A stretch of 64,000 bases of DNA, from positions 133,486,001-133,550,000 of the forward strand of contig JBNRSN020000007.1 in NCBI GenBank assembly GCA_051313645.2, given 5' to 3'. The DNA comes from Centroscyllium fabricii. Taxonomy: Eukaryota. Positions within the stretch are counted from its first letter, which is position 1. Each line of letters starts with the position of its first letter. Shown here piece by piece: positions 1 through 64,000 of this stretch. The notes below the pieces were generated by a model. That model was not told the origin of the DNA. It was given only the letters and a program-made list of their open reading frames with translations, and ran no database searches. The position numbers were made by a program, and so were the translations under genes.

Positions 1-828
1 AAGTCACTCTGTAGCCTCTTAGCATCCTCCTGGCAGCTCACACTGACTCTCAATTTAGTGTCATCCGCAAATTTGGAAATACAACATTTAATCCCTCCAC
101 ACAAATCATTAATATATAATGTAAACAGCTGGGGCCCCAGCACCGAACCTTGCGGTACCCCGCTGGTCACTGCCTGCCATTCTGAAAAGTACCCATTTAC
201 TCCTACTCTTTGTTTCCAGTGTGCCAACCAGTTCTCAATCCACGTCAACACATTACCCCCAATCCCATGTGCTTTAACTTTGCACACCAATCTCTTGTGT
301 GGGACCTTGTCGAAAGCCTTCTGAAAGTCCAAATACACCATATCAACTGGTTCTCCCTTGTCTACTCTATTGGAAACATCCTCAAAAAATGACAGAAGAT
401 TTGTCAAGCATGATTTCCCTTTCACAAATCCATGCTGGCTTGGACCTATCATGTCACCACTTTCTAAATGGTCTGCTATGACATCCTTAATAATTGATTC
501 CATCATTTTACCCACTGCCGATGTCAGGCTGTAATTCCCTGTTTTCTCCCTCCCTCCTTTTTTAAAAAGTGGGGTTACATTAGCCACCCTCCACTCCATC
601 GGAACTGATCCAGAATCCATGGAATATTGGAAAATGATCGTCAATGCATCCACTATTTCCAAGGCCACCTCCTTAAGTACTCTGGGATGCAGACGATCAG
701 GCCCTGGGGATTTATCAGCCTTCAGTCCCATCAATTTCCCCAACACATTTTCCTAACTAAATAGGATCTTCCTCAGCTCCTCCTTTTTACCGGACCCTCT
801 GACCCCTTTTATGTCCGGAAGGTTGTTG
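1..828 (-). mobile_element. CR1-type LINE ORF2 (RT) fragment, 5'-truncated, continues off window start
   Basis: Minus-strand translation gives RT motifs (DFQKAFDKVPHKRL, GVPQGSVLGPQLF, KFADDTKL); sequence is paralogous to the adjacent CR1 copy. Confidence 0.9.
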
Positions 829-3454
829 TAAATTACATCTAGTTCCCTTGTCTAGATCATGAAGATATATTGTGAATAACTGGGGTCCTAGGACTGATCC
901 CTGCGGTACCCCACTAGTCACTGCCTGCCACTCGGAAAAGGAGCCATTTATTCCAACTCTTTGCTTTCTGTCTGCCAACTAGTTCTCTCTCCAAGTCAGT
1001 ACCTTGCCCCAGTCCCATGTGCCTTAACTTTACATGCTAACCTCTTATGCGGGATCTTATCAAAAGCCTTCTGAAAGTCCAAATACACCACATCAACTGG
1101 TTCTCCCATATCTATTTTACCAGTTACCTCCTCAAAAAATTCCAGTAGATTAGTCAAGCATGATTTACCTTTTGTAAACCAATATTGGCTTTGTCTGATC
1201 CTGTCACTGTTTTCCAAATGCTCTGCTATTACATCTTTTATAATGGACTCTAGCATTTTCCCCACTACCAATGTCAGGCTTATCGGTCTATAATTTCATG
1301 TTTTCCCCTACCACCTTTTTTGAATAGTGGGTAACATTAGCTACCCTCCAGTCCATGGGAACTGTTCCAGAATCTATAGATTTTGGAAGATGACCAGCAA
1401 TGCATCTACTGTTTCTAGGGCAACTTCCTTAAGTACCCTAGGATGTAGATTATCAGGCCCTGGGGATTTATCAGCCTTCAATCCCGTCAATTTCCCTAAC
1501 ATCATTTCCCTACATATACTAATTTCATTCAGTTCCTCCCTCTCATTAGACCCTATGTTCCCCAAAATCTCTGGGACGTTATTTGTGTCCTCCTTGGTGA
1601 AGACAGAACCAAAGTATGTATTTAATTGGTCTGCCATTGCTTTGTTCCCCATTATAAATTTCCCTGATTCTGTCTGCAAGGGACCTACTCTTGACTTCAC
1701 CAATCTTTTTCTCTTCACATATCTATAAAAGCTTTTACAGTCAGTTTCTATGTTCCCTGCAAGCTTACTCTCATAATCTATTTCCCCCTCTTAATTAATC
1801 CTTTTGTCCTCCTTTGCTGAATCCTAAACTGCTCCCAATCCTCAGGTTTGCTGCCTTTTCTGGCCAATTTATATGTCCTCTCCTTGGATCTTATGTTATC
1901 ACTAATTCCCCTTGTTAGCCATGGTTGAGTCAACCTTTTTGTTTTATTTATATGCCAAACAGGGATGAACAAATTCTGTAGTTCATCCATGCGATCTTTA
2001 AATGTTTACCATTGCCTATCCACCATCAACCCTTTAAGTAACATTCCCTAATCCATCCTACCCAACTCGTGCCTCATACCACCCTAGTTTCCTTTATTTA
2101 AATTCAGGACCCTAGTCTCTGAGTCAAATACTTCACTCTCCATCTTAATGAAGAATTCTATCATATTATGATCGCTCCGCCCCAAGGGTCCTTGCACAAC
2201 AAAATTGCTAATTATTCCTTTCTCATTACATTATACACAGTTTAAGATGGCCTGATCTCTAGTTGGTTCCTCGACATATTGGTCCAGGAAACCATCCCGT
2301 AGACACTCCAATAATTCCTCCTCCACAGTATTGTTACTAATTTGGTTAGCCCGTTCTATATGTAGATTAAAGTCACCCATGATAACTGCTGTGCCCTTAT
2401 TGCACGCATCTCTAATTTCCCATTTAATGCCATCCCCAACCTCCGCATTACTGTTTGGGGGTTTGTATACAACTCCCACTAATGTTTTCTGCCCCTTGGT
2501 ATTTCTCTGTTCTACCCATACAGATTCCACATCTTCAGAGCTAATATCCTTCCTTACAATTGTGTTAATCTCCTCTTCAACCAGCAATAGTACCCCACCT
2601 CCTTTTCCTTTTTGCCTATGTTTCCTGAATATTGAATACCCCTGGATGTTGAGTTCCCAGCCTTGATCACCCTGGAGCCATGTTTCCGTAATCCCAATCA
2701 TATCATACCCGTTTACATCTATTTGTGCGGCTAATTCATCCACCTCATTATGAATGTTCCTCGTATTAAGACACAAAGCCTTCAGGCTTGTTTTCTTTAA
2801 CACTCTTAGATCTTTTAGAATTATTATTTACTGTGGCCATGTTTGATTTAAACCCTTGATTTCTCTGACTGCCATTCTTGCTTTTCTCCTTCCTGTCTTT
2901 TGCTTCTATCCTTGTTTCCATTTCCTCTGCCTCCTTGCACAAGTTCCCAACCCCCTGGCATTTTAGTTTAAACCCTCCCTAACAGCACTAGCAAAGACCC
3001 CCTCAGGACATCAGTCCCGGTCCTGCCCAGGAGCAAACCATTCAGTTTGTACTGGTCCCACCTCCCCCAGAACTGGTTCCAATGTTCCAGGAATTTGAAT
3101 CCCTCCCCCTTGCACCATTCCTCTAGCCATGTATTCATCTGAAATATTCTTCTATTTCTACTCTGACTAGCACATGGCAATGGTAGCAATCCTGAGATTA
3201 CTACTTTTCAGGTCCTATTTTTTAATTTACCTCCTAACTCCCTATATTCAGCTTTTAGGACCTCATCCTGGTTTTTCCCTATACCTATATGCACCACGAT
3301 AACTGGCTGTTCACCCTCCCCCTCTAAAATGCTCTGCCGCCACTCTGAGACATCCTTGCCCCTTGCAACAGGGAGGCAACATACCATCCTGGAGTCTCAT
3401 TTTCAGCCGCAGAAATGCCTATCTATTCCCTTTACAATAGAATCCCCTATTATT

Positions 3455-5376
3455 GGGCCATGTCTTCCTGTGGCCCGATTGCTGCGGGTGCGCGCTGACG
3501 TGCACCCGCGGCGCACGCGCACGTACATTAATTTTTTTCTGTCACGTGAACTTCCTGTGCAAAAAGCCGGGTTTTTTTCGTTCGGAGGGGTCGTGTTTTT
3601 TTTGGTGCGGGGTGCAAGCCACGCCCACTGAGGTCGGCTTTACCCCCGCACAAAGCACAGAATCGGCCTGAGGATGAAGAAGATCGGGTAGGGAAGCACC
3701 TTTTTTTTTGTTTTTTTTCAGTTTCTAGGAAGCTGTTTTTTTTAAGTTTCTGCCTTTTTCTGCTGTTAGGGGTTTTTTTTGCTCCAGAGAAAAAAACACG
3801 TTTAAAGTTAAAAAAAAATTGATTCCTTTGGAGATATTTGTCTGTGGTCTTTCAGCTTGTGAATGTGTAGGGTTTTATATTTTTTGGTGAAAGTGAAAAA
3901 AAACGGGGATTTGAACACGATGTCAGCAGCTGTGATGTCACAGGGTGCCTGTTCCTTTAAATATTAGAAACTGTTTTTGCTGTTGCTCCACAGCTGTTTT
4001 AAGGAATAGGTTCCCTTGTTATGTAATTAACTATTCTGTTATCTGTTTATTTGCTAGTTGTGCTCTGCTCTCATTGCCTCGAGATTATTGGCTACCACCA
4101 AATGGAGTACTTGCTGGGTTTAGTATATAATCTGGAGGTTGGCTGAGAGCAGGTGCGGGATCATTGCATGGTAATGCGTCATGGGACTGGATATCTATTT
4201 TCATTCTACAGGCCACTGGAAGGAGGTGGTTTTCTGCTGTTGTGCTGAGTGGCCGTCAGAGGCAAGGAGGTTGGAGATCGACTGACTCAGCTTGTACTTG
4301 CACTCTGCTATTTCAGGTGCTCAGGCTGGGTTGCCCAACAGGGGCATTGGGGTGGAACTCATTTCCCTCCGCCTTGACAGTGCGCCCTGCTATTGGGAAC
4401 TCAGCAATGGACAACTCATCTGTTGGGTAAGGGAGTCCCCCTGCCAGTAGATCTGGTGCGCTACTGCCTGATGCCATGGGGTTAAGTCTCTGTGACGGAG
4501 CAGAAGAAGTAGGTCGGACCCATTTCTACTACTTGGACATTCATTTCTTCATCCGAACCCTGGTTTGGACATTGGTGATCTGGAAGCATAAGCTGTTCCC
4601 AAATCCTCTACGTAGAGGGTGGATTGAGATGTCATGCTCGCTGAGGAGGACTTGCTCGGTTCTCTTTAAGTTGGACAGTTATGCCTGGACTAGTATTCTT
4701 TGGGAGAATGGCGCGCTGGATTGCGTGGCACCCCTCTATTCATTACTCGCTATGTTGGGAAGTCTGTGCCAGTCTGTTGATAAGACTTGTGTTAAATATG
4801 TGTCTTATATAATTGTATTTGTGTCTTATGTAATTGTATGTTTATTCTATAATATGATGTTTTAGTAATAAAGGAGTTTAGTTTTATAGACGTTTCAGTG
4901 TCTCTGCACATGGGCCCCGCCTTCATTCCATTTACACCCAACCGTTACATGTGATTCCCATCAGAGCTGCTGACATCGCGTTCAAATCCCCGTTTTTTTT
5001 CACTTTCACCAAAAAATATAAAACCCTACCCATTCACAAGCTGAAAGACCACAGACAAATATCTCCAAAGGAATCAAAAAAAAATTAACTTTAAACGTGT
5101 TTTTTTCACTTCTCAAAGCTGCCTGCAGCCTCTTAAGACTGCTTTTTATATGTGCAGCAAAAGAGAGACTTCCCCACGTGATACACCCGCATTTTGAGCA
5201 GCTGCCTACAGGAAGTCTGCAGCTCAAAGTCTTCCTGGGTAGGAAGCTGAAGCCCCTTGCCCATCAGCACAGGAAGTTCACGTTTCTGGTAATCACACGA
5301 GCTGCACCCCCACGAGGCATTTCTGATCCCCCTTCGTGGGGGTGCAGCTCTTCTGGAGCACAGGAAAACAGGGCCC
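3455..5376. mobile_element. Non-autonomous PIF/Harbinger-like DNA transposon inserted in CR1 ORF1
   Basis: TIRs GGGCCATGTCTTCCTGTG / GGGCCCTGTTTTCCTGTG (16/18); 3-bp TSD ATT (3452-3454, 5377-5379); removal restores CR1 sequence; internal ~150-bp inverted arms ~3790-3930 and ~4965-5105. Confidence 0.8.
3936..4949 (+). mobile_element. Solo LTR (~1 kb)
   Basis: TGTCAC...GTTACA termini, 5-bp TSD TGTGA (3931-3935, 4950-4954), AATAAA near 4867. Confidence 0.75.
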
Positions 5377-5601
5377 ATTATAGCTCACCCACTCCTTTTC
5401 CTCCCGTTCTGTGCAGCAGAAACACCCACGGTGCCAGGAAGTTGGCTGCTGCTATCTTCCCCCAATAAGCCATCTCCCTCAACAATATCCAAAGCGGTAT
5501 ATCTATTTGTGAGGGGGATGGCCACAGGGGACTCCTGCACTACCTGCCTGTGCCTACTACTCTGCATGGCGGTCACCCATTCCCTTCCTGCCTGTGCAGC
5601 C

Positions 5602-5818
5602 TGATGTAATAATGGAGTCTGATACATCAATAACTTAAAGCAAAGCTTTAATCCACTACATTATCACTATGTACAAAGACGGGTTTTACCATGCTTCCAG
5701 GTGAAGCTCTCTCCCCATACTGAGCAGTTCCAGTATTTATAGTAACAGGAAACAGGAAGTGACATGTACAGAGTTCACCCCTTAGTCTTCCCCCGGAAGT
5801 CTGTTCAATATTACCACA
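5602..5818 (-). mobile_element. Short solo LTR (217 bp) inserted in CR1 ORF1
   Basis: TG...CA termini with imperfect IR (TGATGTAATA / TATTACCACA), 5-bp TSD CAGCC (5597-5601, 5819-5823), minus-strand TATAAA and ATTAAA. Confidence 0.7.
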
Positions 5819-8447
5819 CAGCCTTTACCTGTGGTGTGACCAATTCATTAAACGTGATATCCACGATGTCCTCAGCATCGCGAATGCTCCAGTATGTATC
5901 CATTCACAGCTCTAGCGCTGCAATGCGGTCTGCCAGTAGCTGCAGCTGGATACACTTCCCGCACACATGGTCATCAGGGACACAGGAAGTGTCCCTGATT
6001 TCCCACATTGTGCAGGAGGAGCATGCCACGGCGCCGAGTTGTGCTGCCATGACTTACCCTTTAATTAATTCAAATTAAATTAAATCAAATCAATACCACT
6101 AATTATACGCCAATGAAATGATATACTTAAGGGCCCTTGTTTACCAGCACTCCCTGCTACACAACAGAGACATTAGAAACTATAAACCACAACATTTAAG
6201 TTTGGAGAAAAGCGAGAAAGTGAGAAATACTCACCAACCAATCACTTGCCTGCTTTCTGTTGACATCATTCTTCGATTACTTTTTACTTCTCTCTCCTCG
6301 CACTGTCTCTGTGCCTCTCGCAGGTCCGTCGCTCAGCTCCGGTCCCATGTTCTCCTGTCCATGCTCTTTTTATCCTCCTCTCACTGGCTCTTTGCCTCTC
6401 GCAGGTCCGCCGCTCATCTCCGGTCCCAGGTTCTCCAGTCCATGCTCTTTTTATCCTCCTCTCACTGACTCTGTGGCTCTCGCAGGTCTGCCACTCAGCT
6501 CTGGTCTCCCGTGTGGAGAGTAGATAGCGCTTTCCTCTGCATTTACCAAATTCAGTGTGATCTCGGAGTGCCTGCTGTTAGTAGCTGAAAATTGAGAAAA
6601 TGCTCTGTACACCACCAATGACAGCACTTACCTAATGAGTACAGCAGAGGTGGGAAAAAAAACATTAGCCTCACTGCCTGGGTGCTTCAATGTAGAAATG
6701 CGTTATGACATAAAAGGGCAAAGGAGTTGTTTTGTTTCATATATTTCCAACAAACTTGCATGGGGTGGGGGGACGGACAATGTGGAGGAGAAATAACTCG
6801 ACCATAGGGAAGAACAATACAATGGGAGGGAACGGAAACCCCATCACTTTTGCACACCGTTGCAGAGAAGGTGATGTCGCGCGGGAGGAGGGATAGGAAG
6901 GTTAGAAAACCTTAACAAAAGAAGTGATCCACATGAATTTAGGACAAAATCTCAGGGTGGAATCTCCACATGGGCCCCCCATCTTTGGCTGGAGATGGAT
7001 GGACTCCAGCCGATTCTCCAAAGTTATGGCAGTAGCTTATGAGAAAGTCCGCAGTAATGACCGATTCTCATCTTTTGGCATTCATTAGAAAATGCTGCGG
7101 AATGCATTGGAATTGCATATTAACATGGATTAGCATATTGTGCCTTCCCTGCCCCACATTAGCAAAGCTCAATGCCATGGTGCACATCACTGAGGGGCTT
7201 GCACGTATTTAGTCAGTGCAACTTTTGCCAGCAACTATGTTTAACAAGCATTCAGGCTCATAATGGAGGACATCATTTTTACAGCTAACTCTTCCCTCTA
7301 GGAAACAGTGGGCTGCCTGAAAGTCCTCGTGTGGCGATGCGTGCTTCTCTATGCTTATAGAAGCCATTAATAAAAATGTACCTAAACGTTACCAAAGTGA
7401 CTCATGATGACATCTGGATTTCAGTGATGTCACTTTTACTGACAGGCAAATTTTGGATCAACATGAAACCATTATCAAACACATTATGATATTCAGAATA
7501 CAAAATTTAATTTAGAATGACATGAAAATGAAAGAAAAAAATGCAGGTTTTGGCTCGGTGACAAAACTTGCTAAGTACTTTCAATCTGCAGTATTTCTAA
7601 TGCGGTGTTATTACAAGGCACTCAGTTTCAAATTGCCAAAATGCTACACTACAGGTCTCTCGATTAAAAAAGGCTCCCCTTGTGTTAGTGAAACTGCCAA
7701 ATCAATAGTCTCAGGGAAAAAATTCAGATGTCACGGTGGGTGGTATATAATCCAAAAGAAAACCATTACCTGTATATGGTTTATTGCATCGTAAAGGAAC
7801 TGGCCTAACTGATAAGGTTCTCTGTTTACTTGATGATGTGCAAAACACATTCCCCGGCTCAGAAAAGGATCTTGTAGAAACAGCGTAGTTCACCTTTTAT
7901 TGCCAATGATTGACATATTCCAGATTTGACTGTTTTCTTTAACCTTCGATGTTTTACTAAGGGTATTTACATGTGCTTCCCATTTTAGCAAAAAACGTAT
8001 GTTAGCGTGGCTCTTGCAGTTTTGCCACTCTTTCAAATTACTTCGAAACAAGGTCCGACTTACGCCAGCTGTTTAAAAGCACAGTTGAAAGATGGTGGGC
8101 AGGTTTATCATCCTGGTAGGTGCCAATTGAAGCCTAGTCTCATTTTTCAGCTAGCCTTCCCTGAATGTTTTCAACCTCTCTGAAGTGATTGACCGCACGC
8201 AGTCATGGAAGTGAAAAGGCAAACTGTCAAAAGCATACACATAGAAAGAAAAACAAACGGAAGTGAAATTAGCATCTGAGAGAAAGAGAAATAAATGAAA
8301 GGAAAGATGGAGAAAGGAAAAGGCAGGGAAAAGAATGACAGTGAAAGGAAGGAAAGGAATTTTATAAAAATTGAAAGAAAACCAAACAATGTTACAGTAA
8401 CTCAGTAGGATAACCGCCATAAAACTATGACCACATCCAAACTCTAA

Positions 8448-9066
8448 GGGCAGAATTTTCCTCGGGTTGTGAAGCAGATTTCCGGGCAGGACTGTAGTAA
8501 AAATAGCAGAAATGGGGGTCTGCGACCCCTCCGGCCGCCTTCCCGCCAGCTTGTCAATTTCACCCGGCGGGTCTGTTCGGCCCACCTTAGTCCCGCCCGG
8601 CATCAGTGGGGATGCTTGTTAAGCTCATTAGGGGCTCTTAATTGGCATTGGTAATGCCATTTTAAGGGCCCATTGTAACTTTTACCCGCTTCCCACCCAG
8701 AACCAGCCTGGTGGGAACACCGCCGTTGAAAGCTGGCAGAGACAGCCTACTTAAAGCTGTCACTCTTAGATTTGTGGTTTCATCTGTTTACATAGCATCA
8801 TGACATCATAATGCCCTGAAACCACAGAAAGAGAAACACCAAGCCTATCAGTGCAGCTGCCAATCATCACTCTGCTGCTCACACAGGTCAAAGCCCGCCC
8901 AGTTTCTAGGCAAAATCCCTCAATTGCTAGGATCTTCCCACTCTGGAAATTAATTGGCCAATTAAGCCAAAATTGCGTGGGGATTCCACACCCTTCAAAA
9001 AGCGGGAAGATAGAGGGATCAGTGGGGATCCCACCCATTTCCCACACCTTCAGGAAAATCCTGTCC
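8448..9066. mobile_element. Harbinger/Tourist-like MITE
   Basis: TIRs GGGCAGAATTTTCCT / GGACAGGATTTTCCT with TAA on both flanks. Confidence 0.75.
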
Positions 9067-11674
9067 TAAATATATTACTGCGTCACTGAACTGTGGAGAG
9101 CACTGGCGTATGTTCTAGAACTTATTCTGTAATATGTGTCGTTTTTTTAATGAAGACCAGGTTCCTTTTTTTAGATATTTTGGGAAGGGTTCTCCTGCTC
9201 TCCTGCTGGACGGTAACAGCACACCCTTACTGTGCTGCCTCTGAATTTCCTGCCATGACCCATGTGTGTAGGCCCACCATGTAGCAGGACCTACTGCCAG
9301 AAAACTGGGCAGGGAAAAAGTGGACAGCCAGAGTCTTTGCTGCTGACCTTGAGGCCTTGTGACTGCTGCGTGTTTGATTTTTCTCCCAACCTCCCTATGA
9401 GGCTGTGGGTGCCACCCACAGTCATGAGGCTGAGGAAGGGAATGCAGCTTGTGGGAGATAGTGGTCACAATCCTGTGACCGTACTGCTCCATAAAGAATG
9501 TATTAAATGCATTTAAATATAAATCTAACATAGGCCAAGTATACCTTCCCATGGCACCAATTTGATCACAACTTCTCAGGTGCTGCTACAAACCATTCCT
9601 TTTGATTTAACTTTTATTTGTCCTTCCACAGTATTTTAAACATATATTCATACGATCGCTAACCATTAGGGAGAATTCCGAGCTGTCATAAAATATTGCT
9701 GTAAAACTGGGCTGCGACAAAAATGACTAAGAAATTGGCTCACAGATCCAAATTCCCGACATTAGTTAAAGCAAAGGCCCTGTCCAGTTGGGATAGATGT
9801 GACATCCTTAAGCGACACGTTGATGTACAATTTTTAATGATATCCGGCCCAGGCAGTTCTTTGAATAAGGAGAAGTATGCCATAAGAGCACATTATGCAG
9901 CCACACATTATGCCATTCATCCATTTCTTTCCCTTATTGCTTTGCAAAATCACTTGTACCATTAAGGCAAGATTGAATTGTCCATGAACCACCTTGTGAA
10001 AAGGGCAAAAGACAAGCATTAATTACATTAATTACCCTAATTCTGCTTGACAGTTTCATATTGCTGTAAGAACTACTTCTTTGACTGAACAGTCAGGAGG
10101 CACAGCATAATTGTCCATTTAAATGCATCCTTGGAAAAAGTACAGCAGTTTTTTTTCCATTTTTTGTAAACACTGTTTCTTTGAAAGTAATTTGTTTTGT
10201 TGTACAGTGGGTCACAGCAGCCTGTTTCGAAATTATGTTCCTTGTATGCTAATCTGCCTGAAATTTCATAGTTAATTTGGTGTAACCCACAATGTCCCCA
10301 GATCACTTGTCTACTGCCGCATATTGAACTCGTTGATTTTATCGAAACACAGTGTTGATTGCTTGCTGTCTCTAATCCAATAATGTATTATAAATAATAT
10401 ATATCTGTACATATATCTTATGTATAATTTTGATTAGAACAAGTTAAATGCCTAGCTGCACAGAATATTTAATTTCCAATATTTTCTACAGAACCAAGAA
10501 TATTGTGTGATTTTAAGTGAAGAGCTGTTGGCAGATCTGGTGGCTCAGTAGCCTACAGCATTAACGATTCACCTCAGAGGGCTCAGTCTGAATCCAGCCA
10601 AGGTCTCCTCTCTTTTTTGGGTTGTATATGAAATAGGTCTGACCAGTCTCCATCCATTTCCTAGTTAGTGCACGTTCACAGTCCAATATCGCATGTTTCT
10701 TCATAAATAGGCATTAGATTATCCATTTGACTGAGAAATAGGAGTGGGAAATGTTGCACAGGTTCAATGGAGGTTAAGGCATATTAATGGGACAGAAGAA
10801 AACGTTTTACCCTGCATCTGATGCTATAATTGACTTTGGATTGTTCTTTTATTCCCAGTTGATGATCCTCACTCACAGCTAGGGATTATTTGTTATTTGA
10901 TCAAGCAGGGATTTTCAGTTTAAACTGTAATATATAAACTGAGATTCAGGGTTTTTAAGATTTAATCTGCAAAATTCCAAATCCTTACTGTCACCTGGAC
11001 TGACTGGTGCCACTGAGACAAAGAGGGGATTGATGTGTTAATAAGCTCCCAAGAGTTAATGAGCCAGCCATTAACATTGTTACCCATAACGATCTGGGAC
11101 AATAGGACGTTCATTCTCTCAATTCAGGTGCTTCCAATAAGCTTTCATACGATGATGGGAGAAACAGCATGAGGTTGTCTGGAAGAAATCTACTCTTGGG
11201 ATTGCGGTAGCTGGTCTAATTGGCATAAGAAAAGTGTCAGAGGTCGAACCACTAACCTGAAGTTGGTAACAATCACCGTGATAAGAACAAAAATCTTCAA
11301 AGAAAATGTAAGGAGAATAAAATGGTTTGTTATATTAGCATGTGTGTACACCACTTTAACGATGCTGGGGGCATGGGGTCTCCATGAAGTGAGTTGGCAA
11401 TTTCAGATGGTGTTAAATGAAGGTACGACACTACATTTTGGAAATGAAAAATCAGACTGTACCATTGACATGCTCCAACTAGCAACTGGTTCAGAGTGGC
11501 ATCACCAAAGGCTGCTTTCCCACCCTCATGATTCACACAATGGTGGTGGTGGTGGTGGGTTGTAAAATAGGGAAAGGAAATAATTTTTAAAAGGCAAAAT
11601 AATAACATATTATTCTTGTGTGTCTAACATATACACCAGAATGTGAGCACTACCACTTCCAACAAAACTAGAAT

Positions 11675-11778
11675 TCCAGTTCTGATGAAGGGTCATTGAC
11701 CTGAAACGTTAACTCTGTTTCTCTCTCCACAGATGCTGCCTGACCTGCTGAGTATTTCCAGCACTTTCTGTTTTCACT
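11675..11778 (+). mobile_element. Penelope-like terminal repeat fragment with minimal hammerhead motif
   Basis: AGTT-CTGATGA-A-GGGTC-att-GACCT-GAAA-CGTT-AACT; downstream sequence shared with copies at 42961-43050, 46028-46096, 49720-49850. Confidence 0.65.
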
Positions 11779-13086
11779 TCTAACGCTCACTGGGATCAGG
11801 CTTACTCTCAGCACACTTCCAGAGTGACTGGGACAAGTGTTTGGTGCTAGCTTCTCCTTGTAGTCTGTACAAGTTTGATTCCGTGTCTTTTTTTTGAAAA
11901 GCAAGACGCGGTTGTACTGTAGCTCAGTGTTACTCTGTCACGGAGGCTTGTGCTATAATTGACCAGGCTGTAGAAGAGGGCAGGGTAAGCATCAGCTCTG
12001 AATTACTGTCAGAAAGGGCAGTCATGAAAACTAAGAGAGAGTTTTGGCTTTTGTGAAAAAAAATGAGCTTGGTTCATGGGAATGATCTTAATTAAACAGG
12101 AGCAAAACTTTTGGATTTGTCGTCAATAGGATTTCAGGAAAGCATAATGGTTGGTGTGTGAAATTTTCATACAGTATTATGGCCATTTACTGTGAATATA
12201 CCATTATAGGTTCTGTCCTTTCCAATCTGCGTTGTGCCTTGAGTGAGCATTCCAGGCTATCTAACACTAGGATGAAGTAATGGTGACTATAGGACTGCCG
12301 TTGATGGTAAAGATGATGAATTAAGAGTACCACACAAGAAGCACAGTGGCACAACATTGAAGTGTATTGTCTTAAGTGTAATTTTACCTATAGGATTATA
12401 TAATACTCAATAAAACCAAAGGCAACACTGATGGCTGCATAGTACGCGTTGTTTTCCCCTCCTTTTCTTCAAACTTAAAATGCAGCACTGTTATTGCAGG
12501 GGGTTATTCAGTGCTGCTGTAACTATGCTTTGATTTATCTGTTGAATTATATTACGAATAACTGATTTCCAGCAGTCAGTTGTAACAAAAAAGATTTTTT
12601 TTAAAGACACAAATTACTGGATTAGTTTCAAGGGATTCTGTTACTGCCCACAGAGATTCAGTATGAACAAAAGCTAAGCAGGCTTTATCTGCAGTTGAAC
12701 TCAAATGCTCTAAATTCTCTATTGTATTATTCTGTCCGATGTGACAGCTATTTTTTTTCCTGTGCCACATATAAATCAGATTAATTTACTCTTTAATACA
12801 ACTTTTCTGACTAATACTCGAGAGGGTACTGGTGCAACTCCATTTGGTGTGATGACTTTCCCCACAGAGAAGACAGTTAATGTGTTAATGGGTTAAACAG
12901 TGTACAGGGTGCCTCATTGCTGATATTTTGGGCCATTACCTTGGTAGGTTGAAGCAACAGTTGAGGAAGGTTCCCTCACGCCATTGAGTTCTATTTTTCT
13001 TTTAGTGATGCTGCTAAATTGGGTTTCTCTCACATAAAATCACAAAGCACAGAAGGAGGCCATTCAGCCCATTGCGCCTGTGCTGG

Positions 13087-13870
13087 ATCTTTGAAAGAGC
13101 AATCTGATTAATCCTGCTCTTTGTAAGAGCAATCCGATTAATCCCGCTCTTTCAAAGAGCAATCCGATTAATCCCGCGCTTTGAAAGAGCAATCCGATTA
13201 ATCCCGCTCTTTGAAAGAGCAATCCGATTAATCCCGCTCTTTGAAAGAGCAGTCCGATTAATCCCGCTCTTTGAAAGAGCAATCGGATTAATCCTGCTCT
13301 TTGAAAGAGCAATCCGATTAATCCCGCTCTTTGAAAGAGCAATCCGATTAATCCTGCTCTTTGAAAGAGCAATCCAATTAATCCCGCTCTTTCAAAGAGC
13401 AATCCGATTAATCCCGCTCTTTGAAAGAGCAATCGGATTAATCCCGCTCTTTGAAAGAGCAATCCGATTAATCCCGCTCTTTGAAAGAGCAATCCGATTA
13501 ATCCCGCTCTTTGAAAGAGCAATCCGATTAATCCCGCTCTTTGAAAGAGCAATCCGATTAATCCCGCTCTTTGAAAGAGCAATCCGATTAATCCCGCTCT
13601 TTGAAAGAGCAATCCAATTAATCCCGCTCTTTGAAAGAGCAATCCGATTAATCCCGCTCTTTGAAAGAGCAATCTGATTAATTCCGCTCTTTGAAAGAGC
13701 AATCCGATTAATCCCGCTCTTTGAAAGTGCAATCCGATTAATCCCGCTCCTTGAAAGAGCAATCCGATTAATCCCGCTCTTTGAAAGAGCAATCCGATTA
13801 ATCTCGCTCTTTGAAAGAGCAATCCAATTAATCCCACTCTTTGAAAGAGAAATCCGATTAATCCCACTCT
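13087..13870. repeat. 30-bp minisatellite (~26 copies)
   Basis: Unit GCTCTTTGAAAGAGCAATCCGATTAATCCC, near-identical copies. Confidence 0.95.
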
Positions 13871-13914
13871 CCTGCCCTTTCCCCGGAGTCCTGCAAATGT
13901 TTCTTTTCCCAGTA

Positions 13915-14772
13915 CAGGTTGAAGTTCGTTAATCCGGATCCCGAAAAACTGGCAACTTCGAACGTCCGGCAATAATTTCCCCGACTGCCATGCGCATGCG
14001 CAAAATGGCCACCGCGATCGATGCTTCAGTGAATGATCTGTGCATGCGCTGCCGAACGGCGAGTGCATGCGCAGATCATTCACAATGGCCGAGCCGATCC
14101 CGAGCCGAGCCTGGCCACTGCGAGCCTCCCCGAGCCTGGCCGCTGCGAGCTTCCCTGAGCCTGGCCGCTGCGTGCTTCCCCGAGCCTGGCCGCTGCGTGC
14201 TTCCCCGAGCCTGGCCGCTGCGAGCCTCCCCGAGCCTGGCCGCTGCGAGCCTCCCCGAGCCTGGCTGCTGCGAGCCTCCCTGAGCCTGGCCGCTGCAAGC
14301 CTCCCCGAGCCTGGCCGCTGCAAGCTTCCCCGAGCCTGGCCGCTGTGAGCCTCTCCGTGCCTGGCCACTGCGAGCCTCCCCGAGCCTGGCCGCTGCGAGC
14401 TTCCCCAAGCCTGGCCGCTGCGAGCCTCCCCGTGCCTGGCCGCTGCGAGCCTCCCCGAGCCTGGCCGCTGCGAGCCTCCCCGAGCTTCCCCGTGCCTGGC
14501 CACTGCGAGCTTCCCCGAGCCTGGCCGCTGCGAGCTTCCCCGAGCCTGGCCGCTGCAAGCCTCCCTGAGCCTGGCCGCTGCGAGCCTCCCCGAGCCGGGT
14601 CTTCCCGAACGATCAGCGCATGCGCAGACCTCTCAAAATGGCCACCGGCCTTTTGCGGCGGCCATTTTGAATGGTTTGCGCATGCCCTCACCGAAACTTC
14701 AATCGTTCGAGATTTTCACTTGTCCGGTACGGGCCTGGTCCCGCCCATGCCGGATTAACGAATTTCAACCTG
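13915..14772. mobile_element. Tc1/mariner(pogo/Tigger)-like MITE
   Basis: 23-bp TIRs CAGGTTGAA(G/A)TTCGTTAATCCGG with TA on both flanks. Confidence 0.85.
14105..14597. repeat. 25-bp GC-rich minisatellite inside the MITE (~19 copies)
   Basis: Unit GAGCCTGGCCGCTGCGAGCCTCCCC. Confidence 0.9.
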
Positions 14773-15459
14773 TATATATCCAATTCACTTTTGAAAGTTA
14801 CTACAGGTACTGAATCTGCCTCTGCCACCCTTTCAGCTAGTGCATTGCAGATCATATCAACTCACTGGGTAAAAAAAATTCTTCTCATCTCACCTCTGGG
14901 TCTTTTGCCAATTATCTTAAATCTTTGTCTTCTGGTTACCGACCATCCTGCCAGTGGAAACAATTTCTCCCGACAGTGATGAAAATGTAGCTTAATGTCT
15001 GCCCTCCTTTGATTAAGGATTCTATTTTCAGCTGCTTTGGAGGTTTGGACAGTAAACGATCTGGGAGGTTTGGTGCAAGTTTGGTGGTGTTGTGTGGTGT
15101 AATGACAGAACCATGGCCATTCGACCCTGGTTTGGTAATGTTATTCAGGACACACTTCCAACCAAAAAATAAGTCTTTTTACAAAGGAGGAATTCTTGTC
15201 TGTAAAAGGACAAAAATCCTTAAAAGAACAACTGTCATGAAGATGACCCTGCTTTACCTTTCTTGTAGCTAATCACCATACCTTTAATACAACTGAGCAC
15301 CACTATCTACATTATCTAATCATCTGCGTCACTAATGAAGGCAGCAGTAATGGGTCTAATAGTGCAATTATTCCTTAAGTATTTCTGCAGTACCAGTTCT
15401 TGGTCCCAGCAGAGGCCCAATTTAAACTGCAGGGTGGTTACCACAGAAGCTACACCACT

Positions 15460-15810
15460 ACACAGGGACTTGAATACAAAATCCAGGCTGACGGAGTACT
15501 ACACTGTCAGAAATGCCATATTTTGGATGAGGCGTTAACTCGAGGCCCCCAGTTTGCCCTCTTAGAAACCCAATTTAGCCTCTTAGGTGGCCATAAAAGA
15601 TCCCATGGCACTATGTTGAAGAAGAGCAGGAGAGTTCTCCCCGGTGTCCTGGCCAAGATTTATCACTCAACCAACATCACTAAAACACATTATCTGGTCA
15701 TTATCACATTGCTGTTCCCCCAATTGGCTGTCACGCTTCATACATTGTGACAGTGATTACACTTCAAAACGCACTCCATTGGCTGTAAAGCGATTTGGGA
15801 CTTCCTGAAA
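15460..15810 (+). mobile_element. Deu-domain SINE (SacSINE1/AmnSINE-like) fragment, followed by an inverted tail fragment (~15810-15920)
   Basis: Deu-like motif AAAGATCCCATGGCACT...CCCCGGTGTCCTGGCCAA; shared with 45640-46135. Confidence 0.7.
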
Positions 15811-16164
15811 GAAAGAAAAAGACTTGCATTTATACAGCACCTTTCATGAACACCGGACGTCTCAAAGCACTTTACAGTCAATGAAGTACTTTTGAAGTGG
15901 AGTTGCTGTTGTAATGTGTTGTAATGATGTCATGAGAAGTGCTATATAAATGCAAGGTTTTCTTTCACACGTGTACAAACTTGAACATGCACGATTGTGC
16001 ATTTCCTTCATTTTCCCCCTTCCCTCAGACACTGGCTCCTGCTGGCATACATGATTTCAAGGGCGCTGGCCATCTCCGTCCATCACTTCACATGTGAATC
16101 TAGATGGTGAATCATGGGCTGGCTATTTGTGTTGGGACATTACCCAATATTTGTATCTGAGCAT

Positions 16165-16431
16165 TGAGGAGCCTCAAATCAGAGCCGAAAGGCTTTTATT
16201 TACAAAGAACTGAACCTAGTCTGCGATGAGTCCGCCCGGAATGAGAGTCAGGTGGGCAGAGCATTCTCCTTTATACTCATCCCGAGGCGGGATCAGCCGG
16301 TCCAGGTCCTTACAGAAAGGTACAGATTTTTAACACAAACTATATATAATTATCCAGAAAGGTACAGATATATTAACACAAACTATATACAATAATAGCA
16401 CAGTGTGAACCACACCAAATGGTTCATCACA
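16165..16431 (-). repeat. 3' LTR (267 bp)
   Basis: TG...CA termini; direct repeat of 21005-21290 with a 16-bp deletion and scattered substitutions. Confidence 0.92.
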
Positions 16432-16957
16432 TTCACCCCTTCCTTAAAAGAAAGTCCCGCGGGGCGAATATCAGCACTGTGTTATCAGTCTTTGAGGTCG
16501 AACAGTCCGATTAGACCTGCGAGGCAGTGGCGGTTCTCACGAATAGGCGGGAGTAGTCGCAATCGGAAAAGGCGCTGACGGGGCTCCCGACGTGAACAGG
16601 GACTCCACCGGTGGAAGAGGTACCTCAGGCGCAGGAAGATCTGGTGGAGGTGTAGCAGCCGCCGGAAGAGTAGGCTGAGCAATGTGATGAGCTCCGTCGT
16701 GCATTGTGGGTGATGAGGGCCCCGATGTAGTGTGCGCAGGTGAATGAAAAGATGGCCCCTGTTGTGAAAATGTGACCTGGGAGGGCAAGGGCTCCGCCAA
16801 CGACTCTAAGTGAACGTCTGCAGCGGGCGCAAGGTCTCTAATCGAGACGGTATCCTCACGCCCGTCTGGGTACTCCACGTAAGCATACTGAGGGTTGGCA
16901 TGCAGCAGGCACACACGTTCAACAAGAGGGTCCATCTTGTGTCCACGGACGTGCCTC

Positions 16958-18835
16958 CTAAGCAGAACCGGCCCCGAAGTCGATTTCCTGGGGAAAGAGA
17001 AGTTTCTCGTGAGGCGTGCAACCAGTGGCTGTACACAAGAGGGAATGGGTAGCGTGGAGCGCATCCTGTAGGACCTCCTGCCAGTGGGAGGTTGGAAGGC
17101 CTTTGGATCGAAGGGCCAGGGTGATGGCCTTCCAGATGGTCCCTTTATAACGTTCTACCTGACCGTTCCCCCGGGGGTTGTAACTGGTCGTTCTGCTCGA
17201 GGCAACCCCCCGCACGAGCAGAAAATGACGCAGTTCGTCACTCATAAATGAGGACCCCCGGTCGTTGTGTATGAAGCCGGGAAGGCCGAAAATGGTGAAT
17301 AGCGTGATAAGATGCTTTATCACTGTTGCACTCATCATATCTGGGCATGGGAATGCAAAAGGGAAACGGGAGAACTCGTTGACCACAGTGAGAATGTACG
17401 AGTTACGGTTGGTAGAGGGGAGGGGACCTTTGAAGTCCACACTCAGGCGCTCGAATGGGCGGGTGGCCTTGATGAGGTGCGCCCTGTCAGGCCTGTAAAA
17501 CTGGGGCTTGCACTCAGCACAGACAGGGCACTCCTGCGTCATCGCCTTGATCTCCACAATGGAATAAGGGAGATTGCGTGATTTGACGAAGTGAGCGAGC
17601 CTGGTGACCCCCGGGTGGCAGAGATTAGCGTGGAGGGTGTTCAGACTACCCGACTGGGCGCTGGCACATGATTCTCGGGACAGGGCGTCCGGGGGATCGT
17701 TAAGCTTCCCTGGCCGGTACAGAATGTCGTACTCAAAAGCGGAGAGTTCGATCCGCCACCTGAGGATCTTGTCATTCTTGATCTTACCCCTCTGTTTATG
17801 GTGGAACATAAACGCTACTGACCGCTGGTCAGTAAGAAGGGTAAAACGTTTACCGGCCAAATAGTGGCGCCAGTGGCGCACTGCTTCCACGATTGCTTGG
17901 GCCTCCTTTTCCACTGAAGAGTGGCAGACTTCAGGGCCCTGTAGGGTGTGGGAGTAGAAAGCGACAGACCTGCCTGCCTGGTTAAGGGTGGCGGCCAGGG
18001 TGAAGTCTGAGGCATCGCTTTCGACCTGGAAGGGAAGAGACTCATCAATGGCGTGCATGGTTGCCTTGATGATGTCTTGCTTGATATGCGAAAATGCAAT
18101 TTGGGCCTCTAACGGGAGTGGGAAGGAGGTAGCTCTGAGGAGAGGCCGGGCCTTATCAGCATAATGGGGAATCCATTGTGCATTATACGAGAAAAATCCC
18201 AGGCATCTCCTCAAAGATTTGGGGGAGTGCGGCAGGGGCAACTCCTGAAGGGGGCGCATATGCTCGGGGTCGGGGCCGAGGACCCCGTTCTCAATTACGT
18301 AGCCGAAGATTGCCAACCGGTTAGTATTGAAAACGCACTTATCCTCATTGTAAGTGAGGTTCAGACGCTGGGCCGTACGGAGAAACCTGTCCAAATTGGC
18401 ATCATGATCTTGCTGGTCATGGCCGCAGATCGTGACATTGTCCAAATATGGGAATGTGGCCTGCAAATGGTACTGGTCAACCATTCGGTCCATCTCCCGT
18501 TGGAAGACCGAAACTCCGTTGGTAACCCCAAAGGGGACCCGGAAGAAGTGAAAAAGGCGCCCATTTGCCTCGAAGGCAGTGTATTTATGGTCCTCAGCTC
18601 TGCTGGGGAGCTGGTGATAGGCCGACTTATGGTCGAAGGTGGAGAAGACCTTATACTGGGCAATCTGATTGACCATGTCATTGATCCTAGGAAGCGGATA
18701 AGCGTCGAGCGCAGTGTAACGGTTAATGGTCTGACCATAGTCAATGACCATGCGCTGTTTGTCGCCCGACTTAACCACAACCACCTGGGCCCGCCACGGG
18801 CTGTTACTGGCCTCGATGATGCCCTCCCGCAACAA
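16958..18835 (-). pseudogene. pol: Gypsy pol: reverse transcriptase, RNase H, integrase (frameshifted at both ends)
   Basis: RT (SPWRAQVVVV, DAYPLPRI, PFGVTNG, YLDN), RNase H (ESDASD, EKEAQAI, TDQRS), integrase (H..HPG...CPVC, SVDFKGP, HNDRG, NGQVER); C-terminus continues in ORF 16537-17064. Confidence 0.92.
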
Positions 18836-19006
18836 CCGAGCAACCTCTGCCTTAATAAATTTGCGGTCCCCCGCGCTGTATCACCGACTCTTAGTTGCAA
18901 TGGGCTTGCAGTCAGGGTCAAGGTTGGCAAACAGCGAGGGGGGTCTATCTTCAAGGTAGACAGACCGCAAGAGGAGTGTGGTTGTGAGGCAGGGCAGTCG
19001 CGGCTG

Positions 19007-19405
19007 CTAACCATGAGAGGAGGCAGGGGACCGCCGTACGCCATCGTCAAGCTCTGCAGGTGGCACTGGAAATCCAGGCCAAGCAACACGGGCGCAGAGC
19101 TGTGGGAGGACGTACAGTGGAAAGTTGCTGTATGTCGTCCCCTTCACAGTAATGGTGACTGTACAGCAGCCGATGACGTCCACAGTCTGGGACTCGGAGG
19201 CGAGGGAGATTTTACGATGTGCGGGCCTAACCCTGAGGGAATAACGGTGCACTGTATCAGGGTGTATGATGCTCTCTGTACTCCCAGTGTCGAACAGACA
19301 GCGGGTGAGGTGCCCCTCCACCCGGATGGGCATCATTGATAAAATAAGAGACGGGTTCGGGGCTGTAGAGGCAAGTGTGGTGAGCGCGCTGGGGCCCTTG
19401 TGCAA
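19007..19405 (-). pseudogene. Gypsy aspartic protease fragment
   Basis: CLFDTGSTESII catalytic motif; LLGLDF in the adjacent frame (ORF 18361-19089 start). Confidence 0.85.
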
Positions 19406-19639
19406 TGCAGGGTCCGCGTGTGATGGCGGCGCCCGTGATTCGCACGCGGCGGGCCGCGGTGGTGTTTCGGACCGTTGGGTGAGTCACCGAGAAAGCCGTT
19501 GGGAGGACCGAAGGGCTCGTGGCGCACAGGCGCCCGAATGCTGAATTGGTCTGGAGTGGTCTGTTGCTGCTGCCAGGATCGTAGTGGTTGCTTTTAAGTT
19601 GCCTGTTACTGCAGCAGCCTGTACTTTTAAAATGTTCCT

Positions 19640-20030
19640 GCACAAAGATGGCGGCATCACGTGACTGGGCAGGCCCGCTGCTCTCGGAATGTGGTCTGTC
19701 CTATACCAAGATGGCAGCGTCACGTGATGGGGCGGGGCCGCTGATGCCATGGCGCAGGAAGATGGCGTCGTCATGTGATGGGGCGGGGCCCCTGCTGCCT
19801 GGATGCAGGCCGTCCTGTACCAAGATGGTGGCGTCACGTGATGGGGCGGGGCCGCTACTGCCGTGACGCGGGAAGATGGCGGCGTCACGTGATGGGGCGG
19901 GCCTCTGCTGCCCGGTGGCCCAACGGTGACCCCGTTTCGTGCCGTTCCAGGGAGGAAAAAGGCCACGCCCCCAAAGATGGCGGAGATCCAAAGGAGGAGA
20001 AAGAAGGCCACGCCACCAAAGATGGCGGAG
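19640..20030. repeat. ~48-51-bp imperfect tandem repeat between gag and protease
   Basis: Five copies of AAGATGGCGGCGTCACGTGATGGGGCGGGGCC-like unit plus two shorter AAGATGGCGG units. Confidence 0.8.
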
Positions 20031-20966
20031 CATGGGAAACGACGCTGGCAGTCCGCACCCGAGGCAGGGTAGGTAGTAATCGTTCTGGGGGCCGCTGATG
20101 GGGTCGCTAGTTACCTGAGGCCACTCTGTGTCGTGGACATTGCAGGCTGCTGCCGTTTTTCTTGCAGATTCCGGGGCCGATCGGCAGACCTTCGCAAAGT
20201 GGCCCTTCTTGCCACATTTGTTGCAGGATGACGACTTTGTTGGGCAGGAGCTTCGTGGATGGCGTTTCTGGCCACAAAAATAGCATTTCAGAGGTGCTGG
20301 CTGTCCAGATGGCGCCGTGGTCGCCACAGTCGCCGTCGAGGGCGTCGAACGTGAGTCCCAAGGCCCAGGGGAAACCGTGTGGGAGCTGTGCCCCGTGCAT
20401 GAATCCAGGCTTTGGAGGGCCCCATCCACCGCGTTGGAAAGCTTCACCGCCTGATTCAGGGACAAATTATCCTGCTCGAGCAGGCGGGTGCGAGCTGGGG
20501 CCGATCTGATTCCTGCCACGTAGGCATCGCGGACGAGGAGGTCCATGTGCTCCTGGGCGTTAACAGGGGCACATCCACAGCGCAGAGCGAGAGCTTGAAG
20601 AGCCTCCAGGTACTCCTCATTCGACTCACCATGCTGTTGCCTCCGCGTGGCGAGTAGATGGCGAGCGTAGATGGCGTTGACTGGCTGGAGGTATTGAGCC
20701 ATCAGCAGCTCCAACGCTGCATCGTAGTCAGTGGCATTCTTTATGATAGAATATAACCTGCCACTCACGCATGAGACCAGGACTCGTCTCCTGTGCGCAT
20801 CGCTGACTCCGGCCACTACCAGGAACGATTCGAAACAGCTCAGCCAGTGCTCAAAATCGTTCGACGCGTTCGGTGCCTTGGGGGTTGAGGTCGAGAGTTT
20901 TTGGTTTAAGGATAGTTTTCCAGTTTTCTGATGCTGCTGGCTGGTGGCTCTGTTGTTGGTCATCAT
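19701..20966 (-). pseudogene. gag: Gypsy gag with two zinc knuckles
   Basis: CYFCGQKRHPRSSC and CNKCGKKGHFAKVC knuckles; YARHLLATRRQQHGES gag-like motif; follows the 5' LTR. Confidence 0.88.
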
Positions 20967-21004
20967 CCTGCAGGCTCATTGTAAAAATTATTTGTAAATA
21001 AAAT

Positions 21005-21290
21005 TGAGGAGCCTCAAATCAGAGCCGACAGCTTGTTCTAACGAAAGGCTTTTATTTACAAAGAACTGAACCTAGTCTGCGATGAGTCCACCCGGAATGA
21101 GAGTCAGGTGGGCGGAGCATTCTCTTTTATACACATACCCAGAGGTGGGGTCAGCCGGTCCAGGTCCTTACAGAAAGGTACAGATTTATTAACACAAACT
21201 ATATACAATTATCCAGAAAGGTACAGATATATTAACAGAAACTATATACAATAATAGCACAGTGTGAACCACACCAAATGGTTCATCACA
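21005..21290 (-). repeat. 5' LTR (286 bp)
   Basis: TGTGATG...CCTCA; TATAAAA at 21131-21125, AATAAA at ~21056-21051; internal ~42-bp duplication. Confidence 0.92.
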
Positions 21291-21489
21291 AGCATTTTCC
21301 AACAGGGGTTGCTGAAGAGATCCAACGCGGGAAGCCTGGCTGATCTTTTTCTCCCTTAACCCCAAGATGCTGAGGCCAATTGTGAAGTTCCTGCTGCTGT
21401 CCTGAATCAGCACAGGCAAGGGATTGTACCATGGATCACCCTGGTTAGTATGGCTTAGCAACAACAATAAGGGTTTATGTAGCACCTTG

Positions 21490-21900
21490 CGGCACGGTGG
21501 CATAGTGGTTAGCACTGTTGCCTTACAGCACTAGAGACCCGGGTTCAAATCTGGCCTCGGGTACTATCTGTGTGGAATTTGCACATTCTCCCCGTGTCTC
21601 CGTGGGTTTCCTCCGGGTGCTCCGGTTTCCTCCCACAGTCCAAAGATGTGCGGGTTAGGTTGATTGTTCATGATAAACTCACCCTTAGTGTTAGGGGGAT
21701 TGAATATGTGGGGTTACGGGGAATAGGGTGGGATATGTGTCGGTGCAGGCTCGATAGGGATCGAGGGATATGGGGACAAGGCAGGGACAGGGTACTGAGT
21801 TTGGATGATCAGCCATGATCTCATTGAATGGTGGAGCAGGCTCGAACGGCCGAATGGCCAACTCCTGCTCCTATATTCTATGTTTCTATGTTGCTATGTT
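21490..21900 (+). mobile_element. HE1-type tRNA-derived V-SINE with long CR1-derived tail
   Basis: A/B boxes (TGGCATAGTGG, GGTTCAAATC), V-domain GGGTTTCCTCCGGGTGCTCCGGTTTCCTCCCACA, tail ending (TTTCTATG)n. Confidence 0.85.
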
Positions 21901-23162
21901 AACATAGATGTCCCAAAGGAACTTTACAGAGGAGGGAGAGGAATGAAAATAGGAATAGATCGGGGAGAAGATATTGAGCAATGGGGGGAGATTAGGAAAG
22001 GTGATTGAAAGCTTTGGCGAAAAGATGGGTTTTTAGAAGATTTGTAAAGATACAGAGAGAAGAGTGGTGAATGGAAGGAATGCAGAGAGGAGAGCTGAGG
22101 TGACTGAAGGCTCTGGTCCCAATGGTGGGCTGGAGGGGACAGGGATGCGCAAAAGACCAAATTAGAGGATTAGCAGCTGCAGGAAGGAATATAAAGCTGG
22201 AGGAGACTGCAGAGGTGGGGTGGGGCGAGACCACGGGACAATTTGAGGACAAGCATTTAAATAAAATTAGGCAAGCAGAATTTAGTGTAGGTCAGGGTGC
22301 AGACAGCTGAATTTTAGACCAGTTGCATTTTATGAATGATGGGAACCTGCAGAGGGCATGGGAGAAATTGGGGGTAGATGTTATCTTTGTGCGGTCGTGT
22401 AAAACAGGTTATGGCGAATCGGCAACCAGCTTTACATCGCTCCACATTTTTATTTGAAAGAACGGGGAGAGGTGTAAAGCGGGCTGCCAATTTGCAGTCA
22501 CTCATTTTACACTATCGCACTATGTCATTGCATCTAGCGGTGACCGGAGGTGCTGCTGAGGGTTTCGGTGGAGGCAGGGGTGGAGTCGGGGGCAGAAGCA
22601 GGCAGCGTTGTGGAGGTGAAAATAAGCAGTCTTGGTAACTGATAGGATGTGGGCTTGGAAGCTCAGCGCATGGGACGTTAAGGCTGGTTCACCCTGAGCA
22701 AGTGGCCAGGGAAGGGAATGGAATCTGTGGCAGATGAGTGCAGTTTGCAGTGGGGGGCTGAAACCAATGGTTTCTGCCTTCCGAAAGTTCAGTTGAAGAA
22801 GGTTGTCAGCACCGACAGCAGTCTGCCCAGGACTGAGTTGGTTGTGCAGCAGGGCCAAGAGAAAATGGTGGGGAAGTAGAGTGAGGTGTCATTAGCTACT
22901 GATGAAAGCTCACTCCATGCCTGCAGATGGCATCACTGAGGGCAGCATCCAGATGTGGAACAACAACAACAACTTGCATTTTTAAAGCACATTTAACATA
23001 ATAAAACACCCCAAGGTGCTCCACAGGACTGTAATCAGAAAACAATTGACACTGAGCCACATAAGGAGACATTAGGGCAGTTGATCAAACGCTTGGTCAA
23101 AGAGGTAGGTTTTAAGGCATGTCATAAAAGAGGAGAGAGTTGGAGAGGTTTAAAGAGGGAAT
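21900..23162 (-). mobile_element. Composite of old L2-like LINE/SINE-tail fragments
   Basis: rc of L2-type 3' ends (LKTHLFAKAF; LQLNFRKAETI...HILSVTKTAYFHLHN); shared with 30640-30915 and 43910-44075. Confidence 0.55.
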
Positions 23163-23164
23163 TA

Positions 23165-24020
23165 AATTTTTTTTTTTAATTATTCATTGATGGGATGTGG
23201 GCGTCGCTGGCTGGCTAGGCATGCATTTAGTGCCCATCCCTAATTGCCCTTGAGAAGATGGTGGTGAGCCGCCTTCTTGAACCGCTGCAGTCCATATGGT
23301 GTAGGTACACCCACAATGTTGTTAGGAAGGGAGTTCCAGGATTTGGGCCCAGCGACAGTGAAGGAGCAGCGATACAGGTCCAAGTCAGGATGGTGTGTGG
23401 CTTGGAGGGGAACTTGTAGGTGGTGCTGTTCCCATGCGTCTGCTGCCCTTGTCCTTCTAAGTTGTAAGGTCATGGGATTGGAAGGTGCTGTTGAAGGAGC
23501 TTTGGCGAGTTGCTGCAGTGCATCTTGTAGATGGTACACAATGGTGGTGGAGGGAGTGAATGTTGACGACGGTGGATGGAGTGCCAATCAAGCGGCCTGC
23601 TTTATCCTGAATGGTGTCGAGCTTCTTGAGTGTTGTTGGAGCTGCACTCATCCAGGCAAGTGGAGAGTATTCCATCACACTCCTGACTTGTGCCTTGTAG
23701 ATGGTGGAAAGGCTTTGGGGAGTCAGGAGGTGAGACACTCGCCGCAGAATTCCCAGCCTCTGGCCTGCTCGTGTAGCCACAGTATTTATATGGCTGGTCC
23801 AGTTCAGTTTCCGATCAATGGTAACCCCCAGGATGTTGATAGTGGGGGATTCAGCGATGATAATGCCATTGAATGTCAAGGGGAGATGGTTAGAGTCTCG
23901 CTTGTTGGAGATGGTCATTGCCTGGCACTTGTGTGGTGCAAATGTACTTGCCACTTGTCAGCCCAAGTCTGAATGTTGTCCAGGTCTTGCTGCATATGGA
24001 GACAGACTGCATCAGTATCT
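23165..24020 (-). mobile_element. LINE 3' fragment (same family as 24680-26750)
   Basis: ORF 23457-23954 RT C-terminal motifs (FAPHKCQAM, LGVTIDRKLNW, YKAQVRSVMEY); 3' tail and poly(A) at left. Confidence 0.85.
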
Positions 24021-24489
24021 GACGAGTCTCGAATTTCAGAGCGTAGGGCCTAGATGGCTGAAGGCATGGCCACCGATACTACACCTATACCCATTAAGTC
24101 AATGGGGAAACTTTGTGGAGTTGTTTCAATAATACTGCTTGTGTCTTTTTAGCTGGCAGCAGAATCTTTTACCAATGGTTTGGGGAATTTCATGCAAGTG
24201 TATTAAGTGCACCTGTACTTCGAGGCCTCTATGTTTATGGTGCAGACGCTGATGGATAAACCAACACTCATGGTGACGCACACCAAACTCTAGCAGCAGC
24301 AACACTATCAGCATTTCATTATTGCCTCATCCACAGCACATCTGTAGCTCATAACCTGGCCAGCTTGACAAGAAGGACAGACACATGACAAAAATTCAGC
24401 AATGACATCATGCCACCAGACTGACAAACTTGGTTTGCAAGGCTGAAAGAAACATTAAGTCTGAAACCCAGTATTAATATGGCCCTGAG

Positions 24490-24670
24490 TCCAAGCCCTG
24501 GTCTGCACTGAGTTAGCTGATCCAGGGCAGCAGTAGGGGTATTGCAATTTCCCCATAACCCTTAAGGTTAGGAAGGGAATAAAATTGGCCACAGTTCCTG
24601 CTCCTCACTGATATCCAGCGATTCCCTACTGGAAGCAAGCATGTGTAGACATCGGTGAGGACAGGAGTGA
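24490..24670 (+). mobile_element. LF-SINE-like fragment
   Basis: GTTCCTGCTCCT...TATCCAGCGA...CTGGAAG...GTGAGGACAGGA resembles recalled LF-SINE core; related minus-strand copies at ~28310-28530 and flanking the Gypsy. Confidence 0.45.
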
Positions 24671-24679
24671 ACTTAAGAA

Positions 24680-26750
24680 TCTGTAGCCTCATGGCCTGGC
24701 ATATCCCTCACTCTACCATTACCATCAAGCCAGGAGACCAACCCTGGTCCAATGAGGAGCGTGGAAGAGCATGTCAGGAGCAGCACCATGTGTACCTAAA
24801 AATTAGGTGCCAACCTGGGGAAGCAGCAACACACGACTACATGCATGCTAAAAACCGGAAGCAGCATGCGATAGACAGAGCTAAGTGATCCTACAATCAA
24901 TGGATCAGATCAAAGCTCTGCAGTCTTGCCACATCCAGTCATGAATGGTGGTGGACAATTAAACAACCAGTGGGAGGAGGAGGCTCCATGAATATCCCCA
25001 TTTTCGATGACGATGGAGCCCAGCATGCAAATACAAAAGACAAGGCTGAAGCATTTGCAACCATCTTCAGCCAGTAGTGCTGAGTGGATGATCCATATTG
25101 GTCTCCCCCTGAGGTCCCCATCATCACAGAAGCCAGTTTTTAGCCAATTTGATTCACTCCACGTGATATCAAGAAACAGCTGAGCGCACTGGCTACAGTA
25201 AAGACTATGGGCCCCGACAATACCCCAGCTGTCGTGCTGAAGACTTGTGCTCCAGAACTAGCCGCACCTTTGGCCAAGCTGTTCCAGCACAGCTACAACA
25301 CTGGCATCGATCCAACAATGTGGAAAACTGCCCAGGTACGTCCTGTCCACAAAAGGCAGGACAAATCTAATCCGGCCAATTACCGCTTTATCAGTCTGCT
25401 CTCAATCATCAGCAAAGTGATGGAGGGTGTCGTCGACAGTGCTATCAAGCGGCACTTACTCACCAACAACCTGCTCACCGATGCTCAGTTTGTGTTCTGC
25501 CAGGACCACTCGACTCCAGACCTCATTACAGCCTTGGTCCAAACGTGGACTAAAGAGCTGAATTCCAGAGGTGAGCTGAGAATGACTGCCCTTGACATCC
25601 AGGCAGCATTTGACCGAGTGTGGCATCAAGGAGCCCTAGTAAAATTGGAGTCAATGGGAATCTGGGAGAAAACTCTCCACTGGCTAGCGTCATACTTGGC
25701 ACAAAGGAAGATGGTTTTAGTTGTTGGTGGCCAATCATCTCAACCCCAGGATGTCGCTGCAGGAGTTCCTCAGGGCAGTGCCCTAGATGCAACTATCTTC
25801 AGCTGCTTCCATCAATCACCTTCCCTCTATCATAAGGACAGAAGTGGGGATGTTCGCTGATGATTGCACAGTGTTCAGTTCCATTTGAAACTCCTCAGAT
25901 AATGAAGCAGTCCATGCCCACATGCAGCAAGACCTGGATAACATTCAGGCTTAGACTGTTAAATGGCAAGTAACATTCACTCCACACAAGTGCCAGGCAA
26001 TGACTCTCTCCAACAAGCGAAAGTCTAACCACTGCCCTTTGACATTCAACGGCATTAGCATCGCCGAATCCGCCACCATCTACATCCTTGGGGGGTCACC
26101 ATTGACCAGACACTTAACTGGACAGCCACATAAATACTGTGGCAACAAGAGCAGCTCAGAGGCAGGGTATTCTGTGGCAAGTGTCTCACTCCCCAAAGAA
26201 CTTCCAACATCTACAAGGCACAAGTAAGGAGTGTGATGGAATACTCTCCACTTGCCTGGATGAGTGCAGCTTCAACAACACTCAAAAGACTCGACACTGT
26301 CCAGGACAAAGCAGCCTGCTTGACTGGCACCCTATCCACCACCTTAAACATTCACTCCCTCCACCACCGGCGTACCGTGGCTGCAATGTGTACCATCTAC
26401 AAGATGCACTGCAGCAACTCGCCAAGGCTTCTTCGGCAGTACCTCCCAAATCCGCAACCTCTACCACCTAGAAGGACAAGGGCAGCAGGCGCATGGGAAC
26501 ACCATCACCTGCAAGTTCCCCTCCAAGCCACACACCATCCTGACTTGGAAATATATCGCCGCTCCTTCATCGTCGCTGGGTCAAAATCCTGGAATTCCCT
26601 CCCTAACAACACTGTGGGAGTACCTTTACCACAAGGACTGCAGCGGTTCAAGAAGGTGGCTCACCACCACCTTCCCTAGGGCAATTGAGGATGAGTAATA
26701 AATGCTGGCCTTGCCAGCGACACCCACATCCCATGAATGAATAAAAAAAT
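24680..26750 (+). mobile_element. 5'-truncated LINE (CR1/L2/Jockey-group RT), degenerate
   Basis: ORF 25207-25860 (PANYRFISLLS, LDIQAAFDRVWH, GVPQGS), FADD at ~25853, 3' tail ATGAATGAATAAAAAAA. Confidence 0.9.
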
Positions 26751-26928
26751 ATTGGTGCCAGAACTTGTCATTATACAATGTACAAGTACATGAGCAACAA
26801 AATGTGATCTTGCAAGCTCCCAAGAGTCCAGCAAAGCCGCTGCGTCTGTGCGCGCCGCCATTCCATCTTTCCATCATTCCGACAATCTTCAGCCAACCAC
26901 CGTTCCCTGGGGCTCCTTTCGTGACCCT

Positions 26929-26999
26929 CTGCACCTGGTATTCCCTGGTGGTCACCCATCCAAGTACTAACCAGGCCTGGCTCTGCTTAGCTGCCAAGA
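26929..26999 (-). pseudogene. 5S rRNA-derived fragment (internal control region)
   Basis: rc reads AGCTAAGCAGAGCCAGGCCTGGTTAGTACTTGGATGGGTGACCACCAGGGAATACCAGGTGC, matching the 3' two-thirds of vertebrate 5S; 5' ~40 nt absent. Confidence 0.8.
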
Positions 27000-29900
27000 C
27001 GTTAGCCAGTGACCTTGTCCCTCATCCCAGGAACAGGTCTTAGGGTAGAAATTATTGTTGTTGTCATCGTACAAACAGTTAAAATAAATGTGTTGATGCC
27101 TCAGTTAAAATAGTGGAGAGAAATTTGATGTGAATGCATTGAGAGTTCGAACGATAACTTCAAGCGTTTTAACTTCTACTCTCTGGTTACTTTCTGTTGA
27201 GTCAGGTGACTGTAAAGAATTCCAAAACAGTTTAAGAAAATACATTCCAGTAACTAGCACTTATTTCAAACTCGCACTTTGAATGAAAATGCTATCAGGC
27301 AGATCCAACTATTTTGTTTAAGCATGCCTCTAGGAAACGGGCTTTCAATTATTCCATGCCCCACAGCTTCACTGAAGCCGCTGGGCTTGGAAAGGGTAGG
27401 ATTTTGAATTTATTTAAACCTGCAGTGCTGTTTGAATGAGTTTGAGTGGCTAGCATTTGTTGTCACTCCTGCTTTCCATCAGCGCTGTAACTGCGCAAGG
27501 TATTTTTGAATAGTCAATGCTGTTCAGCAGTCAAAAGGGTTAAAGTCAGAGGATTTGATTTCCACTGCTTTGTAATCTTTTCATATAGAAATATCCAGCC
27601 TAAAAAACTCATAAATCCAAAATCAAATCCAAAGACTGATATGAAATTAGATTACTGGAAGAGGCATTGGAATGCAGAAATTAAAATCTGAGATTGGAAC
27701 AAAGGATTGAAACATATACAAAAGAGGGAGGTAACCCAACGTACAAAAAAGATTTATAATAATAACACTTGTGACACAAGTTAGAATGCAAACCTCTGTG
27801 AAACATGCTCCCAGAAATTGACTCTGACATGATAAAATTAAACAGCATTTGAGTAGGTATGTATTACATTACTATTTTTAGTCATTCATTTTGGTGACCA
27901 GAATGTATGGTTTGACAGTGATTCAAAGTATAATACTTTCTGTCTCATATCAGTACAAATCTGCTTTGATCAAGTATGATGCAAATCAGCAGCTCTTAGC
28001 TTTGCCCTGACAATATAACCAGCTCCGACCCTAATCCCTTGTGAGCAATCCCCACTGCACATTGTGACATTTCTGATGTACTGGGGTAGCAGGTGATGTT
28101 CAATTGATGACATACTAGCTTATTACATTTTTGTACATTATATGAAGGCTGAATCAAGCACATTTCACAATCAAGAGCTTAACCCTTAAAAGTTCAGACA
28201 AGGGACAGTCTGCTTGCAAAGTGTGTACCTCCGAAATGCCAATTCACGCGCTAGCCATCCCACCTAACGTTCAAATACACATGATGTGTAATGTTACAAA
28301 AGTGGTTTTCGTTTTACCAATTTTCTCCATTCTTCTCCTAAAGGTGCTGGTTCTTACTGGTTCACATTTTCATAGTCACTCTATAACCTCGTGCAAGTAG
28401 CTATTCTTTATCTATGAGCCTTTGACAGTGAGAGTTGGCAGGCTGTTCAAAGCTTGGGGGAAGTGGGGGTGGGGGCATCACAGCTGAGCCTCATCCACGC
28501 ACGCACACTTTCCAGTAGAGGTTACTGTGGTGGGTTTGTTAACCTATTCTGCTAAGTCGTGCTGAAACCATTCTCGAAGAATTGTACAGTTTTCTTTTGA
28601 TCTATTTGGACGTACACACCTCCAGCAAGCCTACAATTACCAGTCTGGAGTACAATTTTCCATGAAATGCTGAAGGATCATGACACCGCAGCATAGCAGT
28701 GTGCTGCCTTCGTTCGTCAGTAATTACAAGGCTGAGAATATCTGTACAGCACATCACTTACCAATAAGATCCTTACCACAGATATGCAATGTCATTCACT
28801 GCTACCTTCTTGGTTTAATGATAGAATTTCCTAGACTCCAACACCACCCTGACCTTTTCAAATCCATCCAGCCAATACCCTGTATATCTATATCACCTAT
28901 TGTTGCTGCAGTTAACTCACTACTGAGCATTCCAGCACTTAGTGGATGCTGTGCGTTTCTTTTATCTCAGTTGGACTGCACGCTCAATATCAGCCACACG
29001 ACCAACATCAGCTATGCAGCGTAATGCTGCCAATATGTGGTTTGGAACTGGTAGCAATGTTTTCTGGAAGGGGTGGTCTTACACCACTAGTGACTACGGT
29101 TGCCAGCCCTCCAGAACTGCCCTGGAGTCTCTTGGAATTAATGATTCATCTCCTGGGCATTGCCGCGAGCAACCGAGGTGTAAAATCATTGGAACATTAA
29201 AAAAAATATTTTTCCACCCCACTTCCTTTGAACACGTTTGTTTATTAATTATAACAATATTAGAAGAGGGTAAAAGAGGCCGTTTCACTGGGGGCAGGGG
29301 GCGGGGTGGAGGAGGGGAATTGTTGGGTGCAGGAGGTCAAGTAAGGAATCCTCCTGGAATACTTTCAACCAGAGTTGGCAACTTACTAGTGATACATTGC
29401 TATTGAACCTCAGGTGGCAAAATGCCTCAAATTTCTTAACAACGAGGAGAAAGGGGACACTGGGTAGCGACTGAAGTACTTGGAGTTGGGAAGGGCACAA
29501 CACATGCGGTTGAAGAGTCAAGCTTTTAAGAGGCTCTTGAAACACTGAGAGAAGGGGGGAACCATAGAGGGTTTAGAAGGAGACTTTCAAAGGGCAGGGA
29601 TATAGTCAGTGAACCCCACCAATGGTGGAGTGAAATCAGTGGGAGATGAGCATTAAGCCTGAGTCAAGCAGCGGAGAGTGTGCAGTTGGAAGACATTACT
29701 CGGGTTAAAAAAAAGGCAAGACCATGGAGTGATTTGAAAGTGATGGGTAGGACCTTGAAACTGATATGCTAAGGGAGAGGGAGCTACTGGGCTTTGGCAA
29801 GGACAAGAATAGTGAGAGTGGGCCATCTACTACAAGAGGTTACGAGCTTTGGAGTTTCAGATTAGGTGACATTTGTGAAGAGTGGAGAAGCAGAGATTGG

Positions 29901-30639
29901 TGAGGAAAACGTTAATCCTCAATGTGACAAAGGTATAAATTAGGGTTACAGTGGTGGAGGAAGACAGATAGGGCATAAGTGGAGAATATTCTTCAGCTGG
30001 AAAAATGTAGTCTTCACAACTAACTAGATGTAGTGAAGAATACGGCCAACAGTTTCTACTTTGTAAAACTCACTTTTTGAAAATTTAACATCAATTCTTG
30101 GGGAATTTGCTGTACAAACATTCAATTTCTATTGACTGATGAGAAGAGCTGACTGTCCTATCAGCCTCTTTCAATCATTACCAATCTCATCAGCAATCAC
30201 AGGCCGGCAAGCAGCCACCCATGTATGTGACCAAAGAGAGCCCTGCCTTCTTTCGCTTAACGTTCAACAGGGCGGCAAGTGCTTCAACAAAACTCTGACT
30301 CTGTGCTTGTGTCACTTTTCAAGAATGCACTGCACCATTTGGCACAGTATAATTAGCAAATTAAATTTATTCTCATTGAGGATAGTGATATTACTGCCAA
30401 AGGCAAAATTATTTTTCACTTAGAATGCAATAGTAATAGTGAAAATGTTGCTACCCCAGGAGTTGGGGGAAGGGACAGGCTGCTAGGAAAAAGAACTGCT
30501 TCTGTGCCGCCCAGTATATCCCGTGTTTTGTTATGTTCTGTTACTGGCAGAGACGCAGTCAGACAGAACCTAGCTTTATCTCTGTCACAGAGATTAAAAA
30601 ACCCTCTGTTTCCTTGAGTTCAATTCTGGCCCCGTGTGC

Positions 30640-30915
30640 CGCACCGATTTTCTCTGCTCCACTATTGGTGGCCGTGCTTTCAGCTGCCCAGGCTCTGAGC
30701 CTCTAGAGTTCCCTCCCTAAACTCCTCTGACTCTCTACCTCTCTCTCCTCCTTTAAGGTGCTCCTTAAAACTTACCTCTTTGACTAAGCTTTTGGTCACC
30801 TGTCCTAATATCTCCTTACGTGGCACGGTGTCAAATTTTGTCTGAAAGTGCCTCTGTGAAGCGCCTTGGGACCTTTTACTACGTTAAAGGTGCTATATAA
30901 ATGCAAACTGTTGGT
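30640..30915 (+). mobile_element. L2-like LINE 3' end
   Basis: GGCCGTGCTTTCAGCTG...CTTAAAACTTACCTCTTTGAC...GTGAAGCGCCTTGGGAC...GCTATATAAATGCAA tail with (TTG)n. Confidence 0.7.
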
Positions 30916-31111
30916 GTTGTTGGTTCTTGCAGTAGGAATTTGTCTCAGTGGGGTTTGACTCCAGCCAGGCATGCCAGATATTACACAAATACAAAAATCA
31001 CAAATGGTCCATTTGCCACCTTGGTGGAATTACCATCCAGCTTCTTCTGGGTTTTCTGTTCTCAGCTAGGCTTGAAAGGGAGAGAATGGAAAGTTGGCTC
31101 AGGAGGCATTA

Positions 31112-31522
31112 CAGGTACAGCACCATTAATCCGGCACCGGCAGGACCACGCCGGTACCGGACTACTGAAAAATCCGAACGATTGAAGCTTCGGCGAGCGC
31201 ATGCGCAGACCATTCAAAATAGATGCCGCGAAGGCCGGTGGCCATTTTGAATGGTTTGCGCATGCGCTCGCTGAAGCATCAATCATTCGGGGAGAGGCCT
31301 GGGCATGCGCAGCCAAGTGCGGTGGCCATTTTGCGCATGCACAGCCAAGCACGGCTGCCATTTTGCGCATGCGCAGACCAGTCTGGTAGTCCGGGAGCGG
31401 CCCGGGCATGCGCAGCCGAGCGCGGCAGCCATTTTGCGCATGCGCAGACCAGTCGTCCGGATTCATTCCGGACGACTGAAGTTTCCAGATTACCGGTGTC
31501 ATGATTAATGGTGCCGGACCTG
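31112..31522. mobile_element. Tc1/mariner-like MITE related to 13915-14772
   Basis: TIRs CAGGT(A/C)C(A/G)GCACCATTAATC, TA flanks, internal sequence homologous (inverted) to 14615-14710. Confidence 0.8.
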
Positions 31523-33429
31523 TACCATATTTACACTCGCTGTTCCTGCTGCAATTAAGGACAACACTCAGATTTTGGGTGAAAGGAGACTTGCCGGCAG
31601 CTTTACTTGCTCGTCACAAATCCATCACCTTCGCAACAGGGAAATTTGTGCCCTGCAGGGGTAACATATGAGTTTACAAATCTGCGCTTAACTGCTCTAC
31701 TGTATACCTACCTTTTGTTGTTGCTCTAATATTATAGCTGCTGGTATAAGCTAGATAGTGTGGATTTTCCTATGGAAATCTCCTGGTTATTCAAGTGGGG
31801 CCGGGTGAGGGTGGTGCGGAGGGTGGGTCATATTTCTTTCATTGCACAACTGCACATTGGTGTGTCTGGAAGTCATTGACCCATAGAATATTGGGCCAGT
31901 GTTCAGCATAATATGGATGTGAAATTATTAATGGTCTCCCATGAAGAAAGAAAACTAGAGAGCCTCTAGCATATTTTGACAAGTGATGGTGTAATATCAA
32001 ATACAATTGCAAAATTGCTCTATATGACTACATTAAGAAGAACTATGGATTATATTTTTTTAACAAATTCTAGCTATTTTGAAATGAATCCTCTGAGGCA
32101 GTGTAACCTTTCTGATGTATGTGTATTATGCGATTTCAGCACAGGCTTTCGGATAAGCTATTTAAACCTTCTATAAAACTGAAAGATTTATCATCTGTAA
32201 AAGGCACTTTTGCAAGCCTGAAAATTTCCCATTTGCAAGTGATCCAGAAACATCTGTTGAAAGTGGGAAAAACTACTACTTATGAGCTTTACTTATCCAA
32301 GTGGTAAGGAAACTGAGGATATTTTCCCACCTATAATGCTAGCTATTTATCTTGAGCAGATTAACTCCTCCATTCACATAGAGGAATGTCGGACGAACTT
32401 GTGAAACCTCCATCTGCTCATATCACACACTGTCATTTATGGACTATATTTGGGGAATTTCCACGGGATTTAAAAAAAATAAGCCACTTATTTTTAACAT
32501 TGAACTTATTTACGACATTACAGCAGTGACTACACTTCAAAAGCACTTAATTGCTTGTAAAGCGTTTTGGGATGTCCTGAGCTGGTTAAAAGGGCTCTAT
32601 AAATGCAAGTCCTTTCTTAAAAAATGACAACCGGTAATTAAATGCCTGAAACTGTACCAAGGCAGGAGGCTTTTCACTGCCAATGAGTGTTTCTCAGGTT
32701 TTTGCCTTTGCCCCTGCTGTGTGACTCTGTAGAACATTATTTGTCTCTGCTTTTGTAATGAGTGAAAGTGGTAATAAAGACTTAAAAGGCTTTTCTGTTC
32801 ATGGCGGTCAGCCCCGTTTCTTTCGGAGAAGAAGAAAAGCCAAAAGAGGCCATGTGGGTGAAATTTTCCTCGTGACAAATTCACCTGCAAACAGCGTGCA
32901 TTTGATGCCAAACAAAGGAGTAAAAAGTTCAAGGGACAGCTTTTCAGGATGATGCGACCACTTCAAACAAAATGGAGGCATCAGGAATTCAAACCCGTTT
33001 CACCAAAAGTGTTTTGTTCTTCATTTTTAGAAAAGGAGATCATTAGGCCACAGTGCCTGCTGACTACAATTGGAAAATCAATATGTGCAGTAATCAACCA
33101 TTTGTGTACTCAATGAAAGAAAACCGTTGTCTCCGAGCAGCTTATGCCTCAGCTGTCCTGCCCTAACCAGTGCATTATTGACCGCAGTTACAATACTGAT
33201 TTGAATGGGAGCCATGGTTATACTGCCCCGTTGCTTTGTTGTGTGTGGGGAATGCAGTCTCCACATTACAACAGGAGCACAGAGCCCTGATTTACCGGCT
33301 TATAGTATCCAGTGAGATTTCTAATGATTGACAAGTCAGTTCTTGTCATTACTGTATGATTGTACAGTGTTTCAAACCTTAAAAAGTGGACTGGTTGCTC
33401 GCTGTAATGCACAACACAAAGAGCTACAG

Positions 33430-33780
33430 AGAATTACATAGACATTACAACACAGAAACAAGTGGTTTGGCCCATCCAGCCTGTGTTGGTGTTCATCCTT
33501 CACACAAGCAGTAGTCCTAGTACCATGCCCTGCTCTGTCCCCTTTACCCTATATCTCATATTTCCTTCAATCATCTATCTAACCTATTCTTAAATGATGC
33601 CATGGTCTCTGCTTCAATCACAAACTCTGCTAGTGCATTTTACAACCTCATAAACCCTCTGTGTAAAATAGGTTTCTCCTGCTCTCTGTCCTAAATCTCA
33701 TATTTAATCTTATATCTGTGTCCCCTCATTCTAAACCCTTCAATCATTGGGAACGGACTTTTTCTAACTACATTGTCTCA
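33430..33780 (-). mobile_element. Old CR1-like 3' fragment
   Basis: rc tail (acaacacagaaacaag...ggccc) and similarity to the CR1 3' region at 47340-47500. Confidence 0.5.
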
Positions 33781-34605
33781 ACTTTCATTTGTAATTCCCT
33801 TCTCCTCTATTTTAGGCAAGTCATTAATCCATTCAAAATAATCGATGTAATGCCTAAACTAGCGGGGAGAGGAATTTCACGTGGATATATTAAGTGTTCT
33901 GACCCATTGTCCCACGGTACAATTTCACTTTTTAAAAAGCTCTCTGTGTTGCTGTTTCTAGTTTCAGCCAGGGGTATGGAATCATCACTTGGTAACAACA
34001 GGCACTCCGTTCCTTTCTATTGATTTAATGGGATGAGTTTTCTGTGTACTTTGTGGAAAGTAAGAAGGCACTGTTTTAAAAACAGCAATGCACTGTGACA
34101 TGGTCATCCTATGACAAAAAATACTGCTCATTTATTTTCCCAATAGAGCAACCAGGTAGGTTGAAAATTTACTGGGTAGATAAAATGATAAAAAGTGAAT
34201 TAATGTTAGGAACTAGATATTGGATGCACTGGATATCACAATCCAACAGTCACTTTAACCTCTCCTGACTAAAGTAGCTCAAATCACTAATGTACAGACC
34301 AAAGGGACTACAAATATCCCAGAGTTCTTAATGGAATTAGAATTTGATGCCAATCAACTTGTAATGGCCTGTGGGCTTTCAAGTCAGGTGAAGGCAAAAA
34401 ATACAGACAGACAGGCTAAGCTTATCTCTGATCCAGGGCTTTACTTCATAACATCAGCGTTTTAAATGAAGCACTTTCTAATTTTATTGTTATTGCTTTT
34501 TCATCCCTGTGATCTACCTCATCTTTCATAAAACTGTGTTGATCTAGTCAGCTCTACATTGAAAATAGCAATTTCGCATCGAAGTTACATGTCCAGTTGT
34601 AGCAA

Positions 34606-37600
34606 AAATGGTGTAATAGTCACGAAATGGTGTAATACAGGTCTCGAAATGGAGCAATACAGGTCTCAAAATGGTGTAATGCAGGTTTCAAAATGGAGCA
34701 ATAGACGTCTCAAAATGGTGTAATACAGGTCTCAAAAAGGTGCAATACAGGTCTCAAAATGGAGCAATATAGGTCTCAAAATGGTGTAATACAGGTCTCA
34801 AAAAGGTGCAATACAGGCCTCGAAATGGAGCAATATAGGTCTCAAAATGGTGTAATACAGGTCTCGAAATGGTGTAATGCAGGTCTCAAAATGGTCTAAT
34901 AGTCTCGAAATGGTGTAATACAGGTCTCGAAATGGTGTAATACAGTCTCGAAATGGTTTAATACAGGTCATGAAATAGTCTAATACAGGTCTTGAAATGG
35001 TTTAATACAGTCTCGAAATGGTTTAACACAGGTCTTGAAATGGTCTAATACAGGCCCTGAAATGATGTAATACAGGTGTCGAAATGGTCTAATACAGGTC
35101 TCGAAAACATGTAATACAGGTCTCAAAATGTTCTAATACAGGTCTCGAAATGGTGCAATACAGGACTCGAAAAGGTGTAATACAGGTCTTGAAATGGAGA
35201 AATACAGGTCGCGAAATGGTGTAATACAGGTCTCGAAATGGAGCAATACAGGTCTCGAAATGGTCTAATACAGTCTTGAAATGATCTAATAGAGGTCTCA
35301 AAGGGTCTAATACAGATCTCGAAATGGTCTAATACAGGTCTCAAAATGGTGCAATACAAGTCTCGAAATGGTACAATACAGGTCTCAAAATGGTCTAATA
35401 CAGGTCTCGAAATGACCTAATACAGGTCTCGAAATGGTGTAATACAGGTGTGGAAATAGTGTAATACAGTCTCAAAATGGTGTAATACAGGTCTCGAAAT
35501 GGTGTAATACAGGTCTCGAAATGGTGTAATACAGTCTCAAAATGGTCTAATACAGGTCTCGAGATGGTGTAATACACGTCTCGAAATGGTGTAATACTGG
35601 TCTCGAAATGGTGTAATACTGGTCTCGAAATGGTGTAATACAGGTCTCGAAATGATGTAATACAGGTCTCGAAATGGTGTAATACAGGTCTCGAAATTGG
35701 CTAATACAGATCTCGTAATGGTGGAATAAAATTCTCGAAATGGTGTAATACAGGTCTCGAAATGGTGTAATAAAGGTCTCAAAATTGTGTAATAGAGGTC
35801 TCGAAATGGTGTAATACAGTCTCGAAATGGTGTAATACTGTCTTCAAATGATATATGCAAGAAGTCACACAACACCAGATTATAGTCCAACGGTTTTATT
35901 TTAAATCACAAGCTTTCGGAGCTTTTGCCCCTTCGTCAGGTGAATGAGAATCTGGCTTAAAGAACACACATCTGTGATGAGAGAAATCCGATATCTCCCA
36001 CATCACACCTCCATAGAGCGAGACACAGAAAGGCTTATTAACATATTTTAAGTGTTACATTTAAATATAGCATATATAGAGAGAGATAACAATGTTAATA
36101 CAGGTCTCGAAATGGTGTAATACAGGTCTCAACATGGTGTAATACAGGTCTTGAAATGATGTAATACACGTCTCGAAATGGTGTAATACTGTCTTGAAAT
36201 GATGTAATACAGGTCTCAAAATGGTGTAATACAGGTCTCAAAATGGTGTAATACTGTCTCAAAATGATGTCATACAGGTCTCGAAATGGTGTAATACGGG
36301 TCTCGAAATGGTGTAATACTGTCTTGAAATGCTGTAATACAGGTCTCGAAATGGTGTAATGCAGGTCTCGAAATGGTGTAATACAGGTCTTGAAATGGTG
36401 TAATACAGTCTCGAAATGGTGTAATACAGGTCTTAAAATGGTGTAATACAGGTCTCGAAATGGTGTAATACAGGCCTCGAAATGGTGTAATACAGTCTCG
36501 AAATGGTGTAATACAGGTCTCGTAATGGTCTAATACAGGTCTTGAAATGGTGTAATACAGTCTCGAAATGGTGTAATACAGGTCTCAAAATGGTGTAATA
36601 CAGGTCTCGAAATGGTGTAGTACAGGTCTCGAAATGGTGTAATACAGGTCTCGAAATTGGCTAATACAGATCTCGTAATGGTCGAATACAGGTCTCGAAA
36701 TGGTATAATACAAGTCTCAAAATGGTGTAATACAGGTCTCGAAATGGTGTAATAAAGGTCTCGAAATGGTGTAACAGAAGTCTCAATGGTGTAATACAGA
36801 TCTCGAAATGGTGCAATACAGGTCTTGAAATGGTGTAATAGTCTCAAAATGGTGTAATACAGGTCTTGAAATGATGTAATACTGTCTTGAAATGGTGTAA
36901 TACAGGTCTCAAAATGGTGTATTACAGGTCTCAAAATGGTCTAATATAGGTCTCGAAATGGTGTAATAAAGGTCTCGAAATGGTGTAATAGAAGTCTCGA
37001 AATGGTGTAATACAGATCTCGAAATGGTGTAATACAGGTCTCGAAATGGTGTAATACAGGTCTCAAAATGGTGTAATACAGTCTTGAAATGGTGTAATAC
37101 TGGTCTCGAAATGGTGTAATGCAGGTCTCGAAATTGGCTAATGCAGATCTCGTAATGGTCGAATACAGGTCTCGAAATGGTACAATACAAGTCTCAATGT
37201 GGTAATACAGGTCTCGAAATGGTGTAATGCAGGTCTCGAAATGGTGTAATACAGGTCTCGAAATGGTGTAATACAGTCTCGAAATGGTGTAATACAGTCT
37301 CGAAATGGTGTAATACGGGTCTCGAGATGGTGCAATAGAGGTCTTGAAATGGTGTAATACAGGTCTCGAAATGGTATAATACAAGACTCGAAATGGGGTA
37401 ATACAGGTCTCGAAATGGTGTAATACAGGTCTCGAAATGGTGTAATAGAGGTCTCGAAATGGTGTAATAGAGGTCTCGAAATGGTGTAATAGAGGTCTCG
37501 AAATGGTGTAATACAGGTCTCGAAATGGTGTAATACTGTCTTGAAATGATGTAATACAGGTCTTGAAATGGTGTAATACAGTCTTGAAATGGTGCAATAG

Positions 37601-37743
37601 AGGTCTCTAAATGATCTGATACAGGTTTGAAAATGGTCTAATACAGGTCTGGAAGTGGTCTATTACAGGTCTCGAAATGGCATAATGCTGTCTCAAAATT
37701 GTCTAATACAGGTCTTGAAATGGTGTAATACAGGTCTCGAAAG
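34606..37743. repeat. 22-bp (21-22) satellite array, ~3 kb
   Basis: Unit CAGGTCTCGAAATGGTGTAATA; interrupted at ~35850-36095. Confidence 0.95.
35855..36095 (-). mobile_element. Penelope-like terminal repeat with hammerhead motif, inserted in the satellite
   Basis: Homologous to 62589-62780; rc TCAC-CTGACGA-A-GGGGC-aaaa-GCTCC-GAAA-GCTT-GTGA. Confidence 0.7.
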
Positions 37744-39137
37744 TTGATACAAATATATATCTGACAATCCATACTTTTTTCAATATTAAAACCTATTGGG
37801 GATATTTTGGCAGGTGCCATTGTAAATTAATTCTTCTCCAGACAGAAGAATCTACCCATTTTAATTGATGGGTTTATATTGTCTCACTCATGTTTCTGAT
37901 TGGATGCAGTTCCTTGAAAGCTTGGATCCACCGGTTCAGAATTCCCAATGGTGCTGTTGCTTTGTTTGCGTTGTGTCAGATTTGCTAGCTGCTGTAGTTT
38001 CTATTTTATGAACTGCTTTACACTATTTTCGCTACAACTGGACATGTAACTTCGATGCCAAATTGCCATTTTCAATGTAGAACTAACAGAGCAACTCAGT
38101 TTTGTGAAAGATGAGGTAGATCACAGCGATGAACAACTAGTGACACACTGGCAACGCTGCCTCTACTCTTTGCTTCAATGCACTCTCTTCTGGTAACTGT
38201 CTTCCTAGTGAATCTACTGGACAGCACTGTCCCTTTCAGATATCTGATCCACGTTTGCTCTGTGATTAAGCGAAGCACCTCGTTTCAGGTGAGCAGCCTC
38301 TGTGGGAGTCTGGCATTAGGCTCTGCTGTGAGTCTGGAGGTACCCAGACAACAAAACATGTATCACCGGCTCCCCAAGTCTCCCATTACTGAAACTGACT
38401 GCTGTAATCCACTGACACAATCACAGACCAACATTTCCCTGGTTGGTTCCTGGAACGGGCTAGATGGTCCAAATGGCCTCCTTCTGTGCTGTAACCATTC
38501 TATGATTCTAACCTTGGTCCGCTTGCGCTATGCAGGGAGGCCAATGGAGGGAGAAAAACATCTGCCCTCAGCTATACTGCATTGTAAAAGCACCATAAAA
38601 ATCACAATTCCACAAAACCTGATAAAAACATGAAACCCAATGGATATGTAGCACAGCACAAAACTCTTAACGGCTAAATTCTGTTCTCTTGAAGTGTATT
38701 GACATGTATGTAATACAGAACAGATTTATGTAATTCCATACATACTGCATCTGAGCTGTGGCCTATTCTCCTTATTATATTGTCTGGCTCAACAAATGAT
38801 TCAAGGACACCTGCTTAAAGAACTTGCTCTAATTATCAACATCGACTGACATAACAATTTTTACAAAAGATTGGAGAGCTCCCTAAAGAAAAAATATAAA
38901 TTTTATTAAACACCCATTTGTGGTTATTTTCATCTTCTCGCAGCAGCAGGATTTCACTGCCATGGAAACTATGCTACACATTTCTGTAGCGGACACTCGC
39001 TTAACACTGACCACCTCCATCCCCAGCACTGCCATTATAAAGTTAGACTACGAAGACGTCCCAAATCTTTGGCTCAATCTGTATGAAGTTTTAAGTGTTC
39101 CAGGTTGGCAGGAGTCTGTGATGGTGTGAAGCAAACA

Positions 39138-39853
39138 CAGACCTGAATTTCCGATCGGAGGCTTCCTGCGGGCGGATGCCTCCGATCTGGAAAAATCTAC
39201 GCACTTACTCGTTGGTTCCATAGGTCCCGAGACTTGTGACCCTGGGCCTCTGCTCCACGAAATGCGCAGGGGCCCAGGTATCCCAGGGATGCATGTGGTT
39301 CGCAACCGTCCCTGGGATCATGGGGGCCATGGGGAACTAATCAATGAAGGGAACCCCCCTGCACACTTTTGACAGGTCTCCATGCATAGATCTGTCAAAA
39401 GTATGAATGAGGATCACTTAAAAAAAAGTTAAACGCTACATAATTTTTTTTAAATCACATATTTAAAATTAGTTAAAATTACATTACATTAAATATTTTA
39501 AACAAAAATGTAATTTTTGAAAAAAATAATTAAAGTTTTTTACTGGGCTAAAAATAAACCTACCTTTTTTAAATTATAAATGAGTGGAGAATTTTTTTTA
39601 TTTTTTATAACTCTTATGCTGGTAAAAGCAGGTGTAATTTTTTTTAAGGTTTTCAGTGTGCAGTGGTTGTGCAGAAAGTGGAACTCTCCACCTGCGGAGG
39701 CCCTTCTCCCGGGCAGGCGGATGATCTGTCAAGAGAATTCTTGACAGATCGGAAGTGCCGGGTTTTAATGTATGTGCTTTGCATGCCTGAAACCGGCACT
39801 TGTGAGGCCCCTACGAGTGCGTACACACCCTGGGCGTCGGAATGTCCGGCCCC
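39138..39853. mobile_element. Probable Harbinger-like MITE
   Basis: Degenerate TIRs (GACCTGAATTTCCGA / GGCCGGACATTCCGA), GC-rich arms around an AT-rich core; TSD unclear. Confidence 0.45.
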
Positions 39854-40321
39854 ATATGGTCTTTCTAAAGCTTCGTCTTTTATGATCTTTTGTCATGCCC
39901 TTCGTGTTCGTGCTCCTCACCTCACACTTCCAAGTTTTTTAGAAAAAGAAAAGCCAACTATATTTTTCCATATTCAAGCAGACATTCATGTCTAGGTAAA
40001 CGATTTCCCCAGTAGCAGTCTTTTACCAAGCTCCTATAACAAGGGGCCAAAGACCTTATAATTCACTCCATGACTCTAGTGCTGGCGAATGATGGGACAT
40101 ATAAAAGGAACCCAGTCGTACTACAACAGCAACCTTAATTGATCTAACACCTTTAATGTAATAAAAGGTCCCAAGACGCTTCACAGCAGCATCATTAGGA
40201 GAGGTGATCAGAAGATCGGTCAAAGAGATAGGTTGTAAGGAGCAACTCGCAAAATATTCCACTCACGTAAGACAGCCGGTGAAGCAGTTGTTGGGCCAGT
40301 GTTGGGCATGGTGGCATAGTG

Positions 40322-40640
40322 GGGTGGCACGGTGGCATAGTGGTTAGCACTGTTGCCTCACAGCGCCGGGGGACCGGCTTCAAATCCAGCCTCGGGCGAC
40401 TATCTGTGTGGAGTTTGCACATTCTCCACATGTCTGCGTGGGTTTCCTCCGGGTGCTCCGGTTTCCTCCCACAGTCCAAAGATGTGCGGGTTAGGTTGAT
40501 TTGCCATGATAAATTGACCCTTAGTGATAAGGGGATTAAATATGTGGGGTTACGGGGATAGGGTGGGATATGTGTCGGTGCAGGCTCGATGGGCCGAAAT
40601 GGTCTCTATCTGCACTGTCGGGATTCTATGATTCTATGAT
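40322..40640 (+). mobile_element. HE1-type V-SINE, short tail
   Basis: tRNA head (5' 17 nt duplicated upstream), V-domain, tail GGGATTCTATGATTCTATG. Confidence 0.88.
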
Positions 40641-41721
40641 CTATGTGGCCAGTTCCATGGCATGAATTATATAAATTCTATATCCACCAATGAGTGCTGT
40701 ATCTGGAGAGAAATGTCAACTAACTGGTTCTATGTCTTTGAAAAGGTAAATTATCTTGGTGTTATTTCACTTTATGCAGCTACCCTGAAAATCAGGTCAA
40801 ACCATTTTAATGACTAGTTATTAAATACGTCACATGCCTTTTCTTTTTAAAAAAAAGGTTGTTAATGCAGCTGCCCTGATAATTGTAGCATAATCATCAT
40901 AAAAAGGTTAATCTAAGTGAGTCATTATTGTCAGGCTAATAGGTTTGCTCTCGATACATGCAGTACAAAACAGAAAAGTTTTTTCAGATAAACATATTGG
41001 GAGCAATCAGTATTTTCAGACGAGATCCTATAATTATCATTCACACTGACAGGTGAAGAGCGATATACAACAGATCTATAATTTTACCACACATCCCTTT
41101 TTGCTCAACGTATAACATAGCATTACCTGCTCTTCAACATTCTATTATTATTAAATTAAATGGAAAGTTTAAGTTCAATGCTTACTATGCTTTGTGCAGT
41201 ACAAGGAGTCGATTTCTTCATTGGCTAAAATGTGTTCTACACATACACTCAGAAATTATCCCTTTTTTGTTGATCTTTATAAAAAATTACAACTGCACAG
41301 TGTAAAATGCCAGAATACTTCATGTTTTAGTGACTGGAAGAGTAACGCGGTTTAAAAGAGTCTTTATTACCTCTGTTCAGAACAGGAATTGTGACCTTTA
41401 CCCTTGTAGTTATTGTACACCAGTATGATGGATGGGTTCAATCTAGTTTATGTCTCAATGATAAAGACTGAAGATACACCTCCAAAACTCTTGTTTTCAC
41501 TTTGTGTCTTAATGGTGTCTGCTTTTGCATTTATACTGGTGCCTACAAGTGGCCTATCGTGTGCCAGTTTAGTACTGGTTCCTACAAGTGGCCTATCGTG
41601 TGCCAGTTTAGTACTGCTTGGCCTATGCTGAAGTGGGCCAAGAACTTGCACCTGTAAGTTATTTGCGGCTTTTAAACTACAGTACCATTTTTTTGGATCA
41701 TGTTGTGGGAGAGCAGTCTTC

Positions 41722-42170
41722 AGAGTGTCATGTTCCCTACTGAGTGCCATGCTCCCTTCGGAAAGCCATGCTCCTTTTGGAATGCCATGCTCACTTCAGT
41801 GTGCCATGCTCCCTTCGGAATGCCATGCTCTCTACTGAGTGCCATGCTCCCTTCAGAATACCATGCCCCCTTCGGAATGCCATGCTCCCTTCAGGATGCC
41901 ATGCTTTCTACTGAGTGCCATGTTCCCTTCGGAGTGCCCTGCTCCCTTCGGAATACCATGCTCCCTTCGGAGTGCCATGCTCCCTTCGAAATACCATGCT
42001 CCCTTCGGAATGCCATGCTTTCTACTGAGTGCCATGTTCCCTTCGGAGTGCCATGCTCCCTTCGGAATGCCATGCCTTCTTTGGAATGCCATGCTCCCTT
42101 TGGTGTACCATGCCCCTTTCGGTGTGTCATGCTCCCTAGTGTGTACCACGCTCCCATCAGAGTGCCATGC
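41722..42170. repeat. 19-bp minisatellite (~23 copies)
   Basis: Unit TGCCATGCTCCCTTCGGA(A/G). Confidence 0.9.
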
Positions 42171-42860
42171 TATCTCTTTTATAGAAACCATTGCGAGCCC
42201 ATCCCCATAGTCATGTTGGGCACCACTGTGTAAATGTGTGAGACCAGTGGCCTGTGTTTACTCCCCTGGAACAGAAAGACAGAACTCAGTGACAGTTCAC
42301 ACTGAGGAGTGCAGCCTACAGTGGGAGGACTGTGTCGATTGCTGGCTGCACACCTCCTGCGTGCTGGCACGGGTACTCGATAAAGGGAGCATTTTGTTCC
42401 AGTGCACTATTCCGTCAATGATGTGGTAGTCGATGGTTCTCTGCACCGTTAGCATTTATTTCTGTACCCACCCCTCCACCCACCTTCCCCCACATTGTCC
42501 CGCATGAACAAGGTCGAGCATTTTCAACCAAGCCAAGCTAGACCTCACTTCAGCATGGACTAAATCAGAGAAAGGGACATAATAATTAACTGTTCGAAAG
42601 GGAACCTCTAGAGGTAATTTTCAGGCCATTGTTAAGCAATGTGATTCGACCTCACCCAGTAGTGAGAAATTCCTTTCCTACTTGCATTAATATGCAAAAG
42701 TTACAAACTTCCATTTGCCAGCAATGCCAATCCACCATTTCAGTGCAGCAAAAGTAATACAAATCCACTGCTGCTGCAGAGCTACAGTTGTACTTTTACA
42801 AAGGCAGAGTCTCCTCTCATTTCACACCTTACTGTGCACTAAAACCTAATAAAAGACACA

Positions 42861-43084
42861 AATAACAACAGAAAATGCTGGGAAAACTCAGTAGGCCAGG
42901 CAGCATCGGTGGAGAGAAACAGAGTTAACGTTTCAGGTCGATGACCTTTCATCAGAAGAAGAAAGGTCATCGACCTGCAACGTTAACTCTGTTTCTCTCT
43001 CCACTGATGCTGCCTGGCCTGCTGAGTTTCTCCAGCATTTTCTGTTCTTACTTCGGATTTCCAGCATCCGCAGTGTTTTGCGAT
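42861..43084. mobile_element. Palindromic Penelope-like insertion (inverted terminal repeats plus 3' extension)
   Basis: Inverted arms ~42861-42953 / ~42961-43050, 16-bp TSD CCTAATAAAAGACACA (42845-42860, 43085-43100), hammerhead motif. Confidence 0.8.
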
Positions 43085-43534
43085 CCTAATAAAAGACACA
43101 CCTGGCCTACAGTGTTCAGGCCGTACTTTACAATGCAGGGCAGCAGTGAAATGAAGGCTTTTGAATTGTTTCCTCCTTCTATGGACCACACACACATCAA
43201 TTACTGCAATCATGCCACTTCTTGTCTTTTTTTAAACTCTTTCAATTAGTGACCAACAATACAAGCAATTCATTACCTTTCATGTACAAAGCTAGAGTTC
43301 CAAAGAATTCAATAACTTCACACACCAGACTGGGTTGCTCTTTCTAAAGGCATTTTTTTTACATTACTGATTCAGCATGTGTGGGTCTCATGCGGGGGGT
43401 CGATGGATCTGCCAAATATAAACTGACCACCCTCTATTCAGGCCTCAGCAATGGACCCTCTATACTTGGGTCTATGAATCTGCACCCAGTATTGCCAACT
43501 GCCACAATAGCCTTGTAGGTGCACTGGGCCTATA

Positions 43535-43750
43535 ACTTCCATTTATATAGCACCTTTCATGACCTCAGGACATCTCAAAGTGCTTTACAGCCAATGAAGT
43601 ACTTTTGAAGTGTAGTCACTGTTGTAATGTAGGAAACGCAGCAGCCAATTTGCACACAGCAAGGTCCCACAAACAGCAACGTGAAAATGACCAGATAATC
43701 CATCTTTTTTTTTGGTAATGTTGGTTGAGGGATAAATATTGGCCAGGACA
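43535..43750 (-). mobile_element. Deu-SINE 3' half
   Basis: Homologous to 45640-45820 and 48715-48875. Confidence 0.7.
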
Positions 43751-45147
43751 TGTTATAGATCAGTTAGAAGTCCATACCACAATTGGTGTGAAACATGCAG
43801 CAAGATCTCATGCCTTTGGAGATTTGGTTTGAAATTCAAGAAATCATTTTTACCTGCCGTATAACAGCCAGATATTTTTTTTAAACTGTTCAGTGGGCAG
43901 TGTGCCGATGAACAACAACTTGCATTTATATAGCGTAGTACAACGTCCCAAGGTGGTTCACAGGAACAATTATCAAACAAAATTTGACACCGAGCCACAT
44001 AAAGTGATATTAGGACAGGTGACCAAAAGCTTGCTCAAAGGGCTCGGTTTTAAGCAACGACCTAAAGGAGGAGAGGTAGGGCCAAGACTCATAAATTGAA
44101 CCCTCCTCCCACGCGCCTCCCCCTTAACTACTGAGATCCACAGTTCCAGCAAAAGACCAGTTGCTTCCCCACAGACGTGACAAAAGAAAATCCGAAGGAA
44201 AGCCAGCCCCCAGGCAGCTCGCATGCACCTCCTAGTGGCTGATCCTCAGCAACACAAATGGAGGCCTGGGAACAGGTTGCCCCGACACCCTCAGTTCATC
44301 ACCTACCCACATAACAAAAAAAAACTGACCTTCCCAGTGATAAGAGTTAAACTGCTGCTCGTGCGTAAATTATATCAGAGTAAAATTACGCGGGTCAGTT
44401 GAAAACATTAAATTGTACATGCATTCTATTGATTGGTGCCTTAGATGTTGTATGTTTTTGCAACCGTCTCTTGAGTTGCATGTTTGCAAGGAGCTGCTTT
44501 TCTGTAGCTCTTGTCAGGATATAGCAAATACTTCCCCTGTTATTGAACCCAGAGCTTTGAATGAGTGTACAGTAAGGGCAGTAATTACTCAGTAAGGGCA
44601 GCCTCCTCCTTCCCTTACAGCAGGTCCCCAGGGGCAAGTACATTTTCTTTCCATGATTACTTGCATATGCGTGTTAACAATTAAACTTTTACAAACCTGC
44701 TGCCAATTTCATGTTGCATTTTTATTTTTAATTCACTGCGGTATCATGAAGGGCTGAGTTGTGCTTGTTTTTTGGCAAATCTGCTTTTTATCCCCCTATT
44801 TTGTATTCAGGATGTCTAAAAGGTCAAATTAAATGATTAGCAGTTGATGCATTTAAAATGTTTCATAAATTCTGAGACATTTCCCACTCATGACACAATC
44901 TCAGTAATATGCTGCCTTCGTGCAATGATCTATTAGAACACATCTGTTACATTTGGACTATTATTTATGTCTGGAACGACAGAATAGGAGTAAATTCTGT
45001 TTTATATGAGATTTCTTGTTCTCCCTCTCCCACTGGGCCGTGCTTTGGCAGAGATGACCTGTGTCAAGGCTTCTACAAATGCTGCTTTGAGCTGGCTGCT
45101 GTGGCGCTGGTCCTTCAAGGACAATGCTATTCTCAGGTTTCCAGCAA

Positions 45148-45502
45148 TCATAGAATCATAGAATCCCGACAGTGCAGATAGAGGCCATTTCGGCCCATCG
45201 AGCCTGCACCGACACATATCCCACCCTATCCCCGTAACCCGTACATATTTAATCCCCCTAAAACCCCACATATTTAATTGCCCTATAACCCCACATAGTT
45301 AATCCCCCTAACACTAAGGGTCAATTTATCATGGCCAATCAACCTAACCCGCACATATTTGGACTGTGGGAGGAAACCGGAGCACCCGGAGGAAACCCAC
45401 GCAGACACGGGGAGAATGTGCAAACTCCACACAGATAGTCACCCGAGGCTGGATTTTAACCCGGGCCCCTAGCGCTGTGAGGCAACAGTGCTAACCACTA
45501 TG
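45148..45502 (-). mobile_element. HE1-type V-SINE, short tail
   Basis: Reverse complement of the 40322-40640 family. Confidence 0.88.
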
Positions 45503-45639
45503 CAATGATGCTCTGTAACCGGTGGTTGGCCCTTCAATTTTACCTCCCGGAGGAGTCTCCTGTCCTTCACTTGGTGTCTCCACCTATCCCCCTCCATCCA
45601 ACTCCAGACCTCAGTCAACACCGCATTCTAACACCTTCT

Positions 45640-46135
45640 GAAAGAAAGACTTGCGCATTTGCTGTATAATTGCACATCTCAAAGTGCTTTGCAGCCAACT
45701 GTTGTAATGTGGGAAACACAGCAGCCAATTTGCAAACAGCAAGTTCCCAGAAACAGCAATGTGATCATGACCAGATAACCTGTTTTTGTTATGTTGATTG
45801 AGGGATAAATATTGGCCAGGACACCGAGGATAACTCTTCGAAATAGTGCCACGGGATCTTTTACGTCCACCTGAGAGCAGATGAGACCTCGGTTTAACGT
45901 CTCATCCGAAAGACGGCACTTCCAACAGTGCAGCACTCCCTCAGCACTGGACTGGAGTGTCAGCCTAGCTTTATGTGCTCAAGTCACTGGAGTGCGATTT
46001 GAACCCACAACCTTCTGACTCAGAAGACGTCTATATTTCTCTCCACGGATGTTGCCTGGCCTGCTGAGTTTTTCCAGCGTTTTCTGTTGTTATTATGACT
46101 CAGAAGACAAGTGTGCTACCCACTGAGTCACAGCT
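45640..46135 (-). mobile_element. Near full-length tRNA-headed Deu-SINE, interrupted by a Penelope-like fragment
   Basis: rc A/B boxes (GACTCAGTGG, GGTTCAAATC) and Deu core; insertion 46028-46096 flanked by TSD TGACTCAGAAGAC. Confidence 0.75.
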
Positions 46136-46779
46136 GCACAGTGTTGAGGTCCCCCAATGGTTTCCTTAAGTTTTTTTTTAAAGTTTACTGCAAATGAAAA
46201 CATGTGTGAAGAGGGCTGCCAGTGTAATCCTAGCTGTAAAGTAAAGCAGCGCATTTCAGCATACCGACTATCAAATGGAAATGTGTCACAAAGTAAAACA
46301 CATCCTTTTCATTAGGAATGAAATCAATTAAGCACAAGATTTTTTTTTAAATTTAGCTAATAGGTAATTAATTTTTGTTTCACCATATGAACCAGTGAGA
46401 ATGAGAGCTAGAAAGTAGCCTGAGCAGCTAAGTGTCTGTATGTTTGGCCAACAAATTTTAAATATGCCTGAATCGCATTTGTCAGTTCTATTCTAGCAAT
46501 CTTTTCAGCATACAGCAGCAACAAGTAAAATGACCCCTGTACGCATCAGGACAGCTTTAAGGCACTTACTGGGTTGTTTTAGTTCCTGTCTGGCGACCAT
46601 GAGCTACATGCAATTCTCCTCCCTTTAACATTTGGATCAGGCGCTGGTCTCTGTAAGCATGCGAGGCTCTGGGGTGTAATACAGAGACTCAGATTGCAAA
46701 TATCTGGGACTGAATCTCACCGTTTGCTGTCCTGGAATAGGCAAGCCTTAACCCAACAGCAGATTCACGGGGCTCCCAA

Positions 46780-47630
46780 CAGGTTAGGTGATTGGGCAAA
46801 AACATGGCAAATGCACTATAATGTGGATAAATGTGAGGTTATCCACTTTGGTGGCAAAAGCAGGAAGGCAGATTATTATTTGAATGGCAATAGATTGGGA
46901 GAAGGGGAAGTGCAGAGACCTGGGTGTTCTTGTGCACCAGTCGCTGAAGGTAAGCATGCAGGTGCAGCTGGCAGTTAAGAAGGCAAATGGTATGTTGGCC
47001 TTTGTAGCAAGGGGGTTTGAGTACAGGAACAAGGATATCTTGCTGCAGCTGTACAGGGCCTTGGTGAGACCGCACCTCGAGTACTGTATGCAGTTTTGGT
47101 CGCCTTATCTGAGGAAGGATGTTCTTGCCATGGAAGGAGTGCAGCAAAGATTCACCAGGCTGATACTGGGATGGCAGAAATGATGTATGAGGAGAGATTG
47201 TGTCGCTTGGGCTTATACTCACTGGAGTTTAGAAGATTGAGAGGGGATCTCATCGAAACCCATAAAATTCTAACAGGCCTGGACGGACTAGATGCAGGAA
47301 GAATGTTCCCGATGGCTAGGGAGTCCAGAACCAGGGGTCATAGTCTAAGGATAAGGGATAAGCCATTTAGGACAGAGATGAGGAGCAATTTCTTCACCCA
47401 GAGAGTGGTAAACCTGTGGAATTCTCTGCCACAGAGGGCGGTGGAGGCCAGTTCATTAAATATATTCAAGAGCTGGATATATTCCTTAAGGCTAAAGGTA
47501 TCAAGGGATATGGGGAGAAGGCAGGAACAGGGTACTGAATTTGGATGATCAGCCATGATCTCATTGAATGGCGGAACAGGTTCGAGGGGCCGAATGGCCG
47601 ACTCCGTCCTATCTTCTATGTTTCTATGTT
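46780..47630 (+). mobile_element. CR1 LINE 3' fragment with intact 3'UTR
   Basis: NVDKCEVIHFG, RDLGVLV, LVRPHLEYC, RRLRGDLIE motifs; tail (TTTCTATG)n. Confidence 0.9.
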
Positions 47631-48414
47631 TTACCCCCAGGTCTTGTGCTGTTTATAGGTAGCAATGTAACCAGCACCAGTCTGCTGTACTCCTGTAATG
47701 TAAATGTAACTTTCTATGATTCAATCCAAACCCTGGCCTTCGTTTATCCCCTCTCTATTGGTAAGATGATGATACCAATACTCAACGCTTTGTCCAGAAG
47801 CTCAGTTTCGATGAGAGGCTGCCCTCTGGATGACATTAAAAGGGATGCCATTGTTATGGAAAGATTCTGGTCTGATTCAAGCTTTTATACAGATCACACA
47901 AACACCCGAGGTGGCCATTTAGATGACAATGGGACAAATATAAAGGATGCACATTCTTTCCAAGGGAGTACCATGCATTACTGAACTTCACGGGCCTTTT
48001 TGTAACCTTTCCAATCCTTGTGGAATGTGCCCATACTGGGGTATTTCACACAATAGATTCAATGATAGCTGCTTATGGGTCAATAACCTACATTGCAACC
48101 CATCCCTGTGTGAGTTTGGCCTTCACCTTATCTTGATGAATGATAATTGGAACATGCCTGCAGCACCTTCCTTTAACAAAACAGTAGAAATCTAAACAAG
48201 CAGTAAATCTTCAGATTGAATGGTTCAGATTACTATGCCAGACAGCTAAAAATTCAATTAAGTGGCCTGAACTAATGCTTGGTCATAATATGCATAAAAA
48301 GTCATAATTTACACAACACATCTATCAGCAACCCAAACAAGTATGCATAAATAATCATTTTATATCGCCTAAGTTAAAATTATTGTTCAAATTGATTGTT
48401 ATTTATATATATTT

Positions 48415-48580
48415 AAGGCGGCGATACAGATTTTTGAAAAACATGGGAGTCAAGGGTTATGGGGAGCGGGCAGGGAAGTGGAGTTGAAGCCAAGATCAGA
48501 TCAGCCATAATCTCATTGAATGGCGGAGCAGGCTCGAGGGGCCAAATGGCCTACTCCTGCTCCTATTTCTTATGTTCTTG
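48415..48580 (+). mobile_element. CR1 3'UTR fragment
   Basis: GATCAGCCAT.ATCTCATTGAATGGCGGAGCAGGCTCGAGGGGCC...CCTACTCCTGCTCCTATTTCTTATG. Confidence 0.75.
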
Positions 48581-48879
48581 TTTAGTTGGGTAATTGACTA
48601 ATTATGAATCACCTTCCCTGTATGATGTCACAATTCTGCATTACATCAATAACGGCCATTATTTTACCCAGCAGTATTCTGTGACGAGGATCATCAAAGT
48701 TAAAGAAAGACTCCAATAGAGCCTTTCACAGCCTCAGGATGTCCCAAAGTGTTTTACAGCCAATAAAATACTTTTTGAGGTGTAGTCACTGTTGTAATGT
48801 AAGAAGTGCGGCAGCCAATTTGTGCACAGCAAGCTCCCACAAACAGAAATGTGATAATGACCAGATAATCTGTTCATTA

Positions 48880-49190
48880 ATTAATTTGGAGTGACACCTG
48901 CCAACGACCGGAAGCTGTGCAGAAGCGTACTGTGCATTAATCTGGAACCAAAAGCTTCTTTTTTTTCCCCCAGAGATTTTTCCCTCACAGCCCGCTCTCT
49001 CACAGCATTTTTCCTCACAGTCCGCTCCCTCCCAGCATTTTTCCTCACAGTCCGCTCCCTCCCGGCATTTTGCCTCACAGCCCCCACTCCCTCCCGACAT
49101 TTAAAACATTTTTTAACGAACCCGCTTCTGTGACGAACCGGCAGCAGTCATGCGCAGTCCGCTTCCGGTTCGTTGGCATCAATCATGTCC
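48880..49190. mobile_element. Small inverted-repeat element with internal 30-bp repeats (unclassified)
   Basis: IR TGCCAACGACCGGAAGC (48899-48915) / GCTTCCGGTTCGTTGGCA (49161-49178); ~4 x 30-bp repeat 48978-49100; truncates a Deu-SINE. Confidence 0.5.
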
Positions 49191-49720
49191 TAATAAATTT
49201 GTGATTCGAATGCGCTATTTAATTCAGTAACATAGAAACTTCACAATATCGCTTAGTTGATATTTAATCAGGTATGAAGGCTGTTAAAATCTTAAATATA
49301 ACTTTATTTTTAACTTTATTTGAAGTTTTTATCCTTCTAAAAGTGCCCTTGCCTTGCACCACCCCGCCCAACCCCAACCCAATTTTCTGTCTTCACTTTC
49401 CCCTCTCTCATCCCACAGAACACATTTCCAGTACCCGAGAGAAAATAGCAAATGTCCTCTGCTCCCAGCCAATGATGCTCATGGCTGGGTGCCAGGATGT
49501 GCATAAGTGGAACTTGGTGGAGATTCCAGCCATTCAATTCTGCTCTTTCCAGCCAGGAGTTTCTTGATCTTTGCTCAGTGCCTACACCAGCAGGGTGGCT
49601 AAGTTTAAAGAGCTCAGCAGAGGTAACGCATCAAAGCTATTTCACACCAACCTGCGATGTGATGGTTCTCCATTATACTGCCATTTTATTTTTGAAAAAA
49701 TATCCAGCAAGCATGCTTTA

Positions 49721-49855
49721 GTCTTGACAAAGGGTCCTAACCCGAAACGTCGACTCTATATTTCTCTCCACCGATGCTGCCTGGCCTGCTGAGTTTTTCC
49801 AGCATTTTCTGTTGTTATTTCGGATTTCCAGCATCTGCAGTATTTTGCTATCATA
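49721..49855 (+). mobile_element. Penelope-like terminal fragment with degenerate hammerhead
   Basis: TSD CATGCTTTA on both sides; AGTC-tTGACaA-AGGGTC-ctaa-CCC-GAAA-CGTC-GACT. Confidence 0.65.
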
Positions 49856-52635
49856 CATGCTTTAATTATGTTATTATGACACCATGCAACATAACGTGCT
49901 GTTCTACAGCAAGTAACTATTGCCTGCAAGGAAAGGTCACTAGTCCTAGGTAATGAGGGTGATAAAATGGTGATACATTTCTGCGGGAGATGGGGGGAGA
50001 AATCTATAATTTTCAAATTTAGAGCACCTAAACAAGTGTGGTGCACTGCATCGGATGACAAATAAAACATTCAAAGCACATTTTTAACTCATGTGCAATT
50101 CATGATTTTTTTTCTTCAGAAAGTAACAGTCAACTAAATGTTATTATCTTCCCTCATCAAGTAGTTAACGAGTGAGCCTGTGGAAAGTATGTGGCCCAGG
50201 CAATAGGGGTCGCACAACAATGTAAAATCAATGCTGCCTTCTTTTTAGCTTTTGTGATCATTGTGATCGTGGCAGATCAAGAGAAAATGGGCTGCTAAGA
50301 CGCTCACAGCAAAGCAGCTGCTTGAGCCAAACAAGGCTGAATCCTGTTGACTCTGCTGCTACAGTCTTCCATACACTGGTATTTTGTTGATGTCAAGTGC
50401 AAGTACTGCATCTCTGATGGTAATTCAAATGTTTTTACTGGGGGTGGGTGGCTGGGTGGGTGGAGAATACTCGATGGTGTCTGTGGGAGAATTTGACCCA
50501 ATCATGACTATTGATATCCAGTGGTACTATTTTAAGAGTATTAGCTTACTGTCAGAAACTCAGATTACAGAACCCCTCTTGTTGAATCTAAAGTCCTGGT
50601 TGTGTGGCGTAACCTTTTGAAAATGGCTGTAGTTCCCCCTCCCCCTGCTTATCCATTTCATTACAGAACACATCAATTAAGTATATTTTATGGATCTAGG
50701 AATTTATTTAATTTTTTTTTGAATATTCAACATTAGAATATTTTTTCAGATTCTGATTTTGTTTTTACGTTAGGCAGTTGATACTCAGAAGAGTTAAATC
50801 TTGCTTTTGCACAGATCATATTCATTACATTCAGCTAATCTTTCTTTTCTGCCCACTGAATAATTTGAGTTTTCAATCTGACATACACTATTGTCTTGAG
50901 CGGTCTTGTGTTTTCAGTTTAAAAGAGAACAATTGAACAGAGTAAGAATTAAGGTCCAATTTGGGGCAAGGTTTGCGAGGGGAAAACTAACCAATACCTT
51001 CTAAACACCACCTACATTCTCCTTCTAGGGCAAAAACTTCCTTGGGCAATCCAGCCGTGGAAACACCCTATATTTGCCAGTTGTGATTGCACTTTCAGTA
51101 ACTTATGTAGCACTGGGAATGCAGTGGGAGTATTTAGCGGGTCAGTATGCACAGTGTCCTTTGGAGGGACAATGGCAAACACACCTTTTTTGAGATGCCT
51201 TTGCCACTATGTTTATTGCAGTAAGCAATTGTCCATTCTTTCAACAGAAATTGAAAACTATTGTATAAGATGATCAGTCCAGGAAAAATATTAAGTTCAC
51301 TATAACTTTCAGTAAGTTAAATGACTCAGTGTCAATAAGAACTGTTGCATATGTCGGAAAGGAACATTGCTTTTTTTAATAAAATGCCTGATTTATTTTG
51401 CCAATATACTTATAATGCCTTGTTAGTAATCTTTCTCTTCACTTTCGTTTGCTGTTGTATTTTTATTATGTCTCGATTTTTACTTGTTTGGTTATCTTTC
51501 ATTTCTGCCTGCATGTTTCCAGATTGTCCTCGGGTTTTTTCAACTTAACTTTTTTTAAAGGTCAGAGCAACTTTTCAAAAAGCTCACTCTTTTTGCTTTC
51601 TGCTTTCTTTTCTTTGAGAATGGGGATGAAAGAATCAATCTGTCCTCCGTGCTTTCAATAGCTTTCTGATTCTGTAGTAAAAATGTTTTCCCCTCATCCA
51701 AATTCCTTTCACATTCCTACGTCTGTCTTTTTCCAATGTTTTCAGCTCTTGATGTTTATCTGTACTTCTCATTTCATGAATTGAATTTCTAGTCACATCT
51801 AACCCTTCAAACCCATTTTAGCCTCTTCCCTACATTATTTAAGTTTCATTTAAAGGATTTATTATCTGATTCCTTCACCTCCAATTTCACATCCAACCAT
51901 AACTCAATATGTGCTGCCAACAAGAAATGCTGTACAATACCACAAAGTGAATGCTTAAGTGCAAACCGGTGGATTGAAATACTTCATGAACAAAGTGTCC
52001 CAAGAAGGACACTTTGGACAAAGATATTTCTGTCCCATGCATAGTTCCTCATCCTCATCCAACCCTACTTACCCACTCTCAGATTATGACTAGAGGCAGA
52101 GTAACTGGTCCTTACATATGGAGCCTCATGCTATTTAAAGTTTTGTGAAGTCAACCCTTTACCCCAGCTCCATTGTTTCATTGACTCCTTGAGTCATATT
52201 AAATGTAGCAGTAAACCCATTTCCATGCCCAGAAAAAAATGGACATGTTGTACAATATCACAATACAGCTGATCCGCTTTGCCTTCAATGCTTTCTAAGT
52301 TAGAATTGCAGTGAAATTACACCAAATAGAATGTAAAACCCTGAAATATACACTCGTCCAACACCTGTTTGAAAGTTTGCCGAGTCAGATTCGCCAGCAG
52401 TCAACTGCTCGTTGGCCACTCGATGAAGAATTTAGCAAATTAGTCCAATTGTTTTGAAGAGAGGCTCAACGAACAATTTTTTTTGGAAACTACCATTTCT
52501 CCCCAACCCTAGCCAGCTTTGTCAATATCACGCGGCAATCGAGGTGGTGAAACTGAGCAGGCCCTGCTCCCTCGGTAAGGGAAGGCTGGTCCACCTGTCA
52601 CGTACAAGCCTCTAGCAATTCTCGGGTTGACTCAC

Positions 52636-55092
52636 CTCTGGAAGCGGCATCCCGTTGATGATGAGATCGGGCTGTTGTTGGGAGCTCTGGGTGCTGGTGA
52701 AGGTGTGGTAGACGTGGTTTCCAGTCGCGTTCCTCGAATTCTGATTCTCCACGTTTAAAAAGGTGGCCTCTGACCGACGACATCCTAAGGGCAAGGTCTG
52801 CTGATGGTAATCGAAGTAGTTCAGGGAGGAGGTGAGAGAAGAACAGCTGACCACGTTCATTTTGTCAGTCTCCTCCATGTCTCTGGGCACCAGCCTGATG
52901 TCATTCTTGCTGATCTTATTCTTTTTCTTGGGTTTCTTCTGTTGGCCGTATGAATACTCTGCCACCCTGCAGTTGTACGTCCTGATCTCCTTGTTATCTC
53001 GCTTGCACTTGACTGCTACGAAGATCATGGTTACAAAGAGGATAGCAGCGATGGATCCCAGGGCGATTATAAAAATTAAGGATAAATTCAAGGACCCTGT
53101 CGACTCCTGAGCATCGAGAGCAGGCGAGAGGTACACCACGATCAAAGCAGTTGAAGAAAGGGCGGGCTTCCCGTGATCCTGGGCCACCACGATCAGTTCA
53201 TAGTTGGTCTCGGCGCCGTCCCCGAAGCTTCTGCTGGTCCTGATCTCTCCATTCGTGTGGTCCATCTCGAAGAAGCCTCGGTCGCCATCGGCGATCTCGT
53301 AGGTCAAGCGGCCGTTGTCACCTTCGTCGTAGTCATCGGCTTTGACCACCGTCACTAAGTAGCCAGAGCCGACGTTTCTGGGTATGTAGACATCGGTGGT
53401 CCCATTAACCAAAGGCGGACCAGTTATAACCGGCACATTGTCGTTCACATCTAACACAATCACCCTGACGGTGGCATTGCTCTCCAGGGCGGGGTTGCCC
53501 CCATCCTTGGCCATGACCTTAAACTCGAAGGACCTGGTCTGCTCGTGATTGAAGGACCTCAGAGCGTACACGTCCCCCGAAGTGGGGTTGATGGAGACAT
53601 AGGTGAAGACGGGCATGTCCTTGACCTGGGAGGGGATGATCTGGTAGGAGACGCTGCCGTTTAACCCCAGGTCCACATCTCTGGCGGACACCGACAGAAG
53701 GTGCGAGCCCGGGGTGTTGTTCTCCTGGACGATGACTTGGTAGAAAGGCTTGGAGAAGTGAGGGGGGTTGTCGTTTTCGTCCGTGATCCGGACGGTGAAG
53801 GATTTGGTGGACTGCAGCGAGGGGGAGCCGCCGTCTTTGGCCAGGATGGTGAGGTTGTAGAGGTCCCGCTGCTCTCGGTCGAGCCTCCCGTCCACCAGGA
53901 TGGTGTAGAAGCTCTCGTACTCTTGCAGTTTGAAGGGGACGTCGCCCAGCAGCTTGCACTGGACCCTACCGTTAGAACCGGAGTCCCGGTCGGAGACCCT
54001 CACCAGACCGATCACATAGCCGGGAGGGGCGGCTTCGCTCACCTCCACCGTCTGGCTGCTGACGGAGAAGAGAGTGATGACCGGGACATTGTCGTTCACA
54101 TCCACCACCTTCACCGTCACCTTGCAGTGAGCCGGGATGGAGTTGGGTCCCAAATCTTTCGCCTGCACGTCCAGCTCGTAGATACTCCCCTCCTCGTAGT
54201 CGATGTTGCCCTTCACGGTGATGGCTCCCGTGCGGGGCTCCAACTTGAACAGTTGCCTGGTCTTGTCCGACACGTAGCTGTTGAAGGAATAGACGATCTG
54301 GCCGTTGGTGCCTTCGTCCGGGTCCGAGGCGTTGAGGTCGATGAGTAGCGAGTCTGCCGGCGCATTCTCCAGCACATTGACGATGTAGGCGCTCTGCTCA
54401 AACACCGGGTAGTTGTCGTTGGAGTCGATGACTCTGATGTTGAGCTGAGCCGTGCCGAAGTTGGGGGGCTGGCCCCCGTCCAGCGCGGTGATCATGTAAC
54501 TGTAGCGGGACTGGCTCTCCCGGTCCAGGGGCTTCTCCACCACCAGCTCGGCGAAGCGGCTGCCGTCTCCCCGGCTCTTGATCTCCAGCCCGAACAGCTC
54601 GTTGGGCGTGATCTGGTAGGTCTGCACCCCGAAGTCTCCGGCGTCCGGGTCGTAGGCGCTCTCCAGGGGGATCCTGGTGCCCGGGCTGGCCGTCTCCGAG
54701 ATCTCCAGCTCGATCTGCTCGCTGGGGAAGCTGGGCGAGTTGTCGTTGAGGTCGAGGATCTCCACTTTGACCACACAGATTTCCATGGAGTTGACCATCT
54801 CCTCCAGCGAGATCAGGCACTTGGGGCTCTGCCGGCACAGCAGGTCCCGGTCGATCTTCTGCTTGGTCACCAGTAACCCGCTCGATGGGTTGATCTCCAC
54901 CAGATGCGGCGCCGAGTTGGACAAAACGCGGAACAGAGGCACCGTCTGATCCCAAGTTGAGAAGCCCGCGTCTTTGGCGATGTTCCCGATCACCGTCCCG
55001 GCTCTCTCCTCTTCCACGATGGAGTATTTCAAATTAATCACGGCGGAAGCCCGAGCCCAGAAGAGCAGGACAAGGAGCAACAGCAAATCCAT
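52636..55092 (-). CDS. pcdh19: Protocadherin-19 (delta-2 protocadherin), first coding exon: signal peptide, six cadherin repeats, TM, start of cytoplasmic tail
   Basis: Intact ORF; recognisable PCDH19 peptides ([80 protein letters not shown]); DRE/DxNDN/AxDxD calcium motifs; ends at splice donor CAGAG|GTGAGT; alternative in-frame ATG at 55125. Confidence 0.95.
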
Positions 55093-55760
55093 CCTCGATC
55101 GGCACCTGTTGATTTCTGGATTCATTGCAAACAGCTCCTGGACGCGGGCATGGCGAAAACAACAAGGCTCAAATCATCACTGTCCCATTGCAAAGTAAAA
55201 AAAACAAACACACACTTTTCGGTTCAAGCTTGCAAATATCTGCCACTAAAGTCTTTACGAAAATGAAGCCGGATCGAAAGGTTGGAGGCTGCAAGCTGCA
55301 GACTGGCTGTGCACCGAAACCCCTGTTCTTATTTGTGCAGCACTTACTTCAGCACCCAACCGTGTCGAAATCTGCAGATCTACAAAGAGGTTGTATGTTG
55401 CGGCAGGAGGTTTAATTTGGATTCAAATCCCAGTCTGCGCTCTTTTTTTTTCCTTCCCGGTCGAAGTTTATTTTAGAAATAGGCATTTGTACATCTGCAC
55501 GGTGTGGGCTGGGAGGGGGAACTCGCGGCTGCCGCAGGTCCGCGCTCACAACGCTGCGATTACAAAATGCAACTGATCACTGGCGACTCTGCTGAGCGCG
55601 GCTCAGTCCCGGGACCAGCTTAGCTCCAGCCAATGAGAGACAAGTGCGGGGATTGATTGACAGCTGGAAATTGACAAGTTCTTTTCAACAATTTCAGGAG
55701 CTGAGAGGATGAGCCGCCACTCCTGTGATCCCATCATGAGAGGTGGAGCTTGTAAGATGC
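55093..55760 (-). promoter_or_regulatory. Putative pcdh19 5'UTR and proximal promoter
   Basis: Immediately upstream of the ATG, CpG-enriched, CCAAT (55630-55634) and TGATTGACAG (55654-55663); TSS not determinable. Confidence 0.55.
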
Positions 55761-56075
55761 GTGTGTGAGAGAGTGGATGTGTATGGAGGAGAGTGGATGC
55801 ATGTGTGTGTGTGAGAGTGAGAGAGTGTGTCTGTGGGAGTGTGAGAGTGTGTGTGGGAGAGTGAATGTGAGTGTTTGTGTATGTGAGAGTGTATGTATGT
55901 GTGCGAGAGTGTGTGTGTGTGTGGGAGAGTATGTGAGTGTGTGAGAGTGTGCATGTGAGAGTGTGTGTATGTGTGAGACTGCATATGAGTGTGTGAGAGA
56001 GTGTGTATATGTGAGTGTGTATATGTGAGTGTGTATGTATGTGAGAGTGTGTATGTGAGTGTGAGTGTGTATGTA
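55760..56075. repeat. (TG/AG)n low-complexity microsatellite running into assembly gap
   Basis: Visible dinucleotide composition. Confidence 0.95.
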
Positions 56076-56326
56076 NNNNNNNNNNNNNNNNNNNNNNNNN
56101 NNNNNNNNNNNNNNNNNNNNNNNNNNNNNNNNNNNNNNNNNNNNNNNNNNNNNNNNNNNNNNNNNNNNNNNNNNNNNNNNNNNNNNNNNNNNNNNNNNNN
56201 NNNNNNNNNNNNNNNNNNNNNNNNNNNNNNNNNNNNNNNNNNNNNNNNNNNNNNNNNNNNNNNNNNNNNNNNNNNNNNNNNNNNNNNNNNNNNNNNNNNN
56301 NNNNNNNNNNNNNNNNNNNNNNNNNN
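56076..56326. other. Assembly gap (N run)
   Basis: 251 N. Confidence 1.
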
Positions 56327-57822
56327 AAAAACAAGTGACATAAATCAAGTTGTAAATAGCTTGACAATTGAACACAATTGTTTTGTTCATTTTCCCAACG
56401 ACGGTTTCAAAGCTGCTCCTTTTTACAGATTGAGGGGAAAAAACAAATGGAAACCTCGGCACCTTGAAAAGACTTTTACAGTTTTAGTAAAAGACTAGGA
56501 AGTAGGAGATTAACTGAGATGTAAATTGAAGAATCGGTCTGTGTGGACCAGCATAATTGTTATTGTGTTTAAATGCCGTAATTATAACCTGTATTAAGAG
56601 CAGAGGCGGTGTCTATTTGCGTCTTATAATCACCTCCTGTGCTGCAAAAATTCCATTTTATTGGACATCAAACACACGGATTTAAAGGCAGACATCCCTT
56701 TCTAACTTCAAACCACATCAAATGATACCAGCCTCAGTTGGATTTCGTTTATTTGTTTTACGAGCAGAGCCTTTCCCTGTGGTGGGGCGAGGGAATGTGC
56801 TTCGACATTACCCCCACTCACAGGCGAGAGGACACTGGCAATGCTGCCTGTCGGGGCTGTGCTGTGCTGCCTGTTGACGGGGACCCGCTCTCTGCAGAGC
56901 GCCGTTTGCTTTCAAAGTCACCAAACAACCGCATTTATGATCCGCCGGCACAAATAGATTCGATTTCAGTAAAATCCCAACCAATGGTTGGCCTGGACCC
57001 ACCAGCCGGGGTTACAACCGAAATGATTCAGCACGATTTAAAATATATATATATATATATATTTATCATTTTGCACGAAGCCCAGTGAGTTTATTTGAAT
57101 TGTTAATATATGCGGGGAGTTCTTTGCTGGTATTTTGTGGTCGGGTCTGTCGGAACTGGGTGATCAATAACATTGAAGTGGCGCCTGTAATATTTGATTG
57201 AGTACCAGAGTCCAGTCTGAATGGGATTCCGTGCCATTAAACATTCCCCAGGTAAATTGAAATGGGGGAAAAGATTCAGGTAACATTATTAACGTTGTAA
57301 TGGGCCTCGTATTAAATCATTCAAAGATAGACGACAACAGCGCATCAGCCGAATCGTGTTACCCCGGGGAAAACTAAATAGGAAGTCTATGCTTCGCTGT
57401 CTCTCGCAGCTAAATAATAGCAGATTCAGAGCCAAGCCCCATTTCGTTACTTCTGTCACCGCAACCATTGGGCGGATCGAAGCAAGGTTTTTTTTTAAAA
57501 AATAAAGGCAACATTCCTCTTGCGTTAGCCCCCAAAATACCTTTGATTGAGCGCCAACCTTCCCTAAAAAAACTGTTCAAGTGGAGCAGTGATGTTTGCT
57601 AATGCCCCCCTCCCCCTGCTAGTGTTGGTAAATGTAGTGGAATTACAGTGAAGGCAGCCCGAATGCGATGCCAAAATGCTATCTAGTTAAACAGAAAACA
57701 AATGCACACGTGTAAACTGAGAGATTCACCCTAGACTAGTCAGACTGCAAAGTGCATTGTGAACAGGGTACAGTGTGGGAGAGCTGCCGGCATTAACAGT
57801 TTGTTTACTGAGCCGGCTGCCG

Positions 57823-58153
57823 CCATGGGTAATTCCATGGGTAATTCCATGGGGTATGAATTCCATGGGGTAATTCCATGGGTAATTCCATGGGGTATGA
57901 ATTCCATGGGGTATGAATTCCATGGGGTAATTCCATGGGTATGAATTCCATGGGGTAATTCCATGGGGTAATTCCATGGGTATGAATTCCATGGGGTATG
58001 AATTCCATGGGGTAATTCCATGGGGTATGAATTCCATGGGGTAATTCCATGGGGTAATCCCATGGGGTATGAATTCCATGGGGTAATTCCATGGGGTATG
58101 AATTCCATGGGGTATGAATTCCATGGGGTAATTCCATGGGGTAATCCCATGGG
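57823..58153. repeat. 13/16-bp mixed-unit minisatellite
   Basis: Units CCATGGGGTAATT and CCATGGGGTATGAATT. Confidence 0.92.
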
Positions 58154-60182
58154 CTGTACACAACCTCTTATCTAACTGCCTGGGGTGTTGTGAGAAGTGA
58201 AATCCCCGGGCTTTGCAAAGCTTTAAGGGCTGGAAAAATAAACACGTTTCTCTACTGCTTGTCCGCTGATATTTCCGTGCCCTCATTCGGGCTTTGCTGT
58301 GTGAGGGGTTTGCTGTGAACAGTGAACAAGCGTTGCTTCCCTGACTTTCAACAGCAAGATTTGGGGAGAGGTACGCCTCCATGCATTTAACTCTTTCGTC
58401 GCAAATTTGCGCAGTTTCGTTTAATCTTAGTTTGACGACTGCGTCAACTTGTGCGAAATAAAGAATACACTTAATTAGTCGACATAATAGATTTAATGTA
58501 ATGGAGAAATCTAAAACTATTGGTGGACTGAAGCGCTTGGGAATGAACTTCACTAGCGCCACACCGTGGCTGAATTGAATGGAATCTCTGGACCTGATCG
58601 AGGGGACAAATGGCAGATGATCGCAAAATAACCCTGCTGCCTATTGTGGAATCTCCGTCTTTTCAGATAAATGTTTGACAAGTGTCATTGGTTTTCCTTT
58701 AATGTGCACCTTTGCTGTACGTTCGCAATTGCACAGACTTAGTATTCTGGATGTTATGATGTTTTACCGCATCTCCTATTTTTTACACTGCAGTGAGATT
58801 AAAGGCACAGTATGTGGTACTATGATAACGGTATGCCTCATATTCCAATGTAATCATTGTTTTGGCTTGCTTAAGATGCTTGCTGGGCTCCAACAATGGG
58901 CTTAATTGTCAAATATCCTCATTTAAATGCTGTACTTGCTTTGAATTATAATCCCAAGAAGAGGTCATTGTTTGTTGGTGAATTGGGGTTACAGTTGGAT
59001 GCTAAATGGATTTTTAAAAATGTTACTAAAGAATGTGAAGTCATATTTCTGTCATCCTGCCTGCTTTTGGTGATATTAAGTGTTAGGAAAAAATAAAGGT
59101 TGATTTGTGTTAAGTTAGCTGGAGTGCTGTGTAAGGATTTGTCTTCATGCTCGCTGAAGCACACATTTGCATGGTACACTGCAGTGGAGGGCACTGGCTG
59201 ACTCTTACCTCTGCATTTAAGTTTGGGCAGTGATTTGGCAGAAAACACATTCAGAAAAAAAAAATCCTGGAGACCTTAAATAAATACTGGAGATTCCAGC
59301 GTGACACTGCAGTGCTGTTGACTGTTGTAAAATCAGGCAGAGCTGGAGAAAGTTTTGCTTTAGCCAACGCTTTGGGCTCCCAACAGATTAGACTGACACA
59401 CGAAGGCTGCAGTATCCCTCCGCTGAGCAATTGTAAAATACAGTGCCCAAAAAACTATCTTGAATTTCTTCACAATGCTGCAGGTAGTTACAGGACTTTT
59501 CTTTTAGCTCTGTATGTGATAACAGCATTCATGAAACACGCATATGTGTCTGCTTTAATTTTCATGAGCCATGAAAAATAAATGCGAGATTAACTTATAC
59601 TACTAATGCGCTTTCAATGAACATGTGAATTTTTTTGTTGAAAACTGTTTAAATTAATCCTGGGTGTAGTCTCATGAATGGGTTGTTGTAGCTTGAAACA
59701 GACTCCAGTTGTTTTGCAGTAATTGAAATAAATTACTTCATATCTTATTACTAAAAGGATTTACCATGTTATTTTGTGGTAACATGTTTGCATAAGCAAT
59801 GCTACCACCTGCATGAGAGACCACCATTAACCAGGGTGTTTCAGTGCTGATTTATCCATCTGTAGGTTACCCCGGCACTACTGATGTGATTTATGTGTTT
59901 ATTTTAATTGTGGTGTGGGTGCCAGCGTCTTTTGTGTTGTGCTGGTCCTAATTAAATACACATTGGCCTTCTTTTTCTTAGTCCGTTTGCTGTGCATCCA
60001 TCACGTTCTTATACTTACTTCTGGAGAAAGATATGAGTTGCATGGTTACTTAATGTACATCAGCACAATGGGTGAGGATGCCACAACACTGAGGTTAAAA
60101 TAAATAACACTTTCAATTGATCTGCCAGCTAATCTGGAAATCACACTTCACTGTCTCCAATTTCATTACTACTGAACCCGGC

Positions 60183-60483
60183 TGTGGTAAACCACTGTCT
60201 TGTATATATTGTATATATGTCTCCCCCTTGTGTCCCCTCCCTGTAACTACTGTAACCATACTATAAAGTGCAACTCCTTGCCTTCTTGTCAGGGAGGACT
60301 CACATGGGAGGACCCCGCTCTTTGGCTTCCTCCCCAGGCTCCGCCCACTGAGTATAAGAGTGCCAGCACACCTGAGTGCTTTCACTTCGGCTTGGAAGAT
60401 CATCAGACCTGTGTCCATTTCTATTGTCAATAAAAGCCTCGATTACATCTGACCATCGACTGGTAGTAATTGATTGTGCATCA
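60183..60483 (+). mobile_element. Solo LTR (301 bp), Gypsy-like
   Basis: TGTGG...CATCA termini, 5-bp TSD CCGGC, GAGTATAAG and AATAAAAGCC as in the full Gypsy LTR. Confidence 0.8.
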
Positions 60484-60896
60484 CCGGCACAGGCCATTTC
60501 TATCTCCTCCTCAAAATGCACAAATAGGACTATCCTGCTAGATCCATTCTTTCAACTAGTCCCCTCTTAGACTCTATTCGTTCCCCCTTGTTCAGTTTCG
60601 GCCTACCTACATTCATGACGCTTCTGATGCTCTCTGCCCCTTTGAATATTTCAGATTCTCTGCTCCAAATTGTCCTCTTTTCACCGTGCGCATACAATCC
60701 CTTTACACCACTCTCTCCCCAGGTTTCTTTCTCAAACAATGGCCCAACTAATCTCTTCTACCACTCTCCTGTGCTCGGATGAACCTGTTCTCAGCCTCAA
60801 CAACCATTCTTTTAATTCCACTCATTTTCTCCAAGTAGAACGTGCTGCTGCAGGAGCCTGCATGGTTCCAGCTATGCCTGTCCTTTTAAGGGATAT

Positions 60897-61143
60897 AGAA
60901 ACATAGAAACATAGAAGATAGGAGCAGGAGTAGGCCATTCGGCTCTTCGATCCTGCTCCGCCATTCAATGAGATCATGGCTGATCATCCAAACCCAGCAC
61001 CATGTCCCTGCCCTCTCCCCATATCCCTCGATCCCTATCGAACCTACATCAACACATATCCCACCCTATCCCCGTAACCCCACATATTTAACACTAAGGG
61101 TCAATTTATCCTGGCCAATCAACCTAACCCACACATCTTTGGA
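60897..61143 (-). mobile_element. 5'-truncated HE1-type SINE with long CR1-derived tail
   Basis: Reverse complement of ~21637-21895; GGATAT repeated at both flanks. Confidence 0.8.
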
Positions 61144-62588
61144 TATGTGGAACACTCTTTGTTCCAATCTTACTCAGGCCTCTTCCCTGTCCTGTTCTCT
61201 GCTGTATCGATGACTGTTGAAGCCGCTTCCTGCTCTTACTCCGACCTGGAAAATGTCTTTGGTTGCACTTCCAATTTCCACCAATCCTTCATCTCTGGCT
61301 CTTCCCTCTCTTTCCTGGACTTCTCTCACTCTCCATCTCTGTCAAAAGGTTTGCCATGGACATTACAAGCTGTTTGACTTCCAGACTAACCTTATACCTC
61401 TTCCCACAGTACTTCTTGTAAAGCCATCCAGTTTCTCCTCTGCCTCATATCTACTCTGACGACTTCACTTTCTATACCAAAACTTTTGAACGGTCCTTTC
61501 TTCTTACCTGAGCTATTCTCCATGTTGTGGTCAACCGGGCCTTTGATTGTGACCGTCCCATTTTTTGTGTTTCTTCTCTTCCCATCCCCCTCCTCTCACA
61601 ATCACGACAAGGTCTCCTTTGACCTCATCTTCCAAATTACCAGCCTTTACATTCATGAGATTGTCTTCTACAATATCCACAACCCATAACCTGATCCTAC
61701 CAGGAAACATGTTCCCCCCTCCTTTGCTTTCTGGAAGGACTATTCTTTCTGCGATACTCTTGTTCATTCCTCCATTACCAAGTCTTCTGGCTTCCCTTCC
61801 TTTAGTTCTTTCAAATGTAATTGTGGCATATGCAACACCTGTTCATTCACCTCTTCGCACACCATTGTTAAAGGCCCCAAAGACTCTTTCCATGTGAGAC
61901 AGCAGTTCATGTGTACCTCTCCCAATCTCTTCGACGGCATTTGCTGCCCACATGCTCCTATACTGTTCCAGCCAAGCTCAACTCTTGCTTCGGGAACTGT
62001 AGCCCAACATTGGTGTCAGCTCAACTGTGGCAACAGTGCAGAGGGCAGGCTACATCAAATGTTCAGATGGGAATCCCTTCCCTTAATTTGAATAAATTAC
62101 TAGCACATGGAAAGCTTGCCCAGAGAGCTTGGCCGGTATCAGACTTGGCTAATGGTATAAAATCTGTTATAAAAGCTCTTATAGGGCTGCAGTTCACTGT
62201 CAAAGACCGGCAGAAATGTTGACTAATTGTTCACAGTGGGTTATGATAATTTAATTAGTTAGATTGTTTCTAATGGTGGGTGAAATGGTAACAAGGGGTC
62301 ACAAATTTAAGATAATCACAAAATGAATTAAAAGGGAAATTAGAAAAAAATTCAGACTGAGAAGATAATTAGAATGTAATATTCTTTGCTACAAACCATT
62401 GTTGAAATAGACTTCATAAATTATTTTATAAAAGAATGAATGAGTTGCTTGAAAAAGAAAAATATTAAATGGTGTGGGGAGTGAGCAGGAGAGTGGAATT
62501 AGACCAGGTGGCTTATGGGGAAAAGTACTGGCACAAGCTTGATGGCCCAAATGGTCTATTTTTATGCTGTAACATGCTAGGATTTTAT

Positions 62589-63333
62589 GTAAGAAGTCAC
62601 ACACCACCAGGTTATAGTCCAACAGTTTTATTTGAAATCACAAGCTTTCGGAGCGCAGCTCCTTCATCAGGTGCATGTAAAGAGATTCATTTAAACACAG
62701 CATATATATATATATATATATATATAGAGGGAGAGAACAATGTAGTCTCTCCAACTGTTCAACATCACACCTCAGCAGAGAGACATCAAAGCAATCAAAG
62801 GTGTTCTAACATATCAGTCAGGCATCAGCCAAGTTCCGTACCCATGAGCACGGCCTCAACCATGATATTGGCTTCATGTCGCACTACATGTGACACTGCC
62901 TGATGTAGAGTCATCCAGACTCGAGTCGTCTTTGGCTTGTTCTCACCACGCTGATACGGCTGCGATTTCCAGTAAGAAAAATCCTTTTTTTTAAAATCAT
63001 TCTGTGGGTTTTCACACAGACACCAGACTGCAACATTTGACCCTTTGTGACTGCACCTCATTGATCTCAGGCTGATGCCTGACTGATATGTTAGAACACC
63101 TTTGATTGCTTTGATGTCTCTCTGCTGAGGTGTGATGTTGAACAGTTGGAGAGACTACATTGTTCTCTCCCTCTTTCTATGCTGATTTTAAATTAATCTC
63201 TTTACATGCACCTGATGAAGGAGCAATGCTCCGAAAGCTTGTGATTTCAAATAAAACTGTAGGACTATAACCTGGTGTTGTGTGACTTCTTACAATTGTC
63301 CACCCCAGTCCAACACCGGCACCTCCACATCAT
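62589..63333 (+). mobile_element. 5'-truncated Penelope-like element with inverted 5' terminal repeat
   Basis: ORF C-terminus AKFRTHEHGLNHDIGFMSHYM* (~62828-62893); inverted repeats 62588-62830 / 63070-63294; 39-bp 3' extension; TSD-like GATTTTATGTAA (62581-62592, 63334-63345); two hammerhead motifs. Confidence 0.85.
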
Positions 63334-64000
63334 GATTTTATGTAATATTGCACCTTTTGTAGAGTTAGACTTCCTTGTAATGGAGGTACAATAAAGGAGG
63401 GTGGCCATATTTGGGGAGAAGAAGTCTGCTGGCAGTAGGAAGAAGGTGAAAATAAACATGCTCCTCAATTGTGCATGTATTTCTTTTTGGAAAGTTTTGA
63501 AAGTGTTGCCTCTTGCAAAGATGGCATTTGTCACTTCCAATTATATGTGCACAGTGCAAACGGCCTGATGTGACAGATGTCCCTTGTAATAGCTTAGAAG
63601 GATTCATCATGGTTGCTTCATGATATGGTAAATGCCTCTTCAACAGGAAGAATCATCCATGTTCCACTTGTTGTCTGGAGTTCATCCTGAACCAATGGTA
63701 CAACATTGTGAGAACTTGTCTTATGAGGACAGGTCTCCTCTGATACATCCAGATTTGTGTGGCGGGATCTTTTAAGTGTGTGTTCTGGGAGTAGTGACAG
63801 GTGTGATCAAGATGCATCGGGTATATTGCACCCATATTTGTTGTCCCTTAAGGAACTCATTTACCACATCCATATCATCAAGAGTTATAGGTACCTCCCA
63901 AAGGAATTTCCATCCTCACTAATTTTTTTGGCATTATATGGCAAAAGCAACCAAGACTAATACAAGAAAGTGTTGTCAGAACCAACTAAGACATAAAGAA

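Follow-up and report, generated by a model that had tools for sequence, protein, structure and literature searches.

The Ty3/Gypsy element described here, from the genome of Centroscyllium fabricii, carries no tRNA primer-binding site; at the corresponding position stands a 13-base segment that is the exact complement of a stretch of its own long terminal repeat (LTR), and that stretch, the partner, contains the poly(A) signal. Comparison among copies indicates that this self-primer pairing is a real and selected feature of the whole lineage. That the pairing serves self-priming of one kind or another we regard as very probable, and as reasonably probable the specific form in which the predicted primer is an internal LTR segment of the element's own RNA, set free by cleavage behind the poly(A) signal. 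The broadest proposition, to which we give a little better than an even chance, is that self-priming evolved independently of Tf1/sushi in a widespread animal Gypsy lineage, in which the poly(A) signal would have been turned into a primer (cut internally or trimmed from the 3' end), the duplex would silence the 5' signal, the primer site would be rewritten in each round and no host tRNA would be involved.

The element lies on the minus strand of the window, the 64-kb stretch of DNA that was analyzed. It is complete but decayed, with several frame breaks in the gag-to-integrase coding region. Its membership of Ty3/Gypsy is indicated by TG...CA LTR ends, a target duplication and a polypurine tract, all of which are present, and the domains follow the Gypsy order of gag, protease, reverse transcriptase (RT), RNase H and integrase, with Ty3 providing the nearest solved RT. 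The features, in the direction of the element, are as follows.

21291..21295, minus strand: target site duplication, left copy (ATGCT), 5 bp
21005..21290, minus strand: 5' LTR, 286 bases, TG...CA; identical to the 3' LTR at 257 of 266 aligned bases
21125..21131, minus strand: TATA box TATAAAA, 69 bases upstream of the partner; 22 of 28 family representatives have it within -67 to -73
21096..21100, minus strand: initiator-like TCATT, its A at 21098 being the predicted transcription start; 23 of 28 representatives have a similar motif between -36 and -44, versus 0 of 28 in a control window
21050..21062, minus strand: partner segment and predicted self-primer, with AATAAA at 21056-21051 and a predicted cut after 21050; from pairing and covariation
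21004..21017, minus strand: possible small inverted repeat at the U5 end, abutting the primer site; weakly supported
21004, minus strand: spacer of a single base, A, separating the LTR from the primer site; 186 of 187 copies have A here, and the register is common to the tRNA-type and chromodomain elements of the genome
20991..21003, minus strand: primer-binding site, a 13-base exact complement of the partner, with no TGG
19701..20979, minus strand: gag, with two zinc-knuckle-like CCHC arrays and a frame broken near its start; from open reading frames and domain reading
19007..19483, minus strand: aspartic protease region, in a frame different from those of the adjoining regions
16958..18880, minus strand: RT (YLDN motif), RNase H and integrase core in a single open frame
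16537..17154, minus strand: integrase C-terminal tail in a different frame, partly deleted, no chromodomain
16432..16445, minus strand: polypurine tract
16165..16431, minus strand: 3' LTR, 267 bases, with a 16-base deletion in U5; second partner copy at 16206-16194
16160..16164, minus strand: target site duplication, right copy (ATGCT), 5 bp

Between gag and protease (19640-20030) there are imperfect tandem copies of a 29-base motif at 51/63-base spacing, and outside the element (14005-14702) lies a 25-base tandem array with flanking inverted repeats. The RT motif, near 18437-18426 in the window, takes the form YxDN in 28 of 37 rows of the clade and YxDD in 7 of 37, with none found in 2 of 37. 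YxDN is associated with BEL/Pao elements, and a literature search returned nothing relevant to the motif.

On the element strand the 5' LTR ends CA at 21005 and is followed by a single A (21004) and then by TTTTATTTACAAA at 21003-20991, with no TGG; its exact complement is at 21062-21050, the two arms being separated by 46 bases. A sequence-only reading of the window had reported this arrangement, with AATAAA inside the partner, TATAAAA at 21131, an initiator-like TCATT at about 21098 and a further partner copy at 16194-16206, and each of these observations was confirmed. In the window's subfamily there is also another initiator-like motif, TCAGT, 5 bases upstream of the partner. An anchored complement of at least 13 bases arose in 1 of 5000 dinucleotide shuffles of the LTR. 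The folding energy of the 146-base leader is ordinary (z of -1.41, with 18 of 200 shuffles as good), and the case is therefore built on position and covariation, with energy excluded. The small inverted repeat at the end of U5 has arms that match each other better in the same family than across families (0 of 5000 swaps) and gives z < -1.5 in 11 of 28 representatives versus 1-2 of 28 in controls. A hairpin immediately upstream of the partner is weak (z < -1.5 in 9 of 28 representatives), and swaps lend no support to an outer helix in the region of the gag start codon (1080 of 5000) or to an inner one (4946 of 5000).

The evidence that carries the pairing comes from the remainder of the genome, which has 7.2 billion bases in all. 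An initial DNA search returned 30 near-identical copies, 28 of which were parsed, all with the same site; because the query contained the site, this sample has little probative value, and copies were therefore re-collected by gag protein, with the window gag and a stingray gag as queries. The resulting set represents 198 of the 238 gag places listed. Both arms could be anchored in 187 of these copies and not in the other 11, with positions 1-4 of the pairing fixed by the anchor. The original proposal had been set against two possible outcomes, namely a TGG tRNA site in other copies and pairing that is not conserved or does not covary, and the data show neither. No TGG tRNA site occurs at the primer position in any of the 187 anchored copies, and covariation is strong both in this genome and in metagenome relatives. 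Watson-Crick pairing at positions 5-13 is found in 173-182 of the 187 copies, falling to 78 at position 14 and to a single copy at the spacer, which is A in 186. Perfect 13-base pairing is present in 146 of 187 copies and is realized by 23 different sequences.

Among 62 distinct arm pairs, 492 of 558 cells are paired, compared with a mean of 372 and a maximum of 402 in 10,000 shuffles. As shuffles ignore relatedness, changes were also counted on a gag tree, giving a minimum of 51 two-sided changes at positions 6-13, with 20 at position 8, versus 67 changes of the LTR arm; these counts rest on one FastTree gag tree and are inflated by recombination between subfamilies. Position 8 uses all four Watson-Crick pairs. 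Sixteen duplex types were seen in two or more copies, of which 14 are perfect, 2 miss an end pair only and 0 have a shared G-U pair, an absence that fits copying better than stepwise compensation. In predicted folds, the central pairs have a mean probability of at least 0.8 in 26 of 28 cases. Stem position 10 (21059 with 20994) stands out: the neighbouring positions vary freely, yet 180 of 187 copies have a G-C pair there, possibly as a signal for recognition or for a second cut.

Several further properties of the copies bear on how the element propagates. Both LTRs were recovered for 93 of 132 elements tried, and the 5' LTR, the 3' LTR and the primer site agree in 69 of the 93; the primer site alone differs in 10, the 5' LTR alone in 5 and the 3' LTR alone in 4, with all three different in 5. 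These counts leave the priming models unseparated. A trace of primer copying was sought in the sequence after the 3' LTRs and rejected, as the flank matches the primer site at background with the exception of 2 of 86 elements, both tandem (L252 and L273), in which a common middle LTR is followed by a second primer site and gag. Elements that possess gag and lack RT still carry the duplex, which fits a signal required in cis. Of the 86 elements in the L242-L290 series with both LTR ends located, 33 are short (~1.8-2.4 kb) and consist of gag, in most cases together with part of the integrase tail, and have no protease or RT; an exact 5-bp target duplication flanks 24 of the 33, and they constitute non-autonomous gag-only families that retain the duplex. 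Inside U5, some families (L084, L253, L254, L262, L278 and L283) contain another, partial complement of the partner, with which an alternative hairpin could form in both LTRs; in the predicted fold of L084 this hairpin outcompetes the main duplex. A block of 45-49 bases from the partner to the LTR end has been exchanged between subfamilies (L035-L060 and L174-L196), with an identity of 0.57-0.59 versus 0.92 in gag.

Where the partner lies in the RNA was judged with a ruler taken from the same genome, namely eight chromodomain elements of one lineage (L371-L378) for which the start site is assumed from Tf1/sushi. These elements have an 11-base complement, a one-base spacer and, in 7 of 8, a TATA box 29 bases before the partner, with the poly(A) signal 350-400 bases downstream. 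They are young, their LTRs being >99% alike, and their self-primer signature exists in three covarying versions; of two further chromodomain loci fetched, one is without such a complement and the other without an LTR pair. The 28 family representatives of the present lineage differ from this: 22 have the TATA box at -67 to -73 and none has one at -42 to -18, and in 23 an initiator-like motif falls at -36 to -44, the place expected for a start 29 bases after TATA. The two motifs are kept together, 30-33 bases apart. Measured against the ruler value of -29, their positions argue that the partner is probably internal, some 36-44 bases inside the RNA, whereas in Tf1-type elements it is the RNA 5' end, as described in the accessible parts of two reports (10.1101/2022.12.06.519325, PMC7175516). 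The internal location had originally been suggested from the motifs of the window element, and the comparison with the chromodomain self-primer elements points the same way. No TATA box at a fixed distance from the partner was seen by eye in distant metagenome relatives, and the internal position is therefore argued for the families of this genome only. Contigs of runs X1, X5 and X6, the data kind of which is not on record, contained no molecule start or end and no loose poly(A) end among those shown, and are neutral on this point; no RNA data set was listed as containing the element.

The principal competing account of the start site is that the reverse-transcribed RNA begins at the partner or a few bases from it and that its 5' end is the primer. 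Tf1 is a direct precedent (PMC7175516, PMC4600332) and Tf2 uses alternative start sites (PMC5341516), according to the parts of these papers available to us. Such a start would pose no primer-tail problem, and 112 of 187 copies do have a second initiator-like motif, TCAGT, 4-5 bases upstream of the partner. However, all of those copies belong to the window's own subfamilies, the interval in which a TATA box would be expected is empty in all 28 representatives, and TATA and initiator are paired farther upstream, and we consider this geometry unlikely. A similarly low probability attaches to priming by the 3' copy of the partner, whereby the end of the RNA would pair with the primer site, be trimmed to the end of the poly(A) signal and be extended, with the upstream R serving in strand transfer. 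This would explain why R exists upstream of the partner and would make a second cut unnecessary; the partner's end, at the poly(A) signal, is 10-30 bases from the expected RNA end, and the two LTR copies are indistinguishable in DNA, with 69 of 93 elements in agreement at all three sites. Against it, the site is predicted to be occupied by the 5' copy, 46 bases distant. One subfamily pair is alike in upstream R (0.94) and in the partner (1.00) but not in the block from partner to LTR end (0.59), and exchange confined to that block fits strong-stop DNA limited to the same block; this evidence is weak, because a conserved motif there would attract crossovers under either model.

It could also be argued that concealment of the 5' poly(A) signal is all that the duplex achieves, with the HIV-1 poly(A) hairpin as a parallel, and that synthesis is primed in another way, for instance by a tRNA fragment or a protein. 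In favour of this, 185 of 187 partners hold the sole A[AT]TAAA of the region, and position 6 alternates just between the two common signals, with the change matched in 12 copies. The element would, however, be left without any primer site, and neither the exact primer-site register nor the lack of shared G-U intermediates would be explained; moreover, 7 of 12 distant families have a partner without A[AT]TAAA that nevertheless ends TAA(A) at the same place. One fixed tRNA cannot match 23 different sites, the best result of a scan against 11 distinct tRNA genes, all of them for Cys or Lys, was 7 matches to the primer site, and covariation of the primer site with the LTR argues against priming by a half-tRNA. 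We hold it improbable that hiding the signal is the duplex's whole function. There remains the thought that the match is an accident of AT-rich sequence, for which the composition of both arms and the unremarkable energy of the whole leader might be cited. In view of the 1 in 5000 shuffles, the covariation in 23 types and ~12 distant families, and a flank after the 3' LTRs that stays at background outside the two tandem elements, its probability is negligible; covariation rules it out.

In the mechanism that we favour, with an internal LTR segment as primer, transcription would start near 21098-21102, as the conserved motifs suggest, and bases +36 to +49 would fold onto the site right after U5, in keeping with the covarying complementarity and the predicted RNA structure. 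By analogy with Tf1, the element's RNase H would then cut after the A run and before a conserved G/A-C-C. This cut, ~50 bases inside the RNA, would leave a 3' end one base from the LTR terminus, from which the enzyme would presumably copy only the 45-base block back to the cut, and the strand may then jump to the RNA 3' end by means of the short stretch between poly(A) signal and poly(A) site. Plus-strand copying of the primer would finally rewrite the primer site from the LTR, so that one partner mutation could be matched without a second mutation. The register of the pairing, CA plus one base, is the same in four tRNA-type elements of the genome, which belong to another lineage and in which TGG follows (L381, L383, L384 and L387), and in the chromodomain self-primers. 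Cutting of an element's own RNA by RNase H has a precedent in Tf1 (PMC7175516, PMC4600332), the cDNA of which carries a copy of its primer (PMC11042837), as set out in the parts of these sources that were accessible.

A primer of ~50 bases would have an unpaired 5' tail of 36-40 bases, which plus-strand synthesis would copy unless there were a second cut or a stop, and nothing found in this analysis accounts for the tail. An internal primer thus demands a cut and probably also a second cut or stop, and we know of no studied RNase H that makes internal-primer cuts of this kind. The predicted cut site and strong-stop length are exact.

The duplex would have a second use in hiding the 5' poly(A) signal, whereas the 3' partner copy has no primer site behind it and its signal would stay open. 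In this genome such a use is likely, as in 185 of 187 copies no A[AT]TAAA occurs between the initiator and the LTR end apart from the one in the partner, and position 6 switches only between AATAAA and ATTAAA, in matched fashion in 12 copies. The idea that the hairpin conceals the signal, also part of the sequence-only reading, fits the element's own genome, but in distant relatives the hexamer is within the partner of only 5 of 12 families.

Those relatives were drawn from metagenome contigs, in which 80 loci yielded 36 with a gag match and 32 with enough upstream DNA. A perfect duplex of 11-18 bases is found at the LTR end in 18 of the 32, representing ~12 families; among the remaining 14, 3 have 7-base matches and 11 have none. 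Several of these 14 look damaged by eye, and in the others the LTR junction was probably not located. The metagenome partners end TAA(A), followed mostly by G/A-C-C, and AATAAA or ATTAAA, read by eye, is present in the partner of only 5 of the 12 families. A search of viral contigs gave no relative. Named relatives identified by protein come from stingray, ascidian, aphid and mantis shrimp, the closest being the stingray proteins. The impression that the element lacks a chromodomain was borne out, since no match to the Chromo domain was obtained up to an E value of 1 in 12 of 12 full-length relatives or in the integrase tail of the window. In an RT-RNase H tree of 53 rows, from which 70 of 123 available rows were omitted as redundant or nested, 37 clade rows fall on one side of a branch (SH-aLRT 100) and apart from the genome's chromodomain elements; the tree was made by a quick method and is unrooted, with a long-branch warning and no named Tf1/sushi references. 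The lineage is a chromodomain-less Ty3/Gypsy group, separate from Tf1/sushi. Candidate homes for it are the Mag lineage and the Cigr-1 clade, which it may resemble in short LTRs, a length of ~5 kb, a double CCHC gag, the lack of a chromodomain and a wide distribution in aquatic animals. Both are named animal Gypsy groups in the available part of PMC6238403, and the supplement files searched for that paper and for PMC8556966 do not contain the clade motifs.

The known systems share parts of this design. In Tf1 and Tf2 of Schizosaccharomyces pombe and Tj1 of S. japonicus, as far as the accessible text of the reports goes (PMC7175516, PMC4600332, PMC5341516), a tRNA site is lacking; LTR RNA of the same element pairs with the primer site, and an RNase H cut provides the primer. 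The present element likewise has no tRNA site and a primer site complementary to its own LTR. The yeast elements, however, are chromoviruses with a three-helix "pretzel", whereas here there is no chromodomain and the two flanking helices are unsupported. The vertebrate Tf1/sushi elements of the same genome (L371-L378) have in common with the present lineage the complementarity of primer site and LTR, the one-base spacer and a 5-bp target duplication. They differ in their 11-base complement, TATA box at -29, distant poly(A) signal, LTRs of ~570-630 bases and YMDD motif, and their RT, ~30% identical, forms a separate branch. Self-priming has been predicted from sequence for the plant Copia elements TAR, Houba and Osr-1 and for Tcn1 (PMC6317226); TAR is akin to the present case in that self-priming arose outside the chromoviruses, but the plant elements belong to the Copia superfamily, Tcn1 is a chromovirus, and the accessible part of that paper describes no internal primer. 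Fungal GalEa Copia elements and bivalve TRIMs have a conserved hairpin site and no tRNA site, with inverted repeats that, in the part of the source available, lie wholly in the internal region (PMC6934838), whereas the present element has one arm in the LTR.

The literature that we found, seen in part, places self-priming in Tf1/sushi, Tcn1 and the plant TAR/Houba Copia elements only, and treats it as characteristic of the Tf1/sushi chromoviruses, with a few plant Copia families in addition. No description of a self-primer signature in a non-chromovirus animal Gypsy group was found there, Repbase, GyDB and most subscription journals lying outside its scope. The present analysis adds the calibration of the internal position, for which chromodomain elements of this genome served as reference, and the counting of matched changes on a tree. 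If the proposal is true, there is a second, unrelated and abundant animal Gypsy lineage that primes itself with a different geometry, and independence from tRNA arose repeatedly. The use of primer sites in the classification of elements would then change, and elements of this kind may lie beyond the reach of defences that are based on tRNA fragments.
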